A stretch of DNA of 63,059 nucleotides, filler included, from Hausera hauseri (lineage: Eukaryota): NCBI GenBank assembly GCA_046269625.1. It is 13 parts of 13 records of this genome, joined end to end, with 100 filler letters (N's around TTAATTAATTAA, not from the genome) between each part and the next. Parts side by side here need not be neighbours in the genome. Positions count along the whole stretch, not along the records: positions 42,281 to 46,353 come from JBJURY010780092.1; 12 more parts are not named here. One strand, written 5' to 3'. The notes below the pieces were generated by a model that saw only the letters and a program-made list of their open reading frames with translations, did no database searches and was not told where the DNA came from. Below, one piece after another: positions 1-63,059 of this stretch (the stretch's first letter is position 1; the number at the start of each line of letters is the position of its first letter). Both the position numbers and the translations under genes were made by a program.

Positions 1-77
1 ACTTTCAATTCGCGTCCCTCAAATTTCAATTCGTTCATTTTCCCGATTGCCCGGTATGCCGATTTCCGTTTGTGGAA
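1..77. repeat. Exact 77-bp copy of 2899-2975 (SCAF RRM coding sequence) at the contig start
   Basis: Base-by-base identity for exactly 77 nt; mismatch at 78 vs 2976. Confidence 0.95.
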
Positions 78-1669
78 ATATTCCCGCGATCTGTAAAAAT
101 TATTTTTGGTGTTTCATAACGGTAGACCCAACAATCTAGTACTGACCTCACCACTATTTCTTTGTCTTGTGAGTTCATAACCGCTAACGATACCAACTTG
201 CTAAAACTATCCACCATTACTAATTGGTACCTGGAACCCTTTTTCGATGTTGAAAAATGTGCGATATCCATGACTATCTGATGAAAAAGCTTGATATCTT
301 CTCGGGATAGAAATGTTTCTTTAGTTGCTGTTGTATCTGCTTTCATTTTTCTGCAAATTTCGCACTCTTGAACCACTTGTTTTATCGTCTCTCCAATTTT
401 TGGCCAAAAGTAAGCATCCTTCATATATTCCCACAACTTTTTGTAGCCAAAGTGGCATAACTCTTCGTGAATCAATACAATCAACTGATAGCGTTTTGGT
501 TCTGGAATAATAATTGGCTTATTCCATCCATCTTTCATGACTAATAGTTCATCTTCTATTTGGAATTGATTCGCGTATTTCCACAGTGGATGATTTTGTA
601 CTTCGACTGTCGCAGGTTCATTATTCACCAATGGCTTAATAATTTTGCTGGTCCATGCATCGTGTTGCTGCATCTTTTTAATATCGAAAATACCTGCAAG
701 GCTTAAGGTTTGTAAAAATGTTTACCTCTTTCTTTGTCATATTTGCACCCACATATCTAGTTTGGCATTGAGTACATAGAGCTTCCGCTATTCGAGCTAA
801 TCCGTCTGCGTTTGTATGCTCATTGCCTCAACGAAATTGCAGCTAAAAATTGAAGTTGGCCATATCTTCAACCCATGACTGGAATTGTGCGCTTAAAGGT
901 TTTGTCGATTGAATCATGAACACCAATGCCTTATGATCTGTGCGGGCCACGAACTGTTTCCGATACAAATAATGTTTGAAGTGTACCATAAACTCTCTTA
1001 GTGTGAGCAACTCCTTCCTAGTTACACAGTATCTCTTCTCATGGTCTTTCAGCGTTCTGGAACAATACGCCACAGCCCATTCGGTTCCACCATTTTGTAC
1101 TTGACTAAGGATGCCTCATATAGCTGAAAAGCTCGCATTTGTGTCAAGGATCATGGGACGGTCCGGGTTTGGAAAACATAAAACTGGAGTCTTTGTTAAT
1201 CGTTGTTTCAATTCTTCGAAGCTGGCTTGACACTTTTACGACCAGTGGAAATTATCCTTAGCTTTCGTGGCTGCATACAGTGAAGCCGCAATATGAGCAA
1301 AATCTTTGATAAATTTTCTATAATAATTTGCTAAGCCTAAGAATGATCCTAACTTGGTGACACATCTTGGAGGGGGTGCTTCTCAAATTTTGCCAATCTT
1401 GTCATTATTGGTTTCTACGCCATCTCCACTTACCACATGCCCGAAGAACTGAACTTTTGATTGTTTCAGACATCTTTCTTGCTTAATTTACAACCCTACT
1501 TCAGCAATTTTCTAGAATACTTTCTCTAAACGGGAGTCATGCTCGTTATCTGTCTTTTCGTAAACCAATGCCATTCAAGTATACTACAACTCCTTTATAC
1601 AGCATTGTGCATCAATCTTTGAAACGTCGCAGGGGCCGTGCATAACCCAAACGGCAATCGATTAAAACA
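78..1669 (-). mobile_element. Degenerate Ty3/Gypsy pol fragment (partial RT, RNase H, N-terminal half of integrase)
   Basis: Minus-strand FNRLPFGLCTAPATF (RT). AYCSRTL...YCVTRKELL...RTDHKAL (RNase H). HEELCH...CEIC zinc finger, IVMDIA and IFTDRG (integrase). Several stops and frameshifts; truncated at both ends. Confidence 0.92.
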
Positions 1670-2067
1670 CGTTTATTCATTTCAATGAAATTATATTTCA
1701 TTTTCTTAACAATTTCTTTAAAATGTTTGTAAAATCATTTATCTGAATTCTATATTTACCTTTTAGCAGCGCAGTGTGTCGACTGAATTATTACCATCGA
1801 CCAGTTATTTTAAAACACTAAAAACTTTGACATAACAACCAATTTACCTAATCGAGGATAGGCAATAAGTACACATTCCAATTTCCCCAATCGTCAGATT
1901 GACTTTTGTTTTAATATATCATTTTAATTAAGGAAGTGTGTAGAAGCTAACATCAAAACTCTCATTTTCCCATTACTATTAAGTCAATAACCAGATAGTA
2001 AAGACTGCAATAAAAATGTATTAAATTACTTTACATCTAAAAGTACAAATTATTATGAATTTTATTC

Positions 2068-4211
2068 TCAAAATCTGGTAGCTGGATGTCTGCTCATCAA
2101 ACTGGGAATAAAGGCAGGGTAACCGGGTAGGGGTGGCCGGTATCTCATCGGTGGCCGAAACATCCGTCCCCTCGACGGAATGATCATCGGACCTCTGAAA
2201 CCCGGCCGGAGAAATGCCGGTGACGGCGGTATCATGTGAGCGTCAGCCATTCGTGTCGACATGGCTTGAGTAAATGTCGGTCTGACGGGTGGGAGTAGGG
2301 GCCCTGTAGACTCCGCTGCCTGACTTGTCACGTCCATTGCTGTTTCGCTGGACGTAGATCCGTCGCTGTTCTGTCCACTGACGGGCACGACGTGATTGGA
2401 TATGGGTTCCGCTATAGGTGTGGGCATAACGGGTGGCAGATAAATGTGAGCCGGTGGTGGATACGCCATGATAGGCGGCATCATTGGCGGCGGTGGAGGA
2501 AAATGGGAATAGAATTGAGTTTCTATAGAAAATGGACAACAATCGATGGATAGAATGAAGGATCAACAAGCATACGTGCATCCGGGAATGGATCTGATGA
2601 GTTGAGCAGCGGGATTTTCTTCTTCGCCACCTCGGCTGCAACGGTAATCATTGTTTCAACCGACGACGCTTCCAATCCATGGGCGATTGCATCGGCCTTC
2701 TGCTGTTCGAACTGCTTTATCGCCAAACCGAGTTCTTCGGTCAACGTTTCATCATCCAACTCGGCACCGCCATCAATTAGTTCGGAGCATCGATTAATAG
2801 GAAACTGTTCAACGGCAATGAACGTGCATCCCTCATGTTCCATCCAACATTCACGGAATTCCCGATCGTCTTTAATGCCTTTATTCGGTGCCCAGGCCAC
2901 TTTCAATTCGCGTCCCTCAAATTTCAATTCGTTCATTTTCCCGATTGCCCGGTATGCCGATTTCCGTTTGTGGAACGTCACAAATGCACAGCCGCGCGGC
3001 GGGATCATGTTAAATTCCAGAATGCTGCCGTATTCTTCGCACAGTGATCGCAGTTTTTGTTCGGATACGTGTTTGTTGAGATGGCCGATGAATATCGTAT
3101 GGGAGATGATACCGACGAATTGTGGCCGTACGGTTGGCATCCATTTCTTACGGCTATCTTTGCTCCTTCTGTTTAACAGACCAATTAACGTCGTTGAATT
3201 ACACAGTCGCTATACCTGTCTCGTTTTCGCCGTTCCCGTGATGAAGATCGTTTGCCACCTTTGGAGTCTGACATAGACTGTCGTCGTTTCCGTGAAATGG
3301 AACTCGATGATCTGGACCTCTGTAAAAGTGTAGGTAAATGAGCAGTAGTCACTGTCGATTGTCGTCGTGCAACAATCGTAAAATCAACAACGTGAGTCGG
3401 ACAAACGAGTATTAGTTATCAGGTAGATTAATTGAAATAATTTTATAATTCGATACTTACGTTTAGTTTAATTTCAACAATTGGTTATTCGTCCGAATTA
3501 CGTTGCCAGTGGCGTACCCAGGATTTTCACAAAGACACGCGATATCAAAAGCTTTATAGCACTTATTGAATTCGTGCTGAATAATTACAAATGTCACATA
3601 AAATAAAATTAATTAAGCGATAGATCCAACAAAAATTGAGATCTGATTCTTGAGGAGGCAGTTTAACTCCCTAAACCGCCCTTCGGCACGCCACTGGTTG
3701 CCATACACAATCAATAGCACAAACATAAGAATTAAATATTTGAAATTACATCTTGCAACAAAACCATTTCGCTTGCGTAATCCTGTAAACTACCATTCTC
3801 ACTACCATGGTCATAGACCTGTGGAACATTGTTGTTCGACGATATGTCCCGTAGATCGATGTCCACGTCGTTATCTAATTCGCTGGCAATTGGCTCATCG
3901 GACTCGATCTAAACTGTCGTTAATTACCACAGAGAATGTAAAATGAGGTCCAATACTACCTTAAATTCTTCACGGAAATCTTGGTCCTGTGTGATGGTCG
4001 ACAGATCGTGGTCGTCAGCGCTGTCCGTTGATTTCTTCGACTCCAGGGTTTGTCGTAATTCTTCTTGAAGTGCTCGGGTTTGACTGAGTGTGTCAACCAT
4101 TTGCTGGAGTTGTTCCACAAATTCCATGTCAGTGCTCGATCTAATGTTCATTTTTAACGTAAGACTTTTTTGAAATTGAAATATTTTAGCAGCTGATTCA
4201 AAAAGTTTTCC
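2068..4211 (-). CDS. SCAF4/SCAF8-like SR-related CTD-associated factor (RS stretch, RRM, Pro-rich tail); multi-exon, 5' exons unresolved
   Basis: RRM TIFIGHL...NMIPPRGCAFV...KVAWAPNKGIK matches the SCAF4/8 family. GT-AG introns at 3169-3215 (47 nt) and 2523-2575 (53 nt) join the RS exon (3216-3319), RRM exon and Pro-rich exon in frame. Further exons lie near 3800-4211. Minus-strand AATAAA at ~1672-1677. Confidence 0.85.
3507..3696. mobile_element. 190-bp MITE with hAT-like TIRs inside the SCAF-like gene
   Basis: TIRs CAGTGGCGTACC...GGCACGCCACTG, flanked by direct repeat GTTGC (3502-3506 and 3697-3701). Confidence 0.8.
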
Positions 4212-4661
4212 CTGTCAATCCTTTGTAATCAATAATCTATGAAGTTATATGGAATTATAATGTTGGTAAAATTCCAGAAAACGGAATGAAATTGACACGG
4301 ATAAAACTGACGATGATTGAATTAATGGCTCCGTAATTTCATAACAACTATCATAGATCGGCAATGTTTTCCAAGGAAAATTGGGGTGTCAATAATGTTA
4401 GTTATTCATCATTTCTGAATACAAATGGAAAAGAACGCTATTGACTAAATGAATAGCAAATAACAATGATGTTACAGAATCACTCAATGTTGTGAAGTGG
4501 ATAACAACATAGCCTTAGGAATTGTAATGCTTACTGTCTCTGATGCAAACAAAACCTATTTGTTCTACATTTAACGTTACCTGCCTCGAGCCATCTTATA
4601 GTGAAAGAGATAACCTTGAATTCAAATTTGAGTGACAAGTACTCATCTTAAAAGAATCAAT

Positions 4662-4761
4662 NNNNNNNNNNNNNNNNNNNNNNNNNNNNNNNNNNNNNNN
4701 NNNNNTTAATTAATTAANNNNNNNNNNNNNNNNNNNNNNNNNNNNNNNNNNNNNNNNNNNN
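4662..4761. other. Artificial contig spacer (N run, TTAATTAATTAA, N run); repeated at 8759, 12798, 17808, 22052, 27443, 32231, 37893, 42181, 46354, 50482 and 55625
   Basis: Twelve 100-nt spacers with a six-frame stop linker. Confidence 0.99.
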
Positions 4762-5630
4762 GTCGAAAAACAGGCAAATATTGTACAGCAGAGACGACAA
4801 ACCCAGCAGTAGCTCGCGAAACACTCAGCATACAGCCTGAAAAAACCGATAAGAAAAGGGTTTCCAACTCGTGCATACGTACGTGATCTCCTTTGCTAAC
4901 ATTAACGATGGATATCGGTAAGTGCTGACGTGTATTGATGTGCTTAGTCGTTTTGCACGTGCGATTGCCGTCAAATCAAAATCTGGCAAAGAAATTGTCG
5001 ACGCTGTTCACACATTAATAAAAGAACCACCACCACCGAAGCATGTACAAACAGATTTGGGTAAAGAATTCTACAACTCGCATGTCGTATCGATCTTGAA
5101 CCGGTTCGGTGTAAACCACTACTTTACTTTCTCAATATAAGGCTGCACTCGTTGAATGATTTAATCGAACCTTCTACAGTCGACTGAACAGATTCTTTAC
5201 GAAGCAAGGCAATAAACGCTGGGTAGATGTAATGCCGGATATTAATCATGAATCCAATCATTTGACATATCATGGAATCAACGGATTATCACCGGTTTAT
5301 GTAACTGATGATCTAGACACGTGGCTTTATCAAAACCGCCGACGACAGGCAATTAAACGTCCAAAATATAGAATTGGTGATTACGTGCGTATTTCGAAAT
5401 TAAGTTCAACGCCATTCATCAAGAACTTCAATCAGAACTGAAACGATGAGGTTTTCGAATTTCAGCAATCAACACAAAACAAACACCAGTCGTGTATGTT
5501 TTAGATGATGAATACATGTGGTAAAATATGTGGTAAATTCTACGATCAGGAACTGTCAAATGCTCGAATAAACAATATCTCGTAAAGTACCACGGGTACA
5601 CTACACCGAATTGGATATTTGCATCACAGA
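4762..5630 (+). pseudogene. Polinton/adintovirus RVE integrase, disrupted
   Basis: LTCIDVLSRFARA...KSKSG, VQTDLGKEFYN, VE*FNRT, PKYRIGDYVRISK...F.KNFNQN. Stops and frameshifts. Confidence 0.9.
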
Positions 5631-5634
5631 TTGA

Positions 5635-6686
5635 ATGAGAATTTACGTAATACTTGATAGTAACAGACCGTTATCACAAAATGATAACAACAATACGGCT
5701 GAACGATTTATCATGCACTTGGACAAATCGCTCGATTTACACCAGGGAGCCTGGGATGTGGCTTTGATGGAATTCACATTTACATTTTCGCCAATGTCGA
5801 TACGTGAGAATAGTGGTATTTACTTTATTCTGTTGAAGAAATATCTTGCTTCAAGTCGTTTGCAGTTAATCCGAGACTCTAAGCAAACAATTCACGTTCG
5901 TAATTATACGTGACAATATTTCCCGATTTATATTTTTCGTTCAAACAATCGTTTGGTACTAAAACACCGACATCCGATTGAATTGCAATTTAAATCCATA
6001 GTTGATACTCAGTCGTGGGGTTTTCAATCTGTCAATTTACGCTCTAAGGGCTTGCAGCAAGGTGGACATCTCATCACGTGTGAAAATTGAACTTTTCCGA
6101 AAAGATGAAAACCGAGATTACAGTGAACTGGCAAATGACGAAATCAACCTTCTACTCGCATACTACAGGATGTAGTTTACTTTTGGAATCGGAAGAATTG
6201 TATGTATCCATCAGAGAAGTAGCTAAATTGTCCCTATAAACATTTGAATTAAACGCCAATGGTCGTATTTCGTTTACACTACATAATAATGTTACATATT
6301 TTGCCCTTGATGAACTATTGGTACGGAATCTGAGCTTTAAGAAACGAGAATTCGGTCAAACTGGCAGCGGACGAGCTATTGTTGCAAAATTCAAACCACC
6401 ACTCTATGGCACATTTCATCGAATCAACATTTTAAAGAATCTGACCGAACCTGTATTTGGTGGTGGAGAACGTAAACAAATATGGGATTCTATTACTCTG
6501 GATTCTCACACGTGCACAACACACGGTGAAATTGCTCACGTTAATATCATCCGACCAATGTATTTATCGTTATCTCGCAATGTTGTGCACAGTATTGCAG
6601 TGCACAGGATAGATGAATTTTGGAAACCCATTAAGTTTCCATTTGGAGCAACATCACATCTGACGCTACATTTTCGACGTGGATAG
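5635..6686 (+). pseudogene. Polinton minor capsid (penton-like) protein, copy 1
   Basis: N-terminal YVILDSN...NTAERF...LDL.QGAWDVAL; C-terminal PMYLSL...PIKF...LTLHFRR. Frameshifted between. Confidence 0.8.
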
Positions 6687-6714
6687 TAAACAAACTGCAT
6701 CATCATCATTGAGA

Positions 6715-7703
6715 ATGAGTCATTACATGGTGTTACCGAGCAACAGTCAATACATTGTACATTGGGATAATCCATTGGATTTATCTAGACAATGAGAGGT
6801 TGCACTAACGGAATTTAACTTTCCTTACGTACGTGTTGCATTGGAAAGTGGTATGACAAAAAATTACTGCTTAACTCATCCTGTCATGGCAACTGAGCCA
6901 TGTACTCTGCAAATTGAAGATAAAAAACTATGGGTCAAAAACTCTTCTGTGTACGAGCGATTTAAGAGCACAAAAGACAAAATCCATGTTATGCTAAAAG
7001 ATAGAAAAGTAGTTTGATTATAAAATTGAATTTACTGTCCGCTTCGAATCCACTGAAATGACGAAAAAATTCGAATTCAAAACTACAGAAATCAAAGGTA
7101 AACGTATCTCTGCTGATGATGCCATTGTGCAAAATACATACCTAGGAACATCTGTGTACGTTACTTTTAGTGGACAAAATATGAACCGTATATGATACAT
7201 CTATCGAAATTGAAAATAATGTCTATTGTGAATCTGTAGCGGATCTCGTTCGACACTTCCGCTAAAAAGTACAAAGATATATTTAATGTTTTCACGTCAG
7301 ACACTACTGAATACGTCACGTTCGATTTGTACAAGGATAAGGTCAAAATTTAGTTGGAAAAAGCTTTGGCTCTGGTAATGGGTTTTGACAAACAGCGGTT
7401 TGTGTCAAATAAGACATCTTGCGACACTTAAACCAAAACTGAAAAACGGAGTATATCAAATGTACATTTACACGAATGTCACCGAACCGATTTTTGTCGG
7501 TGGAGTACAAGTACCGCTACTCCGTGCAATTTGTCCGGAAAGTAACATACGCTGCTGATGATAATGTCACTGTCAAACTCGATAATCCAATGTACCTACC
7601 TATGGCATCTACATCTATAAACAACTTTGAAGTCAATATCAGATGTGACGCAGGTGGTACCAAAATGGGTTTGACGCTTCATTTTCGACGAAAATATGAT
7701 TGA
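6715..7703 (+). pseudogene. Polinton minor capsid (penton-like) protein, copy 2
   Basis: MSHYMVLPSNS...LDNPLDL..*EVALTEF at the start; MYIYTNVTEPIFVGGVQVPLLR; NPMYLP...EVNIR...LTLHFRR at the end. Confidence 0.8.
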
Positions 7704-8040
7704 TTCTGCTCGTTTCCATTTACAGTAAACCTCAGCAGGACGGTTAACTGCCATATTTCGTTGGTCAAAAGTACGGTTCTGGATGGTTGCGTACATTGGC
7801 ACGTTTAGCCTTTCCGACATTTAAACGGATTGGAGCCGTTGCAGCAAAAACATCACAGGATGTGCTGCATCGCTAAAAGAACACGCATTGGCAAAAATAA
7901 AAAATGGTGCACTTGGAGTCGCTGAGTCAGTCCAAAAACATTCCACTGGCAGTGGTTTGAGGAAACGTGGTGGTGGTAAAGGTAGAGCATTATCTAGCCT
8001 TTCAACTATAAACAAACGTCGTCGTACGATTTTCTATTGA
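7696..8040 (+). pseudogene. Polinton/adintovirus small basic, amphipathic core-type protein
   Basis: LPYFVGQKYGSGWLRTLARLAFP...TGSGLRKRGGG...KRRRTIF, in the usual position between penton and major capsid. Confidence 0.6.
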
Positions 8041-8048
8041 CTGATTGA

Positions 8049-8758
8049 TTGATGGCATCTGCAAAATCTGAATTGTGTATATTTAACAAAGCCAGGCTAC
8101 AAGTCGTTATTGACAATGCAGCATTTGAGGAAATCTACCTCGTTAATTCTGCTTCAACGGACGATAACATTGACATTCAATTCAACGTAATGGCATCGGA
8201 CAATGCATGTCTCGATTTGAATGATACGCTATGGTATGTAAAAGGCATTGTTAAAAAGGATGCATCAACGGTTCTCGCTGCAACAGATGTTGTCACACCG
8301 GCTAATTATTTTTTCCTCACACTGTACCAGGAAGCTTTACTGACTCTAAACAACGTCAAAATTGAAGGCAATACCAGTCTGTATAGTATCAAAGCTCTCA
8401 TTGAAACGGCATTGAATTACGGTACAGACATAAAAAGAATCATTTGAAAGTCATCGGATACGATGCAACAGCGGCAAACCGACAGACATGGGTAGCAGAA
8501 TCAAAAGCATTTACCATGTGTGGACCGCTGTATTTAGACTTTTCCGATCAGCCAAAATACTTACTGCCTGGTGTTAAAGCCATGATTCGGCTCAAACGCA
8601 GCGACAATGTCTTTTGTTTAAAAATTGCAGTTGCAAGTCTCAAATCCATACTGAAAATTACCGAGGCACGATTATACGTATGTCGTGTAAAGGTAGAACC
8701 ATCTGTGCTCATGGGGCATCGGTTGGGCTTGGAAACGCAAAATGCCTGTTACCCAATA
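8049..8758 (+). pseudogene. Polinton major capsid protein (PY/hexon-like), N-terminal part, frameshifted and cut by the contig end
   Basis: AKSELCIF...LQVVI, LDLNDT, ALIETALNYG, GPLYLDFSDQPKYLLPGV...L.R, ARLYVCRVKV.PS. Confidence 0.88.
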
Positions 8759-8858
8759 NNNNNNNNNNNNNNNNNNNNNNNNNNNNNNNNNNNNNNNNNN
8801 NNTTAATTAATTAANNNNNNNNNNNNNNNNNNNNNNNNNNNNNNNNNNNNNNNNNNNN

Positions 8859-10021
8859 AAGCATAAACAGTATCTGTGGGAATACCACATACTCCCCCCT
8901 CTTTGAGTTGTCCAGCAATCTTGTGGAGACCAATGGTGAGACGGGAGCTGGCCACTGGACAGGGTGGCTCTTCAGATGTTTCCTGCTTAAGCTTTTCCTA
9001 AAATAAGTCAAAAATAGACAAAAAAGAAAAACAAAATGTATTAAACTACACATTAGTTTGAATTTAAAAGACAAAACACTTCAGTTTTTTTTAATTTGTT
9101 ACCTTTATGATTGGAGGGTCCACTTGTAGCATTTTCTGTGAGAAGATGCATTTCAGTAGTGAAGACAAAGTTCCAGATATACAAGTGACTGAAACCAGAG
9201 CGAGCATGGCCACTGCAAAAGATGGACACATAATGTTATGTGTCTTCTGTTTAATGGATACAAACTTCTAGACTTAAAGAAATCATTGTCATTAGGTGTT
9301 ATAGAGCAGATGCCACAAACTCATCCCAAGCTGTGATTAGCTAATATGTGGAATGAAATACAAACTTTATTGTGTGATGACAATCTTGGTACAAATGGGC
9401 AAAGTAGGTGGAGAGGAACTAGACAACTTAGATGATTGATATTCATGCAACTCCTAAACCAAATGATTTCATGTCCCCAAAGCTGTAGAAAGCAAAGATG
9501 AATGGAGTCACAGAAGAAACCTAAGGCCATGGGCTCTGTATATTTTGTGTTCTTGTTCTCTTGACCTGAGCTCTGGTTTTTGTTGAGTTGGGAGTCCCGA
9601 GCAGGAGAACATTACACAAGGAGGTCCCAAGGCAGTGCCACTCAGGTGATTGTATTTATGAAAATAGATCAGTCCAGCCACCAGTTAACATATTCCACCA
9701 GTCAGGATGAGATGAACACCATTGTAAACTGGTGTATGCCCTTTTTAAATGTTTTACAGATATATGTCTTGATAGTTGATGTCATGTTTTACCTGCCAGT
9801 ATGATTTCCACTCCAGCTGGTTGATTGCCAGTTCGAGCTGTGTTGAAGTTTGGTAGAAGAACAAGGAATGCACTGATCCCATTTGATAACAAGCCCAACA
9901 CTCCAGGTTCTCCATAGAAACTGGCAGGAAACTCATCTGAAGCTGCCATGATGCTTTTGCTGTTGCTTTTTTGTTGATACACAGTTCTGATGAAAGACAT
10001 TGCAGAGAATATAAAAATCAC
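8859..10021 (-). CDS. Multi-exon teleost-type gene with hydrophobic N-terminal exons and the start of a YrdC/Sua5 domain (partial)
   Basis: Exon 8859-~8997 reads EKLKQE...GGVCGIPTDTVYAL, the YrdC PT(D/E)TVY motif, after a polypyrimidine-AG acceptor. Upstream exons are hydrophobic and one may contain a stop. Confidence 0.6.
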
Positions 10022-10552
10022 ACAATGTGTATAAATTAATTTAGGTTCATGGCTTTTCTCTGTTGGGCTATAATGTCAATAAATAAAACAAAATAAATCA
10101 GACTTTTATTTATCAAGTCATTTATAGACACAAAAATCATTAATGGGATTAACCTGACTAAATAAAGGTTGAAGGAATGAATGAAAATTTCAGATTTCTT
10201 CTGCGGCTTTTTTTTTTTTTTTTTTTGGTTGTTTATATTGGAGTTTGCATCACTTATGTGTTTGCTGTGCATATTAACTCTTTGCAGCTTGTTTGCACCT
10301 GTCACCCACTGTGGAGGCAGGACTCCTCAGAGACTAGTCGTGAAAGACGTACCTCTTCTGAGGTAAATTGAACTAGACTTTAATAGAAGCTCTAATAAAA
10401 AAGTGAACCATCATCTAGTGGTCAAATAGAAAAATCAAAAGTTTGGTAACAAAGGTACAAAGAAAAAATATTGCTGAAAGGAATGTGTTATTTTATATGA
10501 GAAGAGATTAAAAAAGACAAAGCAAGGGTTATTATTCACAGATAAACTGCTT

Positions 10553-11431
10553 TCATCTGGTGTGGATTTTCATGTGTTTGTTTAAATTTGACTTATGTCC
10601 AAACCTGCGTCCACAAAGATCACAAGCAAATGCTTTCTGTCCTGTGTGGACTATCATGTGTGTCTTTAGATTACCCTTTTGGTTAAATATTTTTCCACAG
10701 TCTTCACAACTAAATGAGTTCTGTCTTGACTGTTTTTTCTTGATTGAGCCTCCAGTTTTCTTCACTTTTAAACATTCCTCGATAACCAAACAACTTGAAG
10801 ACGTCACTGACTGACTCGTCTTGTGAAATTGTTTCCCATGCTCAGTGAAGCTGCAAGATTTGTTGACAGTGTTTACACCTGACTCAGGAGCTCTGCTCTC
10901 CATCCAGTCTTTGTCACCGTCTTCAGGTTCTGACCCAGAGTCTGATAAGTCTTTTAGCTGAGAGTCAGAGTCCTTCACCTCATCACCTTCATCATCCTCA
11001 CTGACTTCAGTCTCTGAAGAGCTGCAATCATCTCCATAAGTATTTAGATCTGGGTTCCTGGTAGTTTCTCCTTCTCCACAGTCCTCTCCACCAGTTGCTG
11101 ATTTCATCTGGTCAGCTGAGCTGCTGGTTGGAAGATCTTCCTCTTTTACTTGGTGCTGATGAAGCTGTAAAAACAGAGGTTTCTCTTCTTCTTCCTCATT
11201 CTTCCAAGGAACAGCAGTGAATGCAAACCCGGTGTCATCAGTCTCCTTTTTCACACAAAACTGCTCTCCCTCTTGACTGGTCCACAGTTCCTCCTCTTCC
11301 TCCTTTATGTTGAGGGTCTCTGGATCCTGTTGGTCCACACCAAGCATCCGTACTTCAGGAGCTTCTTCTTTAATCAGCACCATCTGCTGAACATCTGCAG
11401 GGACCACTGAAAACATGAACATCAGGCACAA
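10553..11431 (-). CDS. Teleost C2H2 zinc-finger protein (gastrula/oocyte ZF type), last exon with two fingers
   Basis: VPADVQQMVLIKEE...IKEEEEELW acidic region typical of teleost ZF families. CEDC...H...H, TGQKAF linker, CDLC...H...H. Splice acceptor near 11408. Confidence 0.9.
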   Translation of the reverse strand: MCLMFMFSVVPADVQQMVLIKEEAPEVRMLGVDQQDPETLNIKEEEEELWTSQEGEQFCVKKETDDTGFAFTAVPWKNEEEEEKPLFLQLHQHQVKEEDLPTSSSADQMKSATGGEDCGEGETTRNPDLNTYGDDCSSSETEVSEDDEGDEVKDSDSQLKDLSDSGSEPEDGDKDWMESRAPESGVNTVNKSCSFTEHGKQFHKTSQSVTSSSCLVIEECLKVKKTGGSIKKKQSRQNSFSCEDCGKIFNQKGNLKTHMIVHTGQKAFACDLCGRRFGHKSNLNKHMKIHTR

Positions 11432-12183
11432 TTAAAACTTTATATTCCCAAATACAGTGGTGCTTGAAACTTTGTGAAGCCTTTAAAACTTTCTAAATTT
11501 CTGCATAAAAATGACCTAAAACATCATGAGATTTTCACACAAGTCCTAAAAGTAGATAAAGAGAACCAAGTTAAACAAATGAGAAACATTTTTTATACTT
11601 GGTCATTTATTTATCGAGGAAAATTATCTATTACATGTTTTTTCCTGAGATTTGGCAAGCTGTTTGATCAATAATGCAATACCATATTTTCCTCCCTATA
11701 TGTCACAGTTTTTTGTTGTTGTTGCATAACTTACATGTCCTGCGACTTACTGTATAGGCCAATTTGATAATTTAAAGTCATTCAAGAATAAATTCGAAAG
11801 CATGATTCCGTTATATGCAGTAACATTTAATTCACATATTAAAATCTTTTTCCTTTTTAACATTTTCCATCTTTGTGTAATAATAAGAAATCCATGTAAT
11901 TATCTTCTGCTACAAAGTGCTACCATGAAAGGTATCTTGCAGAATGATAAGCAGGGAGTGGAGTGTTCATTCATTCAATTGTAGCTTGACAATGCAATGC
12001 TTCTGTGTTAATGACTTCATCTTGCCTCTAGACGTTCATTATTCCTTGAAGGCAGAGCTGATTAAAAAAATTGTTTACTTGACTTTTTATGTGAAAGTCA
12101 AGTATTGCTTTATTGTAATGTGCGATGATGTGTGAATACAATGAATGAAAATGTTTCCTTTTTGAGTTTCATTGTAACAAAAA

Positions 12184-12543
12184 GTGAAGTGGAAAAAGGA
12201 TTATGTTTTTTCAAGTACTCCTGAAGTTCATGTTCCTACACTTATGACAAAGCCAAATGATTCTGATGAAGATGTCTTCAATACAGATGAAAATGACAGT
12301 CCATTCCAAGTGCTTTTAGGTGCTCTGCCTCAGTGCGAAGCTCCAATCCCAGATTTTATCCGCCCTCTGACTGATGAGGACTTAAAGCCACTTGATCAAC
12401 TCAGACAGTTTCTTATTGACAATCACGAGTTTTGCCAGATTTCATACTCACTTGTTCCAGTAAGTGAAGATCCAGTCAGCAGTCTGAAATCTTATTTAGA
12501 CAATATGGCCACTGCTTGTGGGAAAACAAAACACATTCATTAA
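12184..12543 (+). CDS. Possible terminal exon of an unidentified gene
   Basis: 119-codon ORF followed by AATAAA at ~12600; no recognisable motif. Confidence 0.3.
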   Translation: MKWKKDYVFSSTPEVHVPTLMTKPNDSDEDVFNTDENDSPFQVLLGALPQCEAPIPDFIRPLTDEDLKPLDQLRQFLIDNHEFCQISYSLVPVSEDPVSSLKSYLDNMATACGKTKHIH

Positions 12544-12897
12544 ACTGTACATGCCTTTGTGTAAAGTATTTCTAAACAGAGTTCATCTTTTTGACATGTA
12601 ATAAAAGTTATTAATTCATGACAGTAATGCCTTTTGTCTGTGTACTAGTTCTATCAAAATGCAACAGTCAGTGATACGTTTTATTGTGTTTGTTTCAACA
12701 AGAGCTGATGCTCAATGACTGTGGATCAAAGACAAGATTACGTTTCTTAGGGTGGCAGCGAAAGCTTCCTGCCAGGGGCATGCATAGTAAAGATGTANNN
12801 NNNNNNNNNNNNNNNNNNNNNNNNNNNNNNNNNNNNNNNNNTTAATTAATTAANNNNNNNNNNNNNNNNNNNNNNNNNNNNNNNNNNNNNNNNNNNN

Positions 12898-13108
12898 ACT
12901 AAGTCCAAACCTCCAGGACCACCGCCCACCCTTCACTCTCACCCAGGCCCACCTACAGTGCACCATGTCCGGCCTGGACTCAGATCCAGGTCCGGTCTCG
13001 GCCCCGGTTCTAAGTCCACCTCGGTTTTTGCACTAAGTCCAAACCTCCAGGACCACCGCCCACCCTTCACTCTCACCCAGGCCCACCTACAGTGCACCAT
13101 GTCCGGCC
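12898..13108. repeat. 134-bp-period tandem repeat collapsed at the contig start
   Basis: 12898-12974 is identical to 13032-13108 (exactly 77 nt). Confidence 0.9.
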
Positions 13109-13196
13109 AGTCTCCATGGTCCTGGTCCCTCTATAAGGGAGGAAAAAAAAGATTAAATGGGAAATACAGGGACAGACACGCGGACAATGTCTGCCC

Positions 13197-13370
13197 CTGA
13201 GCCGGGGACAACTTATCATTACACTACCTAACTCGTTTACGGGACACTGGCCACACCTGAGCCAGTGACAACCGGCCATAGGACACTCTAACTCGGTTAC
13301 GGGACACTGGCCACACCTGAGCCAGTGACAACCGCCCATAGGACACCCTAACTCGTTGACGGGACAATGT
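13197..13370. repeat. About 3 copies of a 60-bp tandem repeat
   Basis: Units CTGAGCC...TAACTCG..TACGGGACAC start at 13197, 13257 and 13317. Confidence 0.9.
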
Positions 13371-13713
13371 ACGCAACCGCGGAGGAGGGACGATTGCCGC
13401 AAAAAGTCAAAACTCTCTAAGTAGGGTAAGGGTTTTTACGGCCATTGGCCCTGTGTACAGGGCACATGCAGGGAATTAGGAGGTATATGAGACACCTGTG
13501 GCCGCTGCAGTTCGGGGGGGTAAGTGAGTTACCCAGCAGCGTCCCTGACCAATGGGTAAACGCGGTTGATTAGGGCCAACGGGCAGCTGCACACGCTGCA
13601 GCTCCCATTTTGACAACGTTTGCGGGGTGACGGGAGGTAAGTCTTTGCCGGGAAACTTTTTTTATGGATCTGACTTAGATTTTTAATTAATTTTTATGTT
13701 GTCTTACACTTAG

Positions 13714-15490
13714 ATGCCCTCAGCTTCTGCCGATCTTTGCCCGCTTTGCCACGTGACCTACGCAGCCATGTCGAGCCACCTGAGGCGGACACATGATATC
13801 GGGAACCCGCAGGAGCGGAGGCTTTTACTCAACTTAGCCTCCGGAAGAGTCAACATTCGCAACTCCCCGTGCCCCGTGGAGGCCTGCAGCTACACCCAGG
13901 GCCGTCTAGACAAGCATTTGGTCACAGGTCATCCAGAGCTAAGCGAGACGGTCAGAACATCGGTGCTCCAGAAGGTAAGAAGAGATGTGACCATGGAACT
14001 GATCCGGGAGATCAGGCGGACTTACACCAGCGCTCCGGGGCCTTCATCCGTCTGCGTGGAGGAAGTTGGGCCCGCATCAGATGGAGCCACCAGGCCGGGA
14101 GAAGAGGGGGACCTGGGGCTGGGAGATGGGGCAGCTGCTGGGCCTGGAGAAGACGGTGACCCAGGGCTCTTGGATGAGGGGGCCGAAGCATCGACTGTAC
14201 TGTTCGACGTCTGGCAGCCCCCAGAGGCCCTACCGGGCGCGGTGGTCCCACTCCCGGAGGAAGTTACGTCCTTCCTCCGCGACTTCAGGAGGTTTTTCAA
14301 CGGAGGGAACCCAGATGCAAAGCTCAAAGAAAATACTAAATCCAAAGCGAACCGGGTGAGAGGGTTCCTTCACTACATGGCCCGCGATCGCACCGACCTG
14401 GACACCTGGCTCTTCCTGGATAATGTAGAGCGGATCCAGAAGTGGCCGAGCGGGCTGACCGAAGCCCGAAAATCCATCACTACCGTCGGCGTGTACCTGA
14501 AGAATGTCCTCCAGTTCATGGACTATTTCATGGAGACCCCACCGCCGACGTGTCGCCTCACCCGAAAACAGCAGCGTACGGTGAGACGGGCCTTGTCCAG
14601 ATGCCTCAGGGGGATCAGCAGAGACATTGTCACCCACCAGATCCAGGTGAAGGAGGCAAAGGCAGTTCGGGCCCCATCAGCTAGGGACCTGGCCGCCTGC
14701 AGAGAGATGGCCCGGACCAAGATCCCCGAGATACTGGGTAAGAGATCCACCACCCAGATACACTTAGCTCACTTTGAATTTGTCCTTGAACCTGTTTGCT
14801 CTCTCCCCACCTCACAGATATGCTGGAGGAACTGGATGGAGACCTCCAGCCCCTCAGATTTCGGTTCTATGGGTACCTGGCCGTCTACATCGCTTCAATT
14901 TACGGGCATCGCACGGGCGTGCTTGCCAACATGACAGTGGACGAGGTGGAGGCCGCAAAAGAGGCGTCAGGTGACGGCTCTCACGGCTTCCTGATCAACG
15001 TAGGTATACTGAAAACAAGCATGCGAACCCAGCTGGTTCACCCTTCTCTGACCCAGCTGCTCTGCTCCAGCAGGTCAAGCAACACAAAACTAGGAGGGCC
15101 TTCGGCATGGCACAGATCTACCTCACCCAGCAGGAGTTCACCTGGATGGAGAGGTGGCTCCAGCTCCGGGAGAAGCTGGAGGAGACTGACAACAGATTCT
15201 TCACAACCGGGGCCGAGACCAATGGAAAGACCCTCCTCACCTCCCTCCGAACCGTGTGGGATGAGATGGGCCTGCCTGGGAGACCGACCTTCACCGACAT
15301 CCGGACATCCGTGGCAACCGCCGCGAGGGACTTCCACTCCCACGACAACAGAATTCGCCTTGCCCGCTTCATGTGTCATGACACGGCCACTTCGGACAGG
15401 TTCTACGCCCTCCACCTGACCACGGATCAGTGTAGATCCATAAGAGAGCTGTTCGAGCAGCCGGGCAGAACCTCCGCAGAATCTTCCTGA
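13714..15490 (+). CDS. Intact three-exon tyrosine recombinase (Crypton-like), 540 aa, with N-terminal zinc-binding motifs
   Basis: Exons 13714-14737, 14818-14999 and 15074-15490 total 1623 nt; introns are GT-AG. Catalytic-type residues in order: YGHR, HKT, TDIR, FMCH, RFY. N-terminal CPLC...H...H and CPVEAC...H...H. A 5'UTR intron spans 13637-13713 and AATAAA lies at 15505-15510. Confidence 0.85.
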
Positions 15491-15629
15491 ATGTTTTCCC
15501 ATCCAATAAACATGTTCAAATCATAATCCGTGTTTCAAGCTGTTTATTTCGGTGAACTTGGCCGACACTGGCGCCTTTTCTCCGGGAAGTGTGACCCTGG
15601 TCCAGGGGGATCAGGTTGAAAGCACCAAT

Positions 15630-16685
15630 CAAGACGAGCCTGGAAGCGGACCAGCAAGTGCGCAGGAACCTACCTCCCGTGCGCCGACCCAGTGGGCCGG
15701 GGCCGGAGGAGGCCCTGCGAGGCCAGCCGCGCCATCCAGACGCGCCATCCATCCGAAAAGGTGGGGCTCACCAGTCCCGCGCGGGCGTGGTCGAGCCTGG
15801 AAGTGAACCGGCAGGTGCGCAGGAAACCGTCTCCCGTACGCCGACCGTGTGGGCCGGGGCCGGAGGGGTCCCTGCGAGGCCGTTCTGGTTAACAATCGAT
15901 CAGTTTTTTTTTTTTTTTCAGGGCGGGTTGGTGGAGCTCCAGAACCGGGCATTCGGTGGAAAGATCACGGCTCCAGACCCTCAGAAAACGGATTCGCGGT
16001 GCTCCAGAACGGGCGCACGAGGACCACAGCGGCTCCCGGACGCCCGGAAACCCACCCAAAGCGCAAAAACCACAACCGAGTAATTGCGCACCTCGACCCG
16101 ACCCAGAGAACCACAAAAACCGCAACCGATAAGGTCAAAACCGCCAAAAACCGCTTATGGAAGAACCGGGAGGGCCGCCGACCCCTCAAAACCACCCAGA
16201 CCGGAGTGAAAGCTCTACCCGGGGTGCACGCCCACGTCGCCTGGGGCCCTGGGGCTCCATGCGCCGGAGGGGCGCGCACCACACAAACCGTCCAGACAGA
16301 GGAGTCTCCACCCGGACCAGGCCCTGACGCGCGTCCGTCGCCGCGCAGCCCGGGAGTGAACCCGGCCGAAGGAGGAGGGGGAAGGAAAGACGGCCGGGGG
16401 AGAACGGAAGGCCGAAGCCGCCCGCCTCCTTCCGGCAGAACTCCAACCCCCGTCCCCAGGACGGCCGGGCTTCCCGGGAGTCGACGACGGGCCGCGCGCT
16501 TCGGTACCCGGTCCGAGCGCGGACTTGGTAGGGACAGACCGGAGCGCTCGCCCCGTAACCCCGCGGGGTTCCAGTGCCAGGCGCTCCTGCCCGCGGACGG
16601 CGAAATGACACAGGGCGCGCTCACGTCGCCTGGGGCCCTGAGGCTCCATGCGCCGGAGGGGCGCGCCCCACAACAAACCATCCGC
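15630..16685. repeat. Two pairs of GC-rich imperfect direct repeats (~15635-15725 vs ~15792-15882; ~16232-16290 vs ~16622-16682)
   Basis: Shared GAGCCTGGAAG...GGGCCGGGGCCGGAGG...CCCTGCGAGGCC and CACGTCGCCTGGGGCCCTG.GGCTCCATGCGCCGGAGGGGCGCG. Confidence 0.8.
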
Positions 16686-17151
16686 CCGCGGACAGAGTCT
16701 TGTCCCAGAAGCCCTCAAAACCCCTCAATCCGGTCAAAATCTGGCTCCGGGTGGCAAAAAACCTCCATAAGCGATAAAAAGCGATCAAAGCGACCTTTAA
16801 CCCGGTCCAAAACGCTTTAAACCGGCCAAAATCGGGTTAAAGGGGGACCTCCGCGCTCCTCGGAGGTCCAGAGAACCATCTCCACCGGCAGCCTGGATCA
16901 TCCAGAACCAGGCCGGTACTGCCCCAGATTTAGCCCGCCTATGAGCACTCTCTCTCGGCCACGCGGCCGGGAAATAGCCCCCTGGTTCGGATCCACCCAA
17001 CCGGATTTCCCCCTGTCCGACCTCCAGGAGGGATAAGGCTGACGAGCAAGCGAAAAATTTCTAAGTCCCAGAAATTTTCTAAGTGTAGAAAATTACTGCT
17101 TACTGATATCGTGGCCAAACGTGTCTGCGTCGGGCAGCGTAACCTCCCCAC

Positions 17152-17340
17152 CTAAGATTTTCCCCACCCTCGCAGGCACACCTTGCCTGCCGCATGGGCA
17201 CCCACCCGGCTGCGCAGGATGGAGAAATGCACTAAGTTTTTGCCCACCATTTCAGGCACGCCTTGCCTGCCGCATGGGCACCCACCCGGCTGTGCAGGAT
17301 GGAGAAATAAACTAAGTTTTTCCCCACCATCGCAGGAAAA
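17152..17340. repeat. 80-bp tandem repeat (~2.3 copies)
   Basis: CTAAG-initiated units at 17152, 17232 and 17312. Confidence 0.9.
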
Positions 17341-17431
17341 CACTGCCTGCAGCACCCAGGAGGGGTTTTTGAGCCCCTGGATCCGAATTTTGAGCCTTTT
17401 CTTCGGCTTTCATGGCTGGATCTCTCCCTTA

Positions 17432-17807
17432 TATCACCCTGATGGAGGGCATGCAGAGTTTATGGGGAGATTTTACTCTTTTTTGGGTGAAAACACCTCC
17501 GGAGTGCTGCTCCAGCACCTCCCGGGAAAAGTGAGTGCTGAAGGCGGGGTGACAATTCCTCCTCACTGGATGGCTTCCTTTTATCACCCTGATGGAGGGC
17601 ATGCAGAGTTTATGGGGAGATTTTACTCTTTTTTGGGTGAAAACACCTCCGGAGTGCTGCTCCAGCACCTCCCGGGAAAAGTGAGTGCTGAAGGCGGGGT
17701 GACAATTCCTCCTCACTGGATGGCTTCCTTTTATCACCCTGATGGAGGGCATGCAGAGTTTATGGGGAGATTTTACTCTTTTTTGGGTGAAAACACCTCC
17801 GGAGTGC
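17432..17807. repeat. 150-bp near-perfect tandem repeat (at least 2.5 copies) running off the contig end
   Basis: TATCACCCTGATGGAGGG at 17432, 17582 and 17732. Confidence 0.95.
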
Positions 17808-17907
17808 NNNNNNNNNNNNNNNNNNNNNNNNNNNNNNNNNNNNNNNNNNNNTTAATTAATTAANNNNNNNNNNNNNNNNNNNNNNNNNNNNNNNNNNNNN
17901 NNNNNNN

Positions 17908-20820
17908 TCGTAGACAGGCCGTAGAAGCCGAATTTCTTGAACTAGAACGCTCCGGCATTGTACGCCGTTCCAAATCTCCTTGGTCGTCAACTTTACACGT
18001 TGTACAAAAAATGACGGTACTTTTAGACCAGGCGGTGACTACTGATAATTGAACGACTTGACCATCTTGGATGCGTACCCTCTGCCACTCATCAAGGACA
18101 TCCTGCATCGCCTTAATTCAACTACCATTTATTTGACCATCGATTTGGCCTTTACGAGTACCTGTTTATGCTTTTCGATTTGCAAAATGCCGCACAGATT
18201 TCTCAGTGACACATTGATTCGATTCTCTTAGATATCTCGTTTCCGCACCCTTACATTGATGATATTCTGATCGTTTCGTCTTCGGCCAAACAACACGAGG
18301 AACAACTTTGTGTTATATTTCAACACCTTCACCACCACAATCTCCAAGTCAATTTTGACAAATGCCATTTCTTCAAAAAACGCATCAACTTTTTGGGCCA
18401 CGTTATTTCACCAGATGGTCACTTTCCCCAACCAAACCGAGTTGAAGCCCTTAAGAATATCCAGTTACCACGTACGACCACCGAAATGCGAAGCTTCCTC
18501 AGTACACTACACTTTGCACATAAATATGTACCATACTGCTCCGAATTGACTGCACCATTTGCACACTTAAGTGGCGGCAAAACATCAGCCAATTCAGTGG
18601 ACACCTGCATTGGTTGACAAGTTTGATAAGCTACGCGAACGAATTAAGACCATCGATATTCTCGCTTTCCCCAAGCCTGACGCGGAACTCATCCTTGCAA
18701 CAGACGCTTCAGCCACGGCAGTAGGTTCTGTGATTCACCAAATCCACAAAAGAGAAAATCAACCGCTAGAATTTTTCTCTCACAAACTAACATCCCCTGA
18801 AACCAGATATTCAACGTTCGATCGAGAATTATTGGCCATCGTCCTTGCTTTAAAGCATTTCTCCCACCTACTTATCGCTCGCCATTTTACTATACAGACC
18901 GATCAGAAGCCCTTACTTAACATCATGGCTATGAAGCGTCCTTCTGCACGCCAAGAACGACAGATATCATACTTGTCGACATTTAATTTCAATATAAAAC
19001 ATTAACGGGGTTAATAATTTGGTTGCCGATTTTTTATCTAAATCGGTTAGTTCGATTAATTTTCACCAATATTTACTCAAGCACAACTTCAACAGAACCA
19101 GCCACCTCAGCACATGCTTAATTCTTTCAAGTCTTGCACAATTGTTGACGGTGTGGCTTTAGACACTTCAAAACCAGGTCATTCCTTAATAATCTTTGCA
19201 CCACCGTTGCAAAGGCAAGCATTTAATAGTGTACATTCGCTACAGCACCGTGATGCTAAAGCCACTTTTCGTTTATTCCACCGACAAGTAGTTTTGCCGT
19301 CAATGCGTTCTGATGTGCAGGCATGCGTTAAGGAGTATCTGGCTTGCCAAAAGTGTAAAAAAACTACGCATTTAAAGCCACCATTATTCCACTTTCCCTG
19401 CACATCGCGTTTTGAATCCATGCATGTTTACATTGTCGGCCCTCTTCCTCCAGACAACGGCCATCAATTCATTCTCACCATCATGGACCGTTCCTCGCGA
19501 TGGTCAGAAGCCATCCCTCTGCGGCGAACAAATATCGACATTATAGCTGACGTTTTCATTCGTACATGGTTTAGCAGGTTTGGATCACCTCATTTCATCA
19601 TCACGGATTAGGGTCCACAGTTTGAATCCAACCTGTTCAAATTCCCTGTTAACCGATTGGGGATCCACCACATACATACTGCGCCTTATCACCCCCAATG
19701 GAATTGCTTTTTAGAACGTTTCCACCGAACATTGAAAACGTCACTAAGATTTCTTGCAGAGTCCAACAATGGTTGGACAAATCTTCTTCCTTTTGTTCTG
19801 CTTGGCTGGTGGAACCCTTCGTCTACTTCTACAGAATGCTCACCTACTGAAGCCTTATTCGGAGCTCCTGTGCAATCATTATTCGAACTAACTGACCTAG
19901 ACGACACTCGTAAAGATAAAACTATATGGGCGGCGCAAAATCGCTTTGTTACGGTCAGCAAAGATTCGTTCTGCGGGGTACTTCATAAAGGCAAAACATA
20001 TTTACCCAAAGATTTCTATTCAGCAAAATTTGTATGGCTAAAGAATCAAACGCCGTGCGGCTTCCAACAGCGGTATCTGGGGCCATATAAACTGATATAG
20101 CTGCATTCACATAATGCTATTATCTCTAAAGACGGCAACGAACTTACAGTACATATTACCAACTTAAAGCCCACCTTCTTTGTCGACGACACTTCACCAA
20201 TCGACACGTCAATCTCTTTTCTCACTCCTACATTTCCTGCTGTTCCTTTATCTGTTGATACACCAGTTTCACCTCCTCCTTCTGCTCCTAGTTCTGCTTC
20301 ATCATTTTCCACACCTTCTACTTCTATTCCTATCTCTCTTCCTTTCTCTACCACTCCCTCTGTCTTATTTTCTACTTCTACTCTTTAGCCTAACACAATT
20401 CCAATTTCTACTTCAATTTTCGTCTCTTCTTCTTCATCCGCAAGTTTATCTTTTGTCACTCCTTCGTCTTCCAACACTCTCTTGAATACCTTTAACCATC
20501 CGTTTCCAACAATCTCTCTCCCTCCTTCACCTTCTTCTTCTCTTCATTCTGACTCGTCTTCGCACGACACAATACTCACAACAAAATGTGACAATTTTTC
20601 CTCAACTTAAAACTCTGAAAGCAAACACACCGCATAAAGACAAAACACGCAGAGTCACCTTTAGCATGTATAGCAGGGAAAAATCAGTAGAAAGCACCCA
20701 ACGTCTTGTTCACACTAAGACCAGCTGACACAGACACTTTTTTGTTTGGCGAATTTTTTCTTTCTGCCTATTTTACTCTTTATAGTTTTACCCTTGTTAC
20801 GGGGGGGTGATATGGTGGCC
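17908..20820 (+). mobile_element. Degenerate Gypsy element (RT, RNase H, integrase, S/T/P-rich tail, PPT), related to the element at 32331-37892
   Basis: SKSPWSS.LH.V, DAYPLP, YIDDIL, TDASATAVG, YSTFDRELLA, IVGPLP, HTAPYHPQ, ERFHRTLK. PPT G-run at 20801-20807. Confidence 0.93.
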
Positions 20821-23724
20821 ACCACGGCCGGTGCCCTTTGCCCCATTTGGTTGGGGGCGACCGGGCGTCCGTTGTCGCTGCGTCGGATCAATAGTCGAGT
20901 CCGACTCTCCACGTTGAGAATTTTAGCCTAAATAGGAACTAGATGATGATGAAGACAACAATTTTGAGTTAACTCCGTCCATAATTACACAATCTAAGAA
21001 TGTTCAAGTTTCTAATATTTCTTTAGCCAGTCCTCCCGTTCCATTTTATAATAAAACAGCTGTTTTTCCTAAACCTCTTATTCAGTCGACAGGTGTTCGA
21101 CGAACTATACACTTAGAAAACACACCTCTCTTCCAAGCACAAAATGCTCAACACAATACAAATAAGATACTATCAATCATTTTCCAACACCACCTAAAGT
21201 AGTACCACTTATCTACAAATCTCCATTAAATACTGTTGTTACGACCAATCCAAGTATCACTCTTCATTTTACAACGAATAACTTGGTGTCGGTGCTTCCG
21301 ATCAATTACGGCGTTATTAGCAATGCGAATTCGAACCCGTTAAACATTAAAAATTGAGAATCGAAAATGGCGTCACAATTTTTTTACCGGCAATACCATT
21401 AACTTTCGTGAAATGCTTTGTCCAAGTCGAAAAATCCCACAGCCAATCATCTCCATTCCTGTATGCACTGCCGTTAACACTGTCACCGCAAAGCCCATCA
21501 CAATTCCTAGCGTTGTTCAGTCAAATACTGTCAATTCGCAGAAAACCCCTGATAAAATCTCAAATCAAACTCCCCCAAAAGGTTGGAGTGTTGTGTTGAA
21601 AAGCATTTTTGATGGGTGCGATAGCTGATAGTGATCTTTGTAATTCGAAGAAATCGTCTAATTGAGCCTCTAAATACCTCGGTGTTACTTCTACTGTAAA
21701 AGACAGTTAAATTAAATGGCAAGTTGGGGGAACTATCGTTACTAGTCAACAGAATTTTCTGCAAACCGACTCACCAACGAAAGAAATAAAATCAACTTCA
21801 TCATCAGAAAATATGTCGTCGAACAATTGATTATTACATCTGATACTTTTGCAATTCTTTTACTGCACCCTCAAAATTTTGACAGTATTTCTTTAGATAA
21901 AGTGTATTATTATTTTAAATGTTTTTGCGTAATTTTATAAAATTGGCAGTAACCTTTATGTGTAATATTTGTTGGTATGTGCTTTTGTGCATTGAACATT
22001 ACTTTTCTCCTGGTTATGAATATATTTCAGTTTTGATATTTTGAATTAATGNNNNNNNNNNNNNNNNNNNNNNNNNNNNNNNNNNNNNNNNNNNNTTAAT
22101 TAATTAANNNNNNNNNNNNNNNNNNNNNNNNNNNNNNNNNNNNNNNNNNNNCTCTCCATTGCAAAAGGGGAAAAAAAAAGCAATGCTGTTAGCCTTTGTT
22201 AGCATTTTCCACCTCGCCCACGTACCGTAACGTTAGCACGCAAACATGGCTGGAGTGGGTCGCCGTGGGTATTACTGTGATTATCGGTCTTCCCGTGATG
22301 CGTTTCTTTTGAAAATCTACCACACGTAGTCGATTGCAATGTTAGCAGATTGATAAATGCAGACATAGGTCAGAGGTCAGACGAACGGTGTCTGCTTTAG
22401 TACTCACTGCGTTTAAAAGTTACAGTGGGGGAGAGGTGTGAATGCATCATAGGAGTTACATGGTCCCTTATCTCTTTCAAGAAGTTTAGAGCAGAAGAGT
22501 ACATAGGTAAGCTACTTCTTAATATAAGTAATATAATGAAATAATTTCAAATTCTAGCGAAAGCAATCAGAATTTTTTCTTCAATATAATCCTGTAAAAA
22601 CTTGCCTTTGATCTAACGGTGTGATACTGGACAAATAATGTAATGTGCTAACACTTTGAAAAATGCCACGCAGCGCCACTGTTCAAACGAAAGGCTAAGT
22701 CAACACACGTTATATTGGTTATGAGCAAAACATGACCCCCATGTTCAGGCGCACATAAACCGCTGTGTAACGCATGGGCCTGACCCATAACGGAAGCCTC
22801 GTGATCTACCTAGGACTCGCGAAAGGCGCATCATTTTCGATCACAAAGGAAGAAGGAATCTTGGAAAGGAAATTGGAAGAAATAAATGAGCCTTCCTGCC
22901 GTCTCACTGGATTTCTAGTTCTCTCGCGGCAATGCTTGACCTAGTGAAAGTGATTCACCACTCAGTCGGGGTTCATCTCGATCCTTTGTCCGGTGGCCGG
23001 TATGTTTCCCTTCGGCTGCCAGGAAGTTACCACGTGGCCGTCGGCAGAGTTTCACGTGCAGTCGAGGAAGTTAAGGACGCAGCATCAACTTATTCCTTAC
23101 TGGATTTACGAACTGGCTTAGAAAAAATTTCCAAAGACCTGTATGTAGATGCACGTTTTAATGAGATTCTTGCAACAACCGGACAAAAGATCTTCATACA
23201 AGCGAAGTATGTGGAATCACGCTGTAAATGATCAATCTTCTTCAGGCCATTGATGGGAAAAGAATGCTGAATGGAAATCTGGTAGAGAACATGGGTCTTG
23301 CAGTCATAATTACGTGACAATTAGTAACGTATTCTATGGGTGCTAGAGTTTGGAATAGAGCAGTTCTGGTCATGGATTATATTATATGATGTTATTTAGC
23401 ACATACAAAATAACTACTGATTGTTGACACTCGTCGACAACAGGTCACTACAGATTTTCAAAAAAATAATACCCCGCATATGACAATGTAGTGTAGCGAT
23501 TAGATCTTGGGTTCGATTTTGGGGGAGAGAGGACTGAACTTATTTAACCAAAACGGCTCCAAGATCCACTTGGCTTCAAACAATGGGTTACAGTAAAGTC
23601 GGTCTGGCGATCTATTGAAAACATAAGTCAGATGTGGCAGTCTGTTGGTCAACGAAGAATGTGGTTAAGATTAGTTTAGTTTCGTTTAGCATAATTTAGT
23701 TTAGTTTAGTCGAACGATCAACAT

Positions 23725-24085
23725 CTTCGCACACGAATGTATATCATAAGTTCTCTGTTCTCCTCCTTTCTGGAGGATTTCACCTCAGTGCACTTACTCA
23801 GTTGCACCAGAGAGGACCATGTAGTTTGGTACATTTTCTTAGAATTTTTCCCGGACCGCGGCTGTTAGGCCTTCTCTTTTTCGATTTTCAACTGCCAAGA
23901 GATTTGTAACGCGGGCGACAATGTACACGGACGTCCGGTCTCACTACCCAGAGATCAGGGGATTTTTGTTTACTAGAAGATCCATGAGAAACAAATCTCA
24001 ATTGCTTCCATCGGGATTTGAACTCCGTAGCTCTAGCAGTCGAGGCATGATTCTTACCTCGAGACCAGACGAGACCAATGAATGT
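23725..24085 (-). mobile_element. Putative tRNA-derived SINE; body shared with 28640-28890
   Basis: Minus-strand A-box-like TGGTCTCGAGGTAAG and B-box-like GAGTTCAAATCCC. Collinear motifs match contig 7. Confidence 0.55.
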
Positions 24086-24973
24086 GGGCACTAAGGTTTT
24101 TGATAAAAAGAGAGCTGACTACAGAAATCATATATAGTCACCGTAGCGAGGTTTCACTCCTATTAGCTTGGCACTTTCTGAACAAAAGATCTGAAGATGA
24201 TTTTCTTAAATAAAAAAAAAAAAAAACAATTTAAGAAAATGTGATATCTTGCTTTGAAACTGACTACTGAAAACCATTACAACTTTGAAAGACGATGAAA
24301 AGAAATGAAACTCTGAAAGAAGTTCTGATTTCTTGCTTTGAAGCTGACTTCTGAAGAGATTATCCTAGCTAGGCGAATGAATGTCGTGACACTAGCCAAG
24401 TCCAATACCAAACATTCGTATCAGTCGACTTTTTTTCTTCTTTTTTAGCAATTTACCATTGCCAGGCAATATTGACATTCGCAATGAACACATGGGACCT
24501 AATAAGTTAAAACGAAATTACAAATAACGACATTTTTGCTAGGGGGAGAAGCAGGAGATAAAAGAACAGTCTTAAACATATAAACTGATTGTTTCGACCA
24601 ACTCTTGAAAAGGTAGTAAGAAAACGCAATTATGAACAGGCTCAAGTGTGGTATCGATATAAAAGTCATCCTGAATTGCACATTCAGAATTTCTTTGAAG
24701 TTCTGAGTCCAGCCGTCTAGGTCGACATCTGACTCGCTTGATGCGTACACTGCACACGATTATTACTATTTCTAAACCAGGGATTCTCAGCCTGTACAAA
24801 ATGACGCTCCCTTTCGAGACAGTACAATGCTTAAGGCTATTCGCGAACTCCCCAATCTCTAATCGTAGCGAGGAGCAATAGATTTCAAAATGCAATCTTA
24901 CAGATTTTTTTTTTACTTATTGCGAGAGTTACTTCCATTTCAGCAGAGGATAAACTTTAAAATAATTACAAAT

Positions 24974-25345
24974 TATCATCATCAGGTGACACGCTGTGTA
25001 GCGTAGGTTGTCTGGTGTTCTCAATCATCTCCGCTGTTGACTTACTTCACAGACATTCACTCAAACCATCCAGGCACTTCATCCTCTGTCAGCTACTACT
25101 TCTGTTTCCTGGTATTTTGCTTGTGGTGACTAAGATATCAGACGTTCTTTTCTTAAAACATGGCCAATCACAGATGTTTGTCACTTTCTGTTCTTACTAA
25201 TTTCTCCGTCTGTTTTGTGTAAAACGCCTTCATTTGTTCTATGTGCTGTCCAAAAGATTTTCAACATTCTTCTGAGAAACCATATCTCAGTTGCCTTTAA
25301 ATAATTTTCCAATTTGTTACTCAATGTCCACGATTCGCGGCCACA
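24974..25345 (-). mobile_element. RTE-clade non-LTR retrotransposon 3' fragment
   Basis: Minus-strand GRESWT...EIWFLRRMLKIFW...TNE.VL...IGHVLRKE...KIPGNRS, ending in a short (TGA)n tail. Confidence 0.75.
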
Positions 25346-26754
25346 CATTACAAATACATCAACAAATTCATAAAAATGAAAAATTTAAACAACAGTAAAA
25401 ATGTTACAAATTGTTAATATAGCACTGTTGTTTCTCGATTATGTTTTATATGTTATGAAACTTCGATGAGTGATATTTTGAGGAGAGGATTGAAACACCT
25501 ATGTCCGGAGTGTGATGAGTTTATCACCACAGTATACAAAATATTATTTATTTCACTGTAAGCCGTTGAAGACAGCGTGATTATTTATATCTGGAGAATG
25601 ACAGGTGAGTATGCGCTGTAACTTGAAGGAATGAATCTCGCCCTTTTCGCTAGTATAAGCCTTTAATAATTGAGAACGTCATTATTGTTTTTTAACTTTT
25701 ATTTTATTTTTTTTATTCAAATATTGATCATTACTTGAAGATTTTATTTTACATTTTCAAAGAATGATATAAATAAAATGATATGTTTTATGATGTAAAT
25801 TATATTAAAATATTAGTAATGATACCCACGAGAATTATGATACCACATTATTTCCAAATCTTTCCACGCCACCTTGAAACCGTATCACACGGCCCAAAAG
25901 AGACGTACCCACTAGTTTGAGAACCGCCGTTTAATCTAACCAAGAACATTTCAGGTTCAGAGACACTGTATTATTTATGACCAAGTTTATTAACAGTACT
26001 GTAATCGAGAAGACAAGAAAAACAGCAAACAAACGAAGAACATCCGACAAATTAAAATTGAAAGACGAGAAAGAGTGGGTGGAATTCAAACAAAAAAAAA
26101 GAGAATTGGACTGGATAAAAGGAATCGTGGGTGACAGAAGGGAAAGATGAAAAAAAAAAAAAAACACCTTGTTGACAACGAAAGAAGTTCACATTATCTC
26201 TCGCGAGATTTTAATCCAAATCATCAAACCAGTGGGCGTTGTTCTTAACCACACAGCTAGTTACTAACAAAACGTCTGCCATCCAAAACTGCATGCATGA
26301 TTTTCTCAAATAACTATCATTTTATTCACAAGCTATGTTTGCGCCACTTACCATTTGTTAATCGTTGTCATTTGTGAGCTGTGCGCCCTAAATTTCGTAA
26401 TCTTGCAATGGAAAACCGCTGTCCAAAATAAACAATTGTCTGCCTTGAAAATTCCAAAGTGCCGCATTGATCGTATCATGCAATGGGCTCCGCTGATATG
26501 GCAGTTTCGAGTTACAGAACATTTATAGCGGCTTTAATTGGATCTCCTGAAATTACAAAATTATCCTTTTTTTTAAAAAAAAGTGCACACCTTGATAATG
26601 AATACATTAGGCGCTGACATCGGTGTTCTGATCGATACTGGGACAGAACTGTAAACAAAGCTACCTATTTCCATGACCCGGAATTGGTATGTGACACGCT
26701 GACTAATGCTGAAACTAGGGCGTATTCAAGAGTTCGGTTATAATAATATAAATG

Positions 26755-26812
26755 AGAAGAAGAAGAAGAAGGAGAAGGGGAACAACAACAACAACAACAG
26801 TAGCAACAACAC
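26755..26812. repeat. Compound (AAG)n/(AAC)n microsatellite
   Basis: Seen directly. Confidence 0.85.
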
Positions 26813-28639
26813 ACTGGACAAATTAAATAAAAAACAAAGCAGAAACAAAATTGACCACAATTGGCATCGAACCAGTAAAACTGAAACGACGCAATCGAAT
26901 TTTGATGATAACAAGCCTGCGGTTCATCAACAACATTAACCATGCTTGCTTACGTAGACAGGTTTTTATATTTACCCAGTATTTTCCCACACGTCATAGC
27001 TGCAATTTTATGACTCATGCACTTCCCTATTTAACATATGTGTTAATGTTTTGTGGCTTTTGTAAGCAGTGAGAGTTCTAGCTGCCTCTCACAATTACGC
27101 GTGAGCGTCATCACTATTTAGCTGAAAACCCTGTAATATTATTCCTTCTCACTGTAAATTAGGGACTATGAAAATTACAGGCTGGAGGGCCGGCTCAGAG
27201 ATTTATGAACTTTAAGTGCTGATATTGATGGAAGGGTAATGTTAGAGCTCAGCCCTGAGTGTAAATAGCATCTAAGGTGATTACACTTTTATCACACGAG
27301 GGGAACAGGGAGGTAAGGTACGGTGTGAGACGTAAAACTGGGGGCTATATTTTGGAAAACAGGCACTGTTTTAGTCTGTTGTATGGAGCCCTGTGAGTGC
27401 CAGGTGGAGAAATGAAAGAGGCTGGAGAAATCTGTTTCCTGGNNNNNNNNNNNNNNNNNNNNNNNNNNNNNNNNNNNNNNNNNNNNTTAATTAATTAANN
27501 NNNNNNNNNNNNNNNNNNNNNNNNNNNNNNNNNNNNNNNNNNTATATGTATGCGATTTACAAAAAGCACATGATAGGAAAACAATGGATTCACGATAACG
27601 AACACTGCAAGACGTAATGCTAAATAACATTATAGAGATTATTGTAGACAAGGCGCAACACAAATAAAGACGAACAGCAAAACATGATTCAAAAAACAAT
27701 GTCAAAGTGATTGTAGAAGACCTAGAGACAGTTACATACCTCAAAGACTGCCAACAATACAACGAAATCAGCAATTTCATGACCACAACAAACTAATCAA
27801 TACATGAACATCATAACATGCTGAAATAAATGATGACACTGTTATGCCTTTATACTCTTTCGTGTGCTTGAATCCGCTCTTTTCTTTTCATGACACTTAG
27901 TATTGAAAATCCGACTCATATAAGCATGTTGAGGAAGAAGGCATAACAATGTTCTCTTCTACTTTGACCACCTGTATTTTTCCAAAGGTGCACGAACATT
28001 CTTTCTTAGCCTTAGCAACAAGAATGACCAGCTGAAATCGTCCGATGAATCGAATTTAACATTTGAGGGATCTGAGTTTGCAGGCAACAAATACATTTGG
28101 TTTATTATTTGAACCTTTATGGTTAGTGTTCAAATGTCGTTTCATGCACACAGCTGTCATGGCATCGTTGCTGAGAACAAGGTGTCAAACAACACATTGC
28201 AGCTGTTTTTCCCCATCAATTTCAACTGCTGTGAAGCCATATTTGAACTTGTCATCCCACTACACTTTTTAAAACCCAGGTATCGTTATCAATAAAACTG
28301 AAACCAATAGTTTTTAAACTAACGCGTGGATTTCCACATTAAAGTCTATTACTGTAAAGCGTAGCACCTTGATGATGTACTGTGTGAGTATCGACCGCAA
28401 CGGTGACAATCCTAAGAGCCTGTGACATTACCAAAAAAAAAGCGTAACATTATTATTTCGGCAGGAGTGTATTTACATTTTTATTTTAATAAACAATATT
28501 CAGGTAGTTAATTATTACACCACAAAGTATTCTTACGCCCATCCTACACGTGTCAACACACATACATCTCCATCCTGCCTTAATTCCTTACCCATTCTTA
28601 TTAGGATAGTTTTATTTTCTCAAAGGGTCGGCATATCCG

Positions 28640-28890
28640 CGCATGAATGTACTTCTTGTAGGTGCATAATTGCTCCGTTCTTCTCCAATCTGGAGGATTT
28701 CAGCTCAGTGCACAAACCCCATGCACCGACGCTGACCGATGACCTTATAAGTGTGAGAAGATTTTTCCTACAATTAATCCCGGTATCTGCCACGAGACCT
28801 AGTCTGTTTCGATTTCTAGCTGCAGACAAATGTTTAACATGCACATACATGTACACTGACGTCCGATCTTATTACCCAGACTGTATTTTA
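28640..28890 (-). mobile_element. Diverged copy of the SINE-like repeat at 23725-24085
   Basis: Collinear TCTGGAGGATTT.CA.CTCAGTGCAC, TTCGATTT....CTGC and TGTACAC.GACGTCCG.TCT.A.TACCCAGA. Confidence 0.6.
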
Positions 28891-29629
28891 TAGATTTCAT
28901 AAGCACTTGTCTCTTGTAGGTCGTTTTTGTGAACTCGTTGTTTTCCAATCTACTGCTTCGTGTACATGGCTTACAGATGTTCTCAGCTGAGTTGTCACGA
29001 CAGACATATTCAAGTTACAAGCACACAACCTAAATAACACTATTTTGCAATATTGGACACCATGATTTCTTTCTGAACAACACTAACTCAATTTACTGGC
29101 TCACAAATTAAACCATTGTACTAACTGTTACAGTAACTCGTTGATTGTAAGTTCAACGACTATCTGCGTCAACAAACCAGACCACAGTCTTTCCGGGTAA
29201 AGTGATAATATCTGTGACGTAACCCCTGGCAGAGCAAATCCTCCATCATATGTAGCAGATGTTGGGCCCACCGGCGCGGGATACGTCTCGATCCGCATTG
29301 AGTCTTGCCTGGTTAAGAAAAAGGAGGAGGCTACTCTACAAACCTCCGACTCGTGCAGGAAGTGACTCCATAACTTCCTAGGGGAAGGCAAACCGGAAAA
29401 TTGCCTTATCGTAATCGGATGTACTGGGCTACATGCTTAACGAAACAATGCAACATCGTTCGCTTTATATTGTCACAACTTAGAAGAAAGAATGGTGCTC
29501 ATCACGTGGATTATCACCGGGCGAGAAAAGAGCCGGACCTCCCGTATGAAAGGGTCCACACCATGTTATTGGTGGTTACTTATCTATGTGCTTTGGAGCC
29601 AAGGTACAACAAGACAAACCAAGAACACT

Positions 29630-30370
29630 AAATAGTCTACAGTCGAATGCTGAAGGAGCACAAAATAAAAAATTCCGCGTAACAAATCGTCTCCATGAAG
29701 AACAGATTGATGTTGCGTGCATACAGGAAACCACCTAACCAGTAACAACAGATTCACATTAAGAGTTTACAAACATACCGATTAGACCGAGAAGGACACA
29801 AAGGTGGAGTGCTAAATCATCATTACGCATGGTAATACTTATAAGAAAAAGAATACCATGTAGTGCAATAACTGTATGCACCAACAATCAGGCAGAAATT
29901 ATAGGGGTCGACAATGTAGTAAAGGACAAAACATCTGAATATATAACCTAAAAGACCTGTCGCTGGCAAGCATGAATATCAAAAGAAGCAATTGTATCGT
30001 CACTGGTGATTTAAACAGTCACTCATAAAGATGGGGGTACTCCGAGACTGACAAATGAAGAGAGCACTTAGAATACTGGGAAATAGATAGAAATCTCTTT
30101 CTGATAAACACAGCGGATGACAAACACAGCTTACTATTCCAGAGGATGGCACATCACTTCGACTCCCGATCTATCTTTCTAAAAGAGGAACATCATGAAC
30201 ACAACTGACCGACAGCTATTCGAATAGCTAGCAACAAGCGACCACAGACAAGTGATGTTGGCGCTGAACATGGAACACGTGCTGCAGGAACAAAAGCCAC
30301 TGTCCAGATGGAATTACAAGCGAGCAGACTGGGATAAACATGCAATGCTCACTGACGCTGTGATGCCATA
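29630..30370 (+). mobile_element. Degenerate non-LTR retrotransposon APE endonuclease (I/Jockey group)
   Basis: Motifs across frames: NAEG, IDVACIQET, YRLDR...GGV, VTGDLNSHS..WGY, TPDLSF, RWNYKRADW. Confidence 0.8.
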
Positions 30371-32612
30371 AATTTAAAACGCTACAATGATACTTATTAA
30401 TGACATCTATTACAGTGACACTGTACGACAATGACGTTTAGTAATTATATATTGCAACTTCGAGAATAAAATACATAGTAAGTTTTAATTGTATTTTTAG
30501 ATTTAAAATGCAGTCTGAATAGCCTCAGTCAATGAGAAGGGAAAGAAATGTTTACTTTCATCTAGATATATTATTATCTTTCTTACATTAGATGAATCAC
30601 GTGGACGGTTAGAGAAAACCAAATATTGATAAAATACTGTTAATTATGTAAATACCATAGACATACTATATGTGACGTGAGCTCCGCAAATTCTGTTCCA
30701 TGATGCACGATACATGTTAATCTTCATTGCACATAATTAATAGAAATAATAATCACTTTTATTCTGAAAAGAACCAGTGGCGAGTTTTACATTTTAGATT
30801 AGTATCTTCTGTTAGCCTTTTCAGAAGAAATGTTGTTGAATTTTAACCTGTAAATATACATTACGTTTACACTTTTATTTACGAACCTTAGTATAAAAAT
30901 GCTTGATATTTTTTTTAGGGTTTGCATTTGTGGTTACTCTTATCTGAAGAATCTACTATTACTACTGGGACTGTGAGACTTGAGATCGCTTCTCGATCTC
31001 GTCAGGGACAGGAACCGACATACTGGGCAAGATCTTCCAACACCTCCTCGTGGTACATCCTGGAAACGGAAGCAATTCTGGCCAATGATGGAAAGATCGC
31101 CCACAATCCCCAAGTTGAGAAGTGGATCACTACTAGGAGGCAAAGCATCGCTCTAAAGCCTGGAGGACCCCTACCTTTATACTGTCCTTAGTTGACCTTC
31201 TATCTCAGAAGGGCGTGAGTAAAAGACAGCATAACCACTACCATGCATAATCTTCATACCATTCTTAGCCAAAGTGCTACGATCTTCCATGCGAATGAAA
31301 TAATCAGTATCACCTCTTTACGTGCAGTCTCTAACGTGTACAAAATATTATTTAAAATATTTTAAAGAAAGTAATGTCCATTTACGCTAAAAGGCAGAAG
31401 TATTGGTGAATGTGGAGTTAATGTCCACAATTTTATGCGAACCATAGTGAGTCAATTAAATAAGAGAAAATAAGAAAAAAAATAAGAGACATTTTCAGAG
31501 TTGTTCGATTTACGCCTAAGAGCATTTAAAGAAGCCAGTGTCTACGTTTGGTATTGATTAATGGCACAAAACGGTGTTATGTCGTTAGCATAACACCAGA
31601 CTTTCTTTGAACAAACTGTGAATTTGTTTGCATGTTAATAGTTTTGTTTTCCCTCCACTAACGGCCGCTATCCAGGACAAAATTCTAGGACGAATCTACC
31701 CCCAGGGCAGAAATGTAAACAGGCAATACTGCCTATTTCTAAACCCTGGTTAAATAAAGATCTTCTCTTATATTATCTCATCTTATCCTATTATAGTCCC
31801 CTTGACCATTTTAAAATATGTATGAATCATCATCTATAAAGCAGGAAATTTTGTCCAGCTCTCGACTTTACATAAGGAACACATGTCAGTTGTTCATTTA
31901 TCATTATACAACATATTATTACTGTTCGATTTTGTGAAGGTTAACCAGATAATGCCAATATGCCTGTATTAACTGTAATTATGTTACAATTGTAATCTTG
32001 CAACGAGTTTTAGATCATGTTAGCTATTGAAACGTTAGTTTGATAAGACAATTGTTAATTTTTACAGTATATATTTAGAAAGGTAAGTTGGAATTATTTT
32101 TCCTTGTTTCATTTTTATTGGTAATATGCAATCTGCCATTTGAAAATATTCGTAAAAATATAACAAACACAACAAATAAGAAGGTGGTTTTCATGACTGA
32201 CGATACAGATTGCAGGTCATTAGTTTTATANNNNNNNNNNNNNNNNNNNNNNNNNNNNNNNNNNNNNNNNNNNNTTAATTAATTAANNNNNNNNNNNNNN
32301 NNNNNNNNNNNNNNNNNNNNNNNNNNNNNNACTGACGAGAAAAAGGTAACCAGTATTTTAGACGTTTTCTTGAGATTATCAGAATCTAATATTCTTGGCT
32401 CGAAACCAGGTGACGAGAAATCAAACGGCCAAAGAAATACCCTTTATATTGGAATTAACGCCAAGAAATATCATTCAAAAGTAACGCTAGCAATAAGCAA
32501 AAATTCGAATTTTAAAATCCCGACACTAACGGGCAGGAATTGTTCGATTCCGACTTCGATGGTTAGTTTCTCGGTTGGATGGACCGGGCACCACTTTGCC
32601 GGGAGCCTGGCG

Positions 32613-33956
32613 ATGCCTCCACCCTACGTGCCACAATATTCCCCTGGCGTTTTGGACAATTTCATCCAACTCGTTTTCTTTTTTCAAAATCAGCAGATAC
32701 ACAAATGTCATGAAAGTTATACAGCCACGGTCGAAAACTTGTCTGATATGTTGGCACACCATACCAAATTTACCAATTTCCGCCTCTCTTATAATGGTAT
32801 CATTCTCCAGCCATTCGAAATCCTTGCACCGTATATTTCTAGATCGTCCACTCTTCCTCTAACTATCCATATTCGTCTGCTCGGCGGGTCTGACCCGAAA
32901 GCCTCGCCTAAAGACCAACAAGTTTTCGCCGACGTTCCCACTATTAGCGTATCTATAAATTCCGATCCACCACCGTCATCTACCCTCAACTTACCTTGCG
33001 TATAATACTTTGCTGACAAACAACATTCCAGACGAACATGGCTGGAATTTCATGCTTTATGGCTAAAATCCAACAACATCACTGACACTTTTCTTAAGGC
33101 AAATAGCCTTCTTATTCTCCTGCCACCACACATAAAATCGCAGCTTTCCAACTTGTCAGAAGTCTTTCAAAGCAGCGTTCCATACAATTCTCTCTTCAAT
33201 TCAGTCTTAAAAATCACGGAGCCGTCTTTGGATAATATCATCCACAAGTATTTTAATGATAACACTAGGAAATTTAAAACCTTCCGAGTTTCTTCAGACC
33301 GCATTAACTCAGTTGAGCACTTTGGGTGTCAACCAGACAAATAACGCTGATTTACTACGCAGATACTTTCTGCAGTCTCTACCAAGAGACATTCGTGCAC
33401 TCCTCACAATAGTCGAGGATTCAGAGACACTACAAAAGCTGGCACAATTAGCTGATAAAAGTCACGAAATACTACATTCACAATCACCACCATTAGTTGC
33501 CGCTATGCTACAAATGGCAACGACACAACAGATTAACGAAATATCAACTCTGAACAAACAAATAAATTCTTTACGTACCGAAAACGCCAATATATATATT
33601 AGACAATCCCATTACTCACGTCAAAAACAGATGCCCTGACCATGCCGAGGCAGAATCGTTTTGATGCTTGCCATAGCCGCACTTCGTCTCAAAATTTGAG
33701 ACCTGCGAGGTCGCCTGCGCGACCGATGGTGTGTTACTATTACACCAAATTCAAAAGAAATACTAATAAATGCTGCTTAGGATGTAGGATTTATGAGCCT
33801 AGTTTCAGACGACCTGACATCGTCTGTACATACCACAATAAATTTAACACCAAAGCGCACAACTGCATTGCGGGTTGCACCTTCATCGGCCATTTCAATT
33901 CCTCACAGCCTACTCCTTCCAACAATTTAAATCCTGTAGCTTCAAAAAACGGTTAA
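32613..33956 (+). pseudogene. Gypsy (CsRN1-type) gag with an N-terminal ubiquitin-like domain and two CHCC-type knuckles
   Basis: UBL at 32661-32888 ends IRLLGG. One in-frame TAA (33003-33005) is followed by the gag core in the same frame, then LKPSEFL...LLRRYFLQSLP...LAQLADK after a frameshift. Knuckles CYYY...C...C and CTYH...C...C. Confidence 0.85.
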
Positions 33957-33959
33957 AGC

Positions 33960-36900
33960 CGCCAGATGTTTCGGCGCATGATGGCACAGGTAAATATCTC
34001 CACCGTAACAGCCGTACTAATTCCGTATTTACTCTAAACGCCTTAATAACAACTAAGCCCACTCAATCGATTAATTTTTAATCCACTCTGGAGCAGCAGT
34101 GTCTCTTCTGCCCCTGTCTACCAAAATTAAAACTCTTTCCCCGTCAGCCAAAAAATTATATACAGCTAATGGCCAAGCATTACGTGTGTCCGGCACGTCC
34201 AAAATCTCGTTCATGTTACAGACTTTTCCTGACGTTTTCACCTGGACATTCAACGTAGCCGACACACAGTCACCAATACTTGACTCCGATTTTTTATCTT
34301 TCTACAACCTCCTAGTAGACTGTAGACACAGTAGATTAGTTAAAAACAATCAAGTAGATGCAACTTATACAGATAACTCTCCATTGGTTGCGCATCCTAC
34401 CTCGTTTGTCATGCCTGTACTAAAAACGTCATTACCTAATTTAAATGCAAATATAAATTTTAACAATACTAATTTTGATAATTTTATATTCCCATCAAAT
34501 GGTAACAAAGTAGAAAACGTTGACAAAGACGATTTAGACAGTTCAATATCCACCATATCCAGTCCTGCCATTCATCAACCATCTAATTTACTAACAACGC
34601 CACTTGCCTCATTAAGTCAAGAAATCCAGCAATACATAACTAAGTCCTGCTTCCACACGATCACAAAAGACCCAACTTTTAGACCAACTAGCTCGACATT
34701 CCATCACATCATCACCAAGAATCCTTGGCCCATCAGGCAAAAACTCAGGCCACTATCACCACGCCGTCGACAAGCAGTCCAATCTGAATTTACGTTACTT
34801 GAACAAGCAAGAATAATCCACCGATCGAAGTCACCTTGGGCTTCACCACTTCACGTGGTACCAAAAAAAGATGGTACATTCCGACCATGCGGCGATTATA
34901 GTCAACTTAGTAATGTCACCATCATGGATGCTTACCTTTTACAGTTGATAAAGGACATCTTACATTCCTTGCATAAAACTACAATTTACTCCACTATAGA
35001 TCTAGAAAAAGCCTACCACCAAATACCTGTAGCGCCTAAAGACATTCAAAAAACGGCGATAATAACACCATTTGGCCTCTTAAAATACGCCTTCATGCCG
35101 TTTGGCTTACAGAACGCAGCCCAAACTTTTCAACGGCATATCGATTCTATTCTTTCAGGTCTACCATTCGCTTACCAATATATCGACGATATATTGGTAG
35201 CATCATCTTCACCTAAGCAACACGCTGAACATCTTAATCTCGTTTTTCAACGCCTGCATAACAACAACTTACAGGCTAACTTCGCAAAGTGCACATTATT
35301 TCAAAAAAAAGTCAACTTCCTAGGGCACATCATCACGCCTGACGGTCACAGTCCAGAGCCTGATAGGATTCACCAGTTACAAAATGTCGAACTGCCAAAA
35401 AATACAACTGAGATGCGCAGCTTCCTCGGGACTTTGCATTTTGTTCATAAGTACGTCTCGCACTGCAGCCAGTTAACCGCTCCTTTCGCTCAACTAGGAG
35501 CAGGGCCAAAGAAGAAACCTCTATATTGGACGCCAGAACTTCTAAACCAGTTTGATGAGCTTCGCAATAATCTTAAAACCGTTGAAATCTTGGCTTATCC
35601 AAAACCGGATGCCGATCTCATCCTGACAACCGACTCATCAGCCACAGCCGTCGGAGCGGTTCTCCATCAAATATCTCAAGGAATAAACGAACCACTAGAA
35701 TTCTTTTCACGTAAGCTCCAGCCACAAGAATGCCGTTATTCCACCTTCGATATAGAACTCCTGGCCAGCGTTTTAGATCTTAAACATTTTTTACATTTAC
35801 TTATCGCCCGGTCTTTTACCATCCAAACAGACCACAAGCCCCTCGTTCACGTAATAAACATAAAGCATCCCATACTTCGACAAGAACGTAATATTTCGTA
35901 CTTGTCAACGTTCAATTTTAAAATCTTCCATACTTCTGGCACAGATAATTTAATAGCGGATTTTTTGTCACGATCGGTTAGTCCAATTAGCGTCATGCCT
36001 ATTTTTTCTAAACAACAATTGGTTCAGAATCCGCCTTCTACTGAAATACTTAAACAATATAAATCTGTCCAAATCATTGATGGTGTAGCCATGGACACGG
36101 TGATATCTGGGCACCATCTGCCAATTTTGGCACATTCTTTTCAACAAACAGCATTGAACCATATTTATTCCCTGCATCACCCAAGTCGGAAGGCTGCATT
36201 CCGCCTACTCAAACGTCACGTCACATGGCCATTAATGAGATCCGCCATACAGGGTTGGGTTAGGCAATGTGTGGCTTGCCAAAAATTCAAAGTAGCTAAG
36301 CATCTTAAGCCACCATTATTCTATTTCTAGTGTACGTCCTGTTTCGAATTAGTTCACCTAGATATTGTTGACCCATTACTTTCTGATAATGGCCACCAGT
36401 TCATCTTAACAGTGATGTACCGCGCATCTCGTTGGCCCGAGACTGTTCCCTTGCGCTCCATCAACACTGACTCCATCGCCAATGTTTTCATAAGGGTTTG
36501 AATTAGTCGGTCCAGTTTACCACTTTATATTATTACAGATCAAGGCCCACAGTTTGAATCGAACCTATTCAAATCCTTAGTTAATCGACTGGACATAAAC
36601 CATATTCATAGTACTCCATACCATTCCCAGTCGAACGGCTTATTGAAGCGATTTCACCGAACTCTTAAAATCTCCCTAAAAATTCTAGCCGAAACACATA
36701 CGAACTGGATTAGCATCCTTCCATTCGTATTACTCGGGTGGCGCAACACACCATCTACCACCACCGGTTGCGCACCCGCTGAAGCACTTTTCGGCACCAC
36801 AATTCGTGAACTTTTTAAACTGACCGATTTAGACAACACGCCGACTGATGAAACCATTAGGTCCGCACAAGATCATTTCGTCCGACTAAGTCGAGACTCT

Positions 36901-37264
36901 TTCTGTAAAATAATACACAATGACAAAACATATTTACTGACTCTTTATTTAATCAAAGTTCGTATGGTTAAAAAATCCGTCACCATCTCTATGTCAACCG
37001 CACTATTTAGGACCGTTTAAAATTTTCAACATTACTTCACACACAATTTCAATACTCAAAAACGGCAAAGAACAAAACTTGCACATAACGAACGTAAAAC
37101 CTGCGTTCTCCATTAATGACACACCAGGTTCCTCGGTTGAGTCTGCCTCAACCTTTCTTGACTCCTTCAATTCTTCTCGCAATTTGCCTACACTTCAATC
37201 TGCTACTATAAAATCCGCACCAACTCATAAAGAGATGCTAAATAATATACCGACCAGTTTTTAA
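33960..37264 (+). pseudogene. Gypsy pol (protease, RT, RNase H, integrase), 3' part disrupted
   Basis: Protease (FLI.SGAAVS, frameshifted; TANG). SPWASPL, RPCGDY, IDLEKAYHQ, MPFGL.NAAQTFQR, YIDD. TTDSS, TDHKPL, ADFLSR. H..HH/CVAC, TDQG, RFHRTLK. Confidence 0.95.
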
Positions 37265-37487
37265 CTTGCCCACATGCCTAATAAAGACATAACTTTACCC
37301 CAACCATTTCAACAAGCAGTTAAACAGCACGTCAAACAAAGCAAGACAGTTACCTTCAGTAAATATACCATGGAACAAAATATCGACAAGGTTCAATGTC
37401 GGGTTCGTACAAAAACTGAGTAGATCACGGACACTTTTTTTTCCTTTTTATTTTGCTTTTTGCCGTACGTAATGTCATCTTTGCCAC

Positions 37488-37892
37488 GGGGGGTAATGTG
37501 GCGCCGCGGCTGTAGACGTCACCACAATCCTGGAGATTTATCTGTCACCCAATACCGGTAGATGGGAATGCTCCCCATCGTGGTCCTCTTTGGTCAGTCC
37601 TTAGCCCGTCTAGCTGCCGTTCAGCCAGTGATTTTGTTCCTTCCTTAAACCGACATTTTCTGCAAATGTCAACACACTTCAGTTTACACCGAGAGTACAA
37701 AGCCTTTGTGAAATGAAAGCCCAATCACGAATTAAATTGAATTTTCTGACGAAATTATCCCAGTTTATACGATTGTAAGGATCCGACAAATTGAAAGTAC
37801 CAAATATCAACGGACGACATCTAGATCCGTACAAATTACACAAATTAGTTCGTAAAAATGCCGGCTATGATCATGTGACCGTTAACAAACTC
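37488..37892 (+). mobile_element. Polypurine tract and probable start of the 3' LTR (TG at 37497); LTR end not determinable
   Basis: CTTTGCCAC-GGGGGG-TAA-TGTGGCGCC; the same motif occurs at ~20793-20820 and ~40658-40685. Confidence 0.65.
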
Positions 37893-38119
37893 NNNNNNNN
37901 NNNNNNNNNNNNNNNNNNNNNNNNNNNNNNNNNNNNTTAATTAATTAANNNNNNNNNNNNNNNNNNNNNNNNNNNNNNNNNNNNNNNNNNNNGGTTCAGT
38001 ATTATATACGCCGTAAATGTGAGGTAGTGTGCCAAATAAATTATGAAAACTTTTACTATGTCCATAAACAGCACCTAATTCCCTTCATCAAGTCGAAAAA
38101 ACAAATATTCAGTACCAAT

Positions 38120-39775
38120 ATGCCAATAACGACTTTCACGCCAAAGGAAAATCAAGGATGCAGTTCATATGTGTATTACACATGTACAGTACACAACCCT
38201 CAGAATTTCCACTATACTATGAGGAGCTATTATGGACACAAATTCAATAGGATTATCTATTATATTTGCCCAGGATGTGAGACTGTATGTGATGGAGAAT
38301 ACATACAGTTTTATGAAGATTACAAACATCATTTGACTGACTTCGCATCAAAGTCAAAGAAGATTATCTTTAATGAACATAAGCCAGTTGCAGCAGCACA
38401 GCCTGCAGTAATACAGCCAGATGCAGCAGTACATCCAGATGCAGGACTAAAACGCTCATCAGGTCCATCAGGCGTAGCGGCTCCATCAAAAAGCCAAAGA
38501 CAGCAATCAGTTAATGATGCAGCATTAAAGAGAAAAGTCCGCAAATATGTCATTGATGCAGCTGGTCAAATAACCATCAAGGAGTAATTGGAGTACACAA
38601 AGGAAGAAACAGAGGGGATTCTTCAGGCCAATATGACTGAACTCAAAGCCCTTAAAGTCGACATGAAGCTGGAGGCCACATACGTCAATGTTGATGGCGA
38701 AGGGTCCAAAAGAACCTTCAAGACAAAAAATAGACCCATTTTTGAAACCACCAATATAGTAAAATGGCTGCATAAATAGCATGCGAATCTGATCCGTGAA
38801 GTCGATGAGAGTCAGAGTAAGAAGAGCGGATGGACTCTGGCAACCATCAAGAGATTGCTTGGGTATGTGCACAGATTCTCCCCCATGCGTGGTAGTATAT
38901 ATATTCAGCTTACGGAATGGATCGCTAATAAAATAGCATGTGTCAATGTCCATAATAATGACAACATGTGTTTCATGTATGCCATTCTATCAAAAATCGT
39001 GCCTAATCAACATAATGCTTCACGAGTTTGGCAATATAAGGATGTGCAGCACAACTGTGACTTCCAATGTATCAAGTTCCCACCATCCATAGATGAAATC
39101 AAAAAATTCGGACGACTCAACAATATATCCATCAATATCTTTGGATTGGATGAGAAGGACAAATTCTATCCCCTACATATATATGATAATGAATTGGAAG
39201 ATCATAGGAATTTGCTCCTACAAGATGATGGTGAAAAGAGGCATTTCATCTGGATAAAGAACTTTGAACGTCTAGACAGATCTCAAATTACAAATCATCA
39301 TGGACAAATAGAAATATGTAAGCAATGCCTGTCTCATTTCAGTGGTGATTCAGCAATGGACAAGGTTGCAGTACACAAGATGTACTGCAACAACAATTAC
39401 TGTGTAAGGCCAGAATTTCCCAATGAAGACTATATTGAATTCAAGGAGTTCGAGAAGAAGATCAAGGTCCTAATAGTTATCTATTGCGATTTGAAACTAT
39501 TCACCGATCAGTTCACAGATGCACTCCCAGTCCACAACATAGCAGCACAACGGCATACCAATATCATGAACTCTAATTATATTGCATGTATGCCAAAGGA
39601 CTGGACAGTGAACCATTTCTAATCAGAAATCCAAGTGCAGCAGCACATTTCATGAAACGACTTGAAGATATGGCTCATAAGCTTGAAAACATGCTTCAGC
39701 AGCATAAAGATACAATAATCATGTCATGGAAACAAGCAGGAGCATGGCGCAAGGCAAAAACATGTTACTTGTGCA
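38120..39775 (+). pseudogene. Polinton protein-primed DNA polymerase B, N-terminal half, truncated at KTCYLC
   Basis: FKTKN, GWTL, RGSIYIQL.EWI...ACVNV.NNDNMCF.YAIL, NISINIFG, HFIWIKNF, VIYCDL (Exo I). In-frame stops and frameshifts. Confidence 0.9.
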
Positions 39776-40199
39776 TCTCGATGTGTTCTATCTACCTGAA
39801 TTTGACCCCAATCGATTCCATGAATCCTACGCTGCACAGTGACTGTGGTGCCCTCATTCACCCAATGGGTGAATTGAAAAAGGAACCTTGTTGTTTGAAT
39901 AATATAGTTGTTTAGTTGTGGCGTAACACTGGTGTCAGATGCCCACATCTGTACACAGTCGCTGTACAACGGGTAGAAATCCCATACTCTATAACGGTCA
40001 TGGATCCAGCAAGATCAACCATTTTCCACCAACCAGTCAATCCAGGAGAAACTGGTTGTCTCATAATCGGAGGACAACAAGTGGAAGTTTACATCCCATA
40101 TTTATATCTCGGCGAAAACCAGGAATTATTTTATTTTTCTATCAACGACGCAGTAGACACAACAGATACTGTCAGTGCAGCCCCCGTCGAGCCGAACGA

Positions 40200-40592
40200 A
40201 ATGCAAAAAACAACGATTGCTCCAGTATTTCTCATCCCTCTTACTCACCAGAATTCAACTGTCCGGATATTGAAGGATCAGAAGGGAAGGACTATACTAT
40301 ACAGGCCATTATGTGCTCTTTGAGATTGTTTAAAACCAGTCAGCTGCCGTTGGATAAAATTCTCCAGTCTTCACTACGAAAATTGAACTTAGCCGTTGGA
40401 AATCTGAAGAAACCACGATTCAATCATTTCCTAATGGACACCATTGTCCTGTGCATAAAAATCGTGTGCAATAACAATCCCAATCACTGCAGTGAATTTG
40501 AAACCGCACTGGCACCAATATTAGAAAAGGTCTTTCAGAAAGAAGTCGAACAATTCCGGCCGTACATATTTCAATTTCTCAGTCTCCTTTTA
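40200..40592 (+). pseudogene. CSE1L: Internal fragment of exportin-2 (CSE1/CAS)
   Basis: YTIQAIMCSL...NLKKPRFNHFLMDTI.L.IKIVC..NP....FE.AL...F.KEVEQF.PYIFQFLSLLL aligns by eye with CSE1L YIMKAIMRS...NPSKPHFNHYMFEAI...EFIPYVFQVMSLLL. Confidence 0.8.
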
Positions 40593-41181
40593 GGTAACAG
40601 TCTATCTACATGTTGGTCACCAGAAGACTCACGTTGGGTCCCGCCTGGCAAATAGGACTTTGTCACGGGGGTTGATGTGGTGCCCACATTGCTCCACACA
40701 AAAATAATAGTATTTCTCTTGTTATCAAACTGGTAAATCAATATTTTCATTGATTATTTATATAGTTCAATTATGGTTGTTGCAGATTTTTTAGTCTTCT
40801 TGATGTACGTTATGTGGAATTAGAATTATTACTAAATAGTTCGAATTATTGTTTTTTACTAGTCCTTCCATTAAAATACAATTTGCGAGTCGTTACAAAA
40901 CTTGTATTTATAGCCATATTGTATGATATTCTGGAATATAACAAAATCGTCCAAATATTAATACGAACTGATCTGCCACTGTCTCATATTTCGTCGAGCA
41001 CAATTTTCAATCAAAAAATTAATCGAATCTTGAGGACCAATATCTATCAAAAATGTTAAATTGACGGATATAACATGAATGAAAAAATAATGAGAAATGG
41101 TTATCAATTATTAAAGAGGAAGAATATTACCCTTATGTCGAAACTCACGAGAAGAAAATTTTACCAAAGGCGGAACGTTAC

Positions 41182-41896
41182 ATGTTAGGATGTACTGATG
41201 AACCAGCTGATCCAATAGACTATGCAACAGTAAATAACGCTGGAACAACTCCATTAATTCTAGCAGTAGCATCAGGAAACGAAGAAAGTGCTATAGAAGC
41301 TATAACTAAATTAGGCGATGAAGCAGCAGAAACGTTAAAATTCCAAGATACAAATTGCAATACCATTATTCACTTAGCCATTATGTGTGAATGTCATGAT
41401 TTCTTTATACTCATGCTCATTCAGTCATAAGCACCATTACACATACCCAACGTCGGCGGAGACATTCCCTTACTACTCGCTATTCACCATGGACGACATA
41501 ACCTTTCAATACTAATATTCGATTATGCCTACGACAACAAAGTATTTCAAGCTATTTTCCTACCTCAATTACGTAGTACACCATGGCATCATGCAATAGT
41601 ATTTAAGCGATTTCTCTTATTGGAAACCTTCTTGAATAAGAAATTCGATAACGGAACTTATCTATTTGACGTAAACTACTCTCATGGCTCATATGAGGAG
41701 ACTCCCCTTATAACTGCCTTTTTGACTCGAACCTATGGGGCAGTCTCCATCCTGAGGCGACGACCAGATATTCACCCAGAGAATCACAATTATCGAAACC
41801 TAGCAATCGATTGCATTCTGATATGTGATCCAATGATTAGCTTCTTCTAACGTGAACGCCTATTAGCTGTTATGCGCCGTGAAATCGTGGCGTAAA
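41182..41896 (+). pseudogene. Intronless ankyrin-repeat gene with two internal in-frame stops
   Basis: GTTPLILAV, NTIIHLAI, GDIPLLLAI, TPWHHAI and ETPLITA lie in one frame across TAA at 41428-41430; a second TAA at 41848-41850. AATAAA at ~41977. Confidence 0.75.
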
Positions 41897-42280
41897 CATA
41901 TGACCATTGTACATAATTCATGTTTAATATAGTATTGCATGTAACTGTCTTGTGTAATTTATATTCGATTAGTGTAAATAAACTTTTATCATTATGATTT
42001 GTATTAAGACTCTAAATGGAGCCCTATATTGATTCCAAACTTTTTATGAAGCATTGGCATCTTACCTGAGTGTAAATCAACTGTGCCATGTTTTTTCCAA
42101 TCAAACAGCTATCCCAAATAACCTAAAGTATGAGAAATTCCAACTCTATCCCAGACAAATGTGTATACAACAAATATCCANNNNNNNNNNNNNNNNNNNN
42201 NNNNNNNNNNNNNNNNNNNNNNNNTTAATTAATTAANNNNNNNNNNNNNNNNNNNNNNNNNNNNNNNNNNNNNNNNNNNN

Positions 42281-43260
42281 TGCTCTATTGTTGTATTCAA
42301 TTGATTGTCGCTTGTTGTGACAGCTTCTGATACAATTGGTTGGGAATTCAATTGTAGCACTTAATGTGCTTTATCATCCAACTCCGCCAATTTACGCAAC
42401 GCCGTAGATTCTTCAACAACGGTAAGAAGTGCCTTAATTTGTATAAACAACGCCTTTAAGAAATATCGTCGCAGAAGGTCTGAATTATGCTTCCTAGTTA
42501 CACCTAGCGTTTGTAGGTGAGTCAACGACGTACGCAGGAATTCAGAAGGCTTATGTGTTCTCATGGCGTTATCATTAAAGAATCTATGGATTATCGAATC
42601 CATAGACGGTTCGGTAAGTTTTAAGACTGCGTTATAGAGATGTGTACGGGTTGGATTGTTGAAAGAAGTCTAAAATATCGTGAAGAAAGTCTTTACTGTG
42701 TTTGGTAAGAGGCAAAGTAAACTGAGCTTTTGCTGAGGGATCAGTAACGTTGTTAGACTGCAGCCAAAGTTTGTGAAAGCTAAGTTAGGTTTTGCTGGAT
42801 TTTTCGTGATCGATAAAATATTCCGTGACTGAGAAGTGTTTGGCTGGCGGAATGGAAGATGTATAAGAGGTGAAAGTAGATGGCGTGGTTACGGTCGTTG
42901 ATTTTTAGTGAAAAGTGAAAGGTGATGGTTTAGAGGTAGTCTTGTCAGTAGTGTCAATGGTGGGAGAAGAATCCATGCCACCACAAATGAGAATGTGTAC
43001 ATGAATAATGACATAACGAGATGAAGGAACAAAAAGGTGGCGAAAATCGACGTTAATTACAGGTAGGTTGTTGTAAGTGAGGTAAAAATCTGAGATATTA
43101 CCGAAACAGTATATATTGGTGTAAGAAATGTGCGAAAATAGAATATGTTGTATTGAGTGTGAGTAATTGACGATTATTGATGAGTAATAAAAAGGAGAGT
43201 CGGTAGGTCCTAGTGGCTGATGTGGTGATGGAACGGACCATGGCGTGGGACCTACTGACA
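42281..43260 (-). pseudogene. Second Gypsy UBL-gag copy, diverged from 32613-33956
   Basis: FYLTYNN...IHVHILICGG, then EYF...LSFHKLWLQSNNVTD...LTEPSMDSIIHRFFND...KPSEFL...LLRRYFL...LAELDDKAH. Confidence 0.85.
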
Positions 43261-43549
43261 TAGGACAGACGGTCGGATAGTCGTTCACACTGTGACGTAC
43301 CTCAAAATCCGGGATGACGGAATCCCCTCCAAAAACTCTCGGTTGAAGAAATAACTTCAGGGGTAGTGAAAGTATTAGGGGATTATGTGAACAAATATGT
43401 GAATTTTCAAAGTATAGGAACTTTAAGCGACAACCACCTCTGGGGGCTCTGTTTAGACGGGGCGATGTTGTGTCAACGGCAGACATGTTAAGAACAAAAA
43501 AGTAAGAAAAAAACGGGAAATAGGAATGGTTAATAAGAAGTAAATTAAA

Positions 43550-44825
43550 AAATGGTTGCCAGACGAATAGTACGCAATGATAAATCTCACCTCATCGTGT
43601 ATCCGTTTCACCGACGGATATAGAGTGGAACTGTCCATTTCTTTTGATGAAAATAGATATTCATAGAAACACAGTTGTTTATACAGTTGAGCAGCCGGTA
43701 CCATAGGTTTCGTCTCTCCGTCGCCGCAATGTTGACAAATGGTATGGCCATTTCGGTCAACGGGTTTCTTTAATAGAGTCGATAGTGTACCTGGGACAGA
43801 TCTATACTCGTAGTTGCAGTCGTGTTCATTACATACAGATGAATTGTAATACGCCCGAATTAGCCGCCGTTGATCAACTGTTATCTTGTTCATTATGATG
43901 ATTTCCTTCAACTGTATCTTTTTATTGCAAATGGCATTTGAACACTTATGATGTGGGTATCTAACTACAGGATTCGTCAATTGGAATGGTTCTTTACATT
44001 CCGAACAACGTATTTCCAGTTGTTTGTAATTAACGAATTTGTTTACAAAAGATACAACACTAGTGTCGATTCCATCATTTTTATTCTGTATATATTTGAC
44101 GAATTCTGTCGTAACAAGACCGAAACACTCTGCAACAGTGAACGGACTCGTTCCGTCGACGACTTCAATCCGATAACTAACGACGGAATGAAGTTGGCAT
44201 TTCAAATGACATTGAATATCCAACTGTAATTTACTATCTTTAAATTCATTTGGAATATACGCGTGTTTACTGTGTGGATTTGTTGATCCATCATTGCAGA
44301 TTATGTCTTTCACAATGTCATTAGATTTATATAATTTCTCAGACCCCGTATTGTTAACCCTTAAAGCTACTTGCACGTGCAGAAAACTTGATGCATCTGT
44401 GTATTCCTCGGGATTATGACTGAATGACTTTGTAATAATGTAATTATCCTATTTAAGTTTGTTGTTCGTCATGTCTGCAGGAACTGATTTCAGATAAATG
44501 TGTATATAATCTACTAAATCATCTGGGTCCCTCATTGTCCAGAAGCATCGAGACAACTCTTCTGCCAACCTCAATGGCCAATTTGCAACAGCTTCTTCGA
44601 ACTATATCAAGCCCTGTTAATTCTTGTTTATCCGACGATGGACCTTTTCTAAGCACAACCAATGCTGCGTATTTCTTGCTTAAATAAAAAAACTTCTGGG
44701 ACACACCATCGATGTCCAATTGAATACATTTACTCATTTTGTTGACTTCATCTTTGATTTTAGCACCCATCCTCATTACCAGTCCGTAATTGCCATTGTT
44801 ATCAGTTTCAATGTTAATTGAAGTA
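43550..44825 (-). pseudogene. POLA1: C-terminal fragment of DNA polymerase alpha catalytic subunit
   Basis: KIKDEVNK..K.IQLDIDG...KKYAAL...ELTGLDIVRR, YIICNDGS-like segment, C-terminal Zn fingers and LYKQLCFYEYLF. Lacks the catalytic DTD and all upstream sequence; stop and frameshift near 44519. Confidence 0.88.
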
Positions 44826-45748
44826 ACACTTGTTTCAAGGTCGGATTTTGAATCTTTCTGTTGGGAATTATTTTCCTGCAATTTTTTCGGTAAACGATAT
44901 TTCAAATTAACGTCTTTTTTCGATGATTTATACGAATTTATCTTGCACAGTTTACTGGAATGATCATCTCTGAATGTCTCTTCCTTAATGTCCTCTGCAG
45001 ACAGTCGGTATGGTGGACGAATAAGCTTTTGGCAAAAGATATTTTGCATCTCTAGTAGTTTTGTTTTTTCTTCTAATAAACATTTCAATTCTCTTAGTTC
45101 ATCACGGCTGTTTCTGTAAGATGATTTCAATTCCTTCATTTTACCCTTTTCAACATTTATCTGATGAAAATGTCTATTTGATAACAAGTCTACATTCTTC
45201 TCTAGTTCAATTTTTTTCTTGTCGACTTCCAATAAATCTTTGTAGTGAATAACTTGTCGAGATAATTCTTCCTTTCCTTTATCTGTTTCATTTCACACAA
45301 TACATTTAATTTGTGGATTTTATTTCTAGACATGATTAATTCTTTATCCATATCTTTCATTTGACGATTAGACGCATCTAATTTCTCTTTGATTCTGCGT
45401 AACTGCTCCTGGAGTGAATAAATTTCTGAATTATATCTTGATGAGACTCGGAACATCAGCATCTCTACTGTTTGCTTTATTTAGATATTTTTCCTGAATT
45501 TTGTTTTGACTCTGAACGGTTTTTAATTCGACGCATTTTTCATCGAGCTGTCTGCGTATATCGGCATTTTCGCATAACAATTCATTCACTTTCATCTGGC
45601 TAGCTTGTCATAATTTTCTGGTTGGCCCGTTTGACTTCACTGATTTATATATTCTGTTGCAATTATTGTACACCTTTCGACAGTTTACTGTTGATTAGTG
45701 TGACTGTCCTTTTAAAGGTTTTGTCTTTTCTGATTGGTGATTTTTCAT
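44826..45748 (-). pseudogene. Lebercilin (LCA5)-family coiled-coil gene, frameshifted
   Basis: SRYNSEIYSLQEQLRR...ELEKNVDL...LEEKTKLLEMQNIF resembles lebercilin RHNNEITALKERLRK...ELSKNLEL...LKEKERELDIKNIY. Confidence 0.7.
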
Positions 45749-45789
45749 ATTGGTGTAAAATATCTGTTTTAAATCAAAATCTGACATTG

Positions 45790-46353
45790 CTGCCCCATTA
45801 ACGGTTGACGTTTGTAGAATCTTTAATTGAAAATTCGGGTTGCTTAATTCATAAGAGTAATTTATACCAGGAACTAAGAAGGCAGTAAATTGAGGAAAAC
45901 CGTAGACTGCTTTTTACTGAAAAATCCACTGATGGTGCCCAAAGAAAAATTAATATTCTTTATTATATTGCCAGTTGTCATACAATGAATTGAGACAGAA
46001 TCAACTACGTACCGCTAATAACATGCAACTAACTAATTCGTATTCGCAAAAGAAACCCAATGCAGCAAAACTTCGCTTGGAGTTGGAATCAGGTCTTTCC
46101 AGATTGGTTTACTCAAATCAGAAATATCGACCTCGACAACTTTATATATACATGCATCCTCATCAGTTTGAAATATAAACCGTATCTCCTCATTCACAAT
46201 GTTTTCGTATGTAGCTTCAAACGTATTCACCAACGTTCTGAAATCTAGCTTTCTTGTTAAGTTGTAATCAATTTGAGACATATCAAACAAGTAGACGAAA
46301 ACATTTCTTTCGCAGCCTTGCACAACGAAAAGTATTAGACACCGACCGCAATC
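45790..46353 (-). pseudogene. PREP: Prolyl endopeptidase beta-propeller fragment
   Basis: QGCER...LVNTFEATYE.IVNE...F.FQT......YKVV.VD......WKDLIP....LL.WV, then TTG.IIK....LG.I.G, matching recalled PREP sequence. Internal stops. Confidence 0.7.
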
Positions 46354-46453
46354 NNNNNNNNNNNNNNNNNNNNNNNNNNNNNNNNNNNNNNNNNNNNTTA
46401 ATTAATTAANNNNNNNNNNNNNNNNNNNNNNNNNNNNNNNNNNNNNNNNNNNN

Positions 46454-47975
46454 AACCTTCTGTAATAATTGGCCAGACCTAAAAATGCTCTCAACGACTT
46501 TGTACACTTTGGAACTGGGAAATTCTGGATCTCTTTTGCTTTTAGTTGATTTGTTGATATTCCATGATTTTTAATCGTATGTCCGAGAAGATTAATTCCG
46601 AAACACCGAATCTACATTTGTTGGGATTCACTTTTAGATTTGCATTTTTCAATCTTTTCGTTACCTCTTCTAGTAGTTTGCAATGTTTCGAAATTATTTT
46701 TGAGTAAATCAGCACGTCATCTAAGTATACGACGACATCCGCAAACAGTAAGTCTTCCAACAGTGCATTCACTAGTCGCTGAAAAGTTCCAGAGGCCGTT
46801 TAGAGGCCAAATGGTACTCGGTTGAAACAATATTGTTGTGATTTCGTGCAAAAGGCTGTTTTCTCTTGAAAGTCTTCATCCAACGCGACTTGATGATGTG
46901 TCTTACCGAGGTCTATACTTGAAAAAATTTTTGAAACTCCTAACGCGCAAATAAGATTTGACTTTCCCGGCATTGGAAAAAAAGTTTCTTTGCTATTTCA
47001 TTTAACTTTCTAAAATCCAAACAAATTCGGATTCATCCATCTTTCTTTTGAGCGACCACGAAAGGCGAATTCCATTCACTTTTGCATTTCCGAATAATAC
47101 CCGCTTTCTCCAAGTTTTTCAAAAATTCTTCAATTTTAACTTCCAGATGTACTGATTGCCTTCTATGATTCACAAAAATTGGTTTACCCCCGTTTCGATT
47201 CTATGTTTTACCAGATCCGTAAATCCTAAATCGTAATCATTATTCATAAACATCTCCTCGTACCGTTTTACAACTTCCACTAATTGACCTTCCGCGATTT
47301 CTGGTTTTCCCATGGTTGTCACAGCTGCTATTTTTCTCGTTCGAGGTCCACTAACGCCACTTTTCATTAATTTCATACCAAATGCCTTTAAAATATCTAT
47401 TCCTCCAATAACTTCCGGCGTGATTGTTTTTAATACTATCAATTCAATCTTAAGTATTTCTGCATCCCACTGCACATTGACTTTTACATTCTCCAAACAA
47501 CTATCACTTTTTGAAAAGGCTCTACTCAATATTAAAGCGCACTTAGTTAGCTTAGGTTGCCCTATCGCCTTCCAAATCTTTTCACTGATTACTGACACAC
47601 TTGCTCCACCATCCAACAACATTTCTATTACACACCTGTTCAATTTCACTTCATTTCACCACCGTCCGTCTTTCCACACTACCATTGTTTCATCTCGATT
47701 TTGTAAATTGTTTTCGTTAACTGCACTGACGAAATGTTCACAGCAGTTTCTGGTGCTTAAAGGTTCCTGCACGTCGTCTTCATCTAGCATTATTTCATCA
47801 ATATGGTCGTCATATATCTGTTCCACACACATGGGATTTACCTGCCGTAACTTGAAACAGTTTCTGAATCCGTGTCCACTTTTTCCACATATCAAACATA
47901 AGTTGTTTAAAGGGCTGTTTCTTGTAACGTGCACATGTTTTCCACAGCAAAAACAATCACCTTTAGATAGTGTTA
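46454..47975 (-). mobile_element. Degenerate Gypsy gag-pol fragment (two CCHC knuckles, protease, RT)
   Basis: CFCCGK..H and CLICGKSGH..RNC, LLDGGASVS, IGGIDIL, FNRVPFGL, YLDDVL. Confidence 0.9.
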
Positions 47976-49449
47976 TTTTGGTTACAATATAAATGTAATA
48001 TTGCGCCTGAGAGAATATAATACATATGGAATAACAAAACTCATTTGACATTTTAGGGCATCAAAACCTACTACGTTTAATAGATTTCGATACCCGCAAA
48101 TTTTCTACGCAATAAACTGACGGGGATTTTATAATTATTTCCCGAATTCTGGACTCCATCAATAGATAAAAATCATGTGAGAAAATGACAATGAACAAAA
48201 TGGCTAATATTTTTAAATCAATCGATAGGTAAAGAATAAGTCCGCAAAAATTGTTCTTTTCAAATCAAACCGCTGCACTCTTTCTAATATTTAAACATTA
48301 ATTTTTTGATATCGCCAACATATGAGGCAAACTTCGCAATTAGATGCCAACCCCGGCAGTCATAATATTTACCAATTACTCAGTCCGCTTTTGGATCAAT
48401 GATTGACAAAAATGAGTAAAATTAAGCTTCTGTTCATAAGTAGACTTCCCATTAATTAATAATAATCTCAAAGTGGAATCCATAATGTCTTCAAGAAAAT
48501 TTTCTGAATATCTAACCCAAAAATGTATCACATTTTGCTAAAATTTATTCATGAGACGGAATTAAATTAACATTTGTTGTGTGCTCAAATGTCGAATATC
48601 CCAGCCCTTTTTCGAAGCTTGAATTTGAAAACCTTTTTCTTTGGAAATTGACTCTAGTTGATTAGTTGGAGTACAATAAAGAGATCTGACATTGCTTGGA
48701 GTTGATAAAAAACCTTTTTGCAATAAATTTGATTGTTCGGCTGTGTAATTCAGGTTCATTAAAACAATCAATCAACCTAGGTTCTGATACTTCCAAACAC
48801 TAAATGTCAACAACTGGCATTTCAAGCAACTTTGATAGAGCATTTTGTTTCATCTGAAAAAATTTTCTTTCAACTAAATAAGCGGCTAATTTTGATAGCT
48901 CGGCTTGATTCAAAAATACACAACTGTCTGGATTAAAGAAGCTATATGCTGAAGATCCCGCATTGCAAAACTGAATTGAAAACAAATTGCTAGAGTTAAA
49001 AATTGCCTGCGTTTCTAGTTTCGACTGTTTAAAATTAGAAGAATAATATACGAAAATATGGAGCATGCTTATTTAGCAAATTTTCCGGAACATCATTCAT
49101 AGATTTTAACTTGTTCCCGATTTCTTCATCATATCGACTTATTAGATTTTCCGAAGATAATTTCGAAGTCGGCTTCAATTTCTTAGTAAGCTTCAAATAT
49201 TCTGATTAATAAATGAGCTTCGATGTCATGTTATCGATTATTTCCTCATGACTCAAATCCAAACGATTTGCTGGGTACTGTTCAATCGTTTTATCAATAT
49301 GCTTCCCTAATTTTTGTTCAGCTGACTTTTCAGTAGTTTTATCAAATCGTATTTGTAAAAGTGTACATCATTTTACTCAAGTCGTTGAAGTGACTCCTGA
49401 ATTGACCGTATGGAATCTGAATCCTGTATTATTGGTTCACAGTTTATTA

Positions 49450-50481
49450 CCACTAGTCTGATACAACTGACAAAACATCGTTGATTATTTTTATCGGCCA
49501 TGTACACGCCATTATAAAACAATAGCCCGAGCAAACACCGCCCAGTAGCAATATCCCCCGAAAGAGTGGCCGACCTCGACTAGCGGCAAAATCAAGGTGA
49601 AAACGCCATCCCGGCTGTGCCCGGCCAAAATGGGCCAGTGGCCGCAATGCACGGTGAGCACCACAAGTAGATCTTCTTCTTTCGGCGCAGGTAACTGTTT
49701 CACGCTGCGGTAGAGCTTTCTGGTTTCATGATATGCAGAGTGTGTTGGAGCCTTTCTTTTCCTGTCTGTGACCAAACTGAAAGCTGATTTCTTGTCCTGA
49801 GCAATATTATTGTTCATCGACCTATTTTCGTACCTTTCTTTTCTCGGATATTGTGCTCGCCTGTTGTGTAAGACCAATCTTCTGTCATTTCCATAAGTTT
49901 CACGTATGGTGTATTTCCGAGATTTCTGTTTGGACCATTTACCACATCCCGAAAGGATTTCTTCACTGGAGCCACTTCTCTGTATTCCTCCACGGTTTGG
50001 CTATCCTCCAAAATTTTTGCCTGCTCGTTCATCTCTTCTACGGTCATTTTTGGTTTTAAAAGCAAACCACTGTCCTAGCACTGTTGAACTAATTCGTTTT
50101 CTAAGAATTTCTTAAACGAATTTTTCTTTGTTCAAGTCGAAAACTTTGTCGTTTGTTTGACGCACCCTGATTTTATATGTCAAAAAATTTTCTCCTTCTT
50201 TTTGACACATATTGGCCAATTCGACCACGTCATAGAGATGGTTCACCTTCCTCATAAAGGTAGTTTTAAACCACATTATGGCTTCTTCGTCCGACGGTGG
50301 ATTCCCCTTTTTGTTTAAAATCAGTCCACAGAATTCTGACTCGTTCCGTTAACAGGAATTCACATAGCTCCACAAATGGCTGTCGAAAATTTTTGTTAGC
50401 GTGCACCATATCTTCCACCCATCGTTTTGCTTCATCCGTAAATGAAACATCAAATGGCAGAAGTGAGGCGTCATAGTATTT
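49450..50481 (-). mobile_element. Degenerate LTR-retrotransposon gag-like remnant
   Basis: LLLKPKMTVEEMNEQAKILE helical gag-like segment and a decayed knuckle-like region; fragmented. Confidence 0.45.
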
Positions 50482-50899
50482 NNNNNNNNNNNNNNNNNNN
50501 NNNNNNNNNNNNNNNNNNNNNNNNNTTAATTAATTAANNNNNNNNNNNNNNNNNNNNNNNNNNNNNNNNNNNNNNNNNNNNTCAGCAGAATAATTTAATA
50601 TGAATGCAGCTACGATTCGACCTATTCGTAAAAGTAGATTACTAAACCGTTATGTAGACGAAATTTTGCGAATTGTACATACTTAATTTTTTTTAATGGA
50701 ACTGTGACCGTGTGGAGTTCTGTAGACGGGGACCGGATTCGCCCTTTTTCCTTTTTACTGTACAGATATATATGTAGTTTATTTTATGTTTGTTTTAATA
50801 TCGCGGTAACGCGAAAAAGAAAGTTGAAAATCTTTTGAAGTTTAAAAAGTTACTTTTTGATGAATTAGAATATACACTATTTTTCTAAATTTCTACGGA

Positions 50900-52333
50900 A
50901 TGGAGTTACATTATTTTGCGATAAACGTTGAAACCAATTACGTCAGAAGCGTATCTAATAATTATATTATCTTGCAATTGGTGCATAGAAAAATGGGCAA
51001 ACAGATTTTCATGCACCAACAAAAGTGGGTAAAATATTATAAACATTTGTTCTGGCTTGATGGTTATAAAGGAAAACCCAACAAAGACATGAAAGCTTTT
51101 TACACCGCTTAGAATCCTGAGAAGTTGTTTACTGGAATCCAAACCGGTTATTACATAGTGGTATTGCATTAGACTTAATACGGATTGGTATCTGAAGAAC
51201 ACTTCCCAATCTAATAATTCACTTCATTCGCAATATGCGTCTACATATTTATGTGATGAAATGGTTGAATTATGGCACATTGCTGTTTTGGTTTTTCTTT
51301 TGTCAACGTGTAAATTTCAAATTCAAGACGTTTACAAGCTAACATTTCTATACAAAGTCAGAATACCTTCTATGAATTCATGGAAGAAATTAAATCTCTT
51401 CATCAAGATGAGGTCAAAACAGCTGTTTTTTGTCTCGATAAGCCGTCAAACAGAAATCCTTTTAATTTCCCCAATACTAGTTTTCCTAGGCATGCAACAA
51501 ATGGAATGGCAAATAATGTAAATAACGGTCAGGTATCTTTAGTATCTGAACAGCGCGACGACAGTATGTTGGTTTCAAGCCCGCTATTGAAACGTGCAGC
51601 GTGCATATAAAATTTCAAAGTGTCAGAAGTTGATGTATCTGGTCCAAAACTTAGTTCTTCCGCATCTTTTCACAGTTCCATGAAATCGTCTGAACCAGAA
51701 TTATTTGAACATGATTCAAACGCCAACGATGATCAAACCATATTTAGAGGTGATGTTAATCCAAGTATGTGTTGAATCAACATTTACAGAAAATTTCGAA
51801 ATTAAATATGCTAACCACTCAGATATTCATTTATTATCCAATCTTATTTTGACGACTTTAAGAAAGAATTTGAATGTAACGAACTGAAATACATACAATA
51901 CGAGTCTTTATATTATTATGGATATTCAAACGAAAGTGCACAATTGGCTAACATTTTAGCTGAAGATCTATTACATAAAAAGGATATCATTTTCGATGAA
52001 TTGCACAATGCTGCTCGTTTGTGTTTCATAGATAACCATCAAAAGTTCAACGAAATTAGTAATTTAAATCAAAACTCCGTTCAACAAATTCAATCAAACA
52101 ATAGTAACAAAAGTCATCCTTTATGTATCGCAACAGGTTTTCGAAAGTATCGAAGCTTTAATTTAAATAGCGATTTGTTAATAAATTCGAGCAGCTTTTA
52201 TGAGTTGTCAAATGATTATTTAGAAGTGGATCAAGCTTATGAAGCTAAAATATTATTGAATAGAATGCAATTTTTAATTTACTGTTTGGTCAATGAAAAC
52301 GAAAGACATGTCCAGAATTCCACTTCCCCATAA
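50900..52333 (+). pseudogene. Fragmented unidentified coding remnant
   Basis: Chain of co-oriented short ORFs broken by stops and frameshifts; no family recognised. Confidence 0.3.
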
Positions 52334-52829
52334 GTGTTTTATTTCCAACAAGGCACGATTGATCGAAGTACCCTTTCATTTATTGATGTCTGTTACTTTT
52401 ATTGTCATCGGTGTTTTACGGCACAGAAACCGTATTCACCCTGTTTTTCATAGTCAACGGCCCATTTGATATCTTAACCAATGAAAGGGCCATATATATA
52501 TATATAGCATCATGCTATATAAAGTAAAATTAATATATATTGATTCAAGGAATTCCTGGTGTTTTAACAGAAAATTTAATTAAGAAATTACAGCAGTTTT
52601 TCAATTTTGTCAACAATATTGCCATTTTTTTATTTCGAATAAAATTATTGTTTACTACTGAAGTGGATTTTACTTGTTTCCTTGCAATATACCGAATTTT
52701 CAAAACTGATCATGAAATTGGTGCTGACGACGTTTAATGGAAAGAATCCGACGCATCCACTAATGCCGGTCATTAATTTGAAACATGTCAAATTTATTTT
52801 GTATCAGGATCTACTTAGAATAATACCGG

Positions 52830-53900
52830 CTATCCACACAACAATTTACACTATTAGTTATACAAAATTAGTTAGACGGTCAATACCCGTCGAGACGCAT
52901 TTGTTACTCAGCCTATCCTGTACGTTTATCGGTTTTGGTTCAGCTATGTAATATCGCACTTTCCTCTGCTTAGCTGCGCAAACTTCACAAGCGCTTACTC
53001 AATTCTTTACATCAATATAAATACTAGACCAGTAATATGTATTTAATATTCTTTCGAACATCTTTTTCCAAGACGTGTGTCCCGCTAAATATTAATCGTG
53101 TTCGACCATCAGTAATTCTGTTCGCAATCCTTTTGAAATAATTACCAACTTTCATCCTCTTTTTCGCAGCATACAACGTTTTCGTGACTCTCGTCACCTG
53201 ATACGCAGTATTTATGACCTCGTCTTTTCAAATGTTTTTGTAAGTGGTAGCCGTTCGGTACAATATCTTTTTCGGCAAATTCAATAACTTGTTGGAAAAC
53301 TTTATCTTTTTTCTGTTCGATCAAAATCTTGATTACTTTGTCTAACATTAAGGCTTGTTATTTGTCTACTAATTCTTCCAGTTGAGCTTTCCTCATTGCA
53401 TTGATTGCACTTATTTTAGTTTTTAGACTTGATAATGTGTCAGCATCAACATATTTGTTGCTGGGTTTGTTCTGGATTTTAGTATTGTATAGCAAGATTT
53501 CCTCAATCCATCTGTTGAGTCTACATGTTGGATTATTTGCTCACCTATTTTAGGGTTGTAAACTCTTTATGATCTGTAACAATTATGATTTTCTCTCTGC
53601 AAACATAAACGTTAGTGTCGTAGAGCTTCTTTTACGGTTAACATATCTGAGATTTTCCATTGTTTCCACGCTGTGTCCCTTTATAGTATTTTTTCATTAT
53701 TTGTTAATGTTTGTTCATTTGTGTATACATTTCAGTAATAGGTGAATATTGGAAGTGGTTTCGAAATCATGAATTCTATCAAAATTCGAAGTCGTTATTT
53801 ATATATGAAGGATGGGGTGGGGTTATTGAACAAGTACTATAACGTGACCAATTTCCTTTAATTGTGTCAATGTTTCTGTCTCTTTAAATAATTTTCGCAA
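52830..53900 (-). mobile_element. Highly degenerate Gypsy pol remnant (end of RT, RNase H, start of integrase)
   Basis: Minus-strand IGHVI, VTDHK, RLNRWIEE, VDADTLS and an integrase Zn-finger-like segment. Confidence 0.6.
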
Positions 53901-54699
53901 ATTTTTATCGATATTTTTCTGAGTAATATTATGTCTTAGACTAAATTCTGATAAGACCTTACTCGTTTCCATTTGCACCTTAGTAACTCACAGGAGAATC
54001 TCGACAGCTCATTTTATCTCTTGCGATAGTGACACTATTTAGAACTCGAGCATCCTTCTAACAGCTGAGTTCCTCTTTCTCCAGGCAGAATGTTTATCTG
54101 TCTTCAGTTAGGTCTGACATTCTCGGTATAAATGTGAGTCTCGAAAAAGTACGTCGATTGACGAATTGTCTGTGACGAATTCTTGTCATTCATTCGTTTT
54201 CTGTCTCATTAAATTGGGAATTCAACAATATATGATATTTGAGAATCTCGGGAATATGTGGTGCAATGAAGGAAATTATAGTATCACAGAGGATCCTTCT
54301 TGCTACGTAGAATTCATACTGGAAAAGGATTCGAGGAAGACGGTGACGACATGTGTAAGAATTGGACTTAGGTCATCGTGCTGCAGGGAGTTTAGGAGGT
54401 TAAAACACTTCCCCCATGGAATCTTCTTTAAAAAAATTATAGTATCTATGGGCTAATTAATTTTATTTTGTTGATGTTTAGTCTTCTACATTTTTGTACT
54501 TTTCGTAGACAATTAAACTTAAATAATTTTGATATTTACAAAAATGTCATAATGGGAACCACATATGTAAGAAGTGCCGTAAACAGAAACTATGTGGAGA
54601 ACCACATATGTAAGAAGCTTTCGTTATTCCAAAACAAATATTATCTTAAACCCCTTGGGAAAATCACGGGAACGCCACTATGCTTTACCACTTCGAGAA

Positions 54700-55356
54700 A
54701 GGTTAGAATGAAACACAGTCATTTCGCTATCTCAACCAACTTTTTGTCAAAGGAAAACTGAAGTTGAATGATTGTTCAAGAAGTTCAAATCGGGCTATAC
54801 AAACGTCGCAGATGAAGAAGGACAAACAGATATCGACGACCATGAACTTCTGGCAGCCGTCGAAGTTTATTGTTGACCGAAGACTTCCATTTGGACCATT
54901 TGACAATTGTTCGTCGTCTCAAAAAGCTCGGAAAAGTATGGAAATTGGTTGGATGCCCCCTACGAATTCTCCAATAACAATAAAGCCGAACGTATCCCAA
55001 TTTTCACCGATTTGCTGTAGCGAAACGGGGATGAATTGTGGCTTCTGTTCAAAAACATCAAAAGAAATAAGGTTTGCGTTTCACCAGGTGTCTCACCCAA
55101 AGGAATACCGAAGGAAGGCGCCTACGTACCTTTACGTCAATCGAGCGCTGAAAAATTAGCTCGCGAACAAAGTTTATGACGACTTGGATGAACTTGGAAT
55201 CGACCGGCTGCCAAGCAAATGGGTAACAGTAATTGAAGTAGATAGTGAATATGCTCTAGAATAATCATTTAAAGATGTTTTTATTAAATGTTGTTATTGT
55301 TTTTGTTGAATAACATTTGTTGAAAAAAGCAGCAATAATTAAGAACCAACCAAATA
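54700..55356 (+). mobile_element. Internally deleted mariner transposon remnant with right TIR
   Basis: FKKFKSG...DEE, TIVRRLKKLG and GIDRLPSKWVTVIEVDSEY (mariner C-terminus). Right TIR GCAATAATTAAGAACCAACCAAATA at 55332-55356 followed by TA. Left TIR not found. Confidence 0.75.
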
Positions 55357-56949
55357 TATGCAATAAATGGCACCGATCAGCATCTAATTGTGATTTGCAT
55401 ATTGAATTTTTAATATCTTATTGTCTCATTGATCACTGTGGTACTATTAGAGATTCTAATTCTTTTTTGAAATACATAGTAATTTATGCTTTTGCTTATA
55501 GGGGTGGCTAATATTCTCAATTCCCTTCCATTGCATTTCTATATGTTTTCAGAATGTTTTCACCCGCACTTTGGGTAAGTTCTTTGAAGCTCATTGAAGG
55601 GTAGTTGTGCCTTTGCTGAATTACNNNNNNNNNNNNNNNNNNNNNNNNNNNNNNNNNNNNNNNNNNNNTTAATTAATTAANNNNNNNNNNNNNNNNNNNN
55701 NNNNNNNNNNNNNNNNNNNNNNNNTTGGAAAATATTTTTGTTCAACGTTATTGAAATTGCACATAATTTCGAATTTCATATTGAATCTAGTAAAACAAAG
55801 TTGTAAATTTGTTTGTGTATGCAAATTTTCGTATTTGTGTTGTAAATCACTTATAAAGGACGTTCCGTAATGTTAATTAAATTATTTGGATACAGAAACA
55901 AATTTACCACTTTGTTTTACTTGTTTCAATATCAAACTCGAAATAATGTGCAATTCTTGTACATTGAAGTAAGAAAACTTTTCGTACGTAAAAAGTTTGT
56001 GCAAAATTGCATGTAATATCTGACCTTAATGTTTCTTAAATAAAAACACTGTAATTTTGTGTATTTCTTGGTTTTATATTGGGAAATTACTTATGCAAGA
56101 AGTGCAAAAATAATTAATCAGAACTCAGAAATTTACGGATTTACTCAAAAATAATTTGCATATTTGAATTACATTACTATACAGATTTTCATCAAAATGT
56201 TTGTATATAAGTGAGCGCTGTATTCGCTATTTCGTTCCATTGATTGCTGTTGCTGTTTGGGTCAAATATGCAACACGATACAGTTCAAAAGAAATTCCTT
56301 TTGTGTAGGACCAAACCTAACTAGCTACTAGTTAAATGTTTCCTCCAGATTCAAAACAATTTACATAACCATTCCAACAGCTTACCCAAACGAAATCGTT
56401 GATCAATTCTAACCTCTTAAATTTACTTTCTATTCATTTAAAATCTGACTATTACAATCCTAACGACTGTTCAAATGTAGATTCCTTTAAACTATTATCT
56501 AGTGTCAAAATTGCTGTGAGAATCGTAGTCTCGCATATTCTGATATTGGCAATTCACTCAGAGTACAATCCAGGGCACAAATTTTTAGCTCGACAAAACA
56601 ACAACGTTACACTAACAAAGGAACACAATTTTCCTAAAATTTGTAATTGGCTGAGGTATTTCTTAAATAAGCATCGTTAATTTGTTGATATGTTGGAGAA
56701 ACTGCACAAGTGTAAAGTAGAGGAAAAATGGGCATTCGAGCACACCACCCGTGGGGTCTGCACATGTTCAAAATCAATAATGCACTGTGCTAATCGATAG
56801 TGTTCCTGGTGCACTATCGATCGGTAGATGTGCATAACAACCATGCCATTCGGTACCGTTGCCAAGGCACTTTTGCACTTTTTACTTAAATCGATCGAGA
56901 CAAAGTGCTAGTCGATAGAGCTCATCGAGGCACATCGACTAGTGCACAG

Positions 56950-57700
56950 TGCAAGTGTGCAGCACATGTACAAGTGGGTGCAAATCAATAATAATGGTTT
57001 TCCGATAATTCCAATATTGATGATATGAGTTACGTATTAGTGTAGTTCGCTTGCAAACACGATGCTCTATGCAACTGTGCAAAAAGAATTTAAATCGATC
57101 GGATCGATTTCGAATAACTAAGGTTTCAATTGCAAGTGTGCTCGAATTCCCATAGGGTCTACAAGCAAGAGGAAGCAAAAATCGAAAATTCTGAGAGTGT
57201 AGAGGGATAGGAGCCCCTATGTGATAATCCCTGACCCCCATCTCGGAATTTCAATATTCGATTCACAAGTCGGGTAGATGTCGAATTTCACCGAATATTA
57301 TCGAATAACTTTGCAACTATCATGCAATAGATAAATCTGAAAGCGTCATTCGGTTTCCCATGTGTGATTACATCTATGTAGCACTTTGCACATATGTAGC
57401 GCATGGACAAGTGTGCTTTATTCAATGATAATGGTTTTCCGATAAAATCTTTAAAGTTGATTTTAGCACACAAGGAAGGTGAAATAAAAAAATGTGAAAG
57501 CGTAGACAGATAGGAACCCACATGTGACGAAACTGAATATGTAATCAAATATTCTAAATTGGTTAGCAACCGAATATATCGAATATGTTCGAATAATTTT
57601 TCAGCGCAGCAAAAATCGAAAAATATAAAAGCGTAGAGGGATAGAAACCCATGTATGCGGAATCGGAATATAACATCAGATGATCGAAAATGTACTAAAA
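56950..57700. repeat. Dispersed imperfect subrepeats
   Basis: ATAATGGTTTTCCGATAA at ~56991 and ~57428; GTAGA..GATAG.A.CCC at ~57199, ~57502 and ~57633. Confidence 0.5.
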
Positions 57701-58594
57701 TGAAAAAGCCGATTTTTTGTTCGAAAATCGATAATCTGATTTTACCGCCGGATTCAGCGTGTCTTAAAACCTTTATGGTCCAAATATTGGGTCTATATAG
57801 ATTTTGGTGTCGAAGATTAGCAAGAAAAGTGCAATTCGAACTCAAAGTTTCAAAGAATCCACCATATAAAAACATAATTAAAGCAGTTTAATAAAACAAA
57901 ACCACAGTTATACATAACCCGCCATTTACCCTACCCAATGCATACATAAAAAGCAACATAACATTTGTTTTAACGCATCAAAACTAAAAAAAGTTCACTG
58001 AAAATAATATAAAAATACAAAGTGCACGCCTCTGATGTGCTACATAAATCGGTGCAGTAAAACAAAACACAGATGGACTCAGCCAACCTTGAAGTATGAA
58101 AATGCTTATATAATAGAATTTGTTTAAATTAAATAATACCTAGGGACCTAACTGTAGTGTGCGACAACCACAAATTCAAAATCAATTTCGAAATTGTAAG
58201 TTTTTATTTGTATGATGCTGCAATAAAGTTATTTTTAGACTTGCAACCACTGTAAAAATAAGAATTAAAAATGACAAATTTACGTCAAAAATGGTAGGTA
58301 TTTTTGTATTTTTATTATGGTACTTTAATTGTCTTTGTAGGCCTGTAACCTGTACAAAATTTGCATGGCACAGAATCATGCAAATGGACATATCTGCCAC
58401 AATTCAATGCTGTCCTATTATGGATATGTATTCAACAAAATCCTGTTTTTCATATGCCCAACGTGAAAAGATATTTGCACCACCAGTTACATGGACTTCT
58501 ACGACGTTCATAAACAGCATTTGGATGTGTTTACAAAGGAGAAAAGGAAAATTTTAAAAAGAAACTGATAATTCAGGGTTCATTAACAAATAAA

Positions 58595-61500
58595 TGCAAT
58601 ATGTATGCATATTGCATATCAACAGAGCTCAGACCGGATACACGTCATCCAATGATGCAAAATTATTACGGGTACATGTTCAATCGCATACGGTTTTTCA
58701 TATGTTGAGAATGTGAGAAAGTATGTAGCATATCTGAATACATGGACTTTTATGAAGCACATAATGCTGATTTATGTGACTTCTGGTCAAAATCCAAAAG
58801 GCCATTTTCAGTCAGAAGATGGATGCCGCACAACCAGTCCAGAAGGCGCAACAAGTTCAGGCTTCAACATCAGTTCAGCGCACTGAATCTCCAGTGCAGC
58901 ACGCTGGATTCGTGGCGTAGCGCGGTGGATCAAAATGAGGCATAGTGGCAGCAATTAATGACCCGCAAAAAGGCAGAGACAGCGAGCAATTTATGCCCCT
59001 GCTTTGAAGAGGAAATTCCGGAGATATAGCATTCCAGCAACGGGGCAAACAACACTCTACGAGTTTCTGGAGTATTCAAAGGAAGAAACCATTAAAATTG
59101 TGCAGAACTTGGCGGAGATGCACGCCCTTAAAGTTAATATCAAACTGGAGGTGACGTTCACCAATACCGATGGCGAGGAAGCAAATATGGCCTTAAAAAC
59201 GAAGAATAGACCCGTATTGCAAGCCACTAATATTTAGGACTGGATCAGTGAAGAATGCATGAAGCTGATCCATGAAGCGGAGGAAAGCCAGAAGAGCAGC
59301 TGGACCCTGGCAACAATCAAAGGACTACTTGTGTTTGTGCACAAGTATTCCGCAATGAGAGGCAGCTCCTACATTCCGCTTCCAGAATGGATTGCGCGGA
59401 AAGAAGCATGCGTCAATGCGAAAAACAGTGACAACATGTGCTTCAAGTACGCGATTTTCGGAAAATTCCTGAGATGAAAAGAAATCTTTCCGTGTAGCAC
59501 CATATACCAACATCCAGCACAATTACGACTTCGAATGCATCAAATATCCACCACACTTAGATAATACCGAAAAGTTTGCTCGGATTAATCAAATGTCCAT
59601 CAAAATCTTTGGAGTGGATGATGCAGATAAAATATTTCCTTCACAGATGTGCAAAACGGAGATGGATGATCACAGGGACTTGCTGCTACTAGACGATGGT
59701 GAAACGAAGCATTTTATTTCGATAAAACATTTTGCGAGACTAATCAAATCGAGATATGCAAGCGATGCCTGCCTCATTTCAGTGACGAATATGCATGGGA
59801 GAAGCACAAACTCTATTGCAATAATAACTATTGCATGAGGGTGGAGTTCCCCAAGGAGGATTACCTCAAATTTAAGGAATTCGAGAAGCAGCTCAAGATG
59901 CCAGTTGTTATATACTGTGACTTTGAAGCTATCCTCAGATCAATCCAGAGTTGCAGCCCAAATGCTCAGAGAAGCGGCACTACAGTATATCAGTATCATG
60001 AGCTGCCATCCTATTGCATGTATGCAAAAAGGCTGGATAAGGAGCCATTCTTGTATACGGGTTCAGATGCAGCACTCCATTTCATGAAACGGCTAGATGT
60101 GAAACACAAGTAAGATCAAAGGCAGCAGCATAAGAATGATATGGTTATGAGAACCAAAGAAAAACGTAAATGGCGCCAGGCAACATGTTACATGTGCAAA
60201 CAGACATTCACTATGGAAAATCACAAAGTTCGGGATCATTGCCAAACGAATGGCATGTATCGCGGCACAGTGCAATAGTTGCAATTTACGCTGCAGGGCA
60301 GTTTCATATGTACTTGTCATATTCCACAACCTCATTGGTTATGACTCCTATTTCATAGTCGGTGTACTTGGCAATATCCCTGGGAATATCGATGTAATAC
60401 CCCACAGTGAAGACAAATATATCAGCTTCACAAAGTATGTGGGACGTACAAGCTACGATTCATCGACAGCTTCCGCTTCATGCCGTCATCGCTGGACAGT
60501 CTCGTCAAGAAACTTCCATCGGACAAACTCAAGGAGACGATGTTTTTTCCTAAAACCTTTAACTTTGTCAAGAGGAAGGGAGGGTTACCATATGACTACG
60601 TAACGTCATGAGAATCACTGGATAAAGAAGCATTACCTCCCAAGGATGGGCTTTTATAACCAGTTAACAGATAGCGATATCAGTGATGCTGACTACCAGC
60701 ATGCACTGAATATCTGGGAGGCATTCCAATGCACGACCATCGGGGAATACAGCGATATATACCTCAGGACAGATGTTCTGCTCACAGACGTGTTCGAGAG
60801 TTTCCGGGATGTCACGCTCAAGAGCCACAAGCTGAACCCGGCCCATTTCTTCACTGCCCCATGCATGAACTAAGCAGAAATCCTGAAATATTTAAAAATA
60901 AGGCTCCAGATCTTGAAGTACAATAACATGATCCTCATGCAGGAGCAAGGCATCAGAGGTGGAATCTGCAAGGCCATTCACCGGTATGGAGGCCAATAAT
61001 AAGTACATGGTAGACTATGATGATTCGAATGAATTATCATATATAGGATATCTGGATGGGCAATGAGTGCCCCATTGCCCTACAATAATTTTCAATGGGT
61101 GAAGCAGCCGGAGGAATTGGATATCAAGTCAATAGATCCCAATGGAGATACGGGATACATACTCGAGGTGGATGTGGAATACCCTCATAGTATCCACAAT
61201 AAACATGAGCAGTTGCCGTTTCTGCCGGAGACCGGTATTCCACCAAATTGGAAGCACAAGCTGCTGTGCCAACTCGGAAACCGGAAGAGAAATGTGGCCC
61301 ATTACATCAACCTCCAACAGGCTCTGAAGAATGAATTCCAAGTCACGAAGATCCATCGTGCCTTCTCCTTCAGCCAGTCCAAATGGCTGGAGCCATACAT
61401 TGCATTCAACACGCAGCTGAGAGCCAATGCCAAAAACGATTTTGAGAAAAATCAGTTCAAACTCTATAACAACTCAGTTTTTGGCAAAACGATGGAAAAT

Positions 61501-62213
61501 ATCCGAAAACGGATCAACATCGAATTTGTATGCGATTGGAAGCGGGAGAAGCAGTTGGTTGCCAAGCCCCACTTCCACAGCAGCATCATATATGGAGAGG
61601 ATCTAGTAAGCATACGTACGCTGAAGACCTGCTTGGAGTTCAACAAGCCCATATATGTTGGCATGACAATACTGGACCTGTCGAAAAAGCTGATGTATGA
61701 ATTCCATTACAACACAATGGTTCTGGCATTCAATGACCTCCAACTCATGTACATGGATACCGATAGTTTCGTCCATCAAATCCATGTAGTGGATCTATTT
61801 GAGGAATTCCACAAAATAGTTAATCATTTCGACACGTCTGATTAACCGAAGGACCATAAGAACTATTCAGTGGCAAATAAGGTCCTAGGAAAATTCAAGG
61901 ACGAAGTCAATGGCAGCATCATAAGATTCGTGGCGCTGCGACCAAAGATGATTCCATTAACTTTGGTGGACAGATTAAGAAGCTGGCCAAAAGAGTGCAA
62001 CGGGCAACACTGGCCAAGATTGGATTCGAGGATTGTATGTTGGTGCTTCGAGAACAATATCATATAATATCAGACATGAAGCGGATTCAGTTTCGTGAAC
62101 ACAAATTTCAATCAGTTGTGCTGCGGAAGAAAAGCCTCGATTGGTTCGATGATAAGAGGCAAATTCAACAAGATAGAATTCGAACTCGACCTCATGGACA
62201 TTATTTGTTGTAA
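58595..62213 (+). pseudogene. Near full-length Polinton pPolB with an endonuclease VII-like insert, disrupted
   Basis: RGSSYIPLP, VIYCDFE, CYMC...VRDHC...YRG...CNL, FHNLIGYD, TDVLL, IRGGIC, GYILEVDVEYP, K.YNNSVFGK, YMDTDS, GKFKDE, FDDKR. AATAAA at ~62263. Confidence 0.93.
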
Positions 62214-63059
62214 AATACTGTTGATAATGTTGTGTATATCTTTGTTATTGTAATGTTATGCAAATAAAGTTTTAAAATTTTTGAGTTTTTGATTAAGTAA
62301 TGTAAGGCAAATTAATAACTAAGTAATTAAGATAAGGCCAACTAATTTCATAACACATTTATTTCCCAGAAACATAACTTTATAAGCACAATGTAAACCG
62401 TGTTCACGATAAATACATGTAATGTTCTATGGTATAGATACCAATTTGCCACATTCACATGAACATTCGTAATTCTGGACGTGCTAGCAAATATGTTTCG
62501 CCAGCAGCATGACCATTGACATAGAACGTGGCCTCACGTACATCACAGTGTCAATGTCTCGCATGAGGAAATCTTTGCAAAACTGGGTATTATATTCTTC
62601 CCAACGTCAGTTTATGATGTTGCGTCAAATAGGCATTTGTTGCTTGTGCCTTGTTTGTGCAACAATTTATTGAAGGTCTAAAATGGCATATATTACATGC
62701 ATTATACTAAAAATTCAATTATGCATATACATAATGTAGAGGATTAAACATATTATCCACTGGCATTATACATAGCTCCTTTATAATGTATTCATTATAA
62801 TTATCCACAAATCCCTTCAAGTCAATAAACAAGACATTATTTCAACGAAACATTTATTAACACAACAACGTTTATAACAATTTTATACATTGGTGTCTAA
62901 GCCAGTCCACATAATAATTCCCACATAGAAATGTCAATGGATGTTGATACATAATGTCGTTGTATGTGACGGGTTGCTGCATACGTTCCAATTTCTTCAC
63001 CAATAATGGGTAATACATCCCAAGTGAATCAAACACTTGAATATTATCTTGTGATACAT

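Follow-up and report, generated by a model that had tools for sequence, protein, structure and literature searches.

The window, a stretch of 63,059 nucleotides from the Hausera hauseri assembly (GCA_046269625.1), is a pack of 13 stretches. It includes one complete contig (C780092, 4073 bp, positions 42281–46353) whose minus strand carries a copy of a Ty3/Gypsy element, here assigned to family B, in which pieces of host genes are followed by a domain ending in Gly-Gly, a linker, and a broken Gag (Table 1). An earlier note on this DNA had described a diverged ubiquitin-like (UBL) N terminus upstream of Gag on a separate contig. Its reading of this part of the sequence is borne out: the quoted residues lie in a minus-strand open frame, 43591–42905, which contains SDFYLTYNNL (from 43093)...VIIHVHILICGG|MDSS; the Gly-Gly said to end at 42977 is found at 42982–42977; and minus-strand translation gives the Ser/Thr linker that was said to follow it. 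The further claim, that Gag resumes after one in-frame stop, fails. Stops occur at 42907–42905 and at 42787, and roughly five further private indels lie from 42840 to 42640. With two stops and several frameshifts in the first 400 nt of a Gag that runs off the contig end, the window copy is dead.

Compared with close relatives, the copy also shows small deletions private to it at three sites (near 43200, 43195, and 43105), and therefore its first two strands and helix sit in another frame (LSFLLLINNRQLLTLNTTYSIFAHFLHQY). This bears on the statement that its N terminus is otherwise very different from that of the second UBL-bearing copy, of family A. Intact relatives of the two are indeed ~17% identical, but part of the reported difference is an artifact, because the compared N-terminal half is out-of-frame text in the window copy. 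Another private indel, near 43550, splits the polymerase frame from the UBL frame; relative L092 reads through at this point. A Pfam search with the domain of the window copy gave no match. The copy ends inside Gag, and the order of gag followed by PR-RT-RNaseH-IN is taken from relatives. Other stretches of the window (10553–11431, 38780–39622, and 59473–61845) hold what we take to be a teleost-looking C2H2 zinc-finger gene and Polinton-like DNA polymerase pieces.

Table 1. Retroelement features in the window, by position
Feature	Position	Strand	Remarks
Family C Pol region; UBL-GG|M also present in relatives of this family	17908..20100	+	
Family A element: leader end, UBL, Gag, PR-RT-RNaseH-IN, purine tract, LTR start near 37497	32331..37892	+	
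Family A ubiquitin-like domain ending LLGG|SDPK	32649..32888	+	Comparison copy
Gag capsid core, DUF7041-like in relatives	42281..42828	-	Broken by stops and frameshifts, cut by contig end
Met and Ser/Thr-rich linker	42829..42976	-	Stop at 42907-42905
Gly-Gly then Met, putative cleavage site GG|M	42977..42982	-	
Ubiquitin-like domain, Gypsy family B	42977..43200	-	3' half in frame with GG, 5' half displaced by three private deletions; fold predicted from open-frame relative L096
Family-wide segment, ~30-40 codons ahead of domain	43201..43320	-	Reads open in frame with the domain; conserved ATG absent
Leader cargo: C-terminal piece of DNA polymerase alpha	43456..44448	-	15 decayed copies; Pfam zf-DNA_Pol E 1e-16
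Leader cargo: coiled-coil piece joined to DNA polymerase B piece	44519..45292	-	
Leader cargo: prolyl oligopeptidase N-terminal piece	46036..46353	-	Pfam E 3e-12

The domain in Ty3/Gypsy families

The 80-residue domain, ending in GG|M or GG|S, is found in the outside protein P0001 as well as in three Ty3/Gypsy families (A, B, and C). It has at least 151 matches in its own genome for family A (best 150 of 1271 candidates scored) and at least 150 for family B (best 150 of 2854 candidates scored). Family C, found via the window stretch at 17908, reads ...FRIRGG|MNSS, and P0001 reads ...SRLLGG|MGPK. Identity among the A, B, and P0001 domains is 16–24%. As single sequences, the two window copies give a weak BLASTP match (E 0.001, 23% of 70 aa). 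Profile alignment of both N termini, proposed as a check in the earlier note, is significant (probability 90.4, E 1.4e-6, 73 gap-free columns at ~17% identity). Seven of the 82 columns in a 28-row alignment, again at ~17% identity, are near-invariant: N14, F44, L46, N49, H74, G79, and G80.

UBL presence was mapped on a midpoint-rooted reverse transcriptase (RT) tree of 35 of 36 rows (L266, too short, was dropped), restricted to DUF7041 elements of the same assembly. All 26 rows with a UBL fall on a single branch (100/100), next to seven UBL-less DUF7041 elements; in these CsRN1-like sisters, Gag mostly begins at its own Met. The window copies of families A and B had been taken as independent. 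Both families fall within the one clade, and therefore the Gypsy UBL is likely to be one ancient capture retained by selection, a single gain being the simplest reading. The view of the domain as an old, selected family feature holds up, with families A, B, and C and P0001 all carrying it, purifying selection, and a single RT clade. Outside relatives are very few among the matches listed (P0001, the probably chimeric P0004, and P0007–P0008). In the ENA proteins P0004 and P0008, unrelated genes (DUF5777; a CFAP58 coil) are joined to a Gag from these lineages, through capture or misassembly. Profile matches to SHOC2 and P0002 were rejected as repeat artifacts.

The domain is under purifying selection. 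Among pairs at least 20% apart, dN/dS is 0.26–0.28 in family A (42 copies) and 0.33–0.36 in family B (58 copies), and shifted frames of the domain give 0.84–1.33. The Gly codons of GG vary at third positions, and UBL and Gag share one selected frame. The signal is weak in the window copy's own subfamily, where dN/dS is 0.76 for the UBL versus 0.28 for Gag. Among decayed copies, GG is intact in 38/53 of A, 57/74 of B, and 3/9 of C by automatic family calls, in which a few "B" rows have A-like tails; the broken remainder is consistent with decay after insertion.

By sequence alone, the Gypsy domain is barely ubiquitin-like. Alignment with ubiquitin sets by hhalign gives a probability of 7–8. The best Pfam ubiquitin match of family A has an E of 0.059, in 2 of 14 members, with weak PDB hints; a PDB search with family B gave no match. 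A tandem PB1/ubiquitin protein (E 2e-4) is among three matches found by the Gypsy profile, one of them spurious. Structure prediction supports the expected fold in part. The family B relative L096 models as a β-grasp in one of five models (pLDDT 82.1, pTM 0.68; other four models 58–65), and the prediction is of this relative, not of the frameshifted window copy. The strand order of the model is β-β-α-β-β, and its structure matches include SUMO, FAT10, BAG6, and ISG15 (best Z 9.0, rmsd 2.1 over 70 residues; Foldseek probability 1.0). Of 48,161 chains searched, 27 reach Z ≥ 8, and the top matches are almost all ubiquitin-fold chains. The input alignment contained A, B, and P0001 and no ubiquitin sequence; an alignment of B alone yields a poor model (pLDDT 55). 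The family B relative is thus predicted to adopt the β-grasp (ubiquitin) fold, with Gly-Gly standing at the end of the last strand.

A ubiquitin domain in BEL/Pao elements

A Pfam ubiquitin search of the genome (E 1e-19) identifies a ubiquitin domain in BEL/Pao elements of the same assembly, ending GG|S before a DUF1759 Gag; the order is ubiquitin-GG|S, then a helical region, DUF1759, and CCCH fingers. The best 30 DUF1759 loci include two that match the ubiquitin profile and 28 without a match, and most of these 28 with enough upstream sequence have a Met-initiated Gag behind closed frames. This BEL/Pao lineage has ubiquitin-GG|S before Gag independently of the Gypsy families, and the layout is convergent. 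Identity to host ubiquitin is 49% for L104, 29% for L115, and 20% for ENA protein P0007, which has the same layout; P0008 begins with the LKGG|S tail only. L104 keeps the Ile44/Lys48-type segment, and the Gags of L104 and P0007 are 65% identical. The comparison suggests that the L104 line re-captured ubiquitin or that rates are unequal.

Other ubiquitin-related sequences came up as well. L113:179-2620 (-), L123, and L077 are host-like genes built from numerous diverged ubiquitin-like domains in tandem (814 aa in L113). A contig of 56% GC (L072), with a ubiquitin 82% identical to that of the host beside virus-like ORFs, is probably a large DNA virus in the sample.

The coding leader and the putative release of Gag

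In both groups, the domain is preceded by a sense-strand, nearly stop-free leader, and no conserved ATG is found at or ahead of the domain. The leader holds kilobases of host mRNA pieces, in sense direction, in Gypsy copies and one BEL copy. Counted over 48, 30, and 13 loci selected without regard to open frames, frame breaks per 600 nt number 2.5–3.2 on the leader sense strand and 2.5 in Gag, versus 6.2–7.5 in antisense and shuffled sequence. The DNA upstream of UBL-less sister elements is closed (8.1 frame breaks versus 8.6 shuffled; 8 loci). Of 84 rows examined, 63 loci were usable, and in 32 of them the longest upstream frame is that of the UBL. Host Pfam domains occur in 40/144 sense ORFs and 0/29 antisense ORFs, where one match is to the RT of another element; the scan, which includes loci picked for long frames, covered 144/169 sense and 29/31 antisense ORFs, with about ten others submitted separately.

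We favor, at a probability of roughly 55%, a model in which UBL-GG is a host-cleaved processing tag that frees Gag from a long, variable leader of host cargo, by analogy with cytopathic pestiviruses. Transcription would begin near the 5' end of the LTR, and ribosomes would initiate at an AUG early within the cargo and continue into Gag. A deubiquitinase or UBL protease of the host would then cut after GG, such that the freed Gag starts with Met or Ser, whatever leader precedes it, and the leader-UBL piece would be discarded. In pestiviruses, cellular hydrolases cleave the ubiquitin inserts (PMC8310069, partial text). The residue after GG is Met in 70/138 copies, Ser in 47/138, and Pro in 1/138; Pro at this position blocks cleavage of ubiquitin fusions (PMC9703124, partial text). 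We note that a host enzyme may fail to recognize the Gypsy domain, given its barely ubiquitin-like sequence.

The Met after GG in families B and C could also start Gag directly. This is one form of a reading that we consider very unlikely, in which leader and UBL are translated and Gag is made separately, by internal initiation at that Met or by splicing, or in which the element's own protease makes the cut. GG|M in B, C, and P0001 would suit it, as would the position of the Gag Met in canonical relatives, at a similar distance from the capsid core. However, GG is followed by Ser, with no Met, in family A and in the BEL lineage, and the single selected frame of UBL and Gag argues against separate synthesis. 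To our knowledge, GG|S or GG|M is not a typical retropepsin site, which counts against the element's own protease.

The leader drifts in amino acids while purging stops. Its dN/dS is 0.70–0.90, and stops make up 6/603 shared variants versus 45/1330 singletons (p 0.002; for comparison, 14/686 versus 40/821 in Gag); indels in multiples of three are not enriched among shared ones (7/26 versus 18/106, p 0.27), and these p-values are optimistic because the copies are related. The stop deficit, when anchored on the frame of the UBL, fades over 60–100 codons in the upstream direction, sooner than on the downstream, Gag side, and therefore many cargo junctions may be out of frame. A natural single frame of host domain, UBL, and Gag exists in L092 (466 aa). 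Contig C84435 (L136 and L115) has an open frame of 3454 aa in which host segments (fn3, Ig, EGF, and coiled coil) run into UBL-GG|S and a BEL Gag-protease; the first AUG of this frame lies 387 nt beyond the purine tract.

A frame advantage that is clear only ~60 codons upstream is what would be expected if the UBL stayed on Gag as its N-terminal domain, serving as a folding aid or for membrane/ESCRT or proteasome-shuttle contact, with a start nearby and the GG an inherited flexible hinge. The very low similarity to ubiquitin fits such a role too, and engineered uncleavable ubiquitin-Gag fusions rescue HIV release (PMC9703124, partial text). We nevertheless regard it as unlikely: GG accounts for two of the seven near-invariant columns despite ~17% identity and recurs in BEL lineages 20–49% identical to ubiquitin, a conserved ATG is absent, and the internal UBL of env-bearing elements, which is plausibly uncleaved, has no GG.

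The tail of family B keeps the ubiquitin pattern (IHVHIRIRGG versus LHLVLRLRGG), and the domain is nearly lysine-free, with 0.6 versus about 8 Lys. In an alignment made by eye, Thr/Ser and Leu/Ile occupy the positions of ubiquitin's Ile44 and Lys48. A kept tail with lysine loss fits a cut tag better than a signaling module. These features bear on the proposal that the UBL is itself the active product after cleavage, a free GG-ended modifier or decoy conjugated to, or jamming, the ubiquitin/SUMO silencing machinery, with the open leader a by-product. In its favor, the terminal GG and Arg positions are kept, L104, at 49% identity to host ubiquitin, retains the Ile44/Lys48-type segment, and ubiquitin-related modules occur in Burro elements (PMC6431247, partial text). 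Against this, the Gypsy domain has lost its lysines and hydrophobic patch, the freed piece would drag along hundreds of variable leader residues, and UBL presence goes with an open leader in both superfamilies; we judge a modifier or decoy improbable.

A purine tract and a TG start of the following LTR were identified, and C315496 has a 970-bp repeat pair (89%). The primer site and the LTR 3' end were not located in the element copies examined, a Tyr-like site was seen in two copies, and no tRNA genes were found in 15 loci. Open cargo mosaic is found beyond the 3' purine tract as well, and several contigs have a tandem arrangement; the mosaic probably sits within very long LTRs. On C78880, C25563, C5345, C84435, and C439914, elements stand head-to-tail or with long repeats and share a cargo-filled spacer, at repeat periods of about 5.6–9.8 kb where measured. 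The family A LTR opens with a 30-nt inverted repeat, TGTGGTG...CACCACA (window 37497–37526; L052, L053), after which subfamilies diverge. Cargo pieces include a ubiquitin E1, a HECT ligase, and a Piwi domain (L102:6899-8497 (-), L202:3098-3487 (-), L254:920-1573). The POLA1 piece was considered as a host insertion site, and this was rejected: several of its 15 decayed copies lie directly upstream of the UBL.

Extending the processing-tag model, we tentatively propose, at somewhat less than even odds, that two superfamilies in one host independently evolved the same ubiquitin-fusion trick. A GG-ended UBL would allow host proteases to release Gag from any upstream protein, and 5' ends would be free to accumulate and translate host-gene mosaics (up to ~2,600 residues), making the elements standing exon-shuffling machines; one lineage would have swapped its tag for a fresher copy of host ubiquitin.

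Relation to known systems

In the RT tree, the Gypsy UBL carriers are sister to canonical DUF7041 elements. Like the CsRN1 clade, they have a DUF7041-type Gag with a CHCC motif and the order PR-RT-RH-IN, and close to the end of Gag a slippery AAAAAAC points to a −1 frameshift (PMC2582038, partial text). They differ from CsRN1 in that CHCC is doubled, a UBL and multi-kb coding leader precede Gag, and a tRNA-Trp site near Gag is absent (PMC2582038, partial text). CHCC (CX2HX9CX3C) occurs in two copies each in the Gags of L013, L086, L089, and P0001, with none in the L253 stretch examined, and a tRNA-Trp primer site lies within 700 nt in 1/91 UBL loci versus 7/19 UBL-less loci.

The planarian giant gypsy Burro/GYPSM1 likewise encodes an LTR polyprotein with a ubiquitin/SUMO-like domain and host-like modules, but its UBL is internal, downstream of Gag, whereas that of families A–C stands before Gag (PMC6431247, partial text). 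No Env was seen in families A–C. The assembly also contains Burro-like elements (L114:887-10000, L116:1077-9998, and L117), each with one ORF of ~3000 aa in the order Gag, internal UBL without GG, Monjiviricetes-type fusion protein, then Pol; L114 and L116 do fit the Burro layout.

A natural UBL-GG ahead of a retrotransposon Gag was not found among the literature matches listed, from a collection with few subscription papers and few Repbase/GyDB entries. The word "ubiquitin" is absent from a BEL/Pao review (PMC3118150) and from the available part of the PwRn1/CsRN1 paper (PMC2582038). Already known are mRNA capture by LTR elements (PMC5131818, partial text), the internal UBL of Burro (PMC6431247, partial text), and viral ubiquitin processing signals. 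LTR-mediated retroposition resembles the present case in its template-switch capture of mRNA pieces, multi-gene chimeras, and sense bias; there the cargo replaces internal ORFs, whereas here it precedes a retained gag-pol and appears to be fused to it through a UBL (PMC5131818, partial text). If cleavage occurs, it would explain how kilobases of captured coding sequence are tolerated ahead of gag.

The closest parallel to the processing-tag model is in cytopathic pestiviruses, where, as here, captured ubiquitin-like sequence lies in frame in a polyprotein, often with host mRNA in front (PMC8310069; PMC13517609; partial texts). Hydrolase cleavage gives the next pestivirus protein its exact N terminus, while the cut after GG in the elements is putative (PMC8310069; PMC13517609; partial texts). 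The pestivirus inserts, recent and nearly intact, do not persist for long, and they stand ahead of NS3 in an RNA virus rather than ahead of Gag (PMC8310069; PMC13517609; partial texts). In contrast, the domain in the elements is old and lineage-wide, with a similarity to ubiquitin of at most about 50% (BEL) or near-undetectable (Gypsy). If the model is correct, the elements would offer a natural test of how far the ubiquitin fold can drift yet be cut, and would extend the pestivirus processing-signal principle to a stable, convergent retroelement feature.
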